Assembly (NCBI RefSeq): GCF_004010195.1
Contig: NC_057719.1
Span: 18,435,159-18,499,158, forward strand
Direction: 5' to 3'
From: Chiloscyllium plagiosum
Lineage: Eukaryota
Length of the DNA stretch: 64,000 bases
Under the pieces are notes generated by a model, which did not search any database, had not been told where the DNA came from, and saw only the letters and a program-made list of their open reading frames with translations. Positions 1-64,000 of the stretch are shown here, piece after piece. The number at the start of each line of letters is the position of its first letter. The first letter of the stretch is position 1. Position numbers and translations under genes: made by a program.

Positions 1-257
1 CGCCCCCACCCCCTCTCCGGCCTATCACCTTCACCTTAACCTCCTTCCACCTATCGCATTCCCAACGCCCCTCCCCCAAGTCCCTCCTCCCTACCTTTTA
101 TCTTAGCCTGTTTGGCACACCCTCGTCATTCCTGAAGAAGGGCTTATGCCCAAAACGTCAATTCTCCTGCTCCTTGGATGCTGCCTGACCTGCTGCACTT
201 TTCCAGCAACACATTTTTCAGCTCTGATCTCCAGCATCTGCAGTCCTTACTTTCTCC
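1..257 (+). mobile_element. Penelope-like element pseudo-LTR (3' end) with degenerate hammerhead core
   Basis: CTGAAGA-A-GGGC-TTAT-GCCC-(A)AAACGTC at 132-159, then the gatgctgcctgacctgctg...ctccagcatctgcagtcc tail seen many times in the window and attached to a GIY-YIG ORF at 61572-62008. Confidence 0.75.
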
Positions 258-2210
258 TAACATCTGTGAAGAAAAAGCAGCGTTATTGCTTTGGGGTCGG
301 TGAGCTTTCTTAAGAACTGATGATCGCTTGGAAAAGGTTGGTATATACAGTACGCTGAAAATGAAGTGGGCAAGGGGGTGGGGGGAAGTAAACGGTAGGT
401 GGAGATGAAAGCCAGAGAGGGAGAGAACACGTGGACAGACAAAAGAATGGGTAAAGGTTAACCTGGGACATCAATAGCTGCTAATTGGGACCATTAATGG
501 CTGACAATTTCTATCCTACTCTCACCTTTACCTGTTCCATCTCTGATATTTCCCTTCCCTTCCTTGTCATCTCTGTTTCCATTTCTGGGGATAAGTTGAC
601 CACTAATATCCACTACAAACACACCAACTCTCACAGTTACCTGGACTATAAAACCTCACATTTCACTTCCTTTAAAGACTATATTCCATTCTCCTAGTTC
701 CTCGGTCTCCTTCACATCTGTTTTGATGACGTCAACTTCTACAAGGAACCTCTATCTTTTTGCTTCAAGGCCTTCATCCATCTCCCGCACTTCGGCCTTC
801 ACCCCTTCTCTTCCCTCCCACGTCACTGATACAGTCCTGCGATCCTCAGATATCATCCCACCAACATCCACATCCAAAGGATCGTTAGCCACCATTTCGA
901 CCACCTCCAGTGGGATGCTGACAATCAATACATATTCCCCTCCCTTGTCAATCTTTCATAGGGACTGTTCCCTCCACCACTCCACTCCGATGGCACCTTC
1001 CCATGTAACCACAGAAGGTGCCACACTTGTGGTAGCAGCCCATGTGATGACAGGGCCTAGTGTGTGGGAGTTGAACTAAAGATATGGGAGAAGGTGCTTG
1101 GACCCTAAAATTATTGAACTCAGTATTAAGCTCTGAAAGATGCAGGGTCCCCAAGCGGAAAATGAGGTGCTGTTCTTCCAGCTTGCGCTGAGCTTTCCTG
1201 GAGCACTGTAGCAAGCTTGAGACAGAAATGTTGGCCAGGGAACAAGGTGGTGAGTTGAAATGGCAGGCAACTGGAAGTTCAGGGTCATTTTTGTAAGTGT
1301 TCTGTGAAGTGGTCACCCAGTCTGCATTTCTTCTCCCCAGTGCAGAGGAGATCACATTGTGAGCAGCAAAAAAATAGACTAGATTGAGTGAAGTGCAGGT
1401 AAATCACTGCTTCACCTGAATGGATAATGGGAGGGAGGAAGTAAACAGGCAGGTGTGGCACCTTCTGTGGTTACATGGGAAGGTGCCATCGGAGTGGAGT
1501 GGTGGAGGGAACAGTCCCTATGAAAGATTGACAAGGGAGGGGAATATGTATTGATTGTGGGATGATGTCTGAGGATCGCAGGACTGTATCACTGATGTGG
1601 GAGGGAAGAGAAGGGGTGAAGGCCGAAGTGCGGGAGATGGATGAGGGCCTAGAAGCAAAAAGGTGGAGGTTCCTTGTAGAAGTTGACGTCATCAAAACAG
1701 ATGTGAAGGAGACCGAGGAACTAGGAGAATGGAATATAGTCTTTAAAGGAAGTGAAATGTGAGGTTTTATAGTCCAGGTAACTGTGAGAGTTGGTGTGTT
1801 TGTAGTGGATATTAGTGGTCAGCTTATCCTCAGAAATGGAAACAGAGATGACAAGGAAGGGAAGGGAGGTATCAGAGATGGAACAGGTAAAGGTGAGAGT
1901 AGGATAGAAATTGTCAGCCATTAATGGTCCCAATTAGGATAGAAATTGGAGGTGAAATTTATGGATTTTTCCAATTATGGATGAGAGGGGAAGTAGCACC
2001 ACTTATGTCATCGATGTACTGACAAAAGAGTTATGGGTGAGGGCCAGAGTGTTCCACATAGCCCACAATGGGATAGGCATAACTGGGGCCCATGCAGGTA
2101 CTCATGGCCACCTCTCTGATTGGACTAAAGTGAAAGAACTTAAAGGAGAAGTTGATCAAAATGAAGATGAGTTCAGCCAGGCAGAGGAGGATGGTGGTGA
2201 ATGGGACTGG
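258..2210 (-). mobile_element. Rearranged Penelope-like element (RT and GIY-YIG remnants) with internal inverted duplication
   Basis: ORF 948..1355(-) PVACHFNS...RKLEEQHLIFRLGTL (GIY-YIG C-terminus); ORF 1721..1933(-) LPFLVISVSIS...TNIHYKHTNSHSYLDY (PLE RT C-terminal part); same peptide on + at 485..697. Confidence 0.8.
481..1937. repeat. Near-identical inverted repeat, arms ~481-1027 and ~1452-1937
   Basis: Direct reverse-complement match; mirror ORF pairs 485..697(+)/1721..1933(-) and 723..1079(+)/1471..1695(-). Confidence 0.9.
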
Positions 2211-2650
2211 AAGACTATCAATTCAATGAAAGATGTCCTTTGGTCTGCTTGAAACCTGTTGGTTTTCCAGTGCAAAGAGTTGACTTTGACAGGGTGTTGC
2301 AGACTAACACACTCTAAGGTCCAGGGCTAGGTGCTGAAGGATGCACTAAAGCTTGGAGCAGCAGTGGCCAATGTGCATTGGAGAAAGACCCACATTTAAA
2401 GTCTATCTGATAAAGTATAACGAGGCCACACTCAGTTATCAGACCCTCTCATTACCTCAAAATGAATATAAATAGCTTCCTGCCTGAGAAGAAAATGTCT
2501 TTGCTTTTCAAACCACAGGGAAGCTCTGAGAAATGTCAAAATTCTAATGTTTTGTGTATTTTTCTCTGCAAAGACAGTATTGAACTGATTTAGAACCTTT
2601 GTATGTACTTATAGATGATTTTTATAATAAAAATTTAGCAATAAAAACAA
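2205..2650 (+). mobile_element. Tx1/L1-clade LINE 3' end remnant
   Basis: WKTINSMKDVLWSA*NLLVFQCKELT...LKDALKLGAA, homologous to the end of the element at 57520-59590; AATAAA/A-rich end. Confidence 0.65.
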
Positions 2651-3935
2651 TTCCCTGTGGTGGTTTCCTTTGCTGCTAGTGGTTAAATTATGCTCAATAC
2701 CTTTTCAGTTTTTCCTAGTTCTGATGGAAGTTCACAACCTGAAATGTTAACTTTGCTTCTATCTTCACAAGTGTTGCCAGACCTGCTGAGTATCAATTTC
2801 TAGTTTTATGTCAAATTTTCAGAGTTGCTGCTAGTCTGCTGTTTGGGAAATGGTTTATCATGTTCAAACACAGCAGTCATTACTAACTATATTTGTTTTA
2901 ACCTCCCCAGCAGAAAGGACAGGAGAAAAAAGCTTTATATAAAATTCCTTCCCCATTTGATAAAAAATAAATAATTTTCTTATTTACCTGCAGCAGAAAG
3001 GTGATTAGAGCTGTTCTAACCTGAAGTCCTCACAGCACACACTTTCACCCACTAGGACACACAGCCCTGGGGTGAAACCAACTTTTAAACCCTGTTGTTA
3101 TGTATCCTTGAAAAAGGACAACGCAAATATGTTTCTTTCCCAATCTCCTTTCTTTCTCCCATCATGATCTCAGTCTGAGATAACTCACAGGAGATTACAT
3201 TTCAGTTTGCATGCTAGGTTTTGAAGTTCTTTTTGAAAATGTCTTGGCACACAACCAGGTGTGACATTCCATGGTCTCCCATGCAGGTGGAGGTAATCTA
3301 CAGAAGAGTTTCAGGCAGTCACTCAAATATATTATCAGTCATTTTTACTCTATATCCTCCTTTTTAAAACATGTGCTGTAATCAAAGATTCACTATATCC
3401 ATAGATGATCCACGGTTATGATTTATGGTCATGGGGGCATAGGCTCAGTGTTTATTCACTTAGCATGGCTATTGACCAAAACAAAGATTGACTCTTCACT
3501 TCAGAAAAAAACCCAACATGCATCGATTCTTTCATTTTTCTTCAGTTTGATGATAGAATGAAGGAATCTTGGCTGGACCATTTTTCATTCTGAGACAAAC
3601 TTCACAAACTTTATAACTTGGGTTACCAAGTTATGCATTCATGCAAACTACCTTTTTGTGGTTCTTGAAGAAGTTCCTTTTAGAGTATCTCTGCAAAACC
3701 CAGTAAAATAATGAATTTTTAAACCTCACAGCGGACAATCTTATTCCATGCTCAGATCATCACCACTTGAGGAATACTCTTGCACATCAAGGGCCCAGTA
3801 ACTGGGGCCCTGGTATGCTTGGGTTGGGATAGGAAGCACTGTATTCAGGTCAGAAGGGTGGCCAAGTGTTTTTACCAGGCCTGTGATTTCTGAGCCTTCC
3901 CCTGGCTGTGACCCATTCACCTTTCTGAATCGTCT

Positions 3936-4105
3936 CCATTTTTATTAATTTATTCAGCTCTGATAGCTTCTAGTTGTGCATAAAGCACAGACATAGCTCT
4001 GTAACTCATTGTTTATATATTGTCTCAACCTGAATTTTGATCGTGATGCCTAACCGTATCATTGGTCCTCATTACTCTGAAGCCGCTTTGTGTTCTCAGT
4101 ACTTT
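3936..4105 (-). repeat. 170-bp local repeat, copy 1 (inverted relative to 5301-5469)
   Basis: Reverse complement matches 5301-5469 with few differences. Confidence 0.9.
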
Positions 4106-4258
4106 CACAACACCAGGCGCTTTCTTTCTGATCTCTACTGCAGATAACTCAGCCTAGTTACTGAACCTCCTGAAGCCAAATCCTTCTCATCAGGACGACT
4201 ATATTCCTTCCCAATCATGACCAAGAGCAAGAAATAGGATACCTCACTGCATTCATGG

Positions 4259-4580
4259 GGAGGCAATGAACTATTAGTCCAAAGACCCAGGTAATGTTCT
4301 GGTGACTCAGGTTCAAATCCTACCATGGCAGATGGTGAAATTTGAATTCAGTAAAAACCTCGAATTATGAGTTTAATGATGACCATGAATCTATTGTCAA
4401 TTGTTGGAAGAAACCACCTGATTCACTAATGTTTTTCAGGGAACAAAACTGCCATCATTACCTAGTGTGGCCTACATGTGACCCACAGCAATGTGGGTCA
4501 CTCTTAAGAGTTCTCTGGGATGAATAACAGTTGCTGGCCAAGCAAGCAGCGCCCTCGCCCCATGATTGATTTTTTTTTTA
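4259..4580 (+). mobile_element. tRNA-derived SINE (non-HE1 family with CR1-like tail)
   Basis: B-box ggttcaaatcc, then ccatggcagatggtgaaatttgaattca; related copies at ~14740-15030(-), 16400-16592 plus 18510-18620(-), 25200-25495(-), 35345-35640(+), 52945-53245(+). Confidence 0.7.
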
Positions 4581-5300
4581 AGTTCTACTCCCTACACTAT
4601 CTTCTCCTTGCACTGTAATACTGCTCCTGTAGCAACTCATCAGTCTCACAGCAGTTTTGTTTGAAGGACTGTGACTTAGGGACTTCTTGTAATTTTCTTC
4701 TGCAATAACAGGCACTGCTGCAGCTCTATCAGTAATGGAAATAAATTGTGAACATCTGACTTTCTTTTTTACTGTGGTTACTGGAATTATATCTTTAGCC
4801 CTATCACTCTCCTAGTCCATTTGTTGCTTTTCTTCTTATCTGACCTGAGTACAACTCTTAAACATCCTGCTCGATAACATCGACTTCGATTTTGCTTTGT
4901 ACCTATCATAAGTGTCTTCAAGAGAGCCTGATTCCTGCAGTCTTTAGACTTACCACAACCTTGAGCTGGGGCCTGGTAATTTAGACCTTGTACTGAAACC
5001 CAGGGCATTACTTCTGGCCATTCCTGTCAATCTGACCAGTTTTCCAACAGGCCTAGCACATTGACAGCAAACAAGTTCATTTAAAGACTTGTTCGCTATC
5101 AAATGACAATGATAATATCTACATTTCTAACTCTAAGACAAGGAACTTGGCTGCTGCAGCTGGATCTCACTGAAATCTGTTGAGAGTTGCAACTATTCCT
5201 CCCTGCTCTATCCATGTCTGTGGATCAGTGCTAAAGATTCAGAAGGACAGTGGGCAAATTTGACTCTGAGAGCCTTCAAAACGCTCAGTACAATGTAAAC

Positions 5301-5469
5301 AAAGTACTGAGAACACAAAGCGGCTTCAGAGTAATGAGGACCAATGATACGGTTAGGCATCACAATCAAAATTAGGTTGAGACAATATACAAACAATGAG
5401 TTGCGGAGCTATGTCTGTGCTTTATGCACAACTAAAAGCCATCAGAGCTGAATAAATTAATAAAAATGG
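5301..5469 (+). repeat. 170-bp local repeat, copy 2
   Basis: Matches 3936-4105 (inverted) and 5999-6114 (direct, partial). Confidence 0.9.
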
Positions 5470-5569
5470 GCAACCAATGAATGAAAAGTTGTCTTGAAAA
5501 TTGAACTGTCAGAATCTCTGAGGTACAGTTCGGAATTCTGCAATGAGTCGCTCACCTCCTCTTTCCAAA

Positions 5570-6490
5570 AGGTCACATTATCAGGAGAGTGGTGGAATAC
5601 TCTCCAACTTTGGACAGTTCAGCTCCAAAAAGACTCATGATGCTCGGTACTGTCTAGAATGCTTGATTGACACCATATCCACATATTCACTTGATTGATA
5701 CCATATTCACTCCATCCAGCACCGCTGCATCATAGCAGCAATCGTCAAGACACATTTCACAAAATCTCCAAGGTCCCTTCGACAGCAGCTTCCAAATGTG
5801 AACACTATCACCTGGAATGACAAGGCCACAGATGCATGGAAGACCGGCTGCCCGCAAGTTCCCTTCCAAACCAGGCAACATCCTACTTTGGACTCCCTCA
5901 AAATCCACAAGTCCCTTCCTCAAGTGCACAGTGGCTCAGTGGTTAGCAGTGCTGCCTTACAGCGCTGGGGACCCAGGCTTGATTCCAGCTTCAGGTGACA
6001 GAGTAATGAGGACCAAAGATATGGTTAGGCATCACAATCAAAATTAGGTTGAGACAATATACAAACAATGAGTTGCGGAGCTATGTCTGTGCTTTATGCA
6101 CAACTAGAAGCCATGATGAGTTTGCACATTCTCCCTTTGTCTGCATGCGGTTTCCTCTCACAGTCCAAAGATGTGCAAGTTAGGTGGATTGGCCATGCTG
6201 AACTTCCCATAGTGTCCAGGGGTGTGCAGGCTTGGTGGGTTAGCCATGGAAAATACAGGGATAAGGTGGGTAGCTTTTTGAATAGTCCGTGTGGACTTGA
6301 TGGGCCGAATGGCCTGTTTTCTACACTGTGGGGATTCTATGAGTCTTTATAGCACTGCAGATGTCCCTAAATCCCAAGGACAGGAGTGGTTTAAAAAAGC
6401 AGCTCACCACCACCTTCTCCAGGGTACTAGGGATGGGCAATAAATGCTGGCCTTCCAGGGATGCCCACATCCATGAACAAATTTTTAAAA
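5570..6490 (+). mobile_element. Old CR1-type LINE 3' end interrupted by an HE1 SINE
   Basis: 3' tail gcagctcaccaccaccttctcc...gggcaataaatgctggcc...cccacatccatgaa resumes after the SINE. Confidence 0.6.
5925..6350 (+). mobile_element. HE1-type SINE carrying a 116-bp templated insertion (5999-6114)
   Basis: Head gcacagtggctcagtggttagcagtgctgcc; body gagtttgcacattctccc...cagtccaaagatgtgc; CR1-like tail ctatgagtct. Confidence 0.8.
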
Positions 6491-7543
6491 ACAGCTCCTA
6501 GCACTTAAGAGTTCATATCCTACCATGTCAATTAGATAATCTGATCATTTGTAGGCCAGGAGTCAAATTGTGAAAGTGTCTGGGCCATATTCAAAATTGC
6601 AACTAAGTGTTAGGATCTGATGCTCCAGTGTGGGGCCGGATAACATCAGGAGTGATTGATTCCCAGCCCCCATTAAGAGAAAGCTCAACGGATCAAGCTA
6701 CAATCAAGCAGTGAGCTTTCTGGTGCGCCATGAGCCTCAATGCTGAAGTCTTGCTCTGCCAGAAGCTGTCAGCCAGTCAGAGGCTATCAGCATCTGGGTC
6801 CTCGAGATTGCAAGAAATAAGCTTTACAGGTTTAAATAATGAGTGAGTAAGTGCTTTTCTTTTGGGTCTCGCCCATTGCAGAAAGAGTGTGGTTAGAGAG
6901 TTCAGAGGCAAGGGCAGAAACGTGAACTCTGTTGGCCACATCCTATCACTGCCCCTCTGATTGGCCCCTATTTAGGTAGGTGGAGCTCCTCCTTCCTAAC
7001 TCAACAGGCAGGTTGCCTGGTTTGCCAATCGCAAAACTAGCCACAGACAGCAAGGCAGATAATCAGGGTGATGGTGAGTTCAGGCTCCTGAGTGGCCAAG
7101 AATTGACCACAGAAGCACTTTAGTTTGTGCTGAGCTGAGAAGGTTGCCCATGGACTTTCTAAACGTGTATCTAATTGCTGAGGTGGTGAAAATCTCTCCA
7201 GGATGAATTTGCTGAACTATTTGCCCATTTTCCACTTTCTTCACCATCTATAGGAAGGGAATAATCATGCCTAGAATTTGCAAAAACCCAGCAGTGAAAG
7301 ATATTTACCACTCTGATCTGGTCCAGGCTGAGTATAATTAGACTCATTCGACACAGTTGACTCTTAGTGGTTTCAGGGCAAGTGTAAGAAAGAGCAATCA
7401 ATAATATATTAGTCAGGGATATTTAAGAGACTCTTGGATAGGCACACGGAAGCAATCAGATCCTTTCTATTGAAGGACTTCACAAGAAGGTTGATGACAG
7501 TTTGCCCAAGGAGTTAGAGGGGACATTTCAAGCAAAACACATC

Positions 7544-7545
<2 letters not shown>

Positions 7546-7575
<30 letters not shown>

Positions 7576-7631
7576 GACTGAGAGAGAAAGAGATAGAGAG
7601 ACAGAGAGAGAGAAAAAAAGAGAGAGAGAGA
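7546..7631. repeat. Imperfect (GA)n microsatellite
   Basis: Direct reading. Confidence 0.95.
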
Positions 7632-8359
7632 TGATACCTTTTGGATGAAAGAAGCACTTGAAAGGTATAAGGAACTGTCAGGCTTTTATTGATTTTTGGG
7701 ACAAGGTAAATGAATCAAAGTCTTGAGCATTTCTGTGTCTTATTGCTCATTTGAAAATCTGGATTTGATCAAGAATTACATTATTGTACTCCACCCTTTC
7801 ACATTAACGTTGTTCGCATCCGTCATCTCTATTACCATTTTTGCTGACTGTCTCTTTTTTTTGTAAGTGCTCTTGCTATGAGACTAGGTTACATGACATG
7901 TGGTTAAATCAAGATTAGATTAGAGCTTCTTTCTTTCTTCCTCAAGTGCAGACTGCTTGCTCATTGGTCAAGGTGCACACTTTGCTGAGAGATAGCCTTG
8001 AAGCTGCACTTTAATGCTGACTCTGTGGTCAACGCAGCAGCCGAGCATTGACCTCCTCACACTGACCACACTCGGTGTAATCATATAGCAAGATGGAAAG
8101 GAAATGAGCAGAGATATGTGGCACCTTTACAGCAGAGGACCGCAAGAGCTCTTTAAAAGAGACCAATCGTGACTCATGCCTTTCGATTTTAATGGCAACT
8201 CACACTTGGCTTTTGAAGATTGTTCTCAATTCCACATCAACGGGAACGTTGAAACTTGCCAGATTGAACTTAGATCCATCATCTTCCCCAACCTGTCTTC
8301 CACCCACTACTGCCTCCCACCCCATATCCTCACTCTACCAACCCTTCCCTTACAATTTT

Positions 8360-9250
8360 TTTAAATTTATTCATGGCATCTGGCTGATGTTAGCCTTGCC
8401 AATATCTATTGCCATTCTCAGTTTTCCTTGAGGAGTGGTGGTGAACTGCCTTCTTGAACTGTTGCCATAGGTGAACACAAAATTTTGTTCGGTAGGGAGG
8501 TCAAGGATTTTGAGCCAACGGCTCAATTTATCTTGTGCCTTTGTCCTACTCGATGGAAGTGGCTGTGGGTTGAATGGTGCTGTCTAAGGATTCTTGTAAC
8601 ATTCTATACCATCTTATCAATGGTACACACTGCTGCTACTGAACATCATGGTGGAGGGATTGAATGTTTGTGGATGTGTTGTTAGTCCAGTGGCTTGGTT
8701 TGTCCAGGGTTGTTTCAAGCTTCTAGAGTAGTGTTGAAGCTGCACTCATCCCAAAAAAATAGGGAATATTGCATAATTCTCCTCAGTTGTGCATTACTAG
8801 TCAGGGAGAGTGTTACATCTGCACTCAGAGAGGACATACTGGAGGGCTCATCCACTGAGGCATCTTCAGCTGCTTCATCATAAGGTCAGAAGTAAGGGTG
8901 TCTGCCAATGATTGCATAATGTTCAGCACCACTTGCAACTGCTCAGATACTAAAGCAGCCCTTGTCCAAATGCAGAAAACATCCAGGTTTGGGCTGTCAA
9001 GTGGCAAGTAACATCTGCAACATTGAAGTAGCAGGAAATGACCATCTCCAACAAAAAAGAATCTAACCATCACCCTTTGACATTCATTGGCTTCACCATC
9101 ATTGAATTCCCCACTGTCAACACGCTGGGGGTTACTATTGACCAGAAACTGAAGTATCCTAGCTATATAAATATAATGGCTACAAAACCAGATCAAAGAC
9201 TAGAAATCCAGCAGTAAGTTACTTCTGATTCTACAAAGCCTGCCTACCAT
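8360..9250. mobile_element. Jumbled old CR1-type LINE fragments in both orientations
   Basis: Reverse-complement CR1 tail at ~8360-8470; endonuclease fragment LVRESVTSALREDILEGSSTEA(+) at ~8797-8865; RT-end fragment(+) at ~8900-9250. Confidence 0.55.
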
Positions 9251-9507
9251 CCACCATGTTTGTAAAGTGACAACTTTGGATGACATAAAATGTCTGACCA
9301 CATGCCTTTCACCATCACTGACACAGTTGACCAATATGTATTAACTTGCACAGGAGGTAAAATGGCCTCCTTCTGTATTGATGTTTTCATCAACAACTTC
9401 AGTAAATGTCTAACGTTTTGCAATTTCCTTGGGCAAAAGGAAAAGTGTTACTAATGGGTCACAGGTTTCATCTGGTGTAATGAGCCCATGTGCAATAAGT
9501 TAGTTTA

Positions 9508-11115
9508 GAATCATAAAGTCATAGAGTCATACAGCATGGAGACAGACCCTTCTGTCCAACCTGTCCACGGCAACCATGTTCCTGAATGAAACTAGTCTGC
9601 CTGCACTTGGCCTATATCCCTCCAAACCTTTCCTATTCATGAACATCCAAATGTCTTTTAAACAGTGTAACTACCTGTATCCATCACTTTCTCTGGCAGT
9701 TCATTTCACATATAAACTACTTTCTGTGTAAAAAACAATTTCCCCTCATGTTCTTTTAAAATCTTTCTCCTCACACCTTAAAAATGTGTCTCCTAGTTTT
9801 GAACTCCCCCACCCTATGGAAATGATCTTTGTCAGTCATCTTATCTATGCCCCTCATGATTTCATAAACCTCAATAAGTTCTCCCCTCAACAGACTATAC
9901 TCCAGTGAGAGTAGTCCCAGTTTTTCCAGTCTCTTTTTATATCTCAAACCCTCCATTCCAGCAACATCCTGGAAAATATTTTCTGAACCCCTTCCAGTTC
10001 AATAATATCCTTCCGATAACAGATTATTGCAGAACTGCACACAGCACTCCAGAAGAGGTCTCACCAATGTTTTGTACAACCTCAACATGACATTCCAACT
10101 CCAGTCAAGTCCAGTACTCAAAGGTCTGAGCAATGAAGATAAGTATGCTAAATGCCTTTGTAACCACCCTGTCCATCTGTGATCCAAATTTCAAATAATT
10201 ATGTACCTGAACCCCTCGGTCTCTCTGTTCTACAACACTACCTAGGGCTCTACCATTAATTGTATAAGTCCTGTCCTTGTTTGTATTACCAAGATGCAAT
10301 ACATTGCATTTATCCAAATTAAACTTGATCTGCCACCAACCATTGACACAATTAATAAAGGTCTCATCGTAATCTTCGATAAACATCTTCACTGTTGACC
10401 ATAAAGCCAATTTTGGTGCCATCTGCAAACTTACTAACCACGCCTCGTATATTCTCATCTAAATCATTCATACAAATGACAAAAGTAGACCCAATACCAT
10501 TCCTGTGGAACACCACTGGTCCTAGGTTCCAGACTGAAAAACAATCCTCCACTACCGCCCTCTGTCACTTAATATAAAGCCAATTTTGTATCAAATTGTC
10601 AAGTTCACCGTGAATCACATGTGATCGAACTTTCCTAATGAGTCTACCATGCGGAACCTTGTCAAAGGCTTAACTAAAGTCAAAGAAAACAATGTCTACT
10701 GCTCTCCCCTCATCAATTTTTTTTGGTTACTTTATTTAAAAACTCAAACAAGTTTGTGAGACATGGTTTTCCTTGCACAAAACCATGCTGACTATCCCTA
10801 GGAGATCCTTGCCTCTCCAAAATGTATGTAAATCCTATCTTTTAGAATCACCTCCAACAGCTACCCACCACTGATGTCAGACTCATAGGTCTATAGCTCC
10901 CAAGCTTCTTCTTACAGTCTTTATTAAACAATGGCACAACATTAGCCATCCTTCAGCCCTCAGGTACTTCACCTGCACTAACAGACGGTACAAATATTTC
11001 TGCTAAGGGGTTCCACACTTTCCTCACTAACTTCCCACAATGTTGGAATACACTTGATCAGATCCTGGAGATTTATCTAACATTTTGTTTTCTAAGACCT
11101 CCGGCACCTCCTCAC
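9508..11115 (-). mobile_element. CR1/HER1-type LINE, 5'-truncated and degraded
   Basis: Minus-strand peptides VSKFADGTKIG, WQIKFNLDKCNVLHLG, YKTLVRPLLECCVQF, LEKLGLLSLE...RGELIEVYEIMRG; (tcatagag)n tail at left end. Confidence 0.9.
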
Positions 11116-11944
11116 CTCACTGGGAGCTCTGTGTTCTTGTGATTTCACCTAATCCGAGCCCTTTTAGAATCAACCAGATTGTTTTTGGAGGATGTATCTA
11201 ATGATCAAGATAATATTATCGAGGGTCAGAAATCAGCAGCGAGTGTCATTGTTATTAGTCTTGGACTGGATGGGAATTTCCGCTATTTTGCTGAAGCTGA
11301 AATTAGTTGAAATGCTCTTAAAAGAGCAGAAAACACAAGAATACCCAACTGGTGCAGAATTGAAAGTTACTTTATTTATTTTGTTTTATTTCTCCACTTC
11401 CTCTGTTCCACTTTCAAGGCCTTTATCTTTAAAATTAACATCCTCCCCCAGTCATTTATTTTAGACTTTATTGACATCTTTCTATGGGATATCTTTATCA
11501 TGTTGCTGTTTGTATTTATTTGGAAATTTGCACAGAGTGTCCTAGATTTGGTTAATTTTCCTCACATTCATTTTATATTTAACTTTCACTGACCCATTTC
11601 CTGTGGACATTCCACGTATCACTTCTCCTTGCCCCACATCTCTCGCAGCGCCTACAGCCAAACTGATTATGGCTCTCCCCAGGGTTTATTTCAAGGCCTG
11701 ATTTTTAAATGGGTTCATGGACCAGGAGATATTCAATTACATGTCTGAGGCGTGTACTAAGCTTGAACTGACAGTTGAAGTTGGCAGAAGCTTCATGCTT
11801 ACTGATTGCAGCAACCCGACATATCCCTCCTGCTTCACACTTGTGACTCAACTATCACAGAAAACATTTGGGAGGTGTATCTTGTTCATGTGGTACAGTT
11901 CTGCGCAGGCTCACATGAATTTCTTGGTGCTATGGCTGCTACAC

Positions 11945-12500
11945 GTAGTGTTCTTCAATGATGTTGGAATATTGCATGCAATTCAGGTCTCCCCTCCTAT
12001 CGGAAGGATGCTGTGAAATTTGAAATAATTTACAAGGATGTTGTCAGGGTTGGAGGTTTTGAGCTATAGGGAGAAGCTGAATAGGCTGGGGCTGTTTTCC
12101 CTGGAGCATTGGAGGCTGAGGGGTGACCTTATAGAGGTTTACAAAATCATGAGGGGCATAGTTAGGATAAATAGACAAAGTCTTTTCCCTGGGGTTGGGG
12201 ATTCCAGAACTAGAGGGCATAGGTTTAGGGTGAGAGGGGAAAAAAATAAAAGGGACTTAAGGGGGATCTTTATCACATAGAGGATGGTGCATGTATGGAA
12301 TGAGCTGCCAGAGGAAGTGGTGGACGCTGGTACAATTACAGCATTTAAAAGGCATCCGGACGGGTATATGAATAGGAAGGGTTCAGAGGGATATGGGCCA
12401 AGTGTTAGTAAATGGGACTAGATTAGGTTAGGATATCTGGTTGGCATGGACGAGTTGGACCGAAGGGTTTGTTCCTGTGCTGTACATCTCTATGACTCTA
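11945..12500 (+). mobile_element. CR1/HER1 LINE 3' end
   Basis: ORF 12038..12280 LSYREKLNRLGLFSLE...RGDLIEVYKIMRG...TRGH; tail ctctatgactcta. Confidence 0.9.
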
Positions 12501-13292
12501 CGATATCAATGAGGAAGGCTTCAAACGGTCTTCATAGGTGAATCTCACCTCCACGGCTTCCTGAAAAATGATTGATTAAGTGACCAGAAAGTAATCATAG
12601 TGGCTATTGTTCCACAGGAAGTTAACAGTGCATTGGAAGTTTCAGATGTTGTAACTTCTAGAAGGGCTAAATTTAGCTTTTTGGAACTAAAGTGATCAAA
12701 AGTTCCATGGAGAAAGTGGGAACAGGATTGAATGATTGGCCATTATCATGTTCAATGGCAGAGTGGACTTGAAATGCTAAATAGCCTGCTCCCGCTCTAG
12801 TTTCTATGTTTCTGTGATAAGGGGACTTCATTAGTCAGAGGATATATCAACACAAAGATTGATAGAATGTGTCAGCAATGAGCATTGAGTAATGTAAGAT
12901 AAAAGTAGCTAAACTAGTTGAGGTACAGACCATTCTATCATTAACAGATAGTCCTAGATTGAAGGACTGAATGGCCTCCTCTGGTACCTTATGTTTTCAG
13001 TGTTATTGAGGAATCTGATTAAAAATTGTTGTTGATCTTTGTACGTTCCAACGTCACCAATATTATTTTACTTTAACCTCTGAAGTGTGCCTTTGCAAAA
13101 GCTCCTTCATTTTGGCACTTGATGCAACTTTGAGAATTTTTGCTCTTTAGACATGGTACTGTCCAATTTTACTGTGGACATTGCTAGCCATTCAGCTCAC
13201 AGTGACAGACAACAGCCCATTAAACTGAGTACATATCCATGACTCTAATTGAAAGTATTTGGACTTATTCCACCAATTTTCCAAAGTCTTGG

Positions 13293-13875
13293 AATATAGA
13301 ACATAGAAAAATACAGCGCAGAACAGGCCCTTCGGCCCACAATGTTGCGCCAACCTGTGAACTATTCTCAGATCGGCCCCCTACACTATCCCATCATCAT
13401 CCATGTGTTTATCTAAGGATTGTTTAAATCTCCCTAATGTGGCTGAGTTAACTACATTGGCAGGTAGGGCATCCACACCCTTACCACTCTCTGAGTAAAG
13501 AACCTGCCTCTGACATCTGTCTTAAATCTATCACGCCTCAATTTGTAGTTATGCCCCCTCGTACAAGCTGACGTCATCATCCGAGGAAAAAGACTTTCAC
13601 TGTCTACCCTATCTAATTCTCTGATCATCTTGCATGTTTCTATCAAATCCCCTCTTAGTCTTCTTCTTTCCAGTGAAAACAGACCCAAGTCTCTCAGCCT
13701 TTCCTCATAAGATCTTCCCTCCAGACCAGGCAACATCCTGGTAAATCTCCTTTGCACCTTTTCCAATGCTTCCACATCCTTCCCGAAATATGGCGACCAC
13801 AATATTCCAAGTATGGCCGCACTAGCAGCATGATATTGCTGCTCCGGAATTCAATCCCTCTACCAATGAAGTGGT
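13293..13875 (-). mobile_element. CR1 LINE 3' end
   Basis: ORF 13452..13802(-) WSPY...ALEKVQRRFTRMLPGL...RGDLIE...TRGH...FFTQRVV; (aacatag)n tail. Confidence 0.9.
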
Positions 13876-14054
13876 CATGCTTAGTGATTCTGCCATGGAC
13901 AGAAGCAGCTTCAGCAAGCAGTTTTGAAATAATGGATTTTTTATGTTCTTCCCTCTTTTTCGATCCCTTACCATCTACCACAGACCCAGTCCAGTAGTAA
14001 TGTCCTTTTTCACTCAACCAGCTTGGTCACTACTGCTGAAGCCAAGACATTGTT

Positions 14055-15030
14055 AGTCATAGAGTCATTGAGGTCTAGAGCACAGAAAAAAGCCCTTCAG
14101 TCCATCGAGTCTGCAACAGTCAAAAATAACCAGCTAATCATTCTAATCTCATTTACCAACACTTGCCCCATAGCCTTGTATGGCTTAGAATTGCAAATGT
14201 CCATCTAAATACTCCTGAAATGTTATGAGGGCATCTGTGTGTACCATCCTTGCAGACAATGAGTTCCAGATTCCCATCACTCTCTGAGTGAAAAAATATT
14301 TCCTCACATCTCCTCTAAATGTCCAGTCCCTTACCTTAAATCTATGTCCCCTGGTCAATGCTTCCTTCACCAAGGAGATGGTCATGACCAGGTAATCAGG
14401 AGGAGGCTTTCTTGCCCATATTTGACCTGATGTCATGAGACTTCATGGGATCGAGAGTCGATGTTGAGTACTTCCAGGACAACTCTTCTCTGATTATATA
14501 TATCACTGCACCACGTTCCAGTTGTCTGGGATATTGTCTGTAAGGTATGATTCCATGAGTATGATTATGTCAGGTAGTTATTTGACTCATTTATCAGATT
14601 GCTCTTCCAATTTTGGCACCTGCTCCAGATGTTAGAAAGGAGGACTTTGCAAAGCTGAGTTTGCTGTTGTTGTTTCCAGTGCTTCTGTTGATACCAGATT
14701 GTCTGTTTGGTTTCATTTCTTTTCTGAGGCTTTCCAGCAGTGAATGGCTTGCTAGGCCATTTAAGAGGGTAGTTAAGTGTGGATCAAATTGTTGTGTGTC
14801 TGGAAATGCATGTCAGCTATTCCAGGTAAGGATGGCAGCTTCCTTCCCTAAAGGACATTAGTGGACTCAATGGGTTTTATGTCAATCGACAATTGTTTCA
14901 CAGTCACCACTGAAGTTTTAACTTCTTGTTTTTATTGAATTCAAATTCCATCGAAATGGTGGGATTTGAACTCATATCGCTGGGACATCACGTGTCTCTT
15001 TGAATTACTAATCAAGCAACGATACCTCCT
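14055..15030 (-). mobile_element. CR1 3' fragment plus adjacent degraded SINE/LINE-derived fragment
   Basis: ORF 14185..14436(-) TRGHRFKV...FFTQRVMGIWNSL; reverse SINE body at ~14740-15030. Confidence 0.7.
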
Positions 15031-15283
15031 CATTGGCTCCTCAACTCGTTGCACAAGCATAATACAGGAGTAACACTTCAATTCAGATTTCATGAGATGA
15101 TTTAAAATTGTGTTTAATTTCCCACGTAGCACATGTAAGGTCCAAAACCACAGCCCAAGAAAGTATGCAAAAGATTGTTATCTCACAGCTATTGAGCTAC
15201 CTCTAATTTCCAAACTCTCTTCCTCAATCTCTGTTGTGAACTCTCTTTCCATTCTCTGTTTTGATCTTGCTCCAATTTCATCC

Positions 15284-15382
15284 TCAAAAATAGAAATGGC
15301 TGGAAAAGCTCAGCAGGTCTGGCAGCGTCTGTGGAGAGAAATCAGAGTTAATGTTTCGGGTTGAGTGACCCTCCCTCAGAAT
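15284..15382 (-). mobile_element. Penelope-type pseudo-LTR fragment (second family)
   Basis: Reverse complement tctgagggagggtcactcaacccgaaacattaactctgatttctctccacag..., same family as 37494-37690. Confidence 0.6.
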
Positions 15383-16592
15383 GGAGTGTTACATTTCAGA
15401 CTTGCTGCGTACCTTCTTACTGTTTCACAGAGCTTAGTCAGTTTGAAACACCCTTTCTCCCTAACCCTTAGCTCCATTCTTTCTCATAATCTCCTTACCT
15501 GAGTGTCATTCAATTTACAGATACTTAGGTTTGAATTGTTCAGAGACCTCACCTCACTGGTGTGGCCTGATGGGTGTGAGCAGCCTATTGATATTGAAAT
15601 TGTAAGGTTGATGATATTTCCATCTATGGGCAGCAGGCAATTGTACTATGGGATAACATATTTATTCTGCAAGAATTCTTGAAAAATTCTGTCATTTTAA
15701 TTATGACCTAATCAATTGCTTGTTTTTTTTAAAACAGATTTTCTGTTCTACTGATGTGTCTCTTGCAATTTGTTTCTGAATAAAGAGCAAAAGTTCATAA
15801 AAAGTACAGTTTAACTAGTACATTATCCATTTTGCACTTGAAAATGTTTGTCACTTATTGTGATTGCATTGACCCAATAAAATAAATAAAATCAGTTTGT
15901 ATTTGATTCCAGGCAAGATCAAAACCTACAAAATAAGTATTTTTATAGTTTTTTTTCTTCCCCCCCCCCCCCACCCCTCCTTTTCTGAAGGCACTGACTC
16001 ATTCCATGTTCAATTAAGTTGGACATCAATGACCTTCCTACATGACAGCAAAGTGACCATTCATTGTATGATGTCCCTCTACAGGTCAGTTGAGTGGTTT
16101 TAATACGAGATTAAATTTCTAGCAAGAGGTTAGTAATCAGGACCAGGAACTTTGTCTTTTTCTAGTTATGGGACATTGATAATGTCAAGCGTTTCTTGTC
16201 ACTGAAAGAAATGTTTATGATTAAAGCAGCCATACGAGCTGAGAACTAAAAGCAATTGAGCAAATAGGTTCATACATTCTCATCTTGTTCAAAATTCAGC
16301 TTTCATTGCTTATTTCATATCAGTGATTTGGGTGTGTGGCCCATACCTTTGGATCATTTCTCTTTAACAACATTTTAATTGACATTTATAATATTTAAAA
16401 ATTCATTCATGGGATGTGGGCATCACTGGCTGGGCCAACAGTTAATACCCATCCCCAATTGCCCAGAAAGCAGTGAAGTGTCAATCACATTACTATGGCT
16501 CTGGAGTTACATTTAGGCCAGACCAGGTAAGGACAGCAGTTTCTACCTACAATTGTCAATAGTTTCATGGCCTACATTACACTCCTAATTCT

Positions 16593-18505
16593 ATAAGACC
16601 ATAAGATCATAAGACATTGGAGTGGAAGTAAAACCATTCGGCCCATCAATCATCCACCATTCAATCATGGCTGATGGGCATTTCAACTCCACTTACCCGC
16701 ACTCTTCAGAAGGTAGGTGTGGACTGTAGGGAATCTAATCTAACCTAATCTAAAAAAAAGATTTAGACAGTTTAGGAGAGTGGTCCAGAAAATGGCCCTT
16801 CATTCCTTGCGAGATCAAGAATTTATCAATCTCTACCTTGAAGACATTTAACATCCTAGCCTCCACTGTGCTCCGTGGCAATGAATTCCACAGGCCCACT
16901 CTCTGGCTGAAGAAATGTCTCCTCACTTCCTATCTAAATTGATCCCCTCTACTTATAAGACTGTGCCCACGGGTCCTCGTCTCCCCGTCTAACAGAAACA
17001 ACTTCCCAGTGTTCACCCTTTCCAAACCATGCATTATCTTGTAACTTTTTGCAAGATCTCCACTCAACCTTCTAAACTCTGATTAATACAATTCCAGGAT
17101 CCTCAGCCATTCCTCATATGTTAGGCCAACCATTCCAGAGATCATCTGTGTGAAACTCCGCTGGACAGGCTCCAGTGCCAGTATGTCCTTGGGGCCCAAA
17201 TCTGGACACAGTATTCTAAATGGGGCCTAACAAGAGCTTAATAAAGTCTCAGAAGCAAATTGTTGCTTTTATATTCCAACCCTCTTGAGATAAATGACAA
17301 CATTACATTCACTTTCTTAATCACGGACTCAACCTGCGAGTTAACTTTTAGATAATCCTGGACTAGCACTCCCAGATCCCTTTGTACTTTGGCTTTATGA
17401 ATTTTCTCATCATTTAGAAAATAGTCCATGCCTGTATTCTTTTTTTTCCAAAGTGCAAGACCTCATATTTGTTCACATTGAATTTCATCAGCCATTTTCT
17501 GGACTACTCTCCTAAACTGTCTAAATCTTTTTTTTAGATTAGGTTAGATTAGATTCCCTACAGTCCACACCTACCCTCTGAAGAGTAACCCGCCCAAACC
17601 CCTTTTCCCTTTAATTAATGCGCCCTACACTACCCTACACCCTACAATTTAGCGTGGCCAATTCACCTATCCCACATCTTTGGATTGTGGGAGGAAACTG
17701 GAGCACCCGTAGGAGACTCACGCAGACACGGGGAGAATGTGCAAACTCCACACAGAGATAGTCACCCAAGGTCAGAATTGAACCTGGGACCCTGGTGCTG
17801 TGAGGCAGCAGTGCTAACCATTGAGCCACTATGCCGCCACCTCCTCAGTATTACCTGCCTGTCCACCTAACTTCACATCATCAGCAAACTTCACCAGAAT
17901 GCCTCCAGTCCCTTCACCCAGATCATTAATATATAAAGTGAACAGCTGCGGCACCAACACTGAACCCTAAGGGATGCCACTTGTCATCAACTACCGTACC
18001 GAAAAAGAACCTTTTATCCCAAATCTCTGCCTTCTGTCAGACAGCCAAACCTCAATCCATGCTAGTAGCTCACCTCGAACACCATAGGCCCTCATCTTAC
18101 TCAGTAGTCTCCTATGATCCACCTTATCAAAGTCCTTTGAAATTCTAGATATATAATATCCACTGGGTTTCCCTGGTCTAACCTACTTGCTACCTCTTCA
18201 AATAATTCTAACAGGTTTGTCAGGCATGATTTCCACTTACTAAATCCGTGTTGACTTGTTCTAATCCGACTCTGCACTTCTAAGAATTTAGCAATCTCAT
18301 CCTTAACGATGGATTCGAGAATTTTACCAACAACCGAGGTTAGGCTAATTTGGCCTATAATTTTTCATCTTTTGTCTTGAGCGTTTCTTGAAGAAGAGGG
18401 TTGCAACAGCGATTTTTCAATCATCTGGGACTTTCCCTGACTCCAGTGACTTTTGAAAGATCACAATCAATGCCTCCGCTATTTCCTCAGCCACCTCCCT
18501 CAGAT
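16593..18505 (-). mobile_element. CR1 LINE fragment inserted in a SINE (halves ~16400-16592 and ~18510-18620)
   Basis: ORF 17238..17429(-) YFLN...QRDLGVLV...ISRGLEYKS...LRLY; (cataagac)n tail; flanking SINE halves are collinear. Confidence 0.8.
17533..17840 (-). mobile_element. HE1-type SINE nested in CR1
   Basis: Reverse complement of HE1 head/body (gcagcagtgctaacc, gcaaactccacacag); (ttaga)n tail. Confidence 0.85.
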
Positions 18506-18859
18506 ACTTATTGAGTTCAAATTCCACCATCTGCCATGGCAGGACACAAACCCAAGCCCCCAGAACATTACCAGGGTCCCTGGATTTAAATTATAGCAAT
18601 AACACTTCACGGCTGTCAGATCCCCAATGGAGTATACTAGAAACAGATACATTAACATTGAGTCACTTCTTACATTGGGTGGACATTGGAACTACCAGAG
18701 TTCATCCAATATCTCAACAAACACTCTGTGCTTGAAGGTTGTTCCAATATTTCTCAACTTAGTCTTAACTGTAAGTCTTCCCTTTGAACACCATGGTGTT
18801 GAATTTGACAGCGTGCAGTGATGTAAAATGGGCGGGAGTCGGTGGCATTTTTACACCTA

Positions 18860-19270
18860 GGAAGATAAGACCATAACAGCAAGAGTAGAACACTCAGACC
18901 GTAGAAACAGTTTTGTCATTCAGTTAGATACTGGCCAATCTGTATCTCAAACTCCATCTTTCCTACAAGATCCTTTAACATCCTTGTCTGAAACAGATCT
19001 ATCAATCTCCATTATAGAAGTTGCAATTGATCCCCAGTTTCAACAGGTTTTGAGGGGAAAAGTTTGCAATTTCCCCTGTCCTTTGTGTGAAGAGCCACTC
19101 CTCTCAAGATAAATGAGCCAGTTTGAATTTTAAGCTCGCATTTCCTTGATGTGGACCTCTCACCGGATGAAATAATTTATAACTGTCAATCTGTCAACTC
19201 CCTTAGTCAACTTAAACAACAGAATTAGATCACCATTCTTAATCTTCCATGCTCAAGGGCTAAGAAGCTT
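18860..19270 (-). mobile_element. Very old CR1 3' fragment
   Basis: Degenerate similarity to reverse CR1 3' end (taagaccataa tail, tgtgtgaagag, ttaatcttccat). Confidence 0.45.
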
Positions 19271-21238
19271 AGGTCTTCATTATTTTAGAAAGTGATTTTG
19301 AAAACAAAATTCGGCCCATTGGAATACATGAGTCACTTTTTTTGGTCTGTTGTTTTTGACGAGACAGGTGTTCATAACTTAAAGCAAGATTGATTTTCGC
19401 AAAACATAGCCAGCTGGATAGTGCGAACAGATAAAATAGAGAAAACATGTGCCTTTTCCTGAGTGGGGTTTGGACTAGTGCCGCTCTGGTACAAAACAGA
19501 AAACCTCATAAAACTCGCCTTTATCTGTTGCGATACTAAAGGTACGCCTGCGGTTTTTGTCCTGTGACCCTTTACTGTAATGTTACAAAAATACATGTAA
19601 GCTTCTCTTGGGTTTCGGTTGAAAAAAGCTGAGTATTTTGCTCCTTTTTCGGAGCAACAGTGCACCCTTTATGTTGGTCAATGTGAACTACTCCAAGAAA
19701 ACCAAAGACAAAATCTTTCATGCATTTTTGAATGTGTATGACATTTCTCTCCTGCAATTTCCTTAAAATGCAGTAGAACCTAGACTACATCGAGAGAAGA
19801 CAAGAGACCATGATTCACAAACAAATGTTTTCCAATTTTTAATGCTTATTCGTCAAATGGGTTAAATTCGATGATGAACTTGACTAATTGAGCCCAGGCT
19901 CACTTTAGAGGCTTGCAACCAATTTTTTTTTTAAGTGCTTAGCAAATCCATTCAAGTGCATGGCACCTTTAGGTTTATTTGCATGACTAAGTATATGTGG
20001 TAATTAAAAGGCTCCAACTTGCACGCAAATTTCATGGAAGTATTTGGGTTACTTTGGGGGCAGCTAGATGAGAACACATTGATTGCATCTCGTTTAGTTT
20101 CCAATATCAGCCAATGCAATTCAGCTGTGTGATGCCAAATGCTCATTAGAATGTCTAATTTTAAAGGACAAGTTTGCTTTAATGTCAGCTTAACATAGAT
20201 ATGAGACACTGATAAGGCTTTCAAAGAATTGTGTCAGCAGTACTCAAATGATCTGAAGAGAAACCTAAGGGCTCATTTACTGTCTCCTTATCTGCTATCC
20301 ATTTTGTTTATTCTCCCATCCACCTTCTCTGCCTCAGAATTATTTTGGACCATAGGAAATAATACTCCTAAGTACATATTGACCACTTCCTTTCGGGGAG
20401 ACCAGTGGTAACAAACTAATAAGTAGAAGACAATAGCAATCTTGAGTTACTTTCTTCATCCTTTTGGATTTGATGTTAATTTGATGTTTTGCTTTCTAAT
20501 TTTTAACATTAATTTAATATATAACATTAATATTTCTTTTTGCAGTCTAGCTTTGCATTTGAAGATATTTTTATTTTTGCGCATTCTTATAAGTCTGCAA
20601 ATTTCCAACTTTAAGCAAACATCTGCTTAATTTTTACCCTTCCATTCCAATGGAACATATTTCTCTTCATTTTGATTGATTCATCTCCTCTGAATTTTGC
20701 GCGTTTTTTTGTGCTTCCTAATATATAACTGTGATTTGTCTATTGTCCATCTATTAAACCTAAGTAAATAAGACAATACTATTATGCAGTGGTGTATATG
20801 TCAATGTATTGGTGTCAACAACGAGATCTGAATTATTTATCTTGGTTGGTTACAAGTTGAAGTTTACATTGAACATATTTTGTTTTCCCTTTTTGTTTTG
20901 ATAATTGTAACTAAACATGAAGATGAGCTAATAGGGCTAAATTTAAATTTGACAAGACAGCAAATGTTGAAAGATACCACTATACCCAGGACCCCTCTAG
21001 CTGTTACCAATGAAGAGCCCCATTTATAAAATGTACTAAGCCCCAATATCTTGCAAGTCAACCCAATCAAAATTAATCCTCATTTTGGTTTGCTAATTCA
21101 CACAGAAGACAGTGTCAAGAAATTAACAAACAATCAGAATAATGAAACCATCATCGTTATTGCAAACCTAATATGCTCATCAAATCCAGCTACACTGATT
21201 TTAGAAATACCATGCAATCTCGGGGTTGGTGGGTGAAC

Positions 21239-22980
21239 TAGAGTCATAGAGTCATAAAGATTCTACAGCTTATAAAAATGTCCTTCTGCCCTGAGCATTT
21301 GTGTTGGCCAAGAACAACCATCTAACTATTCCTGATTAATACCTGCTTCTTCAAGTGAAGATAAATTCTGTCCCTCAGAATTGCTTCCAATAATCTCCCC
21401 TCTATTGAGGTTAGACTGACTGTCCCTTCCTGAATAATGGCACCATATTGGTACCCTCCAGTCCTTTGGCACTTCCTGGATGGCCAGAGAGGAATTGAAA
21501 GTTATTGCAAGCACCCCAGCTGTTTCTTCTCTTGCCTCACTCAACAACTCGAGAGATATGTCTACTTTTAAGCTTGCCAGACCACTCAGAATCACGTCTC
21601 TATCTATGATTTCTTTAATTGTATCACAGACCTTCTCCCTGAATTCTATACCCATATCATCCCTCTCACTGATGAACACTAACACTAAGTATTCATTTAT
21701 AACTGTACCTAGATCCTCTGGCTCCATGCACAAATTACTGCTACAGTTGTTAATGGGCTTTACTCTTTCCCTCTATATCCTTTTACCCTTATTGTACCTG
21801 TGAAGCAACGTAGGATTTTTCTTTATTGTAATGTTCCCTTGTAACTCTCCTAATCTGCTTTTTAAGCTGCCTTTTGCACATTCTGTACTCCTCAAGAGCT
21901 TCTGCTGTTTTGAGACCTTGTTACCTGCCATGAGTGTCCCTTGTTCTCTTAATCCAATCCTGCATATCCCTTGATATTTAAAGTTCACAAGATTTGAAGT
22001 CCGGCCCTTTTTTCTTTACTGGAACATGTTGGCCTTGTACTCTCCAAACTTCTTGAATGCATCCCACTTTTTGGAGTGGAACTTTCCCTTTCCCACTTTG
22101 GCCAAATTGGATCTTATTAAAGTCAACCTTCCCAGTTTAGAACTTTAATTTCAGGTCCTTTTCCACATTAATCTTGCATCGAACTGAATAATGATCAGTG
22201 GCTTGAATGCTCCCCCACTGATACTTCAACCTCTTGCCCAGCTTTGTTACTTGACATTAAGTCCAGGACTAGCCCTCTCTTGTGGGACCTTCTACAGACT
22301 CACTTAAAGAAAGCTCTCTTGGATGCATATTAAGAATTATTCTTCTTCTAGGCCTTTCACATTATTGACTACCCCAGTTAGTATTGGGACAGTTAAAATC
22401 TGTTATGTCCTAGTATTTTTGGATATTTTCTAAACAACCTGTTCAGAGATGTTGTGACATATATTTGGAACAGTTCAAACTTGAACGTAGGCCTCCTGGC
22501 TCAGCTTTTACATTTCCCTGAAATATTCATCCAGCTCTGTTCTTCTATTTCTGTTAGACAGTTAGGGAGCTGATAGTACACTCACAGCAAAATGGTTGCT
22601 GTGTTTTGGTTTTCAAGCTCTACCCATATGGCTTCATTTGAGGACTGTTGTCATTCTCCTTGCTGCTATAACAGAGACCCTGATCAAAATTGCATTACCT
22701 CCTCCTTTTCAACCTTCTTCCCATCTCACCTGAAGACCCCGTATCTTAGAATATTAAGCTACCAATCTCGCCCCTCTAGCACCCATGTCTCAGTGTTAGC
22801 AATGACTTCATACCCCAATGTTTTAATTTGTGCCCTCAACACATTTGCTTTGTTCATCAGACTCTTGCATTACCATAAATATCATCAACCTTGCTCAACT
22901 CCCTTGTGCTATATCTGGCCTATGGTTTTCCTGACTCATTTGTTGTCTCCTTGAATTTTGGCTGTTCATCTCCCTTTCCA
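21239..22980 (-). mobile_element. Degraded, internally deleted CR1 LINE
   Basis: ORF 21326..21733(-) ...LLSEAREETAGVLAITFNSSL...VPKDWR; tagagtcatagagtcat tail; endonuclease-like sequence toward 22900. Confidence 0.75.
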
Positions 22981-23328
22981 AAAGATTCTTTCTGAATCCC
23001 AGATGCTACATGGATATTACTAGATACTAGAGGGATTCTGTGTTTCTCCTGCAATATCCCAACAATACATTCGGCCTCAATATAGAACATTTCCAGACTT
23101 TGCTCTCTATTCTCAATATCTCAGAACAATGACCATTATATTAATGCAAATGAGCCAATTAGGGATGCATCTGCACCGTAAATGCATTAACTGAAGTCAG
23201 AATAAATGACAGTAAATCAAAATCAGAAATATTTCACCATTGTTTTTGTTTAAAAATCTTTTAGAGTTCAAATCTGTTTAGTTTTTTTTGGTGACGTACT
23301 CATATATTTTTGTCAGTTTGGTAAAATA

Positions 23329-23560
23329 CTGAAATAATTGCTTAGAGACCTGTATCCCATCACCAAGTCACTCTTTATTTACTTGTGCACAGTACGCAGT
23401 ACACTGGCTATGGCCAGCTCAGCTTGGAGTCAGTCCCTGAACTAAGGAGATTCTAAATCTCCTGGTTATTTTGGTCAGCCAGGGCTTTCCTGATTTTCCC
23501 AGGTTAACAACCCCAACGGAGGATTTCATAGTCAACTAGATCCAACTGATTTCTATTGCT
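23329..23560. mobile_element. Probable solo LTR remnant
   Basis: Shares ctgaaataa..., ccaagtcac.ctttatttac and gtcagccagggct...ctgatt with 30885-31539. Confidence 0.5.
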
Positions 23561-23639
23561 ACAGATACTGACCATGATCAGTTGGCTTCTGATTATAATG
23601 CTGCATTTTGATGATTTTGCTGAAATATGTTTCAGTTCA

Positions 23640-24050
23640 CTAGCGTTTGTGCAGCATTTTTCAGAACCACTGGACATCCCAAAGCAGTTCACAGCCAACA
23701 AAGCACTTTCAGAAGTATTTTAATGCCTGCAATGTAGCAGCCAATTAATGCCTGGCAAGATCCTACGAACAGTAGTCTGATAATGACCAGCTTATCTATT
23801 TTAATCGTATTGATTGAGTGACAAATATTGCTAGGATTTCAGCTAGGAGTTTTTCAAACTAGTATCAAGTGTCCACCTAAGAGTGCATGAATCAGTTTAT
23901 TTTAACATTTCATCTGAAAGTCTGCACCTCTGATCGTACTCACTCAACACTGCCCTGCAGTGACAGTCTTGTTTGTTACATTCAAACTGTTGTAGCAAGA
24001 ACCTAATACATTTTTATCAGCTCGGTAGCTAATATGCTATCTAGGAGCTA
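23640..24050 (-). mobile_element. Old DeuSINE-like (SacSINE1/AmnSINE-type) element
   Basis: Reverse similarity to 29050-29305 (ggacatcccaaagc, gataatgaccag, aaatattg); family name from recalled Deu-domain consensus. Confidence 0.55.
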
Positions 24051-25199
24051 GTGTCATGTATAGACTAGAGAATTTTAGTGAATCTTGTGTTTATTTTAGT
24101 AAGATCAGCAAACTGGCTGGAACATTGAGTTGAGCTTGCCAGTGCATTTTTGCAAGTTCATGATATATTTTGGTAAGTTTGCTGAACCGTCTTATCAAGT
24201 TGCCTGCAACATCTCAACATGGTTGTAGGTCTACTTTGGTTGAAATATTTCTGTCACGTTTGACAGTGCAGACATGATGGGCTGAATAGCATCCTTCTGT
24301 GCAGCAAGGCTTCTGCGATTCTATCAATGTTGAGTTTTCTGACTTATTCCAAAGTACAACTTGATGCAAAAGTGTAGAAATAAGGAAATCTCACATCGAT
24401 CAACAGACCCATCAATAATTGAGCTTCCACCATCCTTTACTTGATCACTTGAAAATAGTTTGAAAGAACAAGAAGAGAAACAGTGAGTGAATTTTCACCT
24501 AATTTCTATTGTCAAGATCCCCCTAACTCACTGCCATCCCTTTGAATGTTTTTGAAATGTATATAGTGCACAAAGAAAGCAGCCATGTCTTCATCTATTG
24601 GGCTTAACAGGAACCATGGGTAGACATGACTGGCCCTGAGGAGAGATGTGATACCCAACTGCGCCCCCTAGCCTCTCCACCCAGGTCCAACTAAAGGATG
24701 TCGGATGTTAGACAGATGCGGCTAGCTAGCGACAAAAGAACGTAGACAGCGGTTTTACTGTCGCGAGTTGTGGCCTTTACAAAAAAACATATTTTCTTTG
24801 CAACAACGAAACCGATATATTTCTCTTCAATAATTGCATGAAGTATGCAGCAGTGGGCTGGTATGTGATACTTCTGGCACCTTTCCTTTGGGTTTTTTTT
24901 TGTAAACTTTGAAAAGCAATGTATGTAGGTCAGCCGAAAGTCAACCCATCTCTTTCAAAGAAACAAAAGAAAAAGATATATGTGGTCTGTTTCCTGTAAA
25001 TGTTTGTGGAATTTGCGTACCTGAGCATTATTTCAGAAAACCGGAGAAACGACTTCTTATTCCTTTATATGGGTTTTAACACTTGGCCAGCACTTGTCAC
25101 CATCTGTAATGGGAATGCCGACATTTGACTCTGTCACTCAGTTAAGTCAGTGGTTAGCAATACCAAGTTAGTTAAAACTTCAGAGATTCAGCCTTCAAT

Positions 25200-25495
25200 T
25201 TTTAAAAAAAATTCATTCCCGGGATGGGGGTATTGCAGTGGTTCTGGAGTCAAATGTAGGCCAGGTGAGGTAAGATGGCAGCTTCTTTCCCTAAAAGGCA
25301 TTAATGAACAAGATGGGCTTTCCTCCAACAATCAACTCATGATCATCGTTAGACTCTTAATTCCCGATCTCTTCCTTTTTTAACTGAATTCAAATTCCAC
25401 CATCTGCCATGGCAGGATTCAAACCCAGGTCGCTGGAACATTACCTGGGTCTCTGGATTAATAGTCTAGTGATAAGGCCATTAGACCATCACCTC
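25200..25495 (-). mobile_element. tRNA-derived SINE (family of 4259-4580)
   Basis: gaattcaaattccaccatctgccatggcaggattcaaacccagg. Confidence 0.75.
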
Positions 25496-28407
25496 AAATA
25501 GCACAAAAAACTGTTTTGGAATGTATTGCCAACTTTCTTGTTTTATGCAATGACCATCTCACAACTGCATCATCGAAGTATCTTATGAATGAAGCCTTCT
25601 CGATAATCGAATGTTTAATAGATCAGAAACACACCCTTAACCTTATGAAGCCTTGCTGAGTGCTTCCACTCACAAAGACAGTGACTGGGAATAGTACCTT
25701 GTGTTTCTGTGCTCATACTGAATGGCCTAATACCTTTAGGTTGCAATGAATGCCCATCCAGAGTATACAGGGAAATGAGAGTAAATAGTGGTTCCTTTTT
25801 GATGTGATTTGGACTAGAACTGGGTGAAGGTTATACATCATCAGAGCTGAAAGGAATGGAATAGAAAGTGAAATAAATCAAGTATCACTTTGCCTATTTA
25901 CCTTTCTTGAAAAAGAACATTAACACTGTTTCTTTCTCCACCCATGCTGCCAAATGTGCTGGGTTTCTCTTGCATTTTCTTTTATTAATTTTAGATTACC
26001 ACCACCTGCATCATTTTGCTTTAACCTGTTATTCAGACTATGAATGGATCCATTCCTGAGCCTGAAGCCTATTCACATGGCAGCTAATCTGCTGTAATGG
26101 TCTCTGAGCTGGATTATAGCAGAATTTTGGAGAAACAGTTTTGTTGTTAGCTTTTCCAAAAGAACAATCAATCACTCCAGGGTAAGTTCCTGCCTTTGTG
26201 TTGTGAAGCAAATATTTCCTCCATACAAATGCATATGTGAAACTTTTGATTGTAGTTCTTTCTTTGTTTTGATGCCATTAAGCTAGGCTAGGTTTTACTG
26301 TAGGATACACTTGGTATCATGCAGTAATCATTCTCATTGAGATCCTTGGATTTCAGTGACAATATTTGCATTTTGCACTTTACATCTTGTTAATACTGAA
26401 GGCTGGAAAAAGATTCTGATTCAGATGTTGAATGTACAGCAAAATGTATTAGGAATATCACAGATTTTGCTCAGTCATTCAGAGCCCTGCTTAATCATTG
26501 GTGGTAGGTTATTCCACAAAGTGAATTGTACCGTTCCTCAAACTTAGATTTCATAGATGTAGGGTAAATTGCAACGGCATGTACGTGCAATCCTTTCTTG
26601 TTTACATTTCCCACCATCCCAAACATTGATGTCAGTCAGCGAAAGAGGGAAAATGAATAGAGAAAGAGCTAAGCATTCTGGTCCCAGATCTATTGATAAA
26701 GAGTCTGGAAGGGGATGGTGCTATCACTGGAGTTGTTGCTTTTATGGTGAGTGGGTGGGGGTGTGGTGGCGGGGGGGGGGGGGGGTGGGGTGGAGTGGGG
26801 ACCCAAACACTTTAGTTGAGTAGCCGGCCAATAAGAATGTCAGCGTTCAAAATCAGCCACTCTGGCATATAAACCATCCCGGCACATCAACCATCCCAAA
26901 TGATATGCTGATCGGTCAATGAATGCTGTAGTTCTGAGCTCTTGTGGCGATCCTGGCGGAAGGATGTTTGAGTGAAAAGCAAGGTAAACCAATGCACCTA
27001 ACTCTGCCTCACTTTTACCTGAATTGATGCTTCTTAACCCCATGCTCCATGGCAGGAATAGGCTTCCCCTGTCCATAGACATTCCAGATTAACATCTACT
27101 TCTCCCTTCCTCATTCTTGATGGTGCTCCATGATTGACGGCTGCTATGCATATCCCCTGCTTCCCAACCTAACTTTCTCCCCCTCAGCAGTATTATGATT
27201 GTGAGAGACTGTGCCCTTCGTCCTTCCCACAAACTGGGCATGGAAAGGAGGACAACCAAGGTTGAAAACCAGCCAACTACCAACTTCCAATTTGTATGAA
27301 TCTTGGATAATGTGCCATCAAGTGTGAATCAAAGTTAAACCCAACTCTTTCACAAAGCCTCCAAACCCTTCAATGATGATCGGGAGCTGGGGCATGTTCT
27401 TTCTCTCACTAGTTCTGCTTTTTGAGCAAAAAGGACACAAACTTTCTTTTTTTTATTAATTAGCTCTACTTTTTGCCACTTCATAATGGTATTTTTTATT
27501 GATTACTCCATTTTTAAAATTATAATTTATTGCTTTGATTTTGATTTTATTTTGCCCTTAATGTTGTTTATGCTTTATTCTTCTGTCAATTTTTTGTTGA
27601 AATTTATGTGCTGCCAAACCAGATCTCAGTCAGTTGCTGCTTGGTATCTTGCTGAATGGGAGATTCAGTAGAAGCCTGGTTGCTTTATGAAGGGATGGCT
27701 AAAGTGATTATGTTTGTTGCAATAGGATCTGGAAATATTGGAAATGTTCAGCAAGAGTGGCAGCATCTATGCAGCGAAAGATATAGGTCAGTGACACTTC
27801 ATCAGAACAAGTACAGATTGTGGACTGGAAGTATTAACTCTGTTTCCCTTTCCACAGGTGCTGCGTGGTCTGCTGAATATTTCCAGCATTTTCTGTTTAT
27901 ACTTCAGATTTCCACCATACGCCATACCATCTGCATCCTTGCCCTTTGTTTACATGCTCCATGCTGGGCATTTGTAAGTGTTGTTGGATTCAAGTTAAAA
28001 TGAGAAAATATTTATCACTCGTAGAAAGTGAATTTTTTCTGGTAGCAAATTCAAGTTTTTAGGATGTTGCTATCTCACTATTACATAGGGCCAGATTCAA
28101 AACAAGGCAGAGATGGTTGTATAATATGAACAATTAAGTTGTGCGTAGTTGACTGATAAAGCAGTGGTTGTAAACTGTATCATATTGAAACCTGAGCTGT
28201 TAATGGGTTTTATAAATAGAGACAAAGGATACAAAAGCCAAAAGCTATTGCTAAAGTTTTATAGAGCTATTTAACCCCACTGTGACTATTGTTCCCAGTT
28301 CTGGGCACCAAAAGGGTTTGACAGAGGTTTGAGAGATAAGGGGTCAGAAACAGGAAAAACACACAGGCTCAAGGTTTCTCTGTCTGGTGTTGCCTGTCTG
28401 GATTGTT

Positions 28408-28615
28408 TCGAGAGTGTGGTGCTGAAAAAGCACAGCAAGTCAGGCAGCATTCAAGGAGCAGTAGAATCGACGTTTTGGGCAATGATGATTCCTGATGAAG
28501 GGCTCTTTCCTGAAACGTTGACTCTCCTGCTCCTCGGATGCTGTCTGACCTGCTGTGCTTTTCCAGCACCACACTCTCGACTCTGATCTCCAGCAACTGC
28601 AGTCCTCACTTTCAC
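28408..28615. mobile_element. Palindromic Penelope pseudo-LTR mini-insertion
   Basis: Inverted arms around ctgatgaagggc...gaaacg; 15-bp TSD cctgtctgg(a/g)ttgtt at 28393-28407 and 28616-28630. Confidence 0.8.
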
Positions 28616-28739
28616 CCTGTCTGGGTTGTTGGTCAGTTTTGCATATTATTATTTATAACTCAAAACAGTTAGGCCATTCATGCTGCAAATGTGATGCATT
28701 AAAGGTATTGAAGATGCTGCTTTGAAGAAGGTGTCAAAC

Positions 28740-29015
28740 AAGGATGCCTTGAAGGGCTCATGCCCGAAACGTCGATTCTCCTGCTCCTTGGATGCTGCCT
28801 GACCTGCTGCGCTTTTCCAGCAACACATTTTCAGCTCTGATCTCCAGCATCTGCAGTCCTCACTTTCTCCTAATTGATTTTAACCTACCGCGAATCCTCT
28901 TACAAGGAGGCCTTCCTTGAAGAAGCTCTCTTCAGAAAGCTCATGCCCGAAACGTCGATTCTCCTGCTCCTTGGATGCTGCCCGACCTGCTGCGCTTTTC
29001 CAGCAATACATTTTC
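28740..29015 (+). mobile_element. Tandem Penelope pseudo-LTR insertion
   Basis: Two gctcatgcccgaaacgtcgattctcc units; 14-bp TSD agaaggt(g/a)tcaaac at 28726-28739 and 29016-29029. Confidence 0.8.
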
Positions 29016-29049
29016 AGAAGGTATCAAACCTCAAGGAGTGTGTCGGAGT

Positions 29050-29305
29050 TGTCTTTGCATCATTTGGAGAAGGGCAGCTGGAAACTTGGCAGATGCCCTG
29101 ACAAATATTTATTCTTTAATCACCATTTAAACAGATTATCTGGTCATTATTTTATTACTGTCTTTGGAATTGTGACATGCAAATTGTTTGCTACATTTCT
29201 TTTATTGAAACAGTGAATACATTCCAAAAATGCTTCACTGGTTGTGAACAATTTTGGGATGTCCTGGCATTTTAAAAGTCGCTATATAACTGCAATTATA
29301 TATTT
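29050..29305 (+). mobile_element. DeuSINE-like element, 3' part
   Basis: aaacagattatctggtcatta...tttgggatgtcctg...cgctatataactgcaa matches recalled Deu-domain and L2-like tail. Confidence 0.6.
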
Positions 29306-30059
29306 CTTTCTCATGTGAATTAGTGTCATTGATATATATTCTAATTGCCACAATCTAAAATATTGTGGTGCTACTAAAAACTCACTTCAAATGTTGTCTT
29401 TTCCAGAGAATACTTAGGCAGACTTCATCCGTAGAACAGCCAAAACCACTCAGCTACAAATCTATTAATCTGTGAGTCTACGCAGCCTCACTTTTCCTCT
29501 GCGCCTTGAATTATTGTGACAAAATGAGTTTGGGATCATAATTAACCAAATTTAATTTTAGCAGCATGGCATCGATTCTGATGAATTGAAAAAAATCGCA
29601 TCACTGTACAATTTGAAGAATCCTAAATTGACAAACAAGTCATCTAACCAGAATGCTGAAGCCCCTTTCAACACGAGTTAAACACAATTTACCTCACACC
29701 ATTACTTACGATGCAACCAAAAGATGATGAATTCAATGAGAATGTATTCCGCAAAGATCACTTTTGGGAGAAAATTCTACTTATCTTTTTACGTATATCT
29801 GAGGCAGACCCCATATCACTTAAAATCTAACTTGTGCCAGGTACCTTTCAGTTTATTTGGCTTTTTTTTTAAACCTGTTTTTTTTTTAATTTCTGTCTCA
29901 GTCCAGGTAGAGGGTGTGTGAGGGAGTAATGAATTCTCCCTGTTGCTAATTTCATAGAAAAAAATGTTAGTGTCAGCAGAAACTGGAATTTCCTGTTTTA
30001 AAATCAATCAATTGCTGGCAAGATCATTTTGTCTGACTGCTGCAAACTTGTCTTCAGTT

Positions 30060-30740
30060 GGGATCTGATTGTCTCAGTTGGCTGGACAGTTAGTTTATTT
30101 TGCAGTGGGATGCTAACAGTGTGAGTTCAATTCCCCAGTGGTTGAATTTGCTATGATGAACAAAGAACAGTACAGCACAGGGATTGGCTCTTTGACCCCC
30201 GAAGACTGCGTCGAAACATGACACCACTCCAAACTAAAAACGTTTTGCATCTATGCAGTCCACATCCTTACATTCCCTGCCTATTCATGTATCTGTCAAG
30301 ATACCTCTTAAACATTGCTATTGTATCCGCTTCTACTACCTCCAATGGTAGCACATTCCAGACAATTACCTCCCCCGTGTAAAAAAAGCTTGCCTCTCAC
30401 ATTTCCTTTAACCTTCCCAGCTTTTTCCGTAAACCTTAGTAATCAATATTTGTTCTCTGGGAAAATGATTCTGACTATCCATTCTATCCATGCCTCTCAT
30501 TATTTTATCAATCTCCATCAGGTTGCCTCTCAGCCTCTGACATTCAAGGGAAAACAAACCAAGTTTGTCCAATCCCTCCTCATAACTAATATCCTCAAAA
30601 CCAAGCAGCATCCTGGTAAATCTTTGCTGTATCCTCTCAAACTCTTCTTCTTAACTCCTCCCCTCACCTGAGGTGCGGTGATCCTCAGGTTAAACCAGCA
30701 AAAATTATCTCTCTCTGGTAAGAGACCAGCCCAACTGTAT
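30060..30740. mobile_element. tRNA-derived SINE (+) split by a CR1 3' fragment (-, ~30158-30640)
   Basis: SINE head ctcagttggctgga...gttcaattcc and body cctgaggtgcggtgatcctcaggttaaac (reverse copy at ~33085-33255); ORF 30408..30611(-) SYEEGLDKLGLFSLE. Confidence 0.7.
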
Positions 30741-30884
30741 TCTTTAGATACGAGAGCTGATAGATTGTCAGGCAACACCACTTACTGAAGATTGTTATAT
30801 TTGAATGCAACCCAAGAGCAATCTTTTATATTCTGATGGGCAGAGCTTATCAAATGGTATCAGTTAACTCTTTTTGGGGTGAAC

Positions 30885-31539
30885 TGCTGAAATAACTCCA
30901 CAGAGGCTGGTGTCCCATTACCAAGTCACCCTTTATTTACATGTGGGGACTCCTTGACACTGATCCGGTTCCCTCAGAGCCAGCTCTCAGAGTGAACAGG
31001 AAGGAGGAGAGTCCTTGCAAGTGCACACACACTCACACTGATCCAGCTCTCGAAAGGAAAACACCCGAGTGGCCAGTGACAAGCAGTGCCCTTGACATCA
31101 AAGGGCAATGAAAACTCCTGCTTATTTTTTTTTTAAATTAACCCCCACACTACTGCCTAACTGCGGTAGTGCTTATTTTTTCCCCAGCACCCATGGTGTG
31201 TGCGTGCAGGTGTGAGACACAGTGAGAGACACAAGGTGACACACCTGTCCTTTTTTTTTACTGCCCTTCACATCAAAGGGCAATGCACACCCCTGTTTTT
31301 TAATCTTTTTTTTCTTCTTTTTTTAACCCCCCCACTACCGCCTAACCGCAGTAGTGTTTATTTTTTCCCCAGCACCCATGGTGTGTGTGTGCAGGTGTGA
31401 GGCACAGTGAGAGACACCAGGTGACACACCTGTCCTTATCTGTCAGCCAGGGCTCTCTGATTGGACCAGATTAAGAGCCCCAATCAGTGAACTCATATGC
31501 TATGATGTCCACCTGGCTGACCTTGTTACAATCACTGCA
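30885..31539. mobile_element. Probable solo LTR (TG...CA) interrupted by two tandem ~170-bp units
   Basis: TG start and CA end; homology to 23329-23560; tandem units 31087-31250 and 31262-31435. Confidence 0.55.
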
Positions 31540-32069
31540 ATTGCCTATATTACACATTGTGATTAGACAGGGTCTGAACACTTAACTCTCAGCTTTAAAT
31601 GCTGGAATTATGTCACTGGAACATGATTGCAATCATTTCATTAATATTTTGGCTGTGTTGGGTAGGTGCTTGACATTGAGGCAAAAACAAGTCCAATAAA
31701 ATGTCACATGGCATTGAGGGGAAATAGCAGAGGAAGAACTCAAATGATCTGACACAAGGCTCAATATTTTCACAATGCCAGTTGTGGAAATTCAGTGCTG
31801 AAAAGGAAATATTATATAATTTAATTGGATTTCTTCCTGGAAACATGCATAAAACGGATAAGGCCCAATTAATCTTGGTTTGGTGTTGCATGGTTTTTGT
31901 GCCTGTGAAAGACATGTGCCGGTATTGAAATCTTTGGGGGTGAGCTGATTGGAGTTGCTCTGTTTTTCTGACAGCTCTTTAACATATGCATGCAGGTGCA
32001 GCTTTGTTGCACATATATTTAAGTGCTGTACTTGCGTATGCCAGGTAACGAATGTGTAAGGCAATATTA

Positions 32070-32460
32070 ACTTCTATTTATATTGCACCCTTAGCATGGT
32101 AAAACATCCTAATGTATTTCACAGAAGGATTATCAAGTAACATTTGATGACAGGTAAAGGTGTGTTAAGGACAAATGAATAAAGGTTTGGTCAAAGAGTG
32201 AGGTTTTAAAGAGTTTCTTGAGGGCGTGTTCGAGAGGCACAAAGGCTCAGGGAAGGAATTCCAGAGCTTAGTACCTTGGCAGCTGAAGGCATGGCAGAGT
32301 GGAGCAAAGTAAATATGCCGAAGAAACCATTTCTTTTGAAAGCTGCATATTTCTCACAGGGTTCACAGAGTTAGTTCAGAGAGGTAGGGAGTCCAGGAGA
32401 GAAAGAAAATTTTACATTTGAAACATTGCCAGACTAGAAGCCTCTTGAGATTAGCAGAAC
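32070..32460 (-). mobile_element. L2-type LINE 3' remnant
   Basis: ttggtcaaagag...ggttttaaag...gaattccagagcttag shared with ~51700-51970. Confidence 0.5.
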
Positions 32461-32959
32461 GATAGAAGAAATATACAGATAGATGTATTGGCAGTAGATT
32501 CGACAGACTGTCAGTTTATATTGTTAAATCCCTTCAGATTAGTAAGCTAATGCTGTGTGTGCTGAGGAATCCTTTTTATTTACATGTGTAAGTGCAGGTG
32601 CTTGAAAATTTCAAGTTCACGTGTTATTTCTGATGATGGTGTTTTTTTTTCCTGTTTACACCATTCCACTATTTAAATCAATTCTGCACTTACATCATGA
32701 TGCTGTTTATATCACTGTGTTGTTTATGTCACACTGCAGTCCTTACATCAATATCCCCATTATATTACTGTACTGTTTTGCGTAAGTGCACTGTTTATAT
32801 CACTGCATTGTTTACATTGTTTCACTGTTGACAACATATCACTGTTTACCTCACTCATTGATTCACCGAAGCATGAGTCAATGAGATACATTTCGACTTT
32901 AGTACATCTTCAGTGTCTCTTCACAGCTGTCATACATCCCTAAAAAGGCCCAAACATCA

Positions 32960-33850
32960 GAAAGAACATAAGAAGGCCATTTAGCACTTTATTCAGTATT
33001 CAGCAAGATCATGGCCAATCTGCCTGCTATCTCCATAGCCACATCTGTCCCATACCCCTTTTGTAGGGACATTGTCACTGCCTCACTCTCTCATGAATGG
33101 GCGATGACAGATGGAGAGTTTAACCTGAGGGTCACCACACCTCAGGTTAGGGGCATGGTGGAGAAGGTAGGACCTTCATGGTAACACCTGGCATGGGATT
33201 GATCCTGCACTATTGTGCATCACAAGCCAGCACCCAATGATTGAACTAACCAACCCCCTTTTCCGTATGAACTACCACAACCCCAACCCTTGGTTTACAA
33301 AAACCTCTCAGTTTCAGTTTTAAAATTGATAGCTGATTTGGCATAAATTATCATTCTCAACTTCTTTGTGTGAAGAAGTCTTTCCTAACTTTACTGCTGA
33401 AACATCAGGATCTTTTGGTATCCTGTGCAACCTAGGCCTCCACTCGCATCTCACGCTTACAGTTACTCTATCTGTTCCCCTCAATATCTTGAAGTTTTCA
33501 ATCAAATTGCCCACTAAATATTTAAATTTCAGGAAATACAATCCCAGTTTATTTAATTGGCCCCATTACCCGTTCTTCCCACCAGCTGCAAACACTGTCC
33601 CTTCCTTTCCCATCTTATATAGCTCGACAACTGGGTCATTCTGGTCAATCTGAACTGCACTTTCTCCAAGGTTGTTCCTAGGTTGTGATGCCTAGAACTT
33701 CTAACCCTTTGTGGCATCATCTTCTTGATACAATGGCCAGTGTTCCATTGTCCTTTTTCTCATTATTTTCCGGATCTCTTCACTATATTTTCATGACTGA
33801 TGTAGCTGTCCCCTTCCACCCATTTCCAAGTATCTTACAACTCCTGTGGC
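32960..33850 (-). mobile_element. Old CR1 3' fragment with nested SINE (~33085-33255)
   Basis: ORF 33320..33541(-) GNLIENFKILRGTDRV; aagaacataagaa tail. Confidence 0.55.
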
Positions 33851-35344
33851 TTCACATTTCAATCAATGTGAGATGTGAGAAAACAATGGTGAGCTGATCA
33901 TTCATCCCTCGATAGCACAACTGCATCAACTACCTCAACTGCACCATCACCTACAGTTAACATTTGAGAAGGAATTCATGATAAATGCACTGGAAACTCT
34001 TTTTACAAAGCCAGTGGAAAGCCTTCAGGGTTGAACTTTAAATAAGCAAATTAGGGACTTCTTTAATTCTTACTAAGTTGTTCAATGGGGCTGATGTTTG
34101 TCTGGAAACTCTTGGGTCCGACTCAAAATGGTATTGTACCTTTTGACTGGATAAGATCATGAAAGAACTCGCTGTTATTTTTAGAAAGAGTTAGTGACTG
34201 TCTGGATTTCATTTCCTTTTCTGAGCGCCAGCCATATTTGTGCATCTTTTTTTAACCATAAGAGACGCTGTTTCCGCTTCAACAACATTTCTTTGTGGTG
34301 TTTTAATCTGATTTTTTTCATTTCAAAAAAAGAATTAAAACTCAAGTTAAACACAGACAAACTCACACTGTTCAGCAGGAATAAAAACAGCAGCAGAAGC
34401 GCTGTGCTTTAAAGCAAAGGAGAAAGAGTGAGAACAGTTGGAAGCTGACTCCTGAAAGATTTGAGCTGTTTGCTGCCTTTAGTGCTTAATGATTGAAGAG
34501 TCTCCAACTTATCTCGATAACATGAGGGAATGTGCCTTCAGAGGGTCCCATGGGTGCTGAGACATTTGTCGATTTGCAAAAGTGCACCTGTTTTCTATTT
34601 CACAACAGCTGCAAAAAAAGAATTCTCTGGATTTTACAGATTTCATCAGATATAATTACTTGATTTGATTTTCTCTCCAAGAAACGTAAGAACTGAGATT
34701 GAGACTGCCCATTCATCTGTGTCCCCTTCCCTGTCCTCACTCCGGATCTGTATTCTTCCACTAACTGCCAGCTCCCAGATACTCGTTTCCCATGAGTTCC
34801 ATTCACTGCCCCCTCAACTCAATTCTGCTCACCCTGGCCCCAAAGTTAACTTAACTTACACCGTAAGTGGCTACGTCTGATCAGGAATGCTTGCCTGCTT
34901 TTCAAACAATCTTCGTCAGCCACTAATTCAATGGAATAATCACCTGTTTGCCACCTCTCTAACATTCTATTTCTCTCGAATGTCCTTGAGTTTATTGTTG
35001 CTTGACATATCCACGTTTATATTTCTTACTCATTGAATCTTGACAAGCACCGTACCAATGAAAAGACTCTAATCAATGAAATAAAATGACAGCTTACATA
35101 ACTATAATGCATTATCCCTCTTCACTTTTGTCAACCATTTCCTTTGCCTTTGATATCGGCCACAACACTATCTCTCTCTCATGCCTTTCTTCCATTATCC
35201 CCATTACCAACTTTTCTCCTTTGCTGCTTTACTGTCAGCCATTCTTTTGTCTGTCTAACTGTCTTTCTCTCACTCATGGGGACCCTGTCTCCATTTAGCC
35301 ACTCACCCCTTTTTCCCCCACCCCCATCATCAACACAAATGTGG

Positions 35345-35640
35345 GGAGGTGATTGCTTCAAGTATTATCGCTGGGGTGTTAATCAAAGCCACACTTAATG
35401 TCCTGGGCACCCAGGTTCAAATCCTCCCCTCGTGGAACTTCAATTTAATAAATGTCTGGAATTAAAGAGTCTGATGATGACAGTGAATCCATTGCTGATT
35501 GTCTGAAGAACCCATCTGCTTTACTATTTGTCCTTTGGGGAAGGAAACTACCGTCCTTACATAATGTGCATGTGACTCCAGATCCACAGGCAATAAATGC
35601 TGACCTAGCCAGTGATGCCCTTGTGCTGTGAATAAATAGT
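35345..35640 (+). mobile_element. tRNA-derived SINE (family of 4259-4580)
   Basis: ggttcaaatcc B-box; gaaggaaact...gtgactccagatccacag...aataaatgctg. Confidence 0.65.
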
Positions 35641-35759
35641 AAAAAACGTCTTTCCCTCGCTATTCTCAATTCTGAAGAAGGGTCACTGGACATGAAATGT
35701 TAACTTTGCTTTCTCTCCTGATGACAGACCTTGCTGACTTTCTGTTTTTGTTTCAGTGG

Positions 35760-36230
35760 AACTGCCTTTCATTGTTTCCATTTTTCCCTATCTAACCCTT
35801 GGATCAACAGGACCCATCAGGGCTGTCCTGCTTTCACACCTACTTACTGTCTCTTGGCAATATCATTCACGGGATCAACTTCCATTCTCAACACTGGCAA
35901 AACCACATGCACTTGCTCACGCCTGTCTTAATTTTTCCACTGCTCCTGCAACACCGTGATGTTTGCCCGTCATCTATTCTGGAATGAATCGCACTTTGCT
36001 CCAGGCAGACATGCAAATGGCCAAAGACATTGTGCTCCCATATCAAACTCTGCATCCTTGCGAGCAACTCCAACACCTACCGCAACCATTGTTGAAGATC
36101 CATCCAGACTGTTCAGAACCATATCAGTCCCTGAAGTAAACTTTCAGCGCCATCTCTTTACCATCACAAAGATCGCCGAAATCCAACTGTCTGACATTGC
36201 ATCGACTCTAAACTTTGCCCACTGCTATAT
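35760..36230 (+). mobile_element. Degraded L2-type LINE RT C-terminal remnant
   Basis: PEVNFQRHLFTITKIAEIQLSDIA resembles the recalled L2 motif PELSF..HI..ITK.A.F.L.NIA. Confidence 0.5.
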
Positions 36231-36677
36231 GAAATATATCAAATTTGCCAACAATGCTGCCAGACACAAATGATGCAATCTTTTTTAAAGAGGAGTTAAG
36301 GCAGCAGAATGCTGTCGGGAATGGGCTCTGAGGTTTTGAGTCATAGCCCATTGACATCTGAGCAATGTGACTTTCAGTGAACAAACTGTGGTGGTCTCAT
36401 TTGTGATACTGGATTTACCAAGGATCATTTAATTGCCGTGAACCCATCATTTTAAGAATGGGAGGAAATAACTTTGAAATGTCTCACAATTCATCAGCTC
36501 CATAGGCTGATCACCAAGCACACTAGGTATGAAAAAACTGGATCATTTGTTTCTTTTTAATATTTGTGTGAGCACTACTGGAAGGCAACGTATATCACTG
36601 AGAACTCACTGCTCTGAGAATGTGTCATTGGGGATCCTCCTTGATCTGTTGCAGTCCTTGTGATGGTACTCATAATG

Positions 36678-37160
36678 ATGTGGGGGTGGACAAAGTCACA
36701 CAACACCAGGATATAGTCCAACAGGTATATTTGGAAGCACTCACTTTCGGAGCGCTCCGAGAGCTTGTGCTTCCAAATATACCGTTGGACTATACGTCGA
36801 GAGTGTGGTACTGGAAATGCACAATAGGTCAGGCAGCATCCAAGGAACAGGAGAATCAACATTTTCGGGCATAAGCTCATCATCAGGAATGAGACTTATG
36901 GGCCGGGGGGAGCCAAGAGTTGACTGGGGCATGTGTGACAGGTAGATGGAGGTGGGGGGGAAAGGGTGTCTCCCACCAGCCCACAAGCCTCATTCCTGAT
37001 GAAGGGCTTATGTCTGAAACATTGACTCTCCTGCTCCTCGGTTGCTGCCTGACCAGCTGTGCTTTTCCAGCATCACCCTCTCGACTCTGATCTCCAGCAT
37101 CTGCAGTCCTCACTTTCTCCTATTGGACTATAACCTGGTGTTGTGTGATTTTTAACTTGA
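36678..37160. mobile_element. Palindromic mini-element hosting a second palindromic Penelope pseudo-LTR insertion (36795-37122)
   Basis: Outer arms tcacacaacaccagg / cctggtgttgtgtga with TSD tactcataatg (36667-36677, 37161-37171); inner TSD ttggactata (36785-36794, 37123-37132). Confidence 0.8.
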
Positions 37161-37493
37161 TACTCATAATGTTAGCTCTCAAGGAGGGTATTTGGGGATT
37201 TTGACCTAGAGACAATGAGGGGACATCACTCTCATGTTAGAAGATGTTATGACTCCTGTATTTTCACGGAAAGATGTTGTGAGAAGGGGACCAGGTGCAA
37301 GGGATGTCAGAAGAAAAGAGCAGAGTATCACAAAAGGAAATGGTCCTTTTGGAAAGCTGAAGTGAGAGGGAAGAGAAAATGTGTTTGATGGTGGCAACTT
37401 TTAACAATGTTGATTGAAGCCAAGAAACTGAGGAGAATGTCCTTAATCTTCTTCGGAATAGTGTTTTGTGACCACCTGGTATCCATATATAGT

Positions 37494-37690
37494 CAAAAAC
37501 AGAAATTGCTGGAAACACTCAGCAGGTCTGGCAGCATCTGTGGAGAGAAATCAGAGGTAACATTTCTGGATTATGAGGAAGGTCACTCGACCCAAAACAT
37601 TAACTCTGATTTCTCTCCACAAGTGCTGCCAGACTTGCTGAGCTTTTCCAGCAATTTCTGTTTTTGTTTCTGATTTCCAGCATCCATGTA
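37494..37690. mobile_element. Palindromic Penelope-type pseudo-LTR mini-element (second family)
   Basis: caaaaacagaaattgctggaaa / tttccagcaatttctgtttttg arms around a degenerate tgaggaaggtcactcgacccaaaac core. Confidence 0.7.
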
Positions 37691-37790
37691 GAGTTTTGGT
37701 TTCAAGTTTTATCTGAAAGATTGCAGAATGGATTTTCATTCCTGAGACAGATAGCATGTGTGAGGAAATTTCCTATTTTGCCACACCCAT

Positions 37791-38186
37791 TGTATAGAAT
37801 GGGAAAATAGGCTGGGGAGGTTAATAATGATATTTGACCACTGCATGATCTTGAATGAATCCTGTGAACATTTCTTTACGGGCCCACAATGGTTTTTCTG
37901 AAGCTGCTTTTCTGTACTGGCTGTTTGTTACACTGTATAAGAGAGAGACTGTTTCATTCCAAGTGTTGGATTTTACCTTGGGCCAGGATCGCGAATGGTG
38001 CTTGGAATGAACCTAATCCTCCAGGGTCACCGACAGGCAGGACGGCGAATTGCTATTGTCGAGTCTTCGCGTAATCACATTTAACCGAATCTGAAAAGAT
38101 GGACAGGTTGGACTGAAGGGTCTGTTTCCATGCCGTACATCTCTATGATTCTATAACTGTTTGGATACACTCTGCGATCCAAGATA
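37791..38186 (+). repeat. ERV 5' LTR (contains a ~58-bp CR1 tail insertion at ~38098-38155 and a deletion)
   Basis: Starts TGTATAGAAT, ends gatccaagaTA; 14 mismatches to the 3' LTR over the first 93 nt by manual count. Confidence 0.9.
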
Positions 38187-38190
38187 TTTT

Positions 38191-38211
38191 AGGTGAGGAA
38201 GATGGGATTCG
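38191..38211 (+). promoter_or_regulatory. Primer-binding site, complementary to tRNA-Ser(GCU)
   Basis: aggtgaggaagatgggattcg vs recalled complement TGGCGACGAGGATGGGATTCG (17/21), just after the 5' LTR. Confidence 0.65.
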
Positions 38212-38751
38212 GGGAAATGTTTAAGGGAAGGGAAAGGCAACCTGATGCTTCGGAGGCCTTCTGGAGTATTCCAGGATGGAATGCAGGTCTGTAACGAACT
38301 AGATAGCACAATTAGGACCCCCGCAAGAATGGGGGATGGTCACAAATGGAAAGGGAGAGACGGGGGTTATTCATAAAGGCTGCCGTACATGAGTGCTTGC
38401 GGGAAGTGGGCTTCCTCAAAAGCAAGGATAGTATATTGTAAGTGGGATGGATATTGTTAACAGCTTTGCGTTCGATGTGTAGGGAATTGGGAGAGTGCCA
38501 GGCCAATAACTGGCAACTTGAGGCCACATTGATGTGGTAGAACAATGTAACATCACCCTAACAGAAGCAGCTAAGACAATGCAGGAGAGAGCCAAGAGGA
38601 TGGAGGAGAAACAGAATCTGATAGTTTGCCATCTGGCAATGGTACAACAGTGAAAGAGGATAAAATTGCACAATTGGAAAGGTGGCCCAGTCAAAATGCG
38701 CACATTATTTACCTCACGATGGGACCCTGACCATTGGGATGGAGACATTTA

Positions 38752-41306
38752 TAGAGCCATAGAGTCATAGAGATGTACAGCATGGAAACAGACCCTTCGG
38801 TCCAAAACAACCATGTCTAACAGATATCCCAACCCAATCTAGTCCCACCTGCCAGCACCCGGCCCATATCCCTCCAAACCCTTCCTATTCATATACCCAT
38901 CCAAATGCCTCTTAACTGTTGCAATTGTACCAGCCTCCACCACTTCCTCTGGCAGCTCATTCCATACACGTACCACCTTCTGTGTGAAAAGGTTGCCCCA
39001 TAGGTCTCTTTTAAATCTTTCACCTCTCACCCTAAACCTATGCCCTCTAGTTCTGGACTCCCCCACCCCAGGGAAAAGACTTTGCCTATTTATCCTACCC
39101 ATACCCTTCATAATTTTGTAAACCTCTATCAGGTCACCCCTCAGCCTCTGACGCTCCAGGGAAAACAGCCCCAGCCTGTTCAGCCTCTCCCAAAGCTCAA
39201 ATCCTCTAACCCTGGCAACATCTTTGTAAATCTTTTCTGAACCCTTTCAAGTTTCACAACATCTTTCCGATAGGAAGGAGAACAGAATTGCATGCAATAT
39301 TCCAACAGCAGCCTAACCAATGTTCTGTACAGCCGCAACATGACATCTCAACTCCTGTACTCAATACTCTGATCAATAAAGGAAAGCATACCAAACGCCT
39401 TCTTCACTATCCTATCTACCTGTGACTCCACTTTCAAAGAGCTATGAACCTGCACTCCAAGGTCTCTTTGTTCAGCAACACTCCCTAGGACCTTACCATT
39501 AAGTCCTGCTAAGATTTGCTTTCCCAAAATGCAGCACCTCGCATTTATCTGAATTAAACTCCATCTGCCATTTCTCAGCCCATTGGCCCATCTGGTCCAG
39601 ATCCTGTTGTAATCTGAGGTAACCCTCTTCGCTGTCCACTACACCTCCAATTTTGGTGTCATCTGNNNNNNNNNNNNNNNNNNNNNNNNNNNNNNNNNNN
39701 NNNNNNNNNNNNNNNNNNNNNNNNNNNNNNNNNNNNNNNNNNNNNNNNNNNNNNNNNNNNNNNNNNNCCATGCACAAAGCCATGTTGACTATCCTGAATC
39801 AGTCCTTGCCTTTCCAAATACATGTACATCCTGTCCCTCAGGATTCCCTCCAACAACTTGCCCACCACCGATGTCAGGCTCACTGGTCTATAGTTTCCTG
39901 GCTTGTCCTTACCACCCGTCTTAAACAGTGGCACCACGTTAGCCAACCTCCAGTCTTCTGGCACCTCACCTGTGACTATCGATGATACAAATATCTCAGC
40001 AAGAGGCCTAGCAATCACTTCTCTAGCTTCCCACAGAGTTCTTGGGTACACCTCATCAGGTCCTGGGGATTTATCCACTTTTATGCATTTAAAGACATCC
40101 AGCACTTCCTCCTCTGTAATATAGACATTTTGCAAGATGTCACCACCTATTTCCCTCCAGTCTATATCTTCCATATCCTTTTCCACAGTACATACTAATT
40201 TTCTGCGGCTCCACACAAAGGCCGCCTTGCTGATCTTTGAGGGGCCCAATTCTCCACCTAGTTACTCTCTTGCCCTCAATATATATTTACAAAAACTCTT
40301 TGGATTCTCCTTAATTCTGTTTGCCAAAGCTATCTTATGTCCCCTTTTGTCCTCCTGATTTCCCTCTTAAGTATACTCCTACTGCATTTATACTCTTCTA
40401 AGGATTCTCTTGATCTATTCTGTCTATACCTGATATGTGCTTCCTTCTTTTTGGTAACCAAAACCTCAATTTCTCTAGTCATCCAGCATTCCCTACAACT
40501 ACCAGTCTTACCTTTCACACGAACAAGAATATACTGTTTCTAGACTCTTGCGATCTCTTTTCTGAAGGCTTCCCATTGTTCAGCCCCCCCTTTACCTGCG
40601 AACATCTGTCCCCAATCAGCTTTCAAAAGTTCTTTCCTAATACCGTCAAAATTGGCCTTTCTCCAATTTAGAACTTCAACTTTTAGATCTGGTCTAAACT
40701 TTTCCATCACTATTTTAAAACGAATAGAATTATGGTCGCTGGCCCCAAAGTGCTCCCCCACTGACACCTCAGTCACCTGCCCTGCCTTATTTCCCAAGAG
40801 TAGGTCAAGTTTTGCACCTTCTCTCATTGGTACATCCACATACTGAATCAGAAAATTGTCTTGTACACACTTAACAAATTCCTCTCCATCTAAACCCTTA
40901 ACACTATGGCAGTCCCAGTCTATGTTTGGAAAGTTAAAATCCCCTACCATAACCACCCTATTTTTCTTATAGATAGCTGAGAACTCCTTACAAGTTTGTT
41001 TCTCAATTTCCCTCTGACTATTAGGGGGTCTATAATACAATCCCAATAAGGTGATCGTCCCTTTCTTATTTTTCAGTTCCACCCAAATAACTTCCCTGGA
41101 TGTATTTCCGGGAATATCCTCCCTCAGCACAGCTGTAATGCTATCCCTTATCAAAAATGCCACTCTTCCTCCTCTCTTGCCTCCCTTTCAGTCCTTCCTG
41201 TAGCATTTGTATCCTGGAACATTATCCTGCCCATCCCTGAGCCACGTTTCTGTAATTGCTATGATATCCCAGTCCCATATTCCTAACCATGCCCTGAGTT
41301 CATCTG
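38752..41306 (-). mobile_element. Relatively young CR1/HER1 LINE, ORF2 from endonuclease start to tail (spans an assembly gap)
   Basis: ORF 40540..41163 (YYRPPN, MVGDFNFPNIDW, LDLLL, SDHN); 39659..40249 (KSPGPD, NYRPVSLTS, SQHGF); DDTKIGG; (catagagt)n tail. Confidence 0.95.
39666..39767. other. Assembly gap (N run)
   Basis: Run of N within the CR1 RT domain. Confidence 1.
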
Positions 41307-41331
41307 AAATAAATAAGTAGACATACAGGAG

Positions 41332-41405
41332 CTTCCCTGGATGGGCTTGACCCACAAACCTTCTGGTTAACAGCCGAATGGGCTAATCAATTGCGCCACA
41401 GAGAT
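41332..41405 (-). pseudogene. tRNA-Asn(GTT) pseudogene / retrocopy
   Basis: Reverse complement ATCTCTGTGGCGCAATTGATTAGCCCATTCGGCT-GTT-AACCAGAAGGTTTGTGGGTCAAGCCCATCCAGGGAAG; 74 nt; 62/74 to recalled vertebrate tRNA-Asn; mutated B-box; no CCA. Confidence 0.88.
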
Positions 41406-42439
41406 TGCCATTTAGCTTTCATCTGATTCAGAGTATGAATGGATGGATGGGTAAGGGGATGCTCCACCTTCAGAGCCATCCTCAGGAAAGGGACTAATAG
41501 CACGACCCTTAATAATGAATAAGGCAAAACAGGTAGGGAGACAAAATCCACAGAATTCGAGAATAGTGAGAGATGACTCTCTGTCTGAATTATAGGATTT
41601 GGGGTTGCGCTTCAAGCAGAATTCAGGTGAGCCCTTGGTTGACATGGGCATGCGACCAGAATGCTGCCCATATCATGCTGAGTGTCACAGAGTGAGGGAA
41701 TCTGGGAGCATTAAATGCTGAGCCACATGTGAATAGCGCTTTTAGAAATGTAGGGCATACTGGATTGTTGTGGAATGCACTGACACTACCAGTAGGAAAC
41801 AAGTACCCTCCCCCGAAAGATTGGGAAGGTGATGTTGAAAATTGGGAGGGCATACCAGAAGGTATAAAAAAGTGAGGGATTTGGCTATGCGAGCGGGTTA
41901 TATTCTCCACAGTTTCAGGGTCTACACCAGAAAGCTTTCACAGCTGGAATGAGGAACCGGCTAATACGAAGTGGTGTGGGCTGGATGAGAGGTGCCCTGT
42001 TAGCCCTATTAGGGCCAGCTCACGGACAGGCAGTGGGACAAGTGTGTTTGCTATTCAGACAGTTAGAGGATGGAGAGGCTGGTAAGCAAACACCTGAACA
42101 AGTGATAAACAAGGACAACAACGTGGAGATAGGATGGGTTCAAAGGTGAAATAAAACATTACCAGAAGAGAAATGTTCATAGCATTATTGAAAGCAGGAA
42201 TAGAGAGGAGTAGGATAGATGGAATATCTGTGGATGCCAGTACACTATATGGAAGATGCACGGCTCTGCAAAGGATAAGGAAGTAAGAAAGAACTAAATC
42301 AGATGTGGAGGGAGGAAAGGAAACCACAGTAACTGTAGCCTAGCCTGGAAGAGGCTGGGCAGTTGTAGCAAACCAGTTAGCCAATTGATTAGGGCTGGGG
42401 TTAGGACTCTGGGGTCTTTATAAGGTCGTTTGGTGAGAT

Positions 42440-45400
42440 GTCCAGAGACTTGAGGCCTCATGTCCCTGCCACCGTTTATTCGAAACATCACATTACTAGA
42501 CACTGGGGCAGAGGTTACTATTATACATGGCAATCTACATAGACATACAGTGCTCAAAATGACTACGAAAAGACTTTGTTGGGTGGTCACACCAGCAATT
42601 AGAACAAATATTCAAATAGCCTTGGGGAATGGACTCCCACGAGTAGTCCCAATACTGATATCCAACATAGCAGAGAAAGATATCAGTATGGACCCATTGA
42701 GAGGTACCACCTTGCAAACCCCACTGGGCAAATTCTCTTTGGTATATAAGCTGTGACAGTTACTTTTGGCAAGGCAGAATGGGAACCCCTCATTATCCCT
42801 CCGTCCACATGGGTAGTTTCAATGAAACAGTATCGTATTCCAGGAGGACACAATTGGGGATAATATGCAGGGCCTGTTAGCTGCAGGGATTGTGATACAT
42901 GCAGTATCTGTGTGCAATAGCCCTGTGTGGTCTGTGAAGAAACCTGATGGAAGTTGACGAATGATGGTTGTTGACTGCCAGCTTAGCAAATATGCTCCTC
43001 CACTGTCGGTGGCTGTGCCTGATGTGGACACTGTTATAGAAATATGACAGTGGTATGCTATTATTGATCTAGCAAATGCCTTTTTTCTGGATACCGGTAG
43101 CCCCTGGAATCACAAGCTCAGTTTGTTTTTATGTGGGAATGTTGCCAATATACTTTCTGTTGGCCACCACAAGGATACCTACATAATACAACCTTATGCC
43201 ATGGGCTAGTAGCAAGGGACTTAGATATGTATTCACCATCCCCCCCTGCCAGAAATTTATGTAGCACATTATATTGATGATATCTTGACCCATGGACCAA
43301 TGGAAACCACGATGGCAGAAGCTCTAGCCATACTGGTGCAACCTATGCGAGACGGAGACGGAAAGGGAAACCAAAAAAGATACAGGGACCAACACAATCA
43401 GAGCAGGTTTTAGGCATTCAGTTGACAAAAGGGGATAGAGCCATCCCTGAAAAACTACGGAATAAAATACAAAAAATTGGCTGTTCCAATTGGCAAGACC
43501 GAGGCACAGAAATTTATAGGTCTGCTTGGATATTGGTGCAGACATATTCCTCACATAACTACATTACTAAGACCTTTACATGCCATTACTTGAAAGAAAG
43601 CTCAATTGAACAACAGGAAGCATTTCAGGCTGCTAAAAGAGGCCGTAGAATTGGTGCTGCCCCTGGCTTCTCAGAATACTGGCTTAGCCTTTGAATTACA
43701 AGTATCAGTATTACAAGATGTAACCACGTGGAGCTTATGGCAGAGACAAAAGGGGAAATCAATACCTTTGGGAGTCTGGTCTAGAAAAGTGACTGAGGCA
43801 GCTATGCATTACACAGCATTTGAAAAACAACTTCTGGCCAGCTACTGGGCCCTGTAGTCATAGAGTCATAGAGATGTACAGCATAGAAACAGACCTTCGG
43901 TCCAACCTGTCCACACCGACCAGATACCCCCCTAGTAGAAACTCAATGGTAGACGAGTGAGGACGCAGTGCTCTTCAGACTTGAGTTATCCATTCTGATA
44001 TGCTTGTTACCTGACATTGTGATCCACCAGGCCAGTAGAGCCTAATACAGCTCCACTGTAAAATGGAAATGGTACATAGTGATCCGAGAAAGGAAAAGAA
44101 GGGGATGCCAAACTCCATGAGTAAATAGCTGAATACTCACCAGGTGAACAATCTCCGAGTTCCACCTGGCCATACCTGCATCTCCTGTTCAATGGGGCAT
44201 TCCATTCGAACAACTGTCTGAAGATGCTCGTCACTGTGCTTGGTTCACTGATGGATCAGCCACCTGGAAGAGTGGCCAGAGGCAAGCAGCTGTGTTTAAT
44301 GCCTCCACACAAACGGTTATGAATAGTGAAGGAGATGGGGGATTGAGCCAATGAGCCGAATTAGCAGCTAGAGGAGGAGAGTCAGTTTATACTAACTTGT
44401 GGCCATAAAATGGCTGTATGGATGTCAACCTGGCAGTCACATGACTGGAAGATTGCTGGAAGGCCCCTGTGGGGAACAGAACTATGGAAACAAATATGGG
44501 TGAAGGCACAGTGCGTGGAAATCATTGTGTATCATTTTGCTGCCCAAATGAAGGATGGTTTGGAATCTGCTAACCACAGCAATATTGTGGATGGAATAGT
44601 AAATGCAGAACAGTTGAAGGTGCATCTGAAGAGTTCCACACTGGAAAATGGGCTCATGAAAAATCAGACATTTAGGGTATCAAGGCACTGTGCAATGGGC
44701 AAGAGATCAAGGTTTGCACTTAAGCACTGATCTGTGAAAGAACGCATTGGCAGTGTAAAATATGCCAAAAGGTAAACGTGTGTCACTGCCGATGAAGCCA
44801 ATGGCATAAATCAAACAAGAAAATCAGCCTGCTCAAATCTGGCAGATTGACCTCTACAACAATGATATCAATATCTGTTAACTGTCGTGGACACTTCCTC
44901 TGGGCTCATGTTAGCTCTCCCGACAACCAAAGAAAATTAGAGGAATAGTGGTAAAGGCCGAGAACAGTTGATATCCTACCATGGTGAACCATCAGAAATA
45001 CAATCAGATAACGTCTCACACTTTATAGGTCAACAGGTGTAGCAATCAGCTGCAAACAGTAAGATACATTGGATGTTCCACAATTCTTACTACCATCAAG
45101 CAGCTGGCCTTGTAGAATGAATGAATGGGTTATTAAAACAATAAATTAAATTATTGACCTCTAATCATACATTACAGGTGTGGCTCAAAGCGCTGATATA
45201 ATCTGAACAATCAGCCTCTGAAAGGAGGGATACCCATGAGTAGAATGTTTGAAGGAGGTAACTAGTCACAGCCTCCCAATAAACATGCAACATCCAATGA
45301 TCTTTGTGCAGGGGGAGGAATGCGGGTATACCACCCACAACACCCTTCTAAGTCTAGTGAGATACTTGCCTGTGGACAAGGTGATACCTACTGGATATTG

Positions 45401-45460
45401 ATAATGGGACAGGAAGTACAACAGTGTATAGACACGGGGAAGCTAACAAAAAGAGAGTGA
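42440..45460 (+). pseudogene. pol: ERV pro-pol remnant (PR-RT-RH-IN)
   Basis: LLDTGAEVTIIHG (~42493); QYRIPGG; NSPVWSVKKPDGS; IIDLANAFF; YIDD (43270-43281); YTAFEKQLLASYWAL; WFTDGSA; RPLWGTELWKQI; CKIC; QIWQID; IQSDN; QAAGLVE*MNGLLK. Confidence 0.9.
43855..43930 (-). mobile_element. Short CR1 3'-tail insertion within pol
   Basis: tagtcatagagtcatagagatgtacagcatagaaacagacc interrupts YWAL...VET. Confidence 0.85.
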
Positions 45461-45509
45461 GTTGTCAAAGATTATACCCTGAAAAGATATGATTTCTTCA
45501 CTGAACCAT

Positions 45510-47730
45510 GCCGATTGATTATGGATAGATGCTGCTGTGGATGACTTGCCAGTTGACATGGACAATGCATTTCCATGACTGATGTGTGGATATGGTGTGG
45601 ACAGTCCAAGAGACTAACAGAGTGCAGGACAATTTTACTTGTCACCCAGGACTTCGATGTGTCATCGGATACTATGTTACAGGTACGGCATGTTGGTTAT
45701 GGGTAGCATTGGAACAGAGTATGTTTACCGTGTCTAAAGGATACACAGTACAACTGCAAACTGCATAGCAAGCAGAAATGGCTTATAAGATATACAATAC
45801 AACTACACAGTTAATGAAAATAACCTGATTGTCATACAGGGTAAAGTTCAATACAAATGTACCGCAAAGGGTAAAAGAGACAAGGGTAAAAGGGTAAAAG
45901 GGTAAAAGAGCAGCACGGTGACACAGTGGTTAGCACTGCTGCCTCACAGCGCCAGAGACCTGGGTTCAATTCCCGCCTCAGGCGACTGACTGTGTGGAGT
46001 TTGCACATTCTCCCCGTGTCTGCGTGGGTTTCCTCCGGTGCTCCGGTTTCCTCCCACAGTCCAAAGATGTGCAGGTCAGGTGAATTGGCCATGCTAAATT
46101 GCCCGTACTGTTAGGTAAGGGGTAGATGTGTAGGGGTATGGGTGGGTGGCGCTTCGGCAGGGCGGTGTGGACTTGTTGGGCCGAAGGGCCTGTTTCCACA
46201 CTGTAAGTAATCTATTCTAATCTAAAGGACAATAAAAACCGTGTTAATTGCAGATCAATGGTATGGTTGTACCAACGCATCTGAAATAGTCAATGGGACA
46301 TAGATGATGGCCATATGGTCAGACCAGAAAACTAATCAACAGCAATTAGGGATGGCCCATGTTCAACGCCTCTACTCAACATGCACCAAAGTATTTGCAT
46401 CTCAAAATGTACTTAATCTCATGATATGGGTACAATATGAGTCAAAACCCGACGGGTGTAAAATCATACCTTTAGTTACGTGACTGCAAAAGACCAAGCT
46501 AAAGCAGGGCTTGGTACAATATTAGGAGGGCTAGGAACAGGCATTGGAGCATCGAATGCCATGCCTATTGAGACCTTACAAAACAAGATACAAAAGGTGG
46601 GTATCCTGATTGGAAATGCCATTAGGTCACAAAATGCTTGGGACAGAGGGTTAAATGGAAATATGTTATCTGGTTGGTTAATGCGATGGGAGTAACTAAA
46701 TAGAACGGAATGGGAATCATTTTACATGTCCCTATAACAGAATAGTTTCAATACTTATACGGTTTGGACGTTTCATGAAATTTCACATCCACTGTTCAGA
46801 GCAGAATTGAAACAAATAGCTCTGTCAGAATACAGTGGTAGTTAGGTGAACTTTTTCAAGTTTGCCAGATAACAATTGCAGATCAATCCCAATTTGCAAT
46901 ATACTACCTGTATTACAAAAGGGTGTAATTTTACGATGAGGATTATTAATGCTACCCATGCACAGAATTGGTGTAACTTTATTACTGTCCCTCATCTGTT
47001 TGGCCAGCAATTGTGGCTCCCAGAGATGAGAGGGAAGTAGATTGATGAGAGGAATCAAACTCACTGTGGGATTGATTGTCAGGAGTGGCCATTTGGTATG
47101 GTATGCCTACTCCACACCCCAGGATTTGAACAATACTCCCTTGAACATTCTGCAGGAACATGCACATAGCACTTATTCCATATAATTTCACAGTTATTCA
47201 TGAGACAAGACAAAAGCAGACTTGTATTACCAGTCCCCGCACCATTTATTTAGATGGCATCTGAAAGGATCCTCCAGTTAGTCATTATTATAAGGATATA
47301 TACACTAACTATGATCCCAAGTAGACAGATCAAATCAATTAGGGAAATGTGAAGATGTACAACATTATTGTACCATCTTTGGGGTGCAGAACCTTCCACC
47401 AGTTGTCAACTTGACTTAGTTGGAGCGCTTTCTCCATGAAAATGCTCATATTAGTCAGGAACTGACGACAAGGGGGTGAAATATACATTGAATGAAACTT
47501 GCTATGTCATATGCGGATGGACAGTTAACATGACTTGCTGATTCCATCACGGCCTTGACCATACATCACTGGTGGGATATATTTCGGGGTAGGTCCCCAA
47601 AGGCCATCATTAATTTGATGATTCACCCTATTGTTATTGTATTCGTATTGATGACAGTTATTTTCACTGTAGTTTTACTTGTCTGGTGTTAGTTCTATAC
47701 ATTTATTATATATTCCTGCGAGGCTATCAC
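45510..47730 (+). pseudogene. env: ERV env-like remnant
   Basis: Lies between integrase and PPT; Gly-rich hydrophobic GLGTILGGLGTGIGASN plus heptad-like IETLQNKIQKV (ORF 46480..46695); IHHWWDIF...HPIVIVFVLMTVIFTVVLLVWC membrane anchor at 47561-47692. Confidence 0.7.
45908..46226 (+). mobile_element. Young HE1-type SINE inserted in env
   Basis: Near-identical to 52611-52920 and 58147-58476; tRNA-like head and (tctaa)n tail. Confidence 0.92.
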
Positions 47731-47779
47731 TGATTTGTGCCTGCATTTTCAATCGTAACATGCGCTGTCAAATATCACC

Positions 47780-47789
47780 GGGGGTGGAT
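47780..47789 (+). promoter_or_regulatory. Polypurine tract
   Basis: gggggtggat directly before the 3' LTR TG, like the recalled ERV-L GGGGTGGA PPT. Confidence 0.8.
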
Positions 47790-48241
47790 TGTATAGAATG
47801 AGAAAATAGGTTGGGAAGGTAAATGATGATATGCGACAGCTGCATGACCCTGAATGAATCCTATGAATATTCCTTTACGGGCTGAAGACAACGGCAGCAG
47901 CTTGTTTTACTGTAGCTGTTTCTGTACTGCCTGTTTGTTATACTGTATAAGAGAGAGAGAGTTTTGTTCCAAGAGTTGGACTTTACCTCAGACTGGGATG
48001 GTGAACAGTACCAGGAACAAACCTAAGCCTCCAGACCAGCCGTCATCCAAGTGGCCCCCGACCGACAGAAGGGCCTAAGACTCATTGCTTTTTTCTCCTT
48101 GCTTTTCAATTTATTATTATTATCATTATTATTACTTAATAAACATCCACATTTAAGCAAATCGCTGTTGTCGAATCTTCACGTAACCACATTTAACCGA
48201 ATCAAAAAGAACTGTTTGGAGATCCTCTGTGATCCAAGACA
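47790..48241 (+). repeat. ERV 3' LTR
   Basis: TGTATAGAAT...gatccaagaCA; TATA-like tataag near 47946; AATAAA at 48138-48143; followed by cccaa. Confidence 0.9.
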
Positions 48242-48559
48242 CCCAATCGATCCAATTTGCGTTCAGTGGGGATTGGAATGAGGGAAGTGGGATGGGAAAG
48301 ATTGGGAGGATTCAAACTGCAGCCCCTGAACACAGGTCGCAAGGGCTGTTGAATGCTGTTTATAAGGCCCATCAGTTCCCGGGAATATCATTCCAGCTGT
48401 TTCCGGAAATTTTCAGTCTCTGCCCTACACACTACACCTCCACTCACTCACCCACTCCTCACCTTCCCTCCTTTCTCTCATGTCAACCTACGTCTCTATG
48501 TCCCTATATGGCCCTAAATCATCCTCAAGGTAATTTTTTGGCAAGTCCATGTCAACCTT

Positions 48560-49400
48560 GCAATTGTAATTTTGCTGATTTCCTCTCTCTTTCTATTACC
48601 TGATTTGCAGCTTTAATGACATTTTTGTACTTTCTGCAGTAAAGACATAAGCAAAATATTTGATCATTTCATCTGCCATTTCCTTCTTATTTATCATTAA
48701 CTCCTCGTTCTTACTTTCAAGATGACACTTCATTGCATTTTTTTTAAAATACATAGAAAAACTCTTGTTCTCATTTTTACATTCTTAGCTACTGTCCTCT
48801 CCCACTTTAATGTCATCCTCCTGCTTATCATTTCAGTCATTATCTACTTTTCTTTATATTACAACTAATCATCTGACCCACTAGTCAGCTTTATGTAGCC
48901 AGATGCTTTTCTAGAGTCATGGAGTTGTACAGCATGGAAACAGACCCTTTGGACCAAATAGTCTCTTAAGTTTACTTTTCCTAACTTCTTTAGTCAACTA
49001 CAAACTGGTCCTCCATTTAGAATTTTTCTTTATAGAAATATATTTGACTTGGCTATGCTGGAAAATCCTCTTGAGTGCCACTGTCTCTCTACTGATCTAT
49101 ACACTCATGTAGTATGTCAGTTCACCAGCTACCTCAACTTTAATTTGCACACGGTTACTCTAATTAAGGTTTGAAATACAAGTCTTGGACCCAGTTTTCT
49201 CCCCTTCAAACTGCATAGAAAATTCAATCACACGGCAATCACTGCTGCTTCAGGAGTGCTGTAACTCTGAGGCCATTAATTAATCCTCTGATATGACACA
49301 ATACTAATCTAATATAATTTTTTTTTAATCCCAAAACATGTTGCTCTAAGAACTGTCTCAATGTCATTCTATCAACTCATCGTCCAAGCTAACACTGCCA
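48560..49400 (-). mobile_element. Very old CR1 internal fragment with a small CR1 tail insertion (~48912-48958)
   Basis: Degenerate reverse CR1 similarity; tagagtcatggagttgtacagcatggaaacagaccc. Confidence 0.45.
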
Positions 49401-50492
49401 ATCTGAAATAGAATGAAACTGTGGGAGAACATGCATGCAGTTTTAAAGCACTGATGAATGAAAATTTCCCAAGGAATCGTTTGCTTATTTGGGACACATT
49501 GGACTGAATATTACCCCAAAAAAGGCTAAATGTCAATTTTGGTGAGATAATATGTAAGGTTTCACTTCATGAACCCTATTGAGATTTCCTATGCTTTTCT
49601 CAAAACTTGACTCATTAGCTCTATATGATTTCACTTTGGTGCCCCTCTTTTCTTAGCTTCCCTGTTGCCACATGCAGAAGTATTGCTACTGTCACGATCT
49701 CCTGGGATTCCTGTGATGGATGGTGGCAGCAAACATATCCTATGGTGAAAAATAGTGTAGACAACCTTACACAACACAATGGTCAGAGGTGAGCATTGCC
49801 CATACAACACTAAGCATGTAAATAAGTCTCTTCCAGTATCGGATGAGGTTGTATCCACAGGGAGCGTACAATTGCATGCAAGTCAACCCTGGGACCTGTC
49901 TTGATGAAGTAGGTTTCTTCAAAAGAGATTGCAATTTATGGCAAAAGATTGTTTACAACTTCAGACTTTGAGTTGTCCATCTAGTCTCATATCCTTTCTA
50001 CCCCAAAGACTGCCTCCTTATATCAACTTAATATCATACACCTGTGATTATTGTTCCATAAATCTCAGAGAAGTACCTTGGGGATATTTCTTTTTATGTT
50101 TTGACATTGGATATAAGGTGATGTCGATTCAGCCACTTAGTCCAGGAGTCTTATTCAATGGGAAATGGAATCTAGGGTGGAAATGTATAAGGGTCTGAGC
50201 AACACAGCTTATTGTGAGATTTGTGACAGGATAGCATGAGAAGCTCAGTGAGGCTGATCTCAATGCAGGGAACGTCTCGAGCCATCTTTTAGGCTTTTGA
50301 CAATTCGCATGATGACTTTCTCAATAAGCTGCACCAAGTTGTCAATTACAAGGGATTAATGTCTCTTCAGACAGATTTTTAATCAGTCAGGGATTCAAGG
50401 CTTACAGGGAAAAGGCAGTAAAGTGAAGTTGGGGATTGTCAGATCAGCCATGGTCGCAATGAATGGCAACGTTTACTTGATGGACGGAATGG

Positions 50493-50756
50493 GAAAAAGT
50501 GAGGACTGCAGATGCTGGAGATCAGAGTTGAGAGTGTGCCCGAAACGTCAATTCTCCTGCTCCTTGGATGCTGCCTGATCTGCTGTACTTTTCCAGCTAG
50601 GAGAAAGTGAGGACTGCAGATGCTGGAGTACCAGAGTTGAAAAATGTGGTGCTGGAAAAACACAGCAGGCCAGGCAGCATCCGAGGAGCAGGAGACTTGA
50701 CGTTTCGGGCATAAGCCCTTCTTCAGGAATGTTTTCCAGCACCACACTCTCAACTC
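50493..50756. mobile_element. Multi-inverted Penelope pseudo-LTR insertion within an old CR1 tail
   Basis: Four alternating pLTR pieces; TSD tgatggac..aatgg at 50478-50492 and 50757-50771. Confidence 0.75.
50695..50730 (-). ncRNA. Minimal hammerhead ribozyme motif (PLE-associated)
   Basis: Reverse complement CTGAAGA-A-GGGC-TTAT-GCCC-GAA-ACGT-C; core intact, first stem I pair lost. Confidence 0.55.
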
Positions 50757-51216
50757 TGATGGACTAAATGGTCTACTTGTGCTCCTATATTTTATGGTCT
50801 TAATATATGATATAGAGATATAATATTTCCAGATTTCATCTGTAGGTTTGATTTAACTAACCCGTTCCTGTTTCTGTTCTGTGTATTATGGATTCTTTTG
50901 ATATGAACACTAACAAAAACTGAAATCCTTGACATTCCCTAATAACCTGCAGAATGTTAACAAACACTCCTGGTATGGAAGTTATGCTTTTTGACTGAGG
51001 TGGACTGCTCTGAAAAAAGGCTCCTTTCTAAGAAACATTACATGCATTTCTCACCCCAGTCAAATGTTCTCCAAACTGCCCTAAAACTTTCAAAATCTGT
51101 GTTTCCTGAGTGGAAATCACACTTGATGTTATTGAATGGTGCAGCAGCTCGAAACCTAACTAGCCTACTGCTGCTGCTAGTTTATACGTTCATACGTTTG
51201 GTTATCCTGATTTGGA

Positions 51217-51418
51217 TAGGGACAAAAAAACTGCAGATGCTGGAATCCAAGGTAGACAAGCATGAGGCTGGAAGGACATGGCAAGCCAGGTAGCATCAGG
51301 AGATGGAGAAGTCAACGTTTCAAGTGTAACCTATCTTCAGCCCTGGATTCTGAAGAAGGGTTAAACCCAAATCTTTGATTTCTCCACCTCCTGATGTTCT
51401 ACCTGCCTCCTGCTTGTC
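51217..51418. mobile_element. Palindromic Penelope-type mini-insertion (third family)
   Basis: Inverted arms around ctgaagaagggttaaaccc; TSD tatcc(t/g)gatttgga at 51203-51216 and 51419-51432. Confidence 0.75.
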
Positions 51419-51699
51419 TATCCGGATTTGGAAACAGCTAATGGCTTTCATTGTTTGTTTCCCTGTCATAAGCAATCCCAGTAAGGAAAGGTTTCCATTA
51501 ACTCTTCAGGACACAGCAATCAATTTCTCTCTGGCACATACCTGGATTTGATCATTGTTCTGGGAGAACTGTCTCACCTAGTCATTTTCTTCAAAGTAAC
51601 ATTTCCTCATAGCTTCAACAACCATATGCCACTATTTTGAATCTTGAACACTAAAAATGATCTAAATATGTAAATACACACCCTTTGTCACAATCATTC

Positions 51700-51970
51700 C
51701 AAATACTTTGAATAGTTAAAACTGAGTGACATAAAAATTATTAGGTCGATGATCAAAAGCTTGGTCAAAGAGTTAGGTTTCATGGAGAATTTTAGAGGCA
51801 AAAAGAAAGGTACAGATGTATAGGGAGGGAGTAACTGAATTTAGGACCTGGGCATCTCAAGGTATGGCTACCAAATGTGCAGAGCTTAAATTAAAATTAG
51901 AGATGTATAAAATGCTCCAACTAGAAGGAATGGGGAGAATTGTAAAATAAAATGAGGTTACAGAGCTGAC
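51700..51970 (-). mobile_element. L2-type LINE 3' remnant
   Basis: aaaagcttggtcaaagagttaggttt shared with 32070-32460. Confidence 0.5.
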
Positions 51971-52610
51971 TGGTTTCACAGATCTATTTGGATCACAGCT
52001 TCAGTTGCAAAAGAATAATTTGCCGACAAAATTTGAAACAGGGTGGGCTCATCCCATAGTCTGGAGGGATATCTTGGCATGAGATTTTACTGCCAACTTC
52101 ACATCATGCAAAGTGAACATCTTTTACTGCATACTGTCGGCAGTGCACATTGGCACCCAACAATTAACAATTTTATACTTACAGCATGGAAGCAGTCTCT
52201 TTTGCAGGACAAGACACACACCCTTTACTTGGTAGCAGAGTTCCTCTGAATGGATAGTAGTGCAAATTATACCACTTGGGTCTTATATCCATCCCCAATC
52301 TGAATGGTTTGAGCTCTATTGTGCTTGAAGCCACAGAAATATTAATGCTGCATTAATTATGTGACATTATTTGAAGGAGGAGAATCACTGGATGGATATC
52401 TCTGAAAAGACCATTATAGTTACTGAGAAATTGAGAAATGATCGAACAGTGGAAGACCATCTTGTCTGAATCTAACTGCCTTTTTGCTGTACCTTAGTGC
52501 ATCCTACATTTGTAAGAAAGTTGTGCGATGCAGCTTTGGCATAGTGAATGTGGGATAAGGAGTAAAAATTGAGCACAGTGTTTGAAATTTCCTAAGTTAG
52601 GTTTGTGTCA

Positions 52611-52920
52611 TTAGATTAGATTACATTACATTACAGTGTGGAAACAGGCCCTTCAGCCCAACAAGTCCACACCGACGCGCAACCCACCCATACTCCTACA
52701 TCCACCCCCCACCTAACACTATGGGCAATTTAGCATGGCCAATTCACCTGACCTGCACATCTTTGGACTGTGGGAGGAAACCGGAGCACCCGGAGGAAAC
52801 CCACGCAGACACGGGGAGAATGTGCAAACTCCACACAGTCAGTCGCCTGAGGCGGGAATTGAACCCGGGTCTCTGGCGCTGTGAGGCAGCAGTGCTAATC
52901 ACTGTGCCACCGTGCTGCCC
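52611..52920 (-). mobile_element. Young HE1-type SINE
   Basis: Full head to (ttaga)n tail; short TSD gtcat. Confidence 0.92.
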
Positions 52921-52944
52921 AGTCATGTTTCATAAGCCTCACAA

Positions 52945-53245
52945 AGAGCTGGAGTAAAGCTTCTGAGGACACAGGTTCAAATCCCACCATGGCAGACAGT
53001 GAAATTTGGTGTCAATAAAATTGTGGTATAAAAGGTTAGTCTCATGGTGACCACTGCCAAAAGCCTAACTGGTTCACTGATGCCCTTTCGGGAAGGAAAC
53101 CTGCCATTCTTACCTGGTCTGGCCTGTGACTCTAGATTTCATATATCTGGTTAATTCTTAAATTCCCTCTGGGCAAGTAGAAACAGTCAATACATGCTGG
53201 CCGAGTCAGAAGTGCCCACATCCCATGAATAAATAATTTTTAAAA
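52945..53245 (+). mobile_element. tRNA-derived SINE (family of 4259-4580)
   Basis: ggttcaaatcccaccatggcag...gaaggaaacctgcc...gcccacatcccatgaat. Confidence 0.7.
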
Positions 53246-54342
53246 ACTGAAGCCAGACGGAGCATATCTCAGTGATTGCGTCATAGTCCATTGGCAAGCT
53301 ATGGAGCATTTTCCTGGATTTAACTTGGAGCATGATCTCAGCATTAAGATCTCGCTTGACCAATGACCTGATTGATGTCTAGCCTTCCACATTCAAAGTA
53401 GCTATGCTACCCACAACCCTTCACTTTGCCATATGTAATTCACCATTATCAACACAAGGTCAAATATCTTGTCATTACTAGAACTTTCCCTTTAAAAATG
53501 AGCCCCAGTCTTGAATAACAGATGCATTGCCATTTTCTCTGCTCTCCAGCGAAGTTTGCTATAGGTAGAAGATTTATCACATTTCAGTTACCGAGTCAAA
53601 TTGAAGGTTGGAGGATGATATGTAAATTTGCACCTATCTCAACTAGAGTTTTGCCATCACCTGAAAACCAAGACATCAAGTTTTTATTGCTTTTTTTTTC
53701 TCAATAATAAAGCACAGACTTGATATATTTGAAATGAAAAGCCTTTCAAAATTACTTCACAGACACAGACAACCTTGATTTGGAAAAATGCTAGGGAACA
53801 GACCTTTTCACACCATGAGCAGTTAGGGTCTGGAGTGTGCAGTCTGGAAATGTAGTGAAGGCAAGTTGAATCAAAGCATTCAAGGGGACATTGGATGATT
53901 ATTTAAATAAAAATAACACGTAGGGTGATGGGGTAAAGGCAGGCGATTAGCAATAAGTTAAAATGCTCAGAAGGCTACCCTAGTCACGATGGGCTGAATG
54001 GCCCCCTTCTCTAAGACTTGTGTGATTCTATGAACATTCATAAAATCCCTTCAAGCCCAATTTTAAAAAATGCTGATTGCTTCTCAAACTTTTTCAAAAG
54101 TTATTTTCCTAAATAGTAACAAGGAAACATTCTGAATAGGAAGGGCCATTTCGAATTTGGTGGAGTTTGTTTTTACAAAAGTACAAAAGCTGAGCAGAAT
54201 CACTGCATGGCTGAGTAATGAATGAAAATTTCAGATTTTAACCCTAACTTTGACAGTGGTCTCATCTTGTTCCTCAACATCTGAGCTGGTGTTATTGCTT
54301 TTAAATTCCTCCAACTTACTTCTGTTTTCTTACGATCATTAG

Positions 54343-56066
54343 AGTCATAGTCATAGAGTTGTACAAAATGGGAACAAGGGCTTCAGCCCAACTCGACCAT
54401 GTTGACCAATATTTTAAATTAATCTTGTCCCATTTGACAGCATTTGGCCCATATCCCTTCAAATCTTTGACTGAAAACAAGAAATGCTAGCGATCACAGC
54501 GGGTTAAGAAGCCATGTCAGCAGCATTGTTTTGTAAGGTGGCCTCATCCAAACAGATACAACATGGGTGAAGGAAGTGGGAGAATAAGATGGAATCCTTG
54601 CAGGATGTGGGGTGGGAAGAGCTGTAGTGAAGGTAGCTATGGGAGTCAGTGGCTGTGTAGTGGATGGCAGTGGATAGCTTATTCCCCGAAATGGACATGG
54701 AGAGATCAAGGAAAATAAGGGAAGAGTCAGAAATGGATGATATAGAAGTTTTAGAGGAGTAGAAATCGGAGGCAAAATGAACAAATCGTCCAAGGTCCAG
54801 GTGGCACCGAAACAGTTGTTGATTTACCGAGAAAAGAATTGTGGGAGGGGCCAGTGTAGGGCTGAAACAAAGATTGCTCCACATATCCCATAAAGAGGCA
54901 GGCATAACTGAGACCCATGCAGGTGCCCTTCGCCACACCTTTGACTTGGCAGAAGTGAAATGAATTAAAGAAAAAATTATTCAGTGAGAGAACAAGTTCA
55001 GTCAAGCTGAGGAGAGTGGTGGGGAATGGGAATGGTTCAGGCCACTGGTTGAGGAAGAATCCAAGGGCTCTCAGACCATCCTGGTGGGGAATTGAAGGAT
55101 AAAGGGGATGGACATCCATTGTGAACAGAACTGGAAATTGTCAACATGGTGGAGGGGATCAGACGTATCATGGATGCAAGTGGGCAGAGTCTGGACAAGT
55201 TGAGAGAGGATGGAGTCAAGGTAAGAGGAAATGAGTTCGGTAGGGCAGGAACAGGCTGATATGATGGGTCTACTGGGACAGTCTGATTTGTGGGTTTTGG
55301 AAGGAGTTAGAAGCAGACTCTCCAGGAGATTTATAAGGTTAGAGGCAGTGGAGGGAAGATCTCTGGAAGTAATGAGGTTGGTGATAGTCCTGGCAACAAT
55401 GGCTCTAAGCCCTTACTATTCATAGTACCATTTTGGCAAAGCCCTTCATCAGGAATTTCCTGATGAAGAACTTTTGCCCGAAACCTCGATTTTCCTGCTC
55501 CTCAGATGCTGCCTGACTTGCTGTGCTTTTCCAGCAACACACTCTCAACTCTAATCTTCAGCATCTGCAGTCCTGACTTTCACCTTCTTGTTTGTATATC
55601 CAGCCTCCATCACCTTCTCTGGCAGCTCATTCCATACACATTTTATCTTCTGTGTGAAAAAATTGCCTCTTGGGTTCCTTTTCAATCTTTCCCCCTCACC
55701 TTAAACCTATGCCTTTTAGTTTTGGACTCTTGGAAAAAGAACTTGTCTATTTACCCTATCCATGTCCCTCATGATTTTATAAATCTCTGTAAGGTCACAC
55801 CTCAGCCTCCAATGCTCTAGGGAAAACAGTGCCAGCCTATTCAGCCTTTCCCTATAGCTCAAACCCTCCAAACCTGGAAACATCCTTGCAAATCATTATT
55901 GTACCCTTTCAAGTTTAACAACATCTTTCTGAGAGCAGGGAAACCAGAGCTGAACGCAGTATTCCAAAAGTGGACTAGTCAATGTCCTGTATAGCCACAA
56001 CATGACCTCCCAGCCCCTCTAATCAATGCAGACCAATGAAGGCAAGCAATACCAAATGTCTTCACT
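54343..56066 (-). mobile_element. CR1 3' fragment split by a Penelope insertion and flanked by a ~79-bp direct repeat
   Basis: Tail at 54343-54470 continues at ~55590-56066; flanks 54264-54342 and 56067-56144 match. Confidence 0.8.
54470..55590 (-). mobile_element. Penelope-like element RT remnant with inverted pseudo-LTR
   Basis: ORFs 54751..55119 (MDVHPLYPSIPH...QVKGVAKGTCMGLSYACLFMGYVEQ) and 54504..54938 (IFLDLS...TDSHSYLHY); ttcatcaggaa-t-ttcctgatgaa inversion at ~55445-55467. Confidence 0.85.
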
Positions 56067-57297
56067 ATCCTGTTCCTTGACACCTGAGCTGGTGTTATTA
56101 CTTTTAACTTCCTCCAACCTACTTGAATTTTTTACTATCATTAGTAATTCTGATGGAGACATGTGGAATGTGTGAACTCCTCGCCAGGCCTGGGGCCTGA
56201 CCTAAGAAGTAAATCTCAGCAAGACTCACTTGCTGTTCCATGTCTGGAATTCGAACCTTGATAAAGGCTTCAATTCTAGCATAGAAAGAAGTGTAAATAA
56301 AGACAAGCTCCACACACCTTTGACATGAGGAACAGTTCATTGTAATTTCTGCACCTCATTTCCATTTCGATATACCAAGAATGTAAACAAGTGAAAAAAC
56401 AAAGTTAATCTAACTCAGGGGAATGCAACCTTTTTATATGACAGGTCATATTTCAATTTATTTCTCATCCATGGGGGCCAGTGAGCAAAACTTGGAAAGA
56501 TGAAGGAATAGAAATTTCTTTTGCTCTCATTGAAACAACAAGAGTGCACACATTTACGAACAAGCTGCAAATGAGAAGATTAATTTATTAACTTGCTTTA
56601 CCATGAACACTGATTATGTGGCATTGCAGTTCCTACACGAAGATTGTACTCTCCACCATACTCATAGTTACATGCCACAACAATATTGGAGTTCCTGACT
56701 AACATAGTATGCAATTGTTATCAATTATTATAAAACAGATCCAGGAATAATATTACAGAAACACTAGTGGTATATGTACTCTCTCGGAGCCAAACACTCC
56801 AAGTTCAACATTTTTCTCCCAGCCATTTCCCACATGTAATTTTACAAATTGCCTGTCTAGTTGTATTCCAAAATTTAATTTTCTGAAAGAAATCTATCTA
56901 ATTTGTATTTCACTGAATCAATAGCAACTGTTTCTAATGTCTCCCTCGGCAATTTGTCGCTTAAATTAATCTATTGTTCCCTGAAGTTTTGGGGGATATT
57001 TTAACTGCCCAAAGTGGATTAGGGGTAGGAGGCTAAAATTACAAAAAATGTGAAACCTGACACTAGCCAACTCCCAAAACACAAGCCTTTGGTTTGAACA
57101 GAGGCATGTTTGCAAGGTTGAGTAATGGCAGATGAATAAGCTGCGCTTGAGAGGCTGTTGAGTTTTCAAATAGTTTAATGAGGCTGCATGCTGGAAATTT
57201 CACCAATGGTTTTGATTTCACAGTTTTGGGCCAGGCTTCTCCACAATCGGGAATTCCAGCAGGTAAAGCGTTTGATTAAACAGCTTGTGGGTGAGAA

Positions 57298-57430
57298 GAC
57301 AGAAGTAAGTACTACCGATGCTGGAGATTAGAGTCAAGATTAGAGTGGTGCTGGGAAAGCACAGCAGGTCAGGCAGCATTCGAGGAGCAGGAAAATTGAC
57401 GCTTCAGGCAAAAGCCCTTCATCTGGAATG
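57298..57430 (-). mobile_element. Penelope pseudo-LTR fragment
   Basis: Reverse complement ccagatgaagggcttttgcctgaagcgtcaattttcctgctcc. Confidence 0.7.
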
Positions 57431-57519
57431 GGTGAGAAGGAGCAACCTCTACTCTGAAGCTGTTCTCACTTGCAATCTCTCGCTCTGTCCCTCCTTCCTC
57501 CCCATTCTCTGGTTGGCTT

Positions 57520-59590
57520 CTTGCATTGCTGCTGGTTTGATGTTGGCCAATGTCAAAGCAGGCCTCCTGTTTCTTCAGGGTTGTGGGATACCGCACCTCA
57601 GCAGCGACAGGACATGGTCGAGTGTATGGGCACACGGGCCATTGATCTGGTTGGGGGAATATGAGATTGCTGTTCCTCTGGCCTAGGAATCTGCTGTGAG
57701 AAGGCAGCTTTACCGTCTCTGAAGTGAAGGAGGTGGTGGGCGGTCACCTCCTCAAAGCAGATGCTACAGAAACGCCCCCCTGAGATGCCTTGGTGGTAAA
57801 GAGTGAATGACTGATAATCCAGCAGCAGTTCGGTGACGTCCAGGCCTACCACTCTGACTGGAGTCTTCAACTGCAATACGGATGGATGATCTGGAGGGGC
57901 TGGCAACACACTGGAAGCCATGATTCCTAATGGGAATGGTTAAAGTCACCAAGTTGCAGGATGTCTTCAGCACCCCTGCAGATGAAGGGTAAATACATCT
58001 GGTCACTGCCAGACGGGTCTATCCGTTCAAGGATAGATTTCCTGTTTGTGTCCTGCACTTTCTTGGTCAGATCCACCAATGCCAAGCCGGTGTTCTTCTC
58101 TGACCACTACCTCCTGCTGGCCGACTGTCACCTACAGGACAACTGTGGGCGGCACGGTGGCACAGTGGTTAGCACTGCTGCCTCACAGCGCCAGAGACCC
58201 GGGTTCAATTCCCGCCTTAGGCGACTGACTGTGTGGAGTTTGCACATTCTCCCTGTGTCTGCGTGGGTTTTCTCTGGATGCTCTGGTTTCCTCCCACAGT
58301 CCAAAAATGTGCAGGTTAGGTGAATTGGCCAGGCTAAATTGACCATAGTGTTAGGTGCAGGGGTAAATGTAAGGGAATGGGTCTGGGTGGGTTGCTCTTT
58401 GGCGGATCAGTGTGGACTTGTTGGGCTGAAGGGCCTGTTTCCATGTTGTAAGTAATCTAATCTAATCTAAAAAAAACAGTGGGTCAGCCAGGCAACGTGG
58501 AGACTGAACGTGAGACCACTGACTCTAGAAAACACTGAGGAGTGCAAAAGGGATTACACATTGGAGAACTGTGAAGCTCCTCTTTGAGTCTCCAGCAGAT
58601 TTGTGGGAAACAGTCAAGGGAAACGTCAAGTGGTTCATTATCTTCAAAGGTGTTCAGAAGGCAAGAGAGAAAGGCTAATGAGGAAAACTATCCAAACTCC
58701 AGGAGAGCATGCAGAACTATTCCTGCTGAAGACCATGGGGATCAATGTCACAGAGGATCCCAAGGAGGTGAAGAGCCAGCGAGTCTCACTCTTTGCCTCA
58801 GAGCTCTCTAAGACCCTGCTGGATAAGGAGAGGGTGGATCCCCTCGGGTTGTTCCCTGAGCAGATTTTCAAAATCAAAGAATGCTTCATCACCAGAACTT
58901 TCCAACAAGCACCAAGACATCGCCTGGCTGGTGGTGAGAAGGGAGAGAACAGTCAGATCCTTCATGCACGCCCAGACTGTGTGCATCACCACACACAGGA
59001 GATGGGATTAGAAACTGTCACACATTTCCTGCTGGAATGTGCCTTTGCAAAGGACGTCTGGAGAGAGATGCAGTGGTTTTTGACAAGGTTCGTCCTGAGC
59101 AGTTCCGTGACGTAGGACTCTTGCTGTCCCGTCTGTTCCCCAGGACGCACACCAAGACAAACATTGACTGTGCCTGGAGCACCATTGACTTGGTGAAAGA
59201 CACTCTTTGATCTGCCCAAAACTTGTTGATCTTCAAGACCAAGGTGTTGACTCGAACCAAGTCTTCCAACCTGGCATATGCCCAGGTCTAGGACTACATA
59301 CTGAGGGACACACTAAAGCTTGGGGCAGCTGCTGCCAAAGCACAGTGGGGAAAGACCATCTAAGATCTTTCTGTCAAAGTTAAATGGAGGTCCTTTCAGT
59401 TATCGAAGCTCCCCAATGCCTCAAATATATGTAAATATAGTTGTGCACCAGGCAGAAAAGCCTTGGTATGTTTGTTACAGTCAAATTCCAGTGTCTATTT
59501 CCTCGTGCTACTGCACAGAACTGAACTGCTTCAGTGACTATGCATGTATTTAAAGATTTTTTTATGAATAAAATATATTTTTGAAATAAA
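57520..59590 (+). mobile_element. Internally deleted Tx1/L1-clade LINE ORF2 remnant
   Basis: Endonuclease LLFLQGCG..., SRIDFLFVS...FFSDH; C-terminal Zn-finger ETVTHFLLECAFAKDVW; aataaa-rich end; most RT missing. Confidence 0.75.
58147..58476 (+). mobile_element. Young HE1-type SINE nested in Tx1 element
   Basis: gggcggcacggtggcacagtggttagc head; (tctaa)n tail; TSD-like aac(t/a)gtggg. Confidence 0.92.
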
Positions 59591-61571
59591 AACACACTTG
59601 CCAGCCAGTCTAACCTGTGCACTCTCGTTAGTTGCCACCTGAGAAACACAGACAGGAATGTAAAAGGTATCTTGCTATCGAATTCAGCAAGTCCTCTGCA
59701 TTGCCAAGGTTCCTGCTGACAACAACTACCAGTTGCCCCCTCCTTCATTTTCCTGCAATATGGGGCTGTTGTTTTCAAACACTAGATGCAAATTTACCTC
59801 ATTTTGGATAAGGTGAAATTGCTTGTCTAGGTCTAAATAATCTAGTGGATTCAGAATCCTAAGTACCACAGTTATATCATCTTTTAACGTTTCCAGATTC
59901 AGTGAAAACATTACCAAGTTTTCTGAAGTTAGGAAAAATGGCAGAGCTGGGTCATTGACCGAGCGTGAGTTATGCAGGAAGCTTCATCTTTCAGCGACCC
60001 ACAATCCTTGGTGATGTAAATAAGTCCCGGTGGGGCAGGGTGTGGTGATCAGGGCTGATTGCTTTCAGGAATGGAGGGGAAAAGGGAGGTGAAGAGAAGC
60101 ACCAAATTTTCTTTGCGAAGAGAAGGGGAGATATTGTGCTGCAACAACTTTCTGTAACCATTTGGTTAAACACTCACCATGGCCTCTTCAAACCCAACGT
60201 TAATTAAACATCCAGTACGTGTGCATCTCTTGATCCTTCCATCTAAAATTGCATGGCTCTCCATGTGGTCTCTCTAGGATGCAGTTTTACCATTTCAGTT
60301 AGACTCTCTGTCCTCTGGGTGTGGGTGTGGGTGGCGTTCATATGCTGGGTTCCAGGGTTTTCTTAAATTAGTTCTGGGACTATGGGAGACATTGGCAAGG
60401 CATTTATGGCCATCACAAGTTGCACCAAGAATGTGATGATAGGCCTTATTTCTTGAAACATTGTAGTCATTTTATGCAACTGAGTGACTTTCTTCAGAGA
60501 GCCTCTACTTAGCTCTCCCAGTCTCTGCTTGTGCTGCGGTAGATCATGATCACAGTTGGCACAGTGGCTGAAGTAGGCAGTTAGATCACAGATTTTTGTA
60601 GGCAATCAGAATAACACTCATTTGAGGTTGGACACTTTAGCACATTACAACATAATGTGAATTTTCTTATGAGCATGCTCCATGTCATGTTGGACACTTC
60701 AGACTCTGAGAAACAAAAGCTGAACAATCCAATGTTTAGGCCTGTTTTTATATTTTATACCACCCTCACCAGCCGAGGCAGTAACCCAATGGGATGCAAA
60801 GACATCACCCCCAAAACATCACAGTACAGATCTCCAAGTAGCACTCACCGACGAACCTCGAATTCGCTTCTTCTCCATCGTTTTGTTTAATGTTCAGCCA
60901 TAGCTTTTCAGGCCTTTGACGGAAGCACTAGTGAAAGGGTTAAAGGAACTGAGTTCCTCCCTTTCTGATTTACCATGCACCTGCTGCAAAAGGAGAGGAG
61001 CTGAGATAAGAATCTTTATCCTTTGCTCACCCCCACAATTCAAACTTTAACAAGCATTTGCAAATTGTGCAGAAAATTTCACGACTGTTAACTGGGGTAT
61101 GCAAACAAACTTTGTTTCAGTTTAAATATAAACTCTCGGCAATTCAGTGTCGCTGAAAAAAGTAACATCAGACAACTTTCCTAATACAATTAAATAAACC
61201 ATTTCCGCCAGCGCCTAATTCTTTATATTAAATGTAGCACATGATCTCACTTACTTATTTCTTTCTGAAATGCAAGCACCAATAGAATTCAATGGCAGAG
61301 ATGTGACGGTGTATACTTTGGATCCAAAAAAGATACTCATAAAAATATTTTCTCACTGGTGCAAGTATAGAGGTGTGGAGAACCAAAATGTACAGGCATC
61401 AATGTACACAATTCACTAAAATAAAGTGGATAAATACATAAAGTAATCAAACAGCCTCGCACTGAACATAGAACTAATGCTCTATACAACTTCTTTAACA
61501 GTTATTTAATAGGACATGGATATTGCTGGCAAGACCAGCAATTACTCCCCATCCCCACCTGCTCTTGATAA

Positions 61572-62008
61572 CATGAAAGCCTTCCACATCCATCAAAGTT
61601 TTACCTGCACATCCACTAATATCATTTATTGTATCCGTTGCTCCCGATGCAGTCTCCTCTACATTTGGGAGACTGGGCGCCTCCTAGCAGAGCGCTTTAG
61701 GGAACATCTCCGAGACACCCGCACCAATCAACCACACCGCCCCGTGGCCCAACATTTCAACTCCCCCTCCCACTCTACCGAGGACATGGAGGTACTGGGC
61801 CTCCTTCACCGCCGCTCCCTCACCACCAGACGCCTGGAGGAAGAACGCCTCATCTTCCACCTCGGAACACTTCACCTAGCTTATCTCTCCACGCTTCAGG
61901 CTCACTGCCTTTATTCCTGATGAAGGGCTTTTGCCCGAAACGTCGATTTCACTGCTCGTTGGATGCTGCCTGAACTGCTGTGCTCTTCCAGCACCACTAA
62001 TCCAGAAA
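61572..62008 (+). mobile_element. Young Penelope-like element 3' end (GIY-YIG endonuclease plus pseudo-LTR)
   Basis: ORF 61516..61920 FTCTSTNIIYCIRCSRCSLLYIWETGR.LAERFREH...PVAQHFN...RRLEEERLIFHLGTL. Confidence 0.9.
61911..61950 (+). ncRNA. Minimal type I hammerhead ribozyme motif
   Basis: CTGATGA(61917-61923)-A-GGGC-TTTT-GCCC-GAA-ACGT-C(61944); palindromic stem III, short stem I. Confidence 0.65.
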
Positions 62009-62114
62009 GTGATAAGGAGCTATTACCTCTTCATTATCCCAAATCTCATGAAGTATAAAGGTGCAAGGCTGGATTTTCATCTTTGAGACATAGCGGGAGT
62101 TAAGATATTTCCAA

Positions 62115-62540
62115 AGAAACATAGAAAATAGTAGTAGAATTAGGCCATTGAGCATGTTCAACATCATCAGTTCAGATGATCCAACTCTGCGCCCTGTTCC
62201 TGAATTCATCCTTTGAACCCTTCAGCCTGTGAAGCGATAGCTATCACATCAAAAACTTTCAATGTTTTGGTCTCATCCATTTTTTGTGTCAGAGAATTCT
62301 GTAAGCTTGCCACTCTCTGGGGAGATGAAATTTCTCCTCATGGCAATCGTAATGGACTTACCCCACATCCTTAGACTGTGACCCCTGGTTATGGATTCCC
62401 TGATCATTGGGAACATCCTTCCTATGTTTAGCCTGTCCAGTCCAGTTAGAATTCTATAGGTCTCTGTGTGAACCCCCACCTCCCATTCTTCTAAATTCCA
62501 ATGAATATCATCCTAACTGATCCAGTTTCTCATCTTCTGG
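62115..62540 (-). mobile_element. Old CR1 3' end
   Basis: ORF 62273..62479(-) ETYRILTGLDRL...TRGHSLRM; aacatagaa tail. Confidence 0.75.
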
Positions 62541-64000
62541 GCTCATTAAGTCTGGCGTCATGGAGAAAACATTGCTTGAATGAAAGCTCTAGTTCTATGA
62601 GTTATTCTTACAATTGTACAATGTGTATTTCCACAAGAAAAAGAGCTATCAAGAGCTTGTAGTTTCAGCTACTGGTACTTTAATAGGTCTGGACACTTTT
62701 AATGGGCTGTAGAAAAGTAATATATATCTATTACCATGGCAAGTTATGAATGAATGACTTTTCTTAAATATTATTCATACATTATATTGTCACTATATGG
62801 TTCAATTGTTTTGTACAAAGTATTTAGCAGCTTTATTGGCGCGAAAGTGACATAGATTGGTATGGAGGGAAAGAGGGGTCATTGGGATTGGGTGGTAGGA
62901 CATAGATTGGTTTAAAGAGTCTGATAAACCATGAAGAGTGGAAGGATATAGCTTGGCATGAGGCCTATGGCAAGACCTTTTGAAATTACCTTTCTAAAGG
63001 TCTTGCTCTTCCAGACTGTGATCCATGACACCTCTGAGCGATTGTGAACTACAATACTTTAAAAGCTAATTGTGACTCCATGAAAACTATTGGAACCTGG
63101 ACAATCCTCTACCTGGAATAGTGAGGTCAGGAATGCAAGGTTCTTTGATTACTTTTTGTATTTATCCACTTTATTTTAGTGAATTGTGCACATGGATGCC
63201 TGTACATTTTTGGTTATCTGCACCTCCTGTATTTCCACCAATGAGAAAATATTTTCATGAGTATCATTCTTGGATCCAAAGTATACACATCACACATCTG
63301 CCATTGAATTCTATTGGTGCTTGCATTTCAGAAAGAAATAAGTGAGTGAGATCATGTGAGATCATTTAACTTAAGGAGCAGGAGATGGCTTAGTTAATTG
63401 TATGAGGAAAGTTCTCTGATGTTACTTGTTTTAGCTACACTGAATTGCCTAGAGTTTGTACTTCAATTGAAACAAGTTTGTTAGCATACCCCAGTTAACA
63501 GTCATGAAATTTCCTGCACAATTTGCAAATGCACTATCCCGCACAGTCAAAACCAGCACTGGTTAACACTGGGGCTTAAAATTAAGATTCAGTTTAAGGC
63601 TAGAGTTAAAGTTAGGGATAACCCTAAGCCTAACCCAGACAATCTTCACCTCCACGGACGTTTCCCCAACTCCATGAAAACTCACTCCATAAAGCCTTGG
63701 TTGAGATACATCTGCCTTCAGTTTTAGACACAATATCTCAGGAAGGATCTCAGCTGACACTGGAGAGGGTACAGTGCAGATTGACTGAAAGAGTAAAATT
63801 TGCGATTTTGTAGTCAGAATCTTGGCAAATTAGTTTGCAGTTAAAAAGTTCAGCAGTGTTCTAACTGAGATGCTTAAAATGTTATAGAAATTGGATAGAA
63901 AGGATATGAAAAAGGTTTTAAAGCTCCACAACAGCAGAGCATAGTCTTAAAAGAATCACAAAACACTGGTGACATGAAGGATTGTGGAAAACAAAAATTC

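Follow-up and report, generated by a model that had tools for sequence, protein, structure and literature searches.

The 64-kb window, by which we mean the whole stretch of DNA analysed, carries a real provirus: a pair of LTRs inside a target-site duplication (TSD), gag, pro-pol and an env-like region, interrupted by four nested repeats (Table 1). An earlier note on this DNA had called the provirus complete. Its layout bears this out, and its intactness does not: ~28 frameshifts and 19 stops disrupt gag and pol, none of the three frames of the env-like region is free of stops, and the 5' LTR lacks 84 nt. The provirus now encodes no intact protein.

Table 1. Features of the provirus, in window coordinates
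Feature	Position	Strand	Remarks
Left target-site duplication	37786..37790	+	4/5 match to right copy
5' LTR	37791..38186	+	396 nt; carries 55-nt repeat insert; without 84-nt stretch of 3' LTR
Short insert in 5' LTR	38100..38155	-	3' tail of local LINE/SINE repeat family; inverted repeats
Primer-binding site	38191..38208	+	complementary to tRNA 3' end
gag, 5' part, broken	38235..38752	+	32% identical to stingray ERV Gag; holds WDP..WDGDI
Nested LINE fragment	38752..41409	-	endonuclease domain, RT pieces; boundaries approximate
gag, 3' part, broken	41410..42388	+	no CCHC knuckle
pro-pol, broken	42389..45460	+	protease DTG, RT YIDD at 43270, tether, RNase H, integrase; no dUTPase
Short repeat insert in pol	43855..43930	+	6 other copies in window
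env-like region, broken	45461..47779	+	2.0 kb; runs to polypurine tract
SINE-like insert in env	about 45908..46226	+	read from sequence; bounds are those of the earlier note
Polypurine tract	47780..47789	+	short, purine-rich
3' LTR	47790..48241	+	452 nt; TGT...ACA; TATAA at 47946; AATAAA at 48138
Right target-site duplication	48242..48246	+	

The two LTRs are identical at 277 of 337 aligned columns (82.2%), with 39 transitions and 21 transversions (K2P 0.21; range about 0.15-0.26). They include a 95-nt ungapped repeat at 85% identity, in keeping with the ~85% that had been reported over the first 93 nt, and no further copy of the LTR repeat occurs within the window. Both LTRs open with TGT; ACA closes the 3' LTR and ATA the 5' LTR. 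The sole AATAAA lies in the 84-nt stretch of the 3' LTR that the 5' LTR lacks. The TSD (CCCAT/CCCAA) and polypurine tract (PPT) proposed earlier were both recovered. The primer-binding site (PBS) agrees at 14 of 18 positions with the end of vertebrate tRNA-Ser(GCU), and the serine isotype put forward in the earlier note is putative; it also agrees at 14-16 of 18 with tRNAs of phage or bacterial origin, annotated as Asp, Cys or 'Stop', in a viral collection, whose kingdom is not the host's. An Rfam search of positions 37700-39600 returned two chance hits only.

All four nested inserts had been listed before. A 55-nt gap in the LTR alignment corresponds to the insert in the 5' LTR, a stretch covered by ~6 other copies within the window. 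The minus-strand LINE fragment, which we take to be CR1/L2-like, contains a 102-N assembly gap at 39666-39767. The pol repeat was found as well, and the fourth insert, recognised by reading the sequence, is presumably a tRNA-derived shark SINE.

Three-frame translation recovered every coding motif pointed out earlier, namely WDP..WDGDI, YIDD, WQID and QAAGLVE/MNGLLK, and Pfam matches were obtained for RT_RNaseH_2 (E 6e-9) and rve (E 5.5e-7). Gag matches stingray proteins labelled 'Friend virus susceptibility protein 1-like' in RefSeq, and its 3' part ends in TGA, in the same frame as the onward pro-pol leader. None of the six frames scanned holds a Gag Cys-His box, although decay could mask one. 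No dUTPase match follows integrase, where the spacer is 25 codons as against 157-159 residues in ERV-L-type elements.

For placement by RT, 114 of 220 proteins reached a coverage of at least 85% across RT plus connection, and trees of 58, 46 and 32 rows were built with near-duplicates and most outgroups omitted. The first was a quick tree using a stingray-guided row; the conclusions rest on the later two. The element falls inside a 23-row clade (100/100) with a mouse ERV-L-type Pol (P0015, whose cluster contains Mus Gm52800 and which we take to be MuERV-L) and with stingray, bichir, killifish, amphibian, turtle and bird rows. Its sister is a pair of red stingray rows (97/77 and 98/90, the mouse protein having guided the reading of the element's row), and the trees resolve few of the branches that join mouse, stingray, fish and amphibian rows. 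In RT the element is 53-54% identical to stingray P0184 and 46-48% to mouse P0015; for the foamy, epsilon, gamma and snakehead-type rows the figure is 28-32%. AU tests rejected three alternative clades, joining the element to a 10,688-nt snakehead-type virus (p 5e-59; L041, whose length and layout lead us to take it as SnRV), to two Gypsy-like outgroups (p 3e-7) or to the white shark Pol (p 1.5e-4). The RT tree that the earlier note had proposed gives no grouping with Gypsy or gamma/epsilon elements, and the clade and AU tests support placing the element in an ERV-L/ERV-S-related, class III clade, as that note had it, one mouse protein standing for ERV-L in trees that contain no HERV-L or HERV-S. 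Class III/ERV-L elements are described as having TGT/ACA ends, a 5-bp TSD, YIDD and no Cys-His box (PMC8278194); found here are YIDD, a 3' LTR of the form TGT...ACA, a TSD matching at 4/5 and an Fv1-related Gag without a Cys-His box. Membership of the foamy viruses was rejected, as RT falls outside the spumaviruses and an env reaching the PPT leaves no space for accessory ORFs. Snakehead retrovirus-like membership was also rejected, RT not being sister to SnRV and the Gag zinc knuckle being absent.

With MuERV-L and HERV-L the element shares its RT clade, an Fv1-like Gag, the lack of a zinc knuckle, YIDD, a 5-bp TSD, and gag and pol in one frame. In ERV-L, however, a dUTPase follows integrase (157-residue spacer in P0015) and env is lacking, whereas the shark element has no dUTPase and possesses an env-like region; the missing dUTPase and a 2.0 kb env-like region with an anchor rule against ERV-L proper. 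HERV-S and XtERV-S resemble it in having a class III gag-pol plus env, and HERV-S also in having no dUTPase. In XtERV-S too the LTRs run from TGT to ACA and the TSD is 5 bp; its PBS is of the Ser type, a putative assignment in the shark element, and it carries a dUTPase. Both have a gamma-type (class I) env, with the ISD and CX6CC described for XtERV-S; a TM with such motifs was not found in the shark element.

Window positions 41420-41619 agree, ungapped and counted by eye, with Rh_ty_ERV3 at 181 of 200 bases, in a comparison that covered 200 of the opening 400 bases of an entry 5,719 nt long (plus 400 residues). Rh_ty_ERV3 is a whale shark ERV family given in S2 Data of Xu et al. 2018 (PMC6001957), and by the order of labels, as distinct from the drawn tree, it adjoins No_fu_ERV1, HERVL, Murine_ERVL and HERVS in S2 Fig of that paper; neither Rh_ty_ERV3 nor its env turned up when the main text was searched by term. 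Judged by this similarity, the provirus is likely a copy of that family, with which it has in common the gag motifs, the position of the gag stop and a place beside ERV-L/HERV-S. The published entry differs in starting mid-gag, and the present locus adds LTRs, TSD, PBS and 5' gag. The ~90% match to a whale shark family agrees with the shark host named in the earlier note. That note had also suggested an undescribed lineage, while allowing that the novelty would go if the element matched a shark family already on record; Rh_ty_ERV3, published in 2018, is such a family.

The closest proteins are the red stingray (Hemitrygon akajei) ERV Gag-Pol sequences XP_072898008.1, XP_072891825.1 and XP_072911374.1, with identities of 32% in gag, 50% in PR-RT and 41% in RNase H-IN. 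Besides being sister in the RT tree, the stingray ERV likewise lacks a dUTPase and has a short spacer past the integrase core (30 residues, compared with 25 codons here). It differs in its long open frames, with 13 RefSeq models in the cluster, and these frames suggest that it is much younger than the shark provirus. Related Pol proteins are present in RefSeq in both red stingray and white shark, and the relationships found here tie the Rh_ty_ERV3 family to the dUTPase-less stingray lineage, distinct from a second lineage in white shark. Across 6 cartilaginous fish genomes, clade III is reported to make up most ERV RT matches, with 2,843 as against 2,018 in clade I (PMC11089739 Table 2).

We therefore regard the locus, with considerable confidence, as a dead ERV-L/ERV-S-related (class III) provirus, likely an Rh_ty_ERV3 copy, that probably entered the germ line of a shark ancestor once and then decayed. 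While the element was alive, a host tRNA bound behind the 5' LTR would have primed reverse transcription. Gag-Pol may have been made by readthrough of the gag stop, a mechanism known from XtERV-S; integrase would have generated the 5-bp duplication, and the envelope would have permitted cell-to-cell spread. As a provirus it is ordinary, one decayed member of a shark family that is already catalogued; what is new for that family is the anatomy of LTRs, PBS and TSD.

The env-like region proposed earlier is present, with a membrane anchor before the PPT. Its landmarks are a Gly-rich hydrophobic peptide near 46504, a stretch rich in Cys and N-glycosylation sites, and the anchor at ~47594-47690. 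The best frame has 31 stops in 776 codons, compared with 37 and 47 in the others, and 10 N-glycosylation sites compared with 5 and 6. The region is likely an envelope gene, of a shape unlike those reported for relatives. About 369 codons separate the likely fusion peptide from the anchor, and they contain no CX6CC, no ISD-like motif and no inserted window repeat. Snakehead retrovirus and foamy Env have a similar layout, with 354-359 and 384-390 residues between cleavage site and anchor and no CX6CC; they differ in showing no sequence or profile similarity, and RT excludes them as sisters. Vargiu et al. 2016 called an envelope native to ERV-L/ERV-S unidentified, 'if it ever existed'. We suggest, tentatively and at less than even chances, that the shark family keeps a non-gamma env with a long fusion subunit, of the snakehead/foamy layout, which would be the native ERV-L/ERV-S env, lost in tetrapods or swapped there for a gamma-type one. 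If true, this would bear on whether the ERV-L/S lineage started out enveloped with its own fusion protein.

It is also possible, though we would not favour it, that the 3' region is a decayed gamma-type env or an unrelated captured sequence, with no long-ectodomain env at all. The class III envelopes described in papers are gamma-type, and every homologue search was blank. Candidates numbered 0 of 807 for the main frame and 0 of 15 for the anchor-proximal part; Pfam gave no match, PDB sequences one chance match only, an Atlas search with a 52-aa env ORF nothing, and 16 metagenome loci no env homologue. In tblastn, 32 retroviral Env proteins reached a best E of 0.5 against the region, and hhalign against six Env groups scored 14.6-20.6, where shuffled controls scored 13-24. 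A single-sequence AlphaFold model had a pLDDT of 31.8, and no paper on the env of the Rh_ty_ERV3 family was found in the open-access literature. Because the region is decayed, these blanks are weak evidence. A CX6CC does occur at 45509, and a different frame has another hydrophobic stretch at 46940, but this CX6CC lies ~700 codons ahead of the anchor and is misplaced for a gamma TM. Against a gamma-type or captured origin stand a strong anchor (hydropathy 3.1) directly before the PPT, a single frame combining fewest stops with most N-glycosylation sites, and the motif-free, repeat-free 369 codons; decay could erase motifs, yet the length would stay unexplained.

The LTR distance supports an old insertion. 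Of the 'great age' claimed earlier, oldness stands (K2P ~0.15-0.26) and an age in years does not, since published shark rates yield implausible dates and the age is thus left without calibration. At the 2.2e-10 per year that Han 2015 assumed, distances of 0.17-0.27 would correspond to ~390-610 My, and at the 7e-10 per generation obtained from an epaulette shark pedigree, the age would be ~150 million generations; both are implausible. An assumed 0.5-1e-9 per year would give ~105-210 My, as an illustration only. Were the provirus a recombinant whose LTRs derive from different insertions, the 18% difference would be uninformative on age. The imperfect TSD, matching at 4/5 only, and LTR indels of 84, 18 and 10 nt would fit such an origin, but we consider it improbable: one mismatch in five fits ~10% decay per copy, and the internal region is likewise ~10% from the Rh_ty_ERV3 family sequence, which fits half of the LTR distance.

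A separate, undescribed class III lineage sharing just the gag segment with Rh_ty_ERV3, for instance by recombination, seems more improbable still. Mosaic ERVs are frequent (PMC4724089) and the comparison draws on just 400 bases of the published entry and as many residues, but over those residues the Rh_ty_ERV3 protein follows, by eye, the window's gag, gag stop and pro start, and its position in the RT tree of Xu et al. is that of the element in ours. A Gypsy/Metaviridae or gamma/epsilon ERV can be set aside almost entirely, for although the top solved-structure phmmer match is Ty3 RT, its E of 4.6e-9 is level with foamy and MLV RT, ERV-L-type matches are far stronger (E 1e-45 to 1e-68 as against 1e-7 or weaker for Gypsy-like ones), and the RT tree and AU tests contradict it.

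No RNA run is among the runs listed as holding provirus 31-mers. For a second organism, seven DNA runs drawn from 3 studies contain 25-30% of these 31-mers, a share that fits an inherited copy ~96-97% alike. As a side observation, not used as evidence, the 31-mer share was 0.14 for organism C and 0.15-0.17 for two organism B rows.

The element is a real, dead class III provirus that, judged from its sequence, likely belongs to Rh_ty_ERV3, a known shark family, and by anatomy it is neither ERV-L proper nor ERV-S proper. All motifs named in the earlier note were found again, and the two-LTR structure that it described was confirmed by pairwise alignment (82.2% identity over 337 aligned columns). 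The K2P distance between the LTRs is 0.207 (bootstrap 0.15-0.26), or 0.19 without CpG sites, and four gap settings give 0.21-0.27. A repeat of 55 nt is inserted in the 5' LTR, from which an 84-nt stretch with the sole AATAAA is missing. The provirus is flanked by CCCAT and CCCAA, and inside it a tRNA-complementary site begins 4 nt past the 5' LTR, with a short purine tract just ahead of the 3' LTR. Insertions nested in the provirus comprise an endonuclease-encoding LINE fragment, a SINE-like repeat read directly from the sequence, and two short repeat tails with ~6 further copies in the window.

LTRs of the provirus, in window coordinates
Feature	Position	Strand	Evidence
5' LTR	37791-38186	+	pairwise LTR alignment
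3' LTR	47790-48241	+	pairwise LTR alignment

Phylogenetic trees were built from RT plus connection (~330 columns, LG+G4), with two careful trees of 46 and 32 rows. The element's row was read using the mouse protein as a guide in order to avoid bias, and the ERV-L type is represented by mouse Pol, HERV-L and HERV-S being absent from the rows. Reference retroviruses were drawn from IMG/VR; a PDB match confirms that L056 is prototype foamy virus, and the other labels are putative, assigned from length and layout. In both trees the element lies inside a 23-row clade with the mouse ERV-L-type Pol (support 100/100), which bears out the class III, ERV-L/ERV-S-related placement proposed earlier. Two stingray rows join it at 97/77 and 98/90, and the order of deeper branches within the clade has no support either way. 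Grouping with Gypsy-like outgroups, one of the outcomes that the earlier note had set against its own reading, was rejected by the AU test, as was grouping with the snakehead-type virus or with white shark Pol. White shark Pol clusters with killifish, apart from the element, so at least two ERV-L-related sublineages exist in elasmobranchs. The second is seen in P0247/P0024 (white shark XP_041058168.1, XP_041060598.1), nearer to killifish Pol than to that of the stingray or the element, a grouping that suggests that the lineage has switched hosts between sharks and bony fish.

Of 19 protein matches to the pol frame, 14 reach E 1e-45 or lower; their sources are stingray, caecilians, frogs, bichir, killifish, contigs and a mouse cluster that includes Gm52800, which we take to be MuERV-L. 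A search of representatives further yielded proteins of turtle, bird and white shark, and members of the stingray Gag cluster are annotated as Fv1-like. The 13 RefSeq models of the Hemitrygon akajei cluster P0003/P0184 point to a young class III family without dUTPase in a stingray: Gag-Pol frames are long and open in several of them, and several are Fv1-like by annotation. Two metagenome contigs (L064, L065) encode ERV-L-related Gag-Pol in long open frames, with Pol ~40% identical to that of stingray, mouse and killifish; their available DNA holds no env-sized ORF. The Logan proteins P0033 and P0040, one on an 11.4-kb contig, are a long-branched pair within the ERV-L-related clade.

The proposal of an undescribed lineage does not hold. 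Xu et al. 2018 (PMC6001957) catalogued 349 ERV loci of the whale shark under 4 families, and an ungapped comparison by eye of window 41420-41619 with the first 200 bases of the 5,719-nt Rh_ty_ERV3 entry gives 181 identical positions. The Rh_ty_ERV3 protein, as far as compared, tracks the element's gag through the gag stop. The label Rh_ty_ERV3 stands immediately before No_fu_ERV1, HERVL, Murine_ERVL and HERVS in S2 Fig of that paper, and clade III accounts for most chondrichthyan ERV RT loci (PMC11089739); together, these indicate a lineage already catalogued. The match to Rh_ty_ERV3 also serves as evidence for a shark host. Snakehead-like and epsilon-like lineages were described from elephant shark (Han 2015, PMC4422223), and a bird ERV survey screened 13 cartilaginous fish genomes (PMC12287698), so that its supplements may include the family as well. 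Beyond its compared start, the Rh_ty_ERV3 entry may include env. The entry starts ~10 bases from the LINE break in gag (window 41409-41420), which could reflect chance, a search boundary, or a whale shark seed copy broken at the same site.

Coding state was judged by alignment to the intact stingray Gag-Pol P0184, and both gag and pol are dead. Identity to P0184 is 32% in gag on either side of the LINE, 50% in PR-RT and 41% in RNase H-integrase, with ~28 frameshifts and ~19 stops in 1,367 aligned positions, counts that are estimates from a distant guide. No CCHC knuckle occurs in the 6 frames scanned. The gag stop shares its frame with the continuing pro-pol leader, consistent with readthrough as described for XtERV-S (PMC8278194); Gag-Pol of the live element would have been made in this way. 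Past the integrase core, the spacer has 25 codons; the stingray protein has 30 residues there and three relatives that carry a dUTPase have 157-159, so the element has no dUTPase.

The env-like region, still without assignment, is the sole lead worth pursuing in the element. It extends ~2.0 kb, besides the SINE, from the pol stop (45460) to the PPT, with stop codons in every frame. One frame contains a Gly-rich hydrophobic peptide near 46504 and a heptad-like stretch, with 12 Cys and 5 N-glycosylation sites in 342 codons, and a membrane anchor (hydropathy 3.1, ~47594-47690) lies in another. The peptide-to-anchor span is ~369 codons; the corresponding length is 144-164 residues for gamma-type Env (four proteins), 133-137 for delta (two), 354-359 for the snakehead-type and 384-390 for foamy (four). 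Neither an ISD nor CX6CC occurs in this span of the decayed sequence. We consider the region to be probably a long-ectodomain, non-gamma env. Counter-evidence consists of the lack of an intact furin site ahead of the Gly-rich peptide, a CX6CC at 45509 near the start of the region, and blank results from all homology tests (protein homologue searches, Pfam, PDB, Atlas, 32 retroviral Env proteins, Env-group hhalign and 16 metagenome loci); a fold model was unusable. All class III env detected by Vargiu et al. (PMC4724089) were of class I type, the original HERV-L env being termed unidentified there, and the XtERV-S TM is likewise gamma-type (PMC8278194). It is rather doubtful that a long-ectodomain, non-gamma env was ancestral to the element's lineage.

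The great age claimed earlier stands insofar as the insertion is old by its LTR distance; published shark rates give implausible dates (PMC4422223, PMC10587355). An age of >100 My would be plausible at assumed rates of 0.5-1e-9 per year, an uncalibrated figure. Decay per LTR is ~10%, in agreement with the ~10% distance to the Rh_ty_ERV3 family sequence. Among 8 runs from the first organism, 63-87% of the sampled 31-mers are present; in 7 DNA runs of a second organism (3 studies) the share is 25-30%, which would fit an inherited copy at ~96-97% identity.

Just upstream of the provirus, window 36692-37152 and 37494-37666 contain nested and long inverted repeats. Their arms measure 34-72 nt and are 81-91% complementary, and they are likely non-autonomous repeats of palindromic form. 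Short ORFs at 948-1403, 54504-54980 and 58588-59115 are presumably Penelope-type and Tx1-type retrotransposon remnants.

What the first reader, a model, noticed from the sequence alone, without database searches (positions are those of the whole stretch)
38746..41414. Pre-tRNA-Asn fused to a CR1 LINE, inserted as one TSD-bounded unit
Seen on the minus strand: a 3-nt leader (41406-41408), a full 74-nt tRNA-Asn(GTT) lacking CCA (41332-41405), and a 25-nt T-rich trailer (41307-41331). CR1 ORF2 follows, starting at the endonuclease N-terminus (DELRAWLG...) and running to the tail. CATTTA flanks the whole unit (38746-38751, 41409-41414), and removing the unit restores ERV gag in frame (WDGDI*LSSDSEYEW). 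Known: Pol III RNA-LINE chimeras such as U6-L1 form during retrotransposition, and SINEs are tRNA heads on LINE tails. Inference: this is either a CR1 template switch onto an unprocessed pre-tRNA, or a copy of a tRNA-promoted CR1 source locus (a SINE-birth intermediate). The tRNA looks more diverged (12/74) than the CR1 ORFs, suggesting a variant tRNA locus as donor.
Basis: partly seen in the sequence, partly recalled or inferred. Interest (0 to 1): 0.78.

Follow-up and report, generated by a model that had tools for sequence, protein, structure and literature searches.

The report
Unprocessed tRNA captured on CR1 retrotransposon
A dead copy of an asparagine tRNA with its unprocessed trailer sits fused to the front of a long CR1 jumping-gene copy inside one duplicated target site, one of many separate small-RNA fusions in this genome, likely made when the copying enzyme jumped from one RNA to another, and not a spreading new element.

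Summary
The unit is real. The decayed tRNA-Asn, the CR1 ORF2 and the 6-bp repeat are where stated. 12 of 20 rows from other copies of the host LTR element show the hexamer once, and none carries the tRNA. Both junctions appear in read contigs of this organism and of a related one.

Corrections: only 14 to 17 of the 25 'trailer' bases are tRNA trailer; the T-rich part is CR1. The 'variant donor' idea has little support.

The same tRNA plus trailer occurs at 7 other loci, always fused to a SINE with a CR1-type tail, with different junctions. 13 of 30 U6 copies are fused the same way, and one locus reads U6 + pre-tRNA-Lys + CR1. The tRNA-CR1 junction is single-copy, the endonuclease start is deleted, and T-runs stand between the tRNA and the tail, so this is not a mobile family.

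Best reading: a one-off template-switch chimera, a variant of the known U6/LINE class, with RNA ligation as the main rival. The scan has noted this class before, here and in other genomes.

The parts
41409..41414 (.). Target-site duplication, copy at the 5' end of the unit
   Evidence: single in other host copies
41406..41408 (-). 3 bases between TSD and tRNA: pre-tRNA leader or untemplated bases (unresolved)
   Evidence: sequence; no donor found
41332..41405 (-). Decayed whole tRNA-Asn(GTT), no CCA; changes at positions 17, 19 (A-box region) and 55, 58 (B-box region)
   Evidence: box positions from established knowledge
41318..41331 (-). 14-nt pre-tRNA 3' trailer shared with 7 SINE-fused copies elsewhere
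41315..41317 (-). Junction, 3 bases; likely a remnant of the oligo-U end (sibling copies show 0 to 5 T here)
   Evidence: inference
38752..41314 (-). 5'-truncated CR1-type LINE, from the first endonuclease strand to the tail; about 2.8 kb once the gap is sized; 26-nt deletion near 41305-41307; several stops and frameshifts; 5.1% and 3.7% non-CpG divergence of the two halves from other copies
39666..39767 (.). Assembly gap of 102 N; 5 of 20 other copies give 338-350 nt and one gives 357 nt between the same two points
38746..38751 (.). Target-site duplication, copy at the tail end
37788..48238 (+). Old host LTR retroelement (LTRs about 37788-38184 and 47787-48238, 77-87% alike in aligned pieces; RNase H-like frame 44365-44727); about 20 more copies found

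Best explanation
This is a single retrotransposition event that placed a whole tRNA-Asn with its trailer on the 5' end of a truncated CR1 copy inside one 6-bp target duplication, likely because the CR1 reverse transcriptase jumped from its own RNA onto the U-tailed 3' end of an unprocessed tRNA. Shown: one unit between two copies of a hexamer that is single in other host copies; sense orientation; trailer present and CCA absent; the same head on a different partner at 7 other loci. Inferred: nicking inside the old LTR element, priming at the CR1 tail, copying of about 2.8 kb, a jump to the pre-tRNA, copying to its 5' end, and sealing. The product never spread; the tRNA has decayed and the ORF is broken. 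Pol III transcripts that end in oligo-U (pre-tRNAs, U6) appear to be routine second templates for this LINE/SINE machinery in this genome.
For: TSD and empty sites. Junctions present in independent read contigs, including organism B. The same tRNA plus 14-nt trailer at 6 more loci by pattern, control 0, and a seventh, more diverged one. All are followed by the same SINE, with 0, 3, 4, 5, about 8 and 77 bases between trailer and SINE and tRNA starts at positions 1, 8, 12, 28, 29, 31 or only the last 10 or so bases. The SINE parts do not form one clade (AU p 0.029, 7 rows against 48). The SINE's 3' end aligns with the CR1 3' end. U6: 12 of 30 fetched loci (48 matches) run into that SINE and 1 into CR1, against a background of 0.003-0.004 SINE pieces per 60 nt per strand. 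Other tRNAs sit ahead of the SINE too (3 of 10 submitted pattern hits pass Rfam at the matched place). L162 carries a 9-nt leader and a trailer like those of the clustered tRNA-Asn genes. A three-part U6 + 3 nt + tRNA-Lys + trailer-TTT + CR1 copy exists. RtcB ligation needs a 2',3'-cyclic phosphate and a 5'-OH (PMC6789731, passages), whereas fresh Pol III ends are UUU-OH and 5'-triphosphate (established knowledge, not tested).
Against: The donor gene (this trailer followed by a terminator and unique flanks) was not found in the assembly, so the leader is unverified. DNA alone cannot separate template switching from RNA ligation. My scan found no convincing TSD directly around the SINE-fused siblings (one 9-mer candidate for L085 lies beyond extra sequence) or around the three-part copy. 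The tRNA is somewhat more diverged than the CR1 (p 0.054 overall; about 0.008 against the least diverged first 600 nt). The siblings' SINE parts are slightly closer to each other (0.132) than to others (0.150). No record spans the N gap.
Confidence: 0.64

Rival explanations
1. RNA ligation first: a pre-tRNA end was ligated (RtcB-type) to a cleaved CR1 RNA, and the joined RNA was then retrotransposed in one piece, as shown for U6/L1.
For: Same DNA product expected. Ligation is demonstrated for U6/L1 (PMC6789731, passages). U6 fusions are common in this genome. An earlier scan note claims U6 joined at ribozyme cuts in this genome (e1-8159350, not tested by me).
Against: Primary Pol III ends are not RtcB substrates (established knowledge). 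Most SINE partners begin at or near their first base, where a 5'-triphosphate is expected. In the three-part copy U6 joins 3 nt ahead of a whole tRNA.
Confidence: 0.18
2. Copy of a mobile source locus in which a tRNA-Asn head drives or rides with CR1 or the SINE (a SINE-birth intermediate).
For: Eight loci share one trailer. One other CR1 copy (L007/L093/L103) has the same 26-nt deletion and matches up to 41321. Within-family SINE distance is a little lower.
Against: The tRNA-CR1 junction is single among the hits. L007 has ordinary CR1 upstream and no tRNA, and shares 12 of 70 and 1 of 32 of the window's private CR1 sites; the first is the highest count among the copies, the second among the lowest. 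Junctions differ among the siblings and one clade is rejected. T-runs would stop Pol III about 250 nt in, far from the tail (not checked in other copies). Searches score only the best candidates, so counts are lower bounds.
Confidence: 0.08
3. Two steps: a stand-alone pre-tRNA retrocopy came first and the CR1 later inserted exactly at its 3' end, or DNA-level recombination or gene conversion joined them.
For: The tRNA is somewhat more diverged than the CR1.
Against: One TSD bounds both parts and no second duplication is seen. The CR1 would have to land on one exact base. None of the 8 copies of this trailer stands alone. Organism B has both parts.
Confidence: 0.08
4. Assembly artefact: the gap or a junction joins unrelated sequences.
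For: A 102-N gap inside a high-copy repeat; no record spans the whole unit.
Against: Both outer junctions are bridged in independent runs. The halves are collinear, do not overlap, have similar divergence and leave room for about 345 nt. The private TSD letter is on both sides.
Confidence: 0.02

Closest known systems
U6/LINE and U6/SINE chimeric retrocopies (U6-L1; U6-L2 and U6-Mon-1 in platypus; U6-L1/L2/RTEX and U6-AnolisSINE2 in anole; one unresolved U6-CR1 in turkey). Doucet et al. 2015, PMC4476161, section 10 read whole plus passages
   Same: Pol III RNA in sense at the 5' end of a truncated LINE or its SINE; one short TSD; heads often 5'-truncated; works with stringent LINEs.
   Different: Here the head is a whole pre-tRNA with trailer, and the partner is about 2.8 kb of CR1 with a resolved TSD and empty sites.
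tRNA/LINE-1 chimeras in human, 21 loci. PMC11838501, section 22 read whole plus passages; its Supplementary Table 3 was not seen
   Same: tRNA and LINE inserted together within one TSD.
   Different: Those are mostly tRNA halves in antisense, ascribed to twin priming. This one is whole, in sense, with an unprocessed trailer, on CR1.
PittSINE origin model: template switch from a CR1-tailed SINE RNA to tRNA-Asp. Suh et al. 2017, PMC5729268, 3 passages; also PMC5786205, 5 passages
   Same: Proposes exactly a TSD-flanked tRNA-CR1 chimera made by template switching.
   Different: There the event is inferred and the product spread as a short SINE. Here single products are seen directly, and this one is long, broken and did not spread.
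Pre-tRNA and tailless retropseudogenes made by L1 (Schmitz et al. 2004; not seen, known only from passages of PMC4476161)
   Same: Unprocessed tRNA used as a template by LINE machinery.
   Different: Those stand alone; this one is fused to the LINE.
RtcB-ligated U6/L1 RNA. Moldovan et al. 2019, PMC6789731, 12 passages
   Same: Same final DNA structure.
   Different: Needs a cyclic-phosphate end that primary pre-tRNAs are not known to carry.

Membership tests
Small-RNA/LINE chimeric retrocopy | Small RNA copy directly 5' of a 5'-truncated LINE, same orientation | tested here: met
Small-RNA/LINE chimeric retrocopy | One TSD around both parts; empty site has one copy | tested here: met
Small-RNA/LINE chimeric retrocopy | Head ends at the RNA's natural 3' end (oligo-U) | tested here: inconclusive
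   The trailer is whole; the 3 junction bases are ambiguous; siblings show 0-5 T; donor gene not found
Small-RNA/LINE chimeric retrocopy | Each copy formed independently (different junctions) | tested here: met
   AU p 0.029 is modest
Small-RNA/LINE chimeric retrocopy | Joining during reverse transcription (template switch) versus earlier ligation | not testable with these tools
   needs a cell or biochemical assay
tRNA-derived SINE family | Many dispersed copies with one head-tail junction | tested here: not met
   (lower-bound searches)
tRNA-derived SINE family | Short; Pol III can read from head to tail | tested here: not met
   about 2.9 kb; at least 8 T-runs; changes in both box regions
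Functional tRNA gene | Intact cloverleaf and promoter boxes | tested here: not met
CR1-clade LINE | APE endonuclease followed by RT in ORF2; short-repeat tail | tested here: met
   (RT hit weak; most of it lies in or near the gap)
CR1-clade LINE | RT groups with CR1 rather than L2 or other clades in a tree | not tested
HE1 SINE (partner at sibling loci) | Sequence match to the published HE1 consensus | not tested
   label recalled and used in earlier scan notes; PMC2911107 passages only state that HE1 is a tRNA-derived SINE also found in elasmobranchs
Endogenous retrovirus (host) | Paired LTRs | tested here: met
Endogenous retrovirus (host) | Retroviral gag/pol, as opposed to Gypsy-type | tested here: inconclusive
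   RNase H-like frame by features 0.92; no Pfam hit for three host frames; PDB and Atlas uninformative

The most novel reading that the evidence does not exclude
The LINE machinery of this genome routinely performs serial jumps onto nascent, U-tailed Pol III transcripts (pre-tRNAs of several isotypes, U6, even U6 then pre-tRNA then CR1). The genome would thus hold a countable fossil series of SINE-head acquisition events, showing that reverse transcription happens in the nucleus beside Pol III genes and by a route that does not need RtcB, with some donor tRNA loci captured far more often than others.
Probability: 0.35. Interest if true: 0.62.

Novelty: new variant of a known kind. Interest (0 to 1): 0.4.

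Why it matters
SINE birth by adding a tRNA head to a LINE tail is usually inferred from finished families. Here the raw products can be counted. One donor trailer was captured at least 8 times on two partners, which makes the template-switch versus ligation question testable on a head that lacks U6's cyclic phosphate. This locus itself is a dead, one-off copy. It is also a clean presence/absence marker shared by organisms A and B. The class has been noted repeatedly by this scan, so the single locus adds little beyond its long CR1 partner, clean TSD and empty-site proof.

Tried and rejected
Donor gene: four own-genome searches found no copy of this trailer on a gene-like locus. L033/L152 has a similar but different trailer. 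A look for the donor in read data could not be made, so that question is open.

L156 and L202 looked like a second tRNA-Asn-CR1 junction but are duplicated gene-like copies that share flanks on both sides, with an internal CR1 piece; rejected.

A CR1 sub-lineage with the 26-nt deletion: only 2 copies at up to 1 mismatch; independent deletion at a 2-base microhomology or a rare shared source remain open.

A fixed CR1 break point: the U6/tRNA-Lys copy joins CR1 about 630 nt further in than the window's copy, and the U6-CR1 copy joins near the tail. A pattern for other tRNAs at the tRNA-Lys join site found only that locus, and its tRNA-trailer junction is single.

Expression: no RNA holder listed; this is no evidence either way. 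Empty alleles in reads: none among the joints shown, but 1555 were hidden.

Host classification by Pfam, PDB and Atlas was inconclusive. The weak Rfam hits to CPEB3 and Ocean-VII (E 0.8-0.9) are chance.

Literature: searches listed no paper describing whole sense pre-tRNA-plus-trailer fusions on CR1. PMC13343379 has no occurrence of 'tRNA'. The library lacks most subscription papers, and no supplements were read.
Full report
Observation. On the minus strand the window reads: hexamer (41409-41414), 3 bases, a tRNA-like 74-mer (41332-41405), a short trailer, LINE sequence to a short-repeat tail at 38752, and the hexamer again (38746-38751). Rfam matches the whole tRNA model at 25.7 bits, under its cut-off of 29, and ARAGORN finds no tRNA in the window. 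Against an intact genomic tRNA-Asn(GTT) (L043) it differs at 12 of 74 positions, 6 of them at CpG sites, and changes fall in both promoter-box regions. It is a pseudogene. The LINE part has endonuclease Pfam hits and a weak RVT_1 hit. The label CR1 was not tested by a tree.

One insertion. The host is an old LTR element with LTRs 77-87% alike in aligned pieces and an RNase H-like frame. Whether it is an ERV and whether the site lies in gag was not established. A search with the right flank gave 24 other loci. Each flank was compared with them separately. 20 rows held both flanks; 12 of them (11 elements) overlapped by exactly 6 bases, 8 gave other offsets, and none of the 24 matched the tRNA. 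The window's hexamer carries a private letter in both repeats, as expected if the site was duplicated at insertion. Read contigs bridge host-tRNA-CR1 in runs X2 and X3 (organism A, two studies; 0 and 1 differences) and X9 (organism B; 11 differences in 203), and bridge the tail junction in X2 and X9. X14 showed flank pieces only among those listed. The insertion therefore predates the split of A and B. No record spans the N gap. In other CR1 copies the two halves are collinear; 6 of 20 give 338-357 nt between them, and the rest are gapped, rearranged or truncated. The halves are 5.1% and 3.7% diverged at non-CpG sites.

Anatomy corrected. Most of the 29 other CR1 loci read ...ATTTATTTCA, 26 more bases, then GATGAACTC. 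Only one other copy has that deletion. The true trailer is 14 bases (41318-41331), plus 3 ambiguous bases.

A recurring class. A pattern of tRNA end plus trailer matched 7 places including the window, with 0 for the control; an eighth, more diverged one came. All 7 others run into the same SINE of about 315 nt, whose 3' end aligns with the CR1 3' end (the name HE1 is recalled, not tested). Their tRNA starts and junctions all differ. A tree rejects one clade for their SINE parts (p-AU 0.029), although they are slightly closer to each other (0.132) than to other copies (0.150). I found no convincing TSDs directly around them. Among 54 distinct tRNA-Asn-like ends in my loci (not a random sample, since some were fetched by patterns that require the SINE), 15 are followed by the SINE and 3 by CR1; two of those three are duplicated gene-like loci. 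Of 30 U6 loci fetched from 48 matches, 12 run into the SINE, 1 into CR1, and 1 into a whole tRNA and then CR1. Background is 0.003-0.004 per 60 nt per strand. A general T-arm pattern gave 15 hits ahead of the SINE; 3 of the 10 submitted pass Rfam at the matched place, and one further hit is the known L087. L162 keeps a 9-nt leader and a trailer like those of the clustered genes, which is direct sign of a precursor template.

Donor and divergence. No gene-like locus with this trailer was found, so the 3-nt leader is unverified. At the window's 12 changed positions, six siblings show the standard base in 47 of 55 covered cells and the window's base in 5, so the donor was most likely a standard tRNA-Asn. 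The non-CpG excess in the window's tRNA is borderline (p 0.054; about 0.008 against the first 600 nt of CR1) and remains a small unexplained point.

Mechanism. Most likely, target-primed reverse transcription of CR1 RNA ran about 2.8 kb, then jumped to the oligo-U end of a pre-tRNA and copied it to its 5' end (inferred; 0.64). RNA ligation gives the same DNA and is proven for U6/L1, but it needs a cyclic-phosphate 3' end and a 5'-OH (PMC6789731, passages). Primary Pol III transcripts are not known to have these ends (my own knowledge), and most SINE partners begin at their first bases (0.18). A mobile tRNA-headed source is unlikely: the junction is single among the hits, the ORF is broken, and T-runs begin at 41157, far from the tail (0.08). 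A two-step origin needs an exact landing (0.08).

Comparison. U6 fusions with L1, L2, RTE and their SINEs, and one unresolved U6-CR1 case, are published (PMC4476161, section 10 whole). tRNA/L1 chimeras are published but are mostly antisense halves (PMC11838501, section 22 whole; supplement not seen). A tRNA-CR1 chimera by template switching is the proposed origin of PittSINE (PMC5729268, passages). My searches listed no description of whole sense pre-tRNA-plus-trailer heads on CR1, but the library is incomplete. Earlier scan notes report the same class in this genome and others. They are unchecked, came after my own tests, and agree with them.

Verdict. A real, one-off, dead chimeric retrocopy and a new variant of a known kind. 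Interest 0.4, carried by the class more than by this locus.

Noticed in passing
L124/L190, G000:C17 about 47,233,470-47,236,161, minus strand: Three-part chimera: whole U6 (109.5 bits) + AAA + whole tRNA-Lys-like gene (49.4 bits; isotype read by eye) + trailer ending TTT + about 2.5 kb of the same CR1 family to its tail. No TSD seen; junction single-copy.
   Followed up: partly
L180:699-771 and 1338-1410; L181:1330-1403 and 1433-1522: Two tRNAs in tandem on the same strand ahead of the SINE: double capture, read-through of a tRNA cluster, or SINE insertion in place.
   Followed up: no
L121 (G000:C25:39188708-39188814): U6-SINE chimera directly preceded by a SINE-head fragment.
   Followed up: no
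L088: 77 unexplained bases between the tRNA trailer and the SINE; possibly a third template.
   Followed up: no
L007/L093/L103 (G000:C24 about 35.58 Mb): The only other CR1 copy found with the same 26-nt deletion at the endonuclease start; no tRNA head.
   Followed up: partly
L035, L037, L038, L040, L041, L044-L051 (mostly small unplaced contigs): A large family of variant tRNA-Asn genes with shared flanks, apparently arrayed. L035 shares 5 of the window tRNA's 12 differences (read by eye) but has another trailer.
   Followed up: partly
L123, L140: U6 copies followed by the same unrelated repeat end, which also recurs in the window (D6/D8); possibly chimeras with a second LINE/SINE system.
   Followed up: no
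window 43861-43907 and 45913-46220: A second CR1-type tail and a full SINE copy are also inserted inside the same host LTR element.
   Followed up: no
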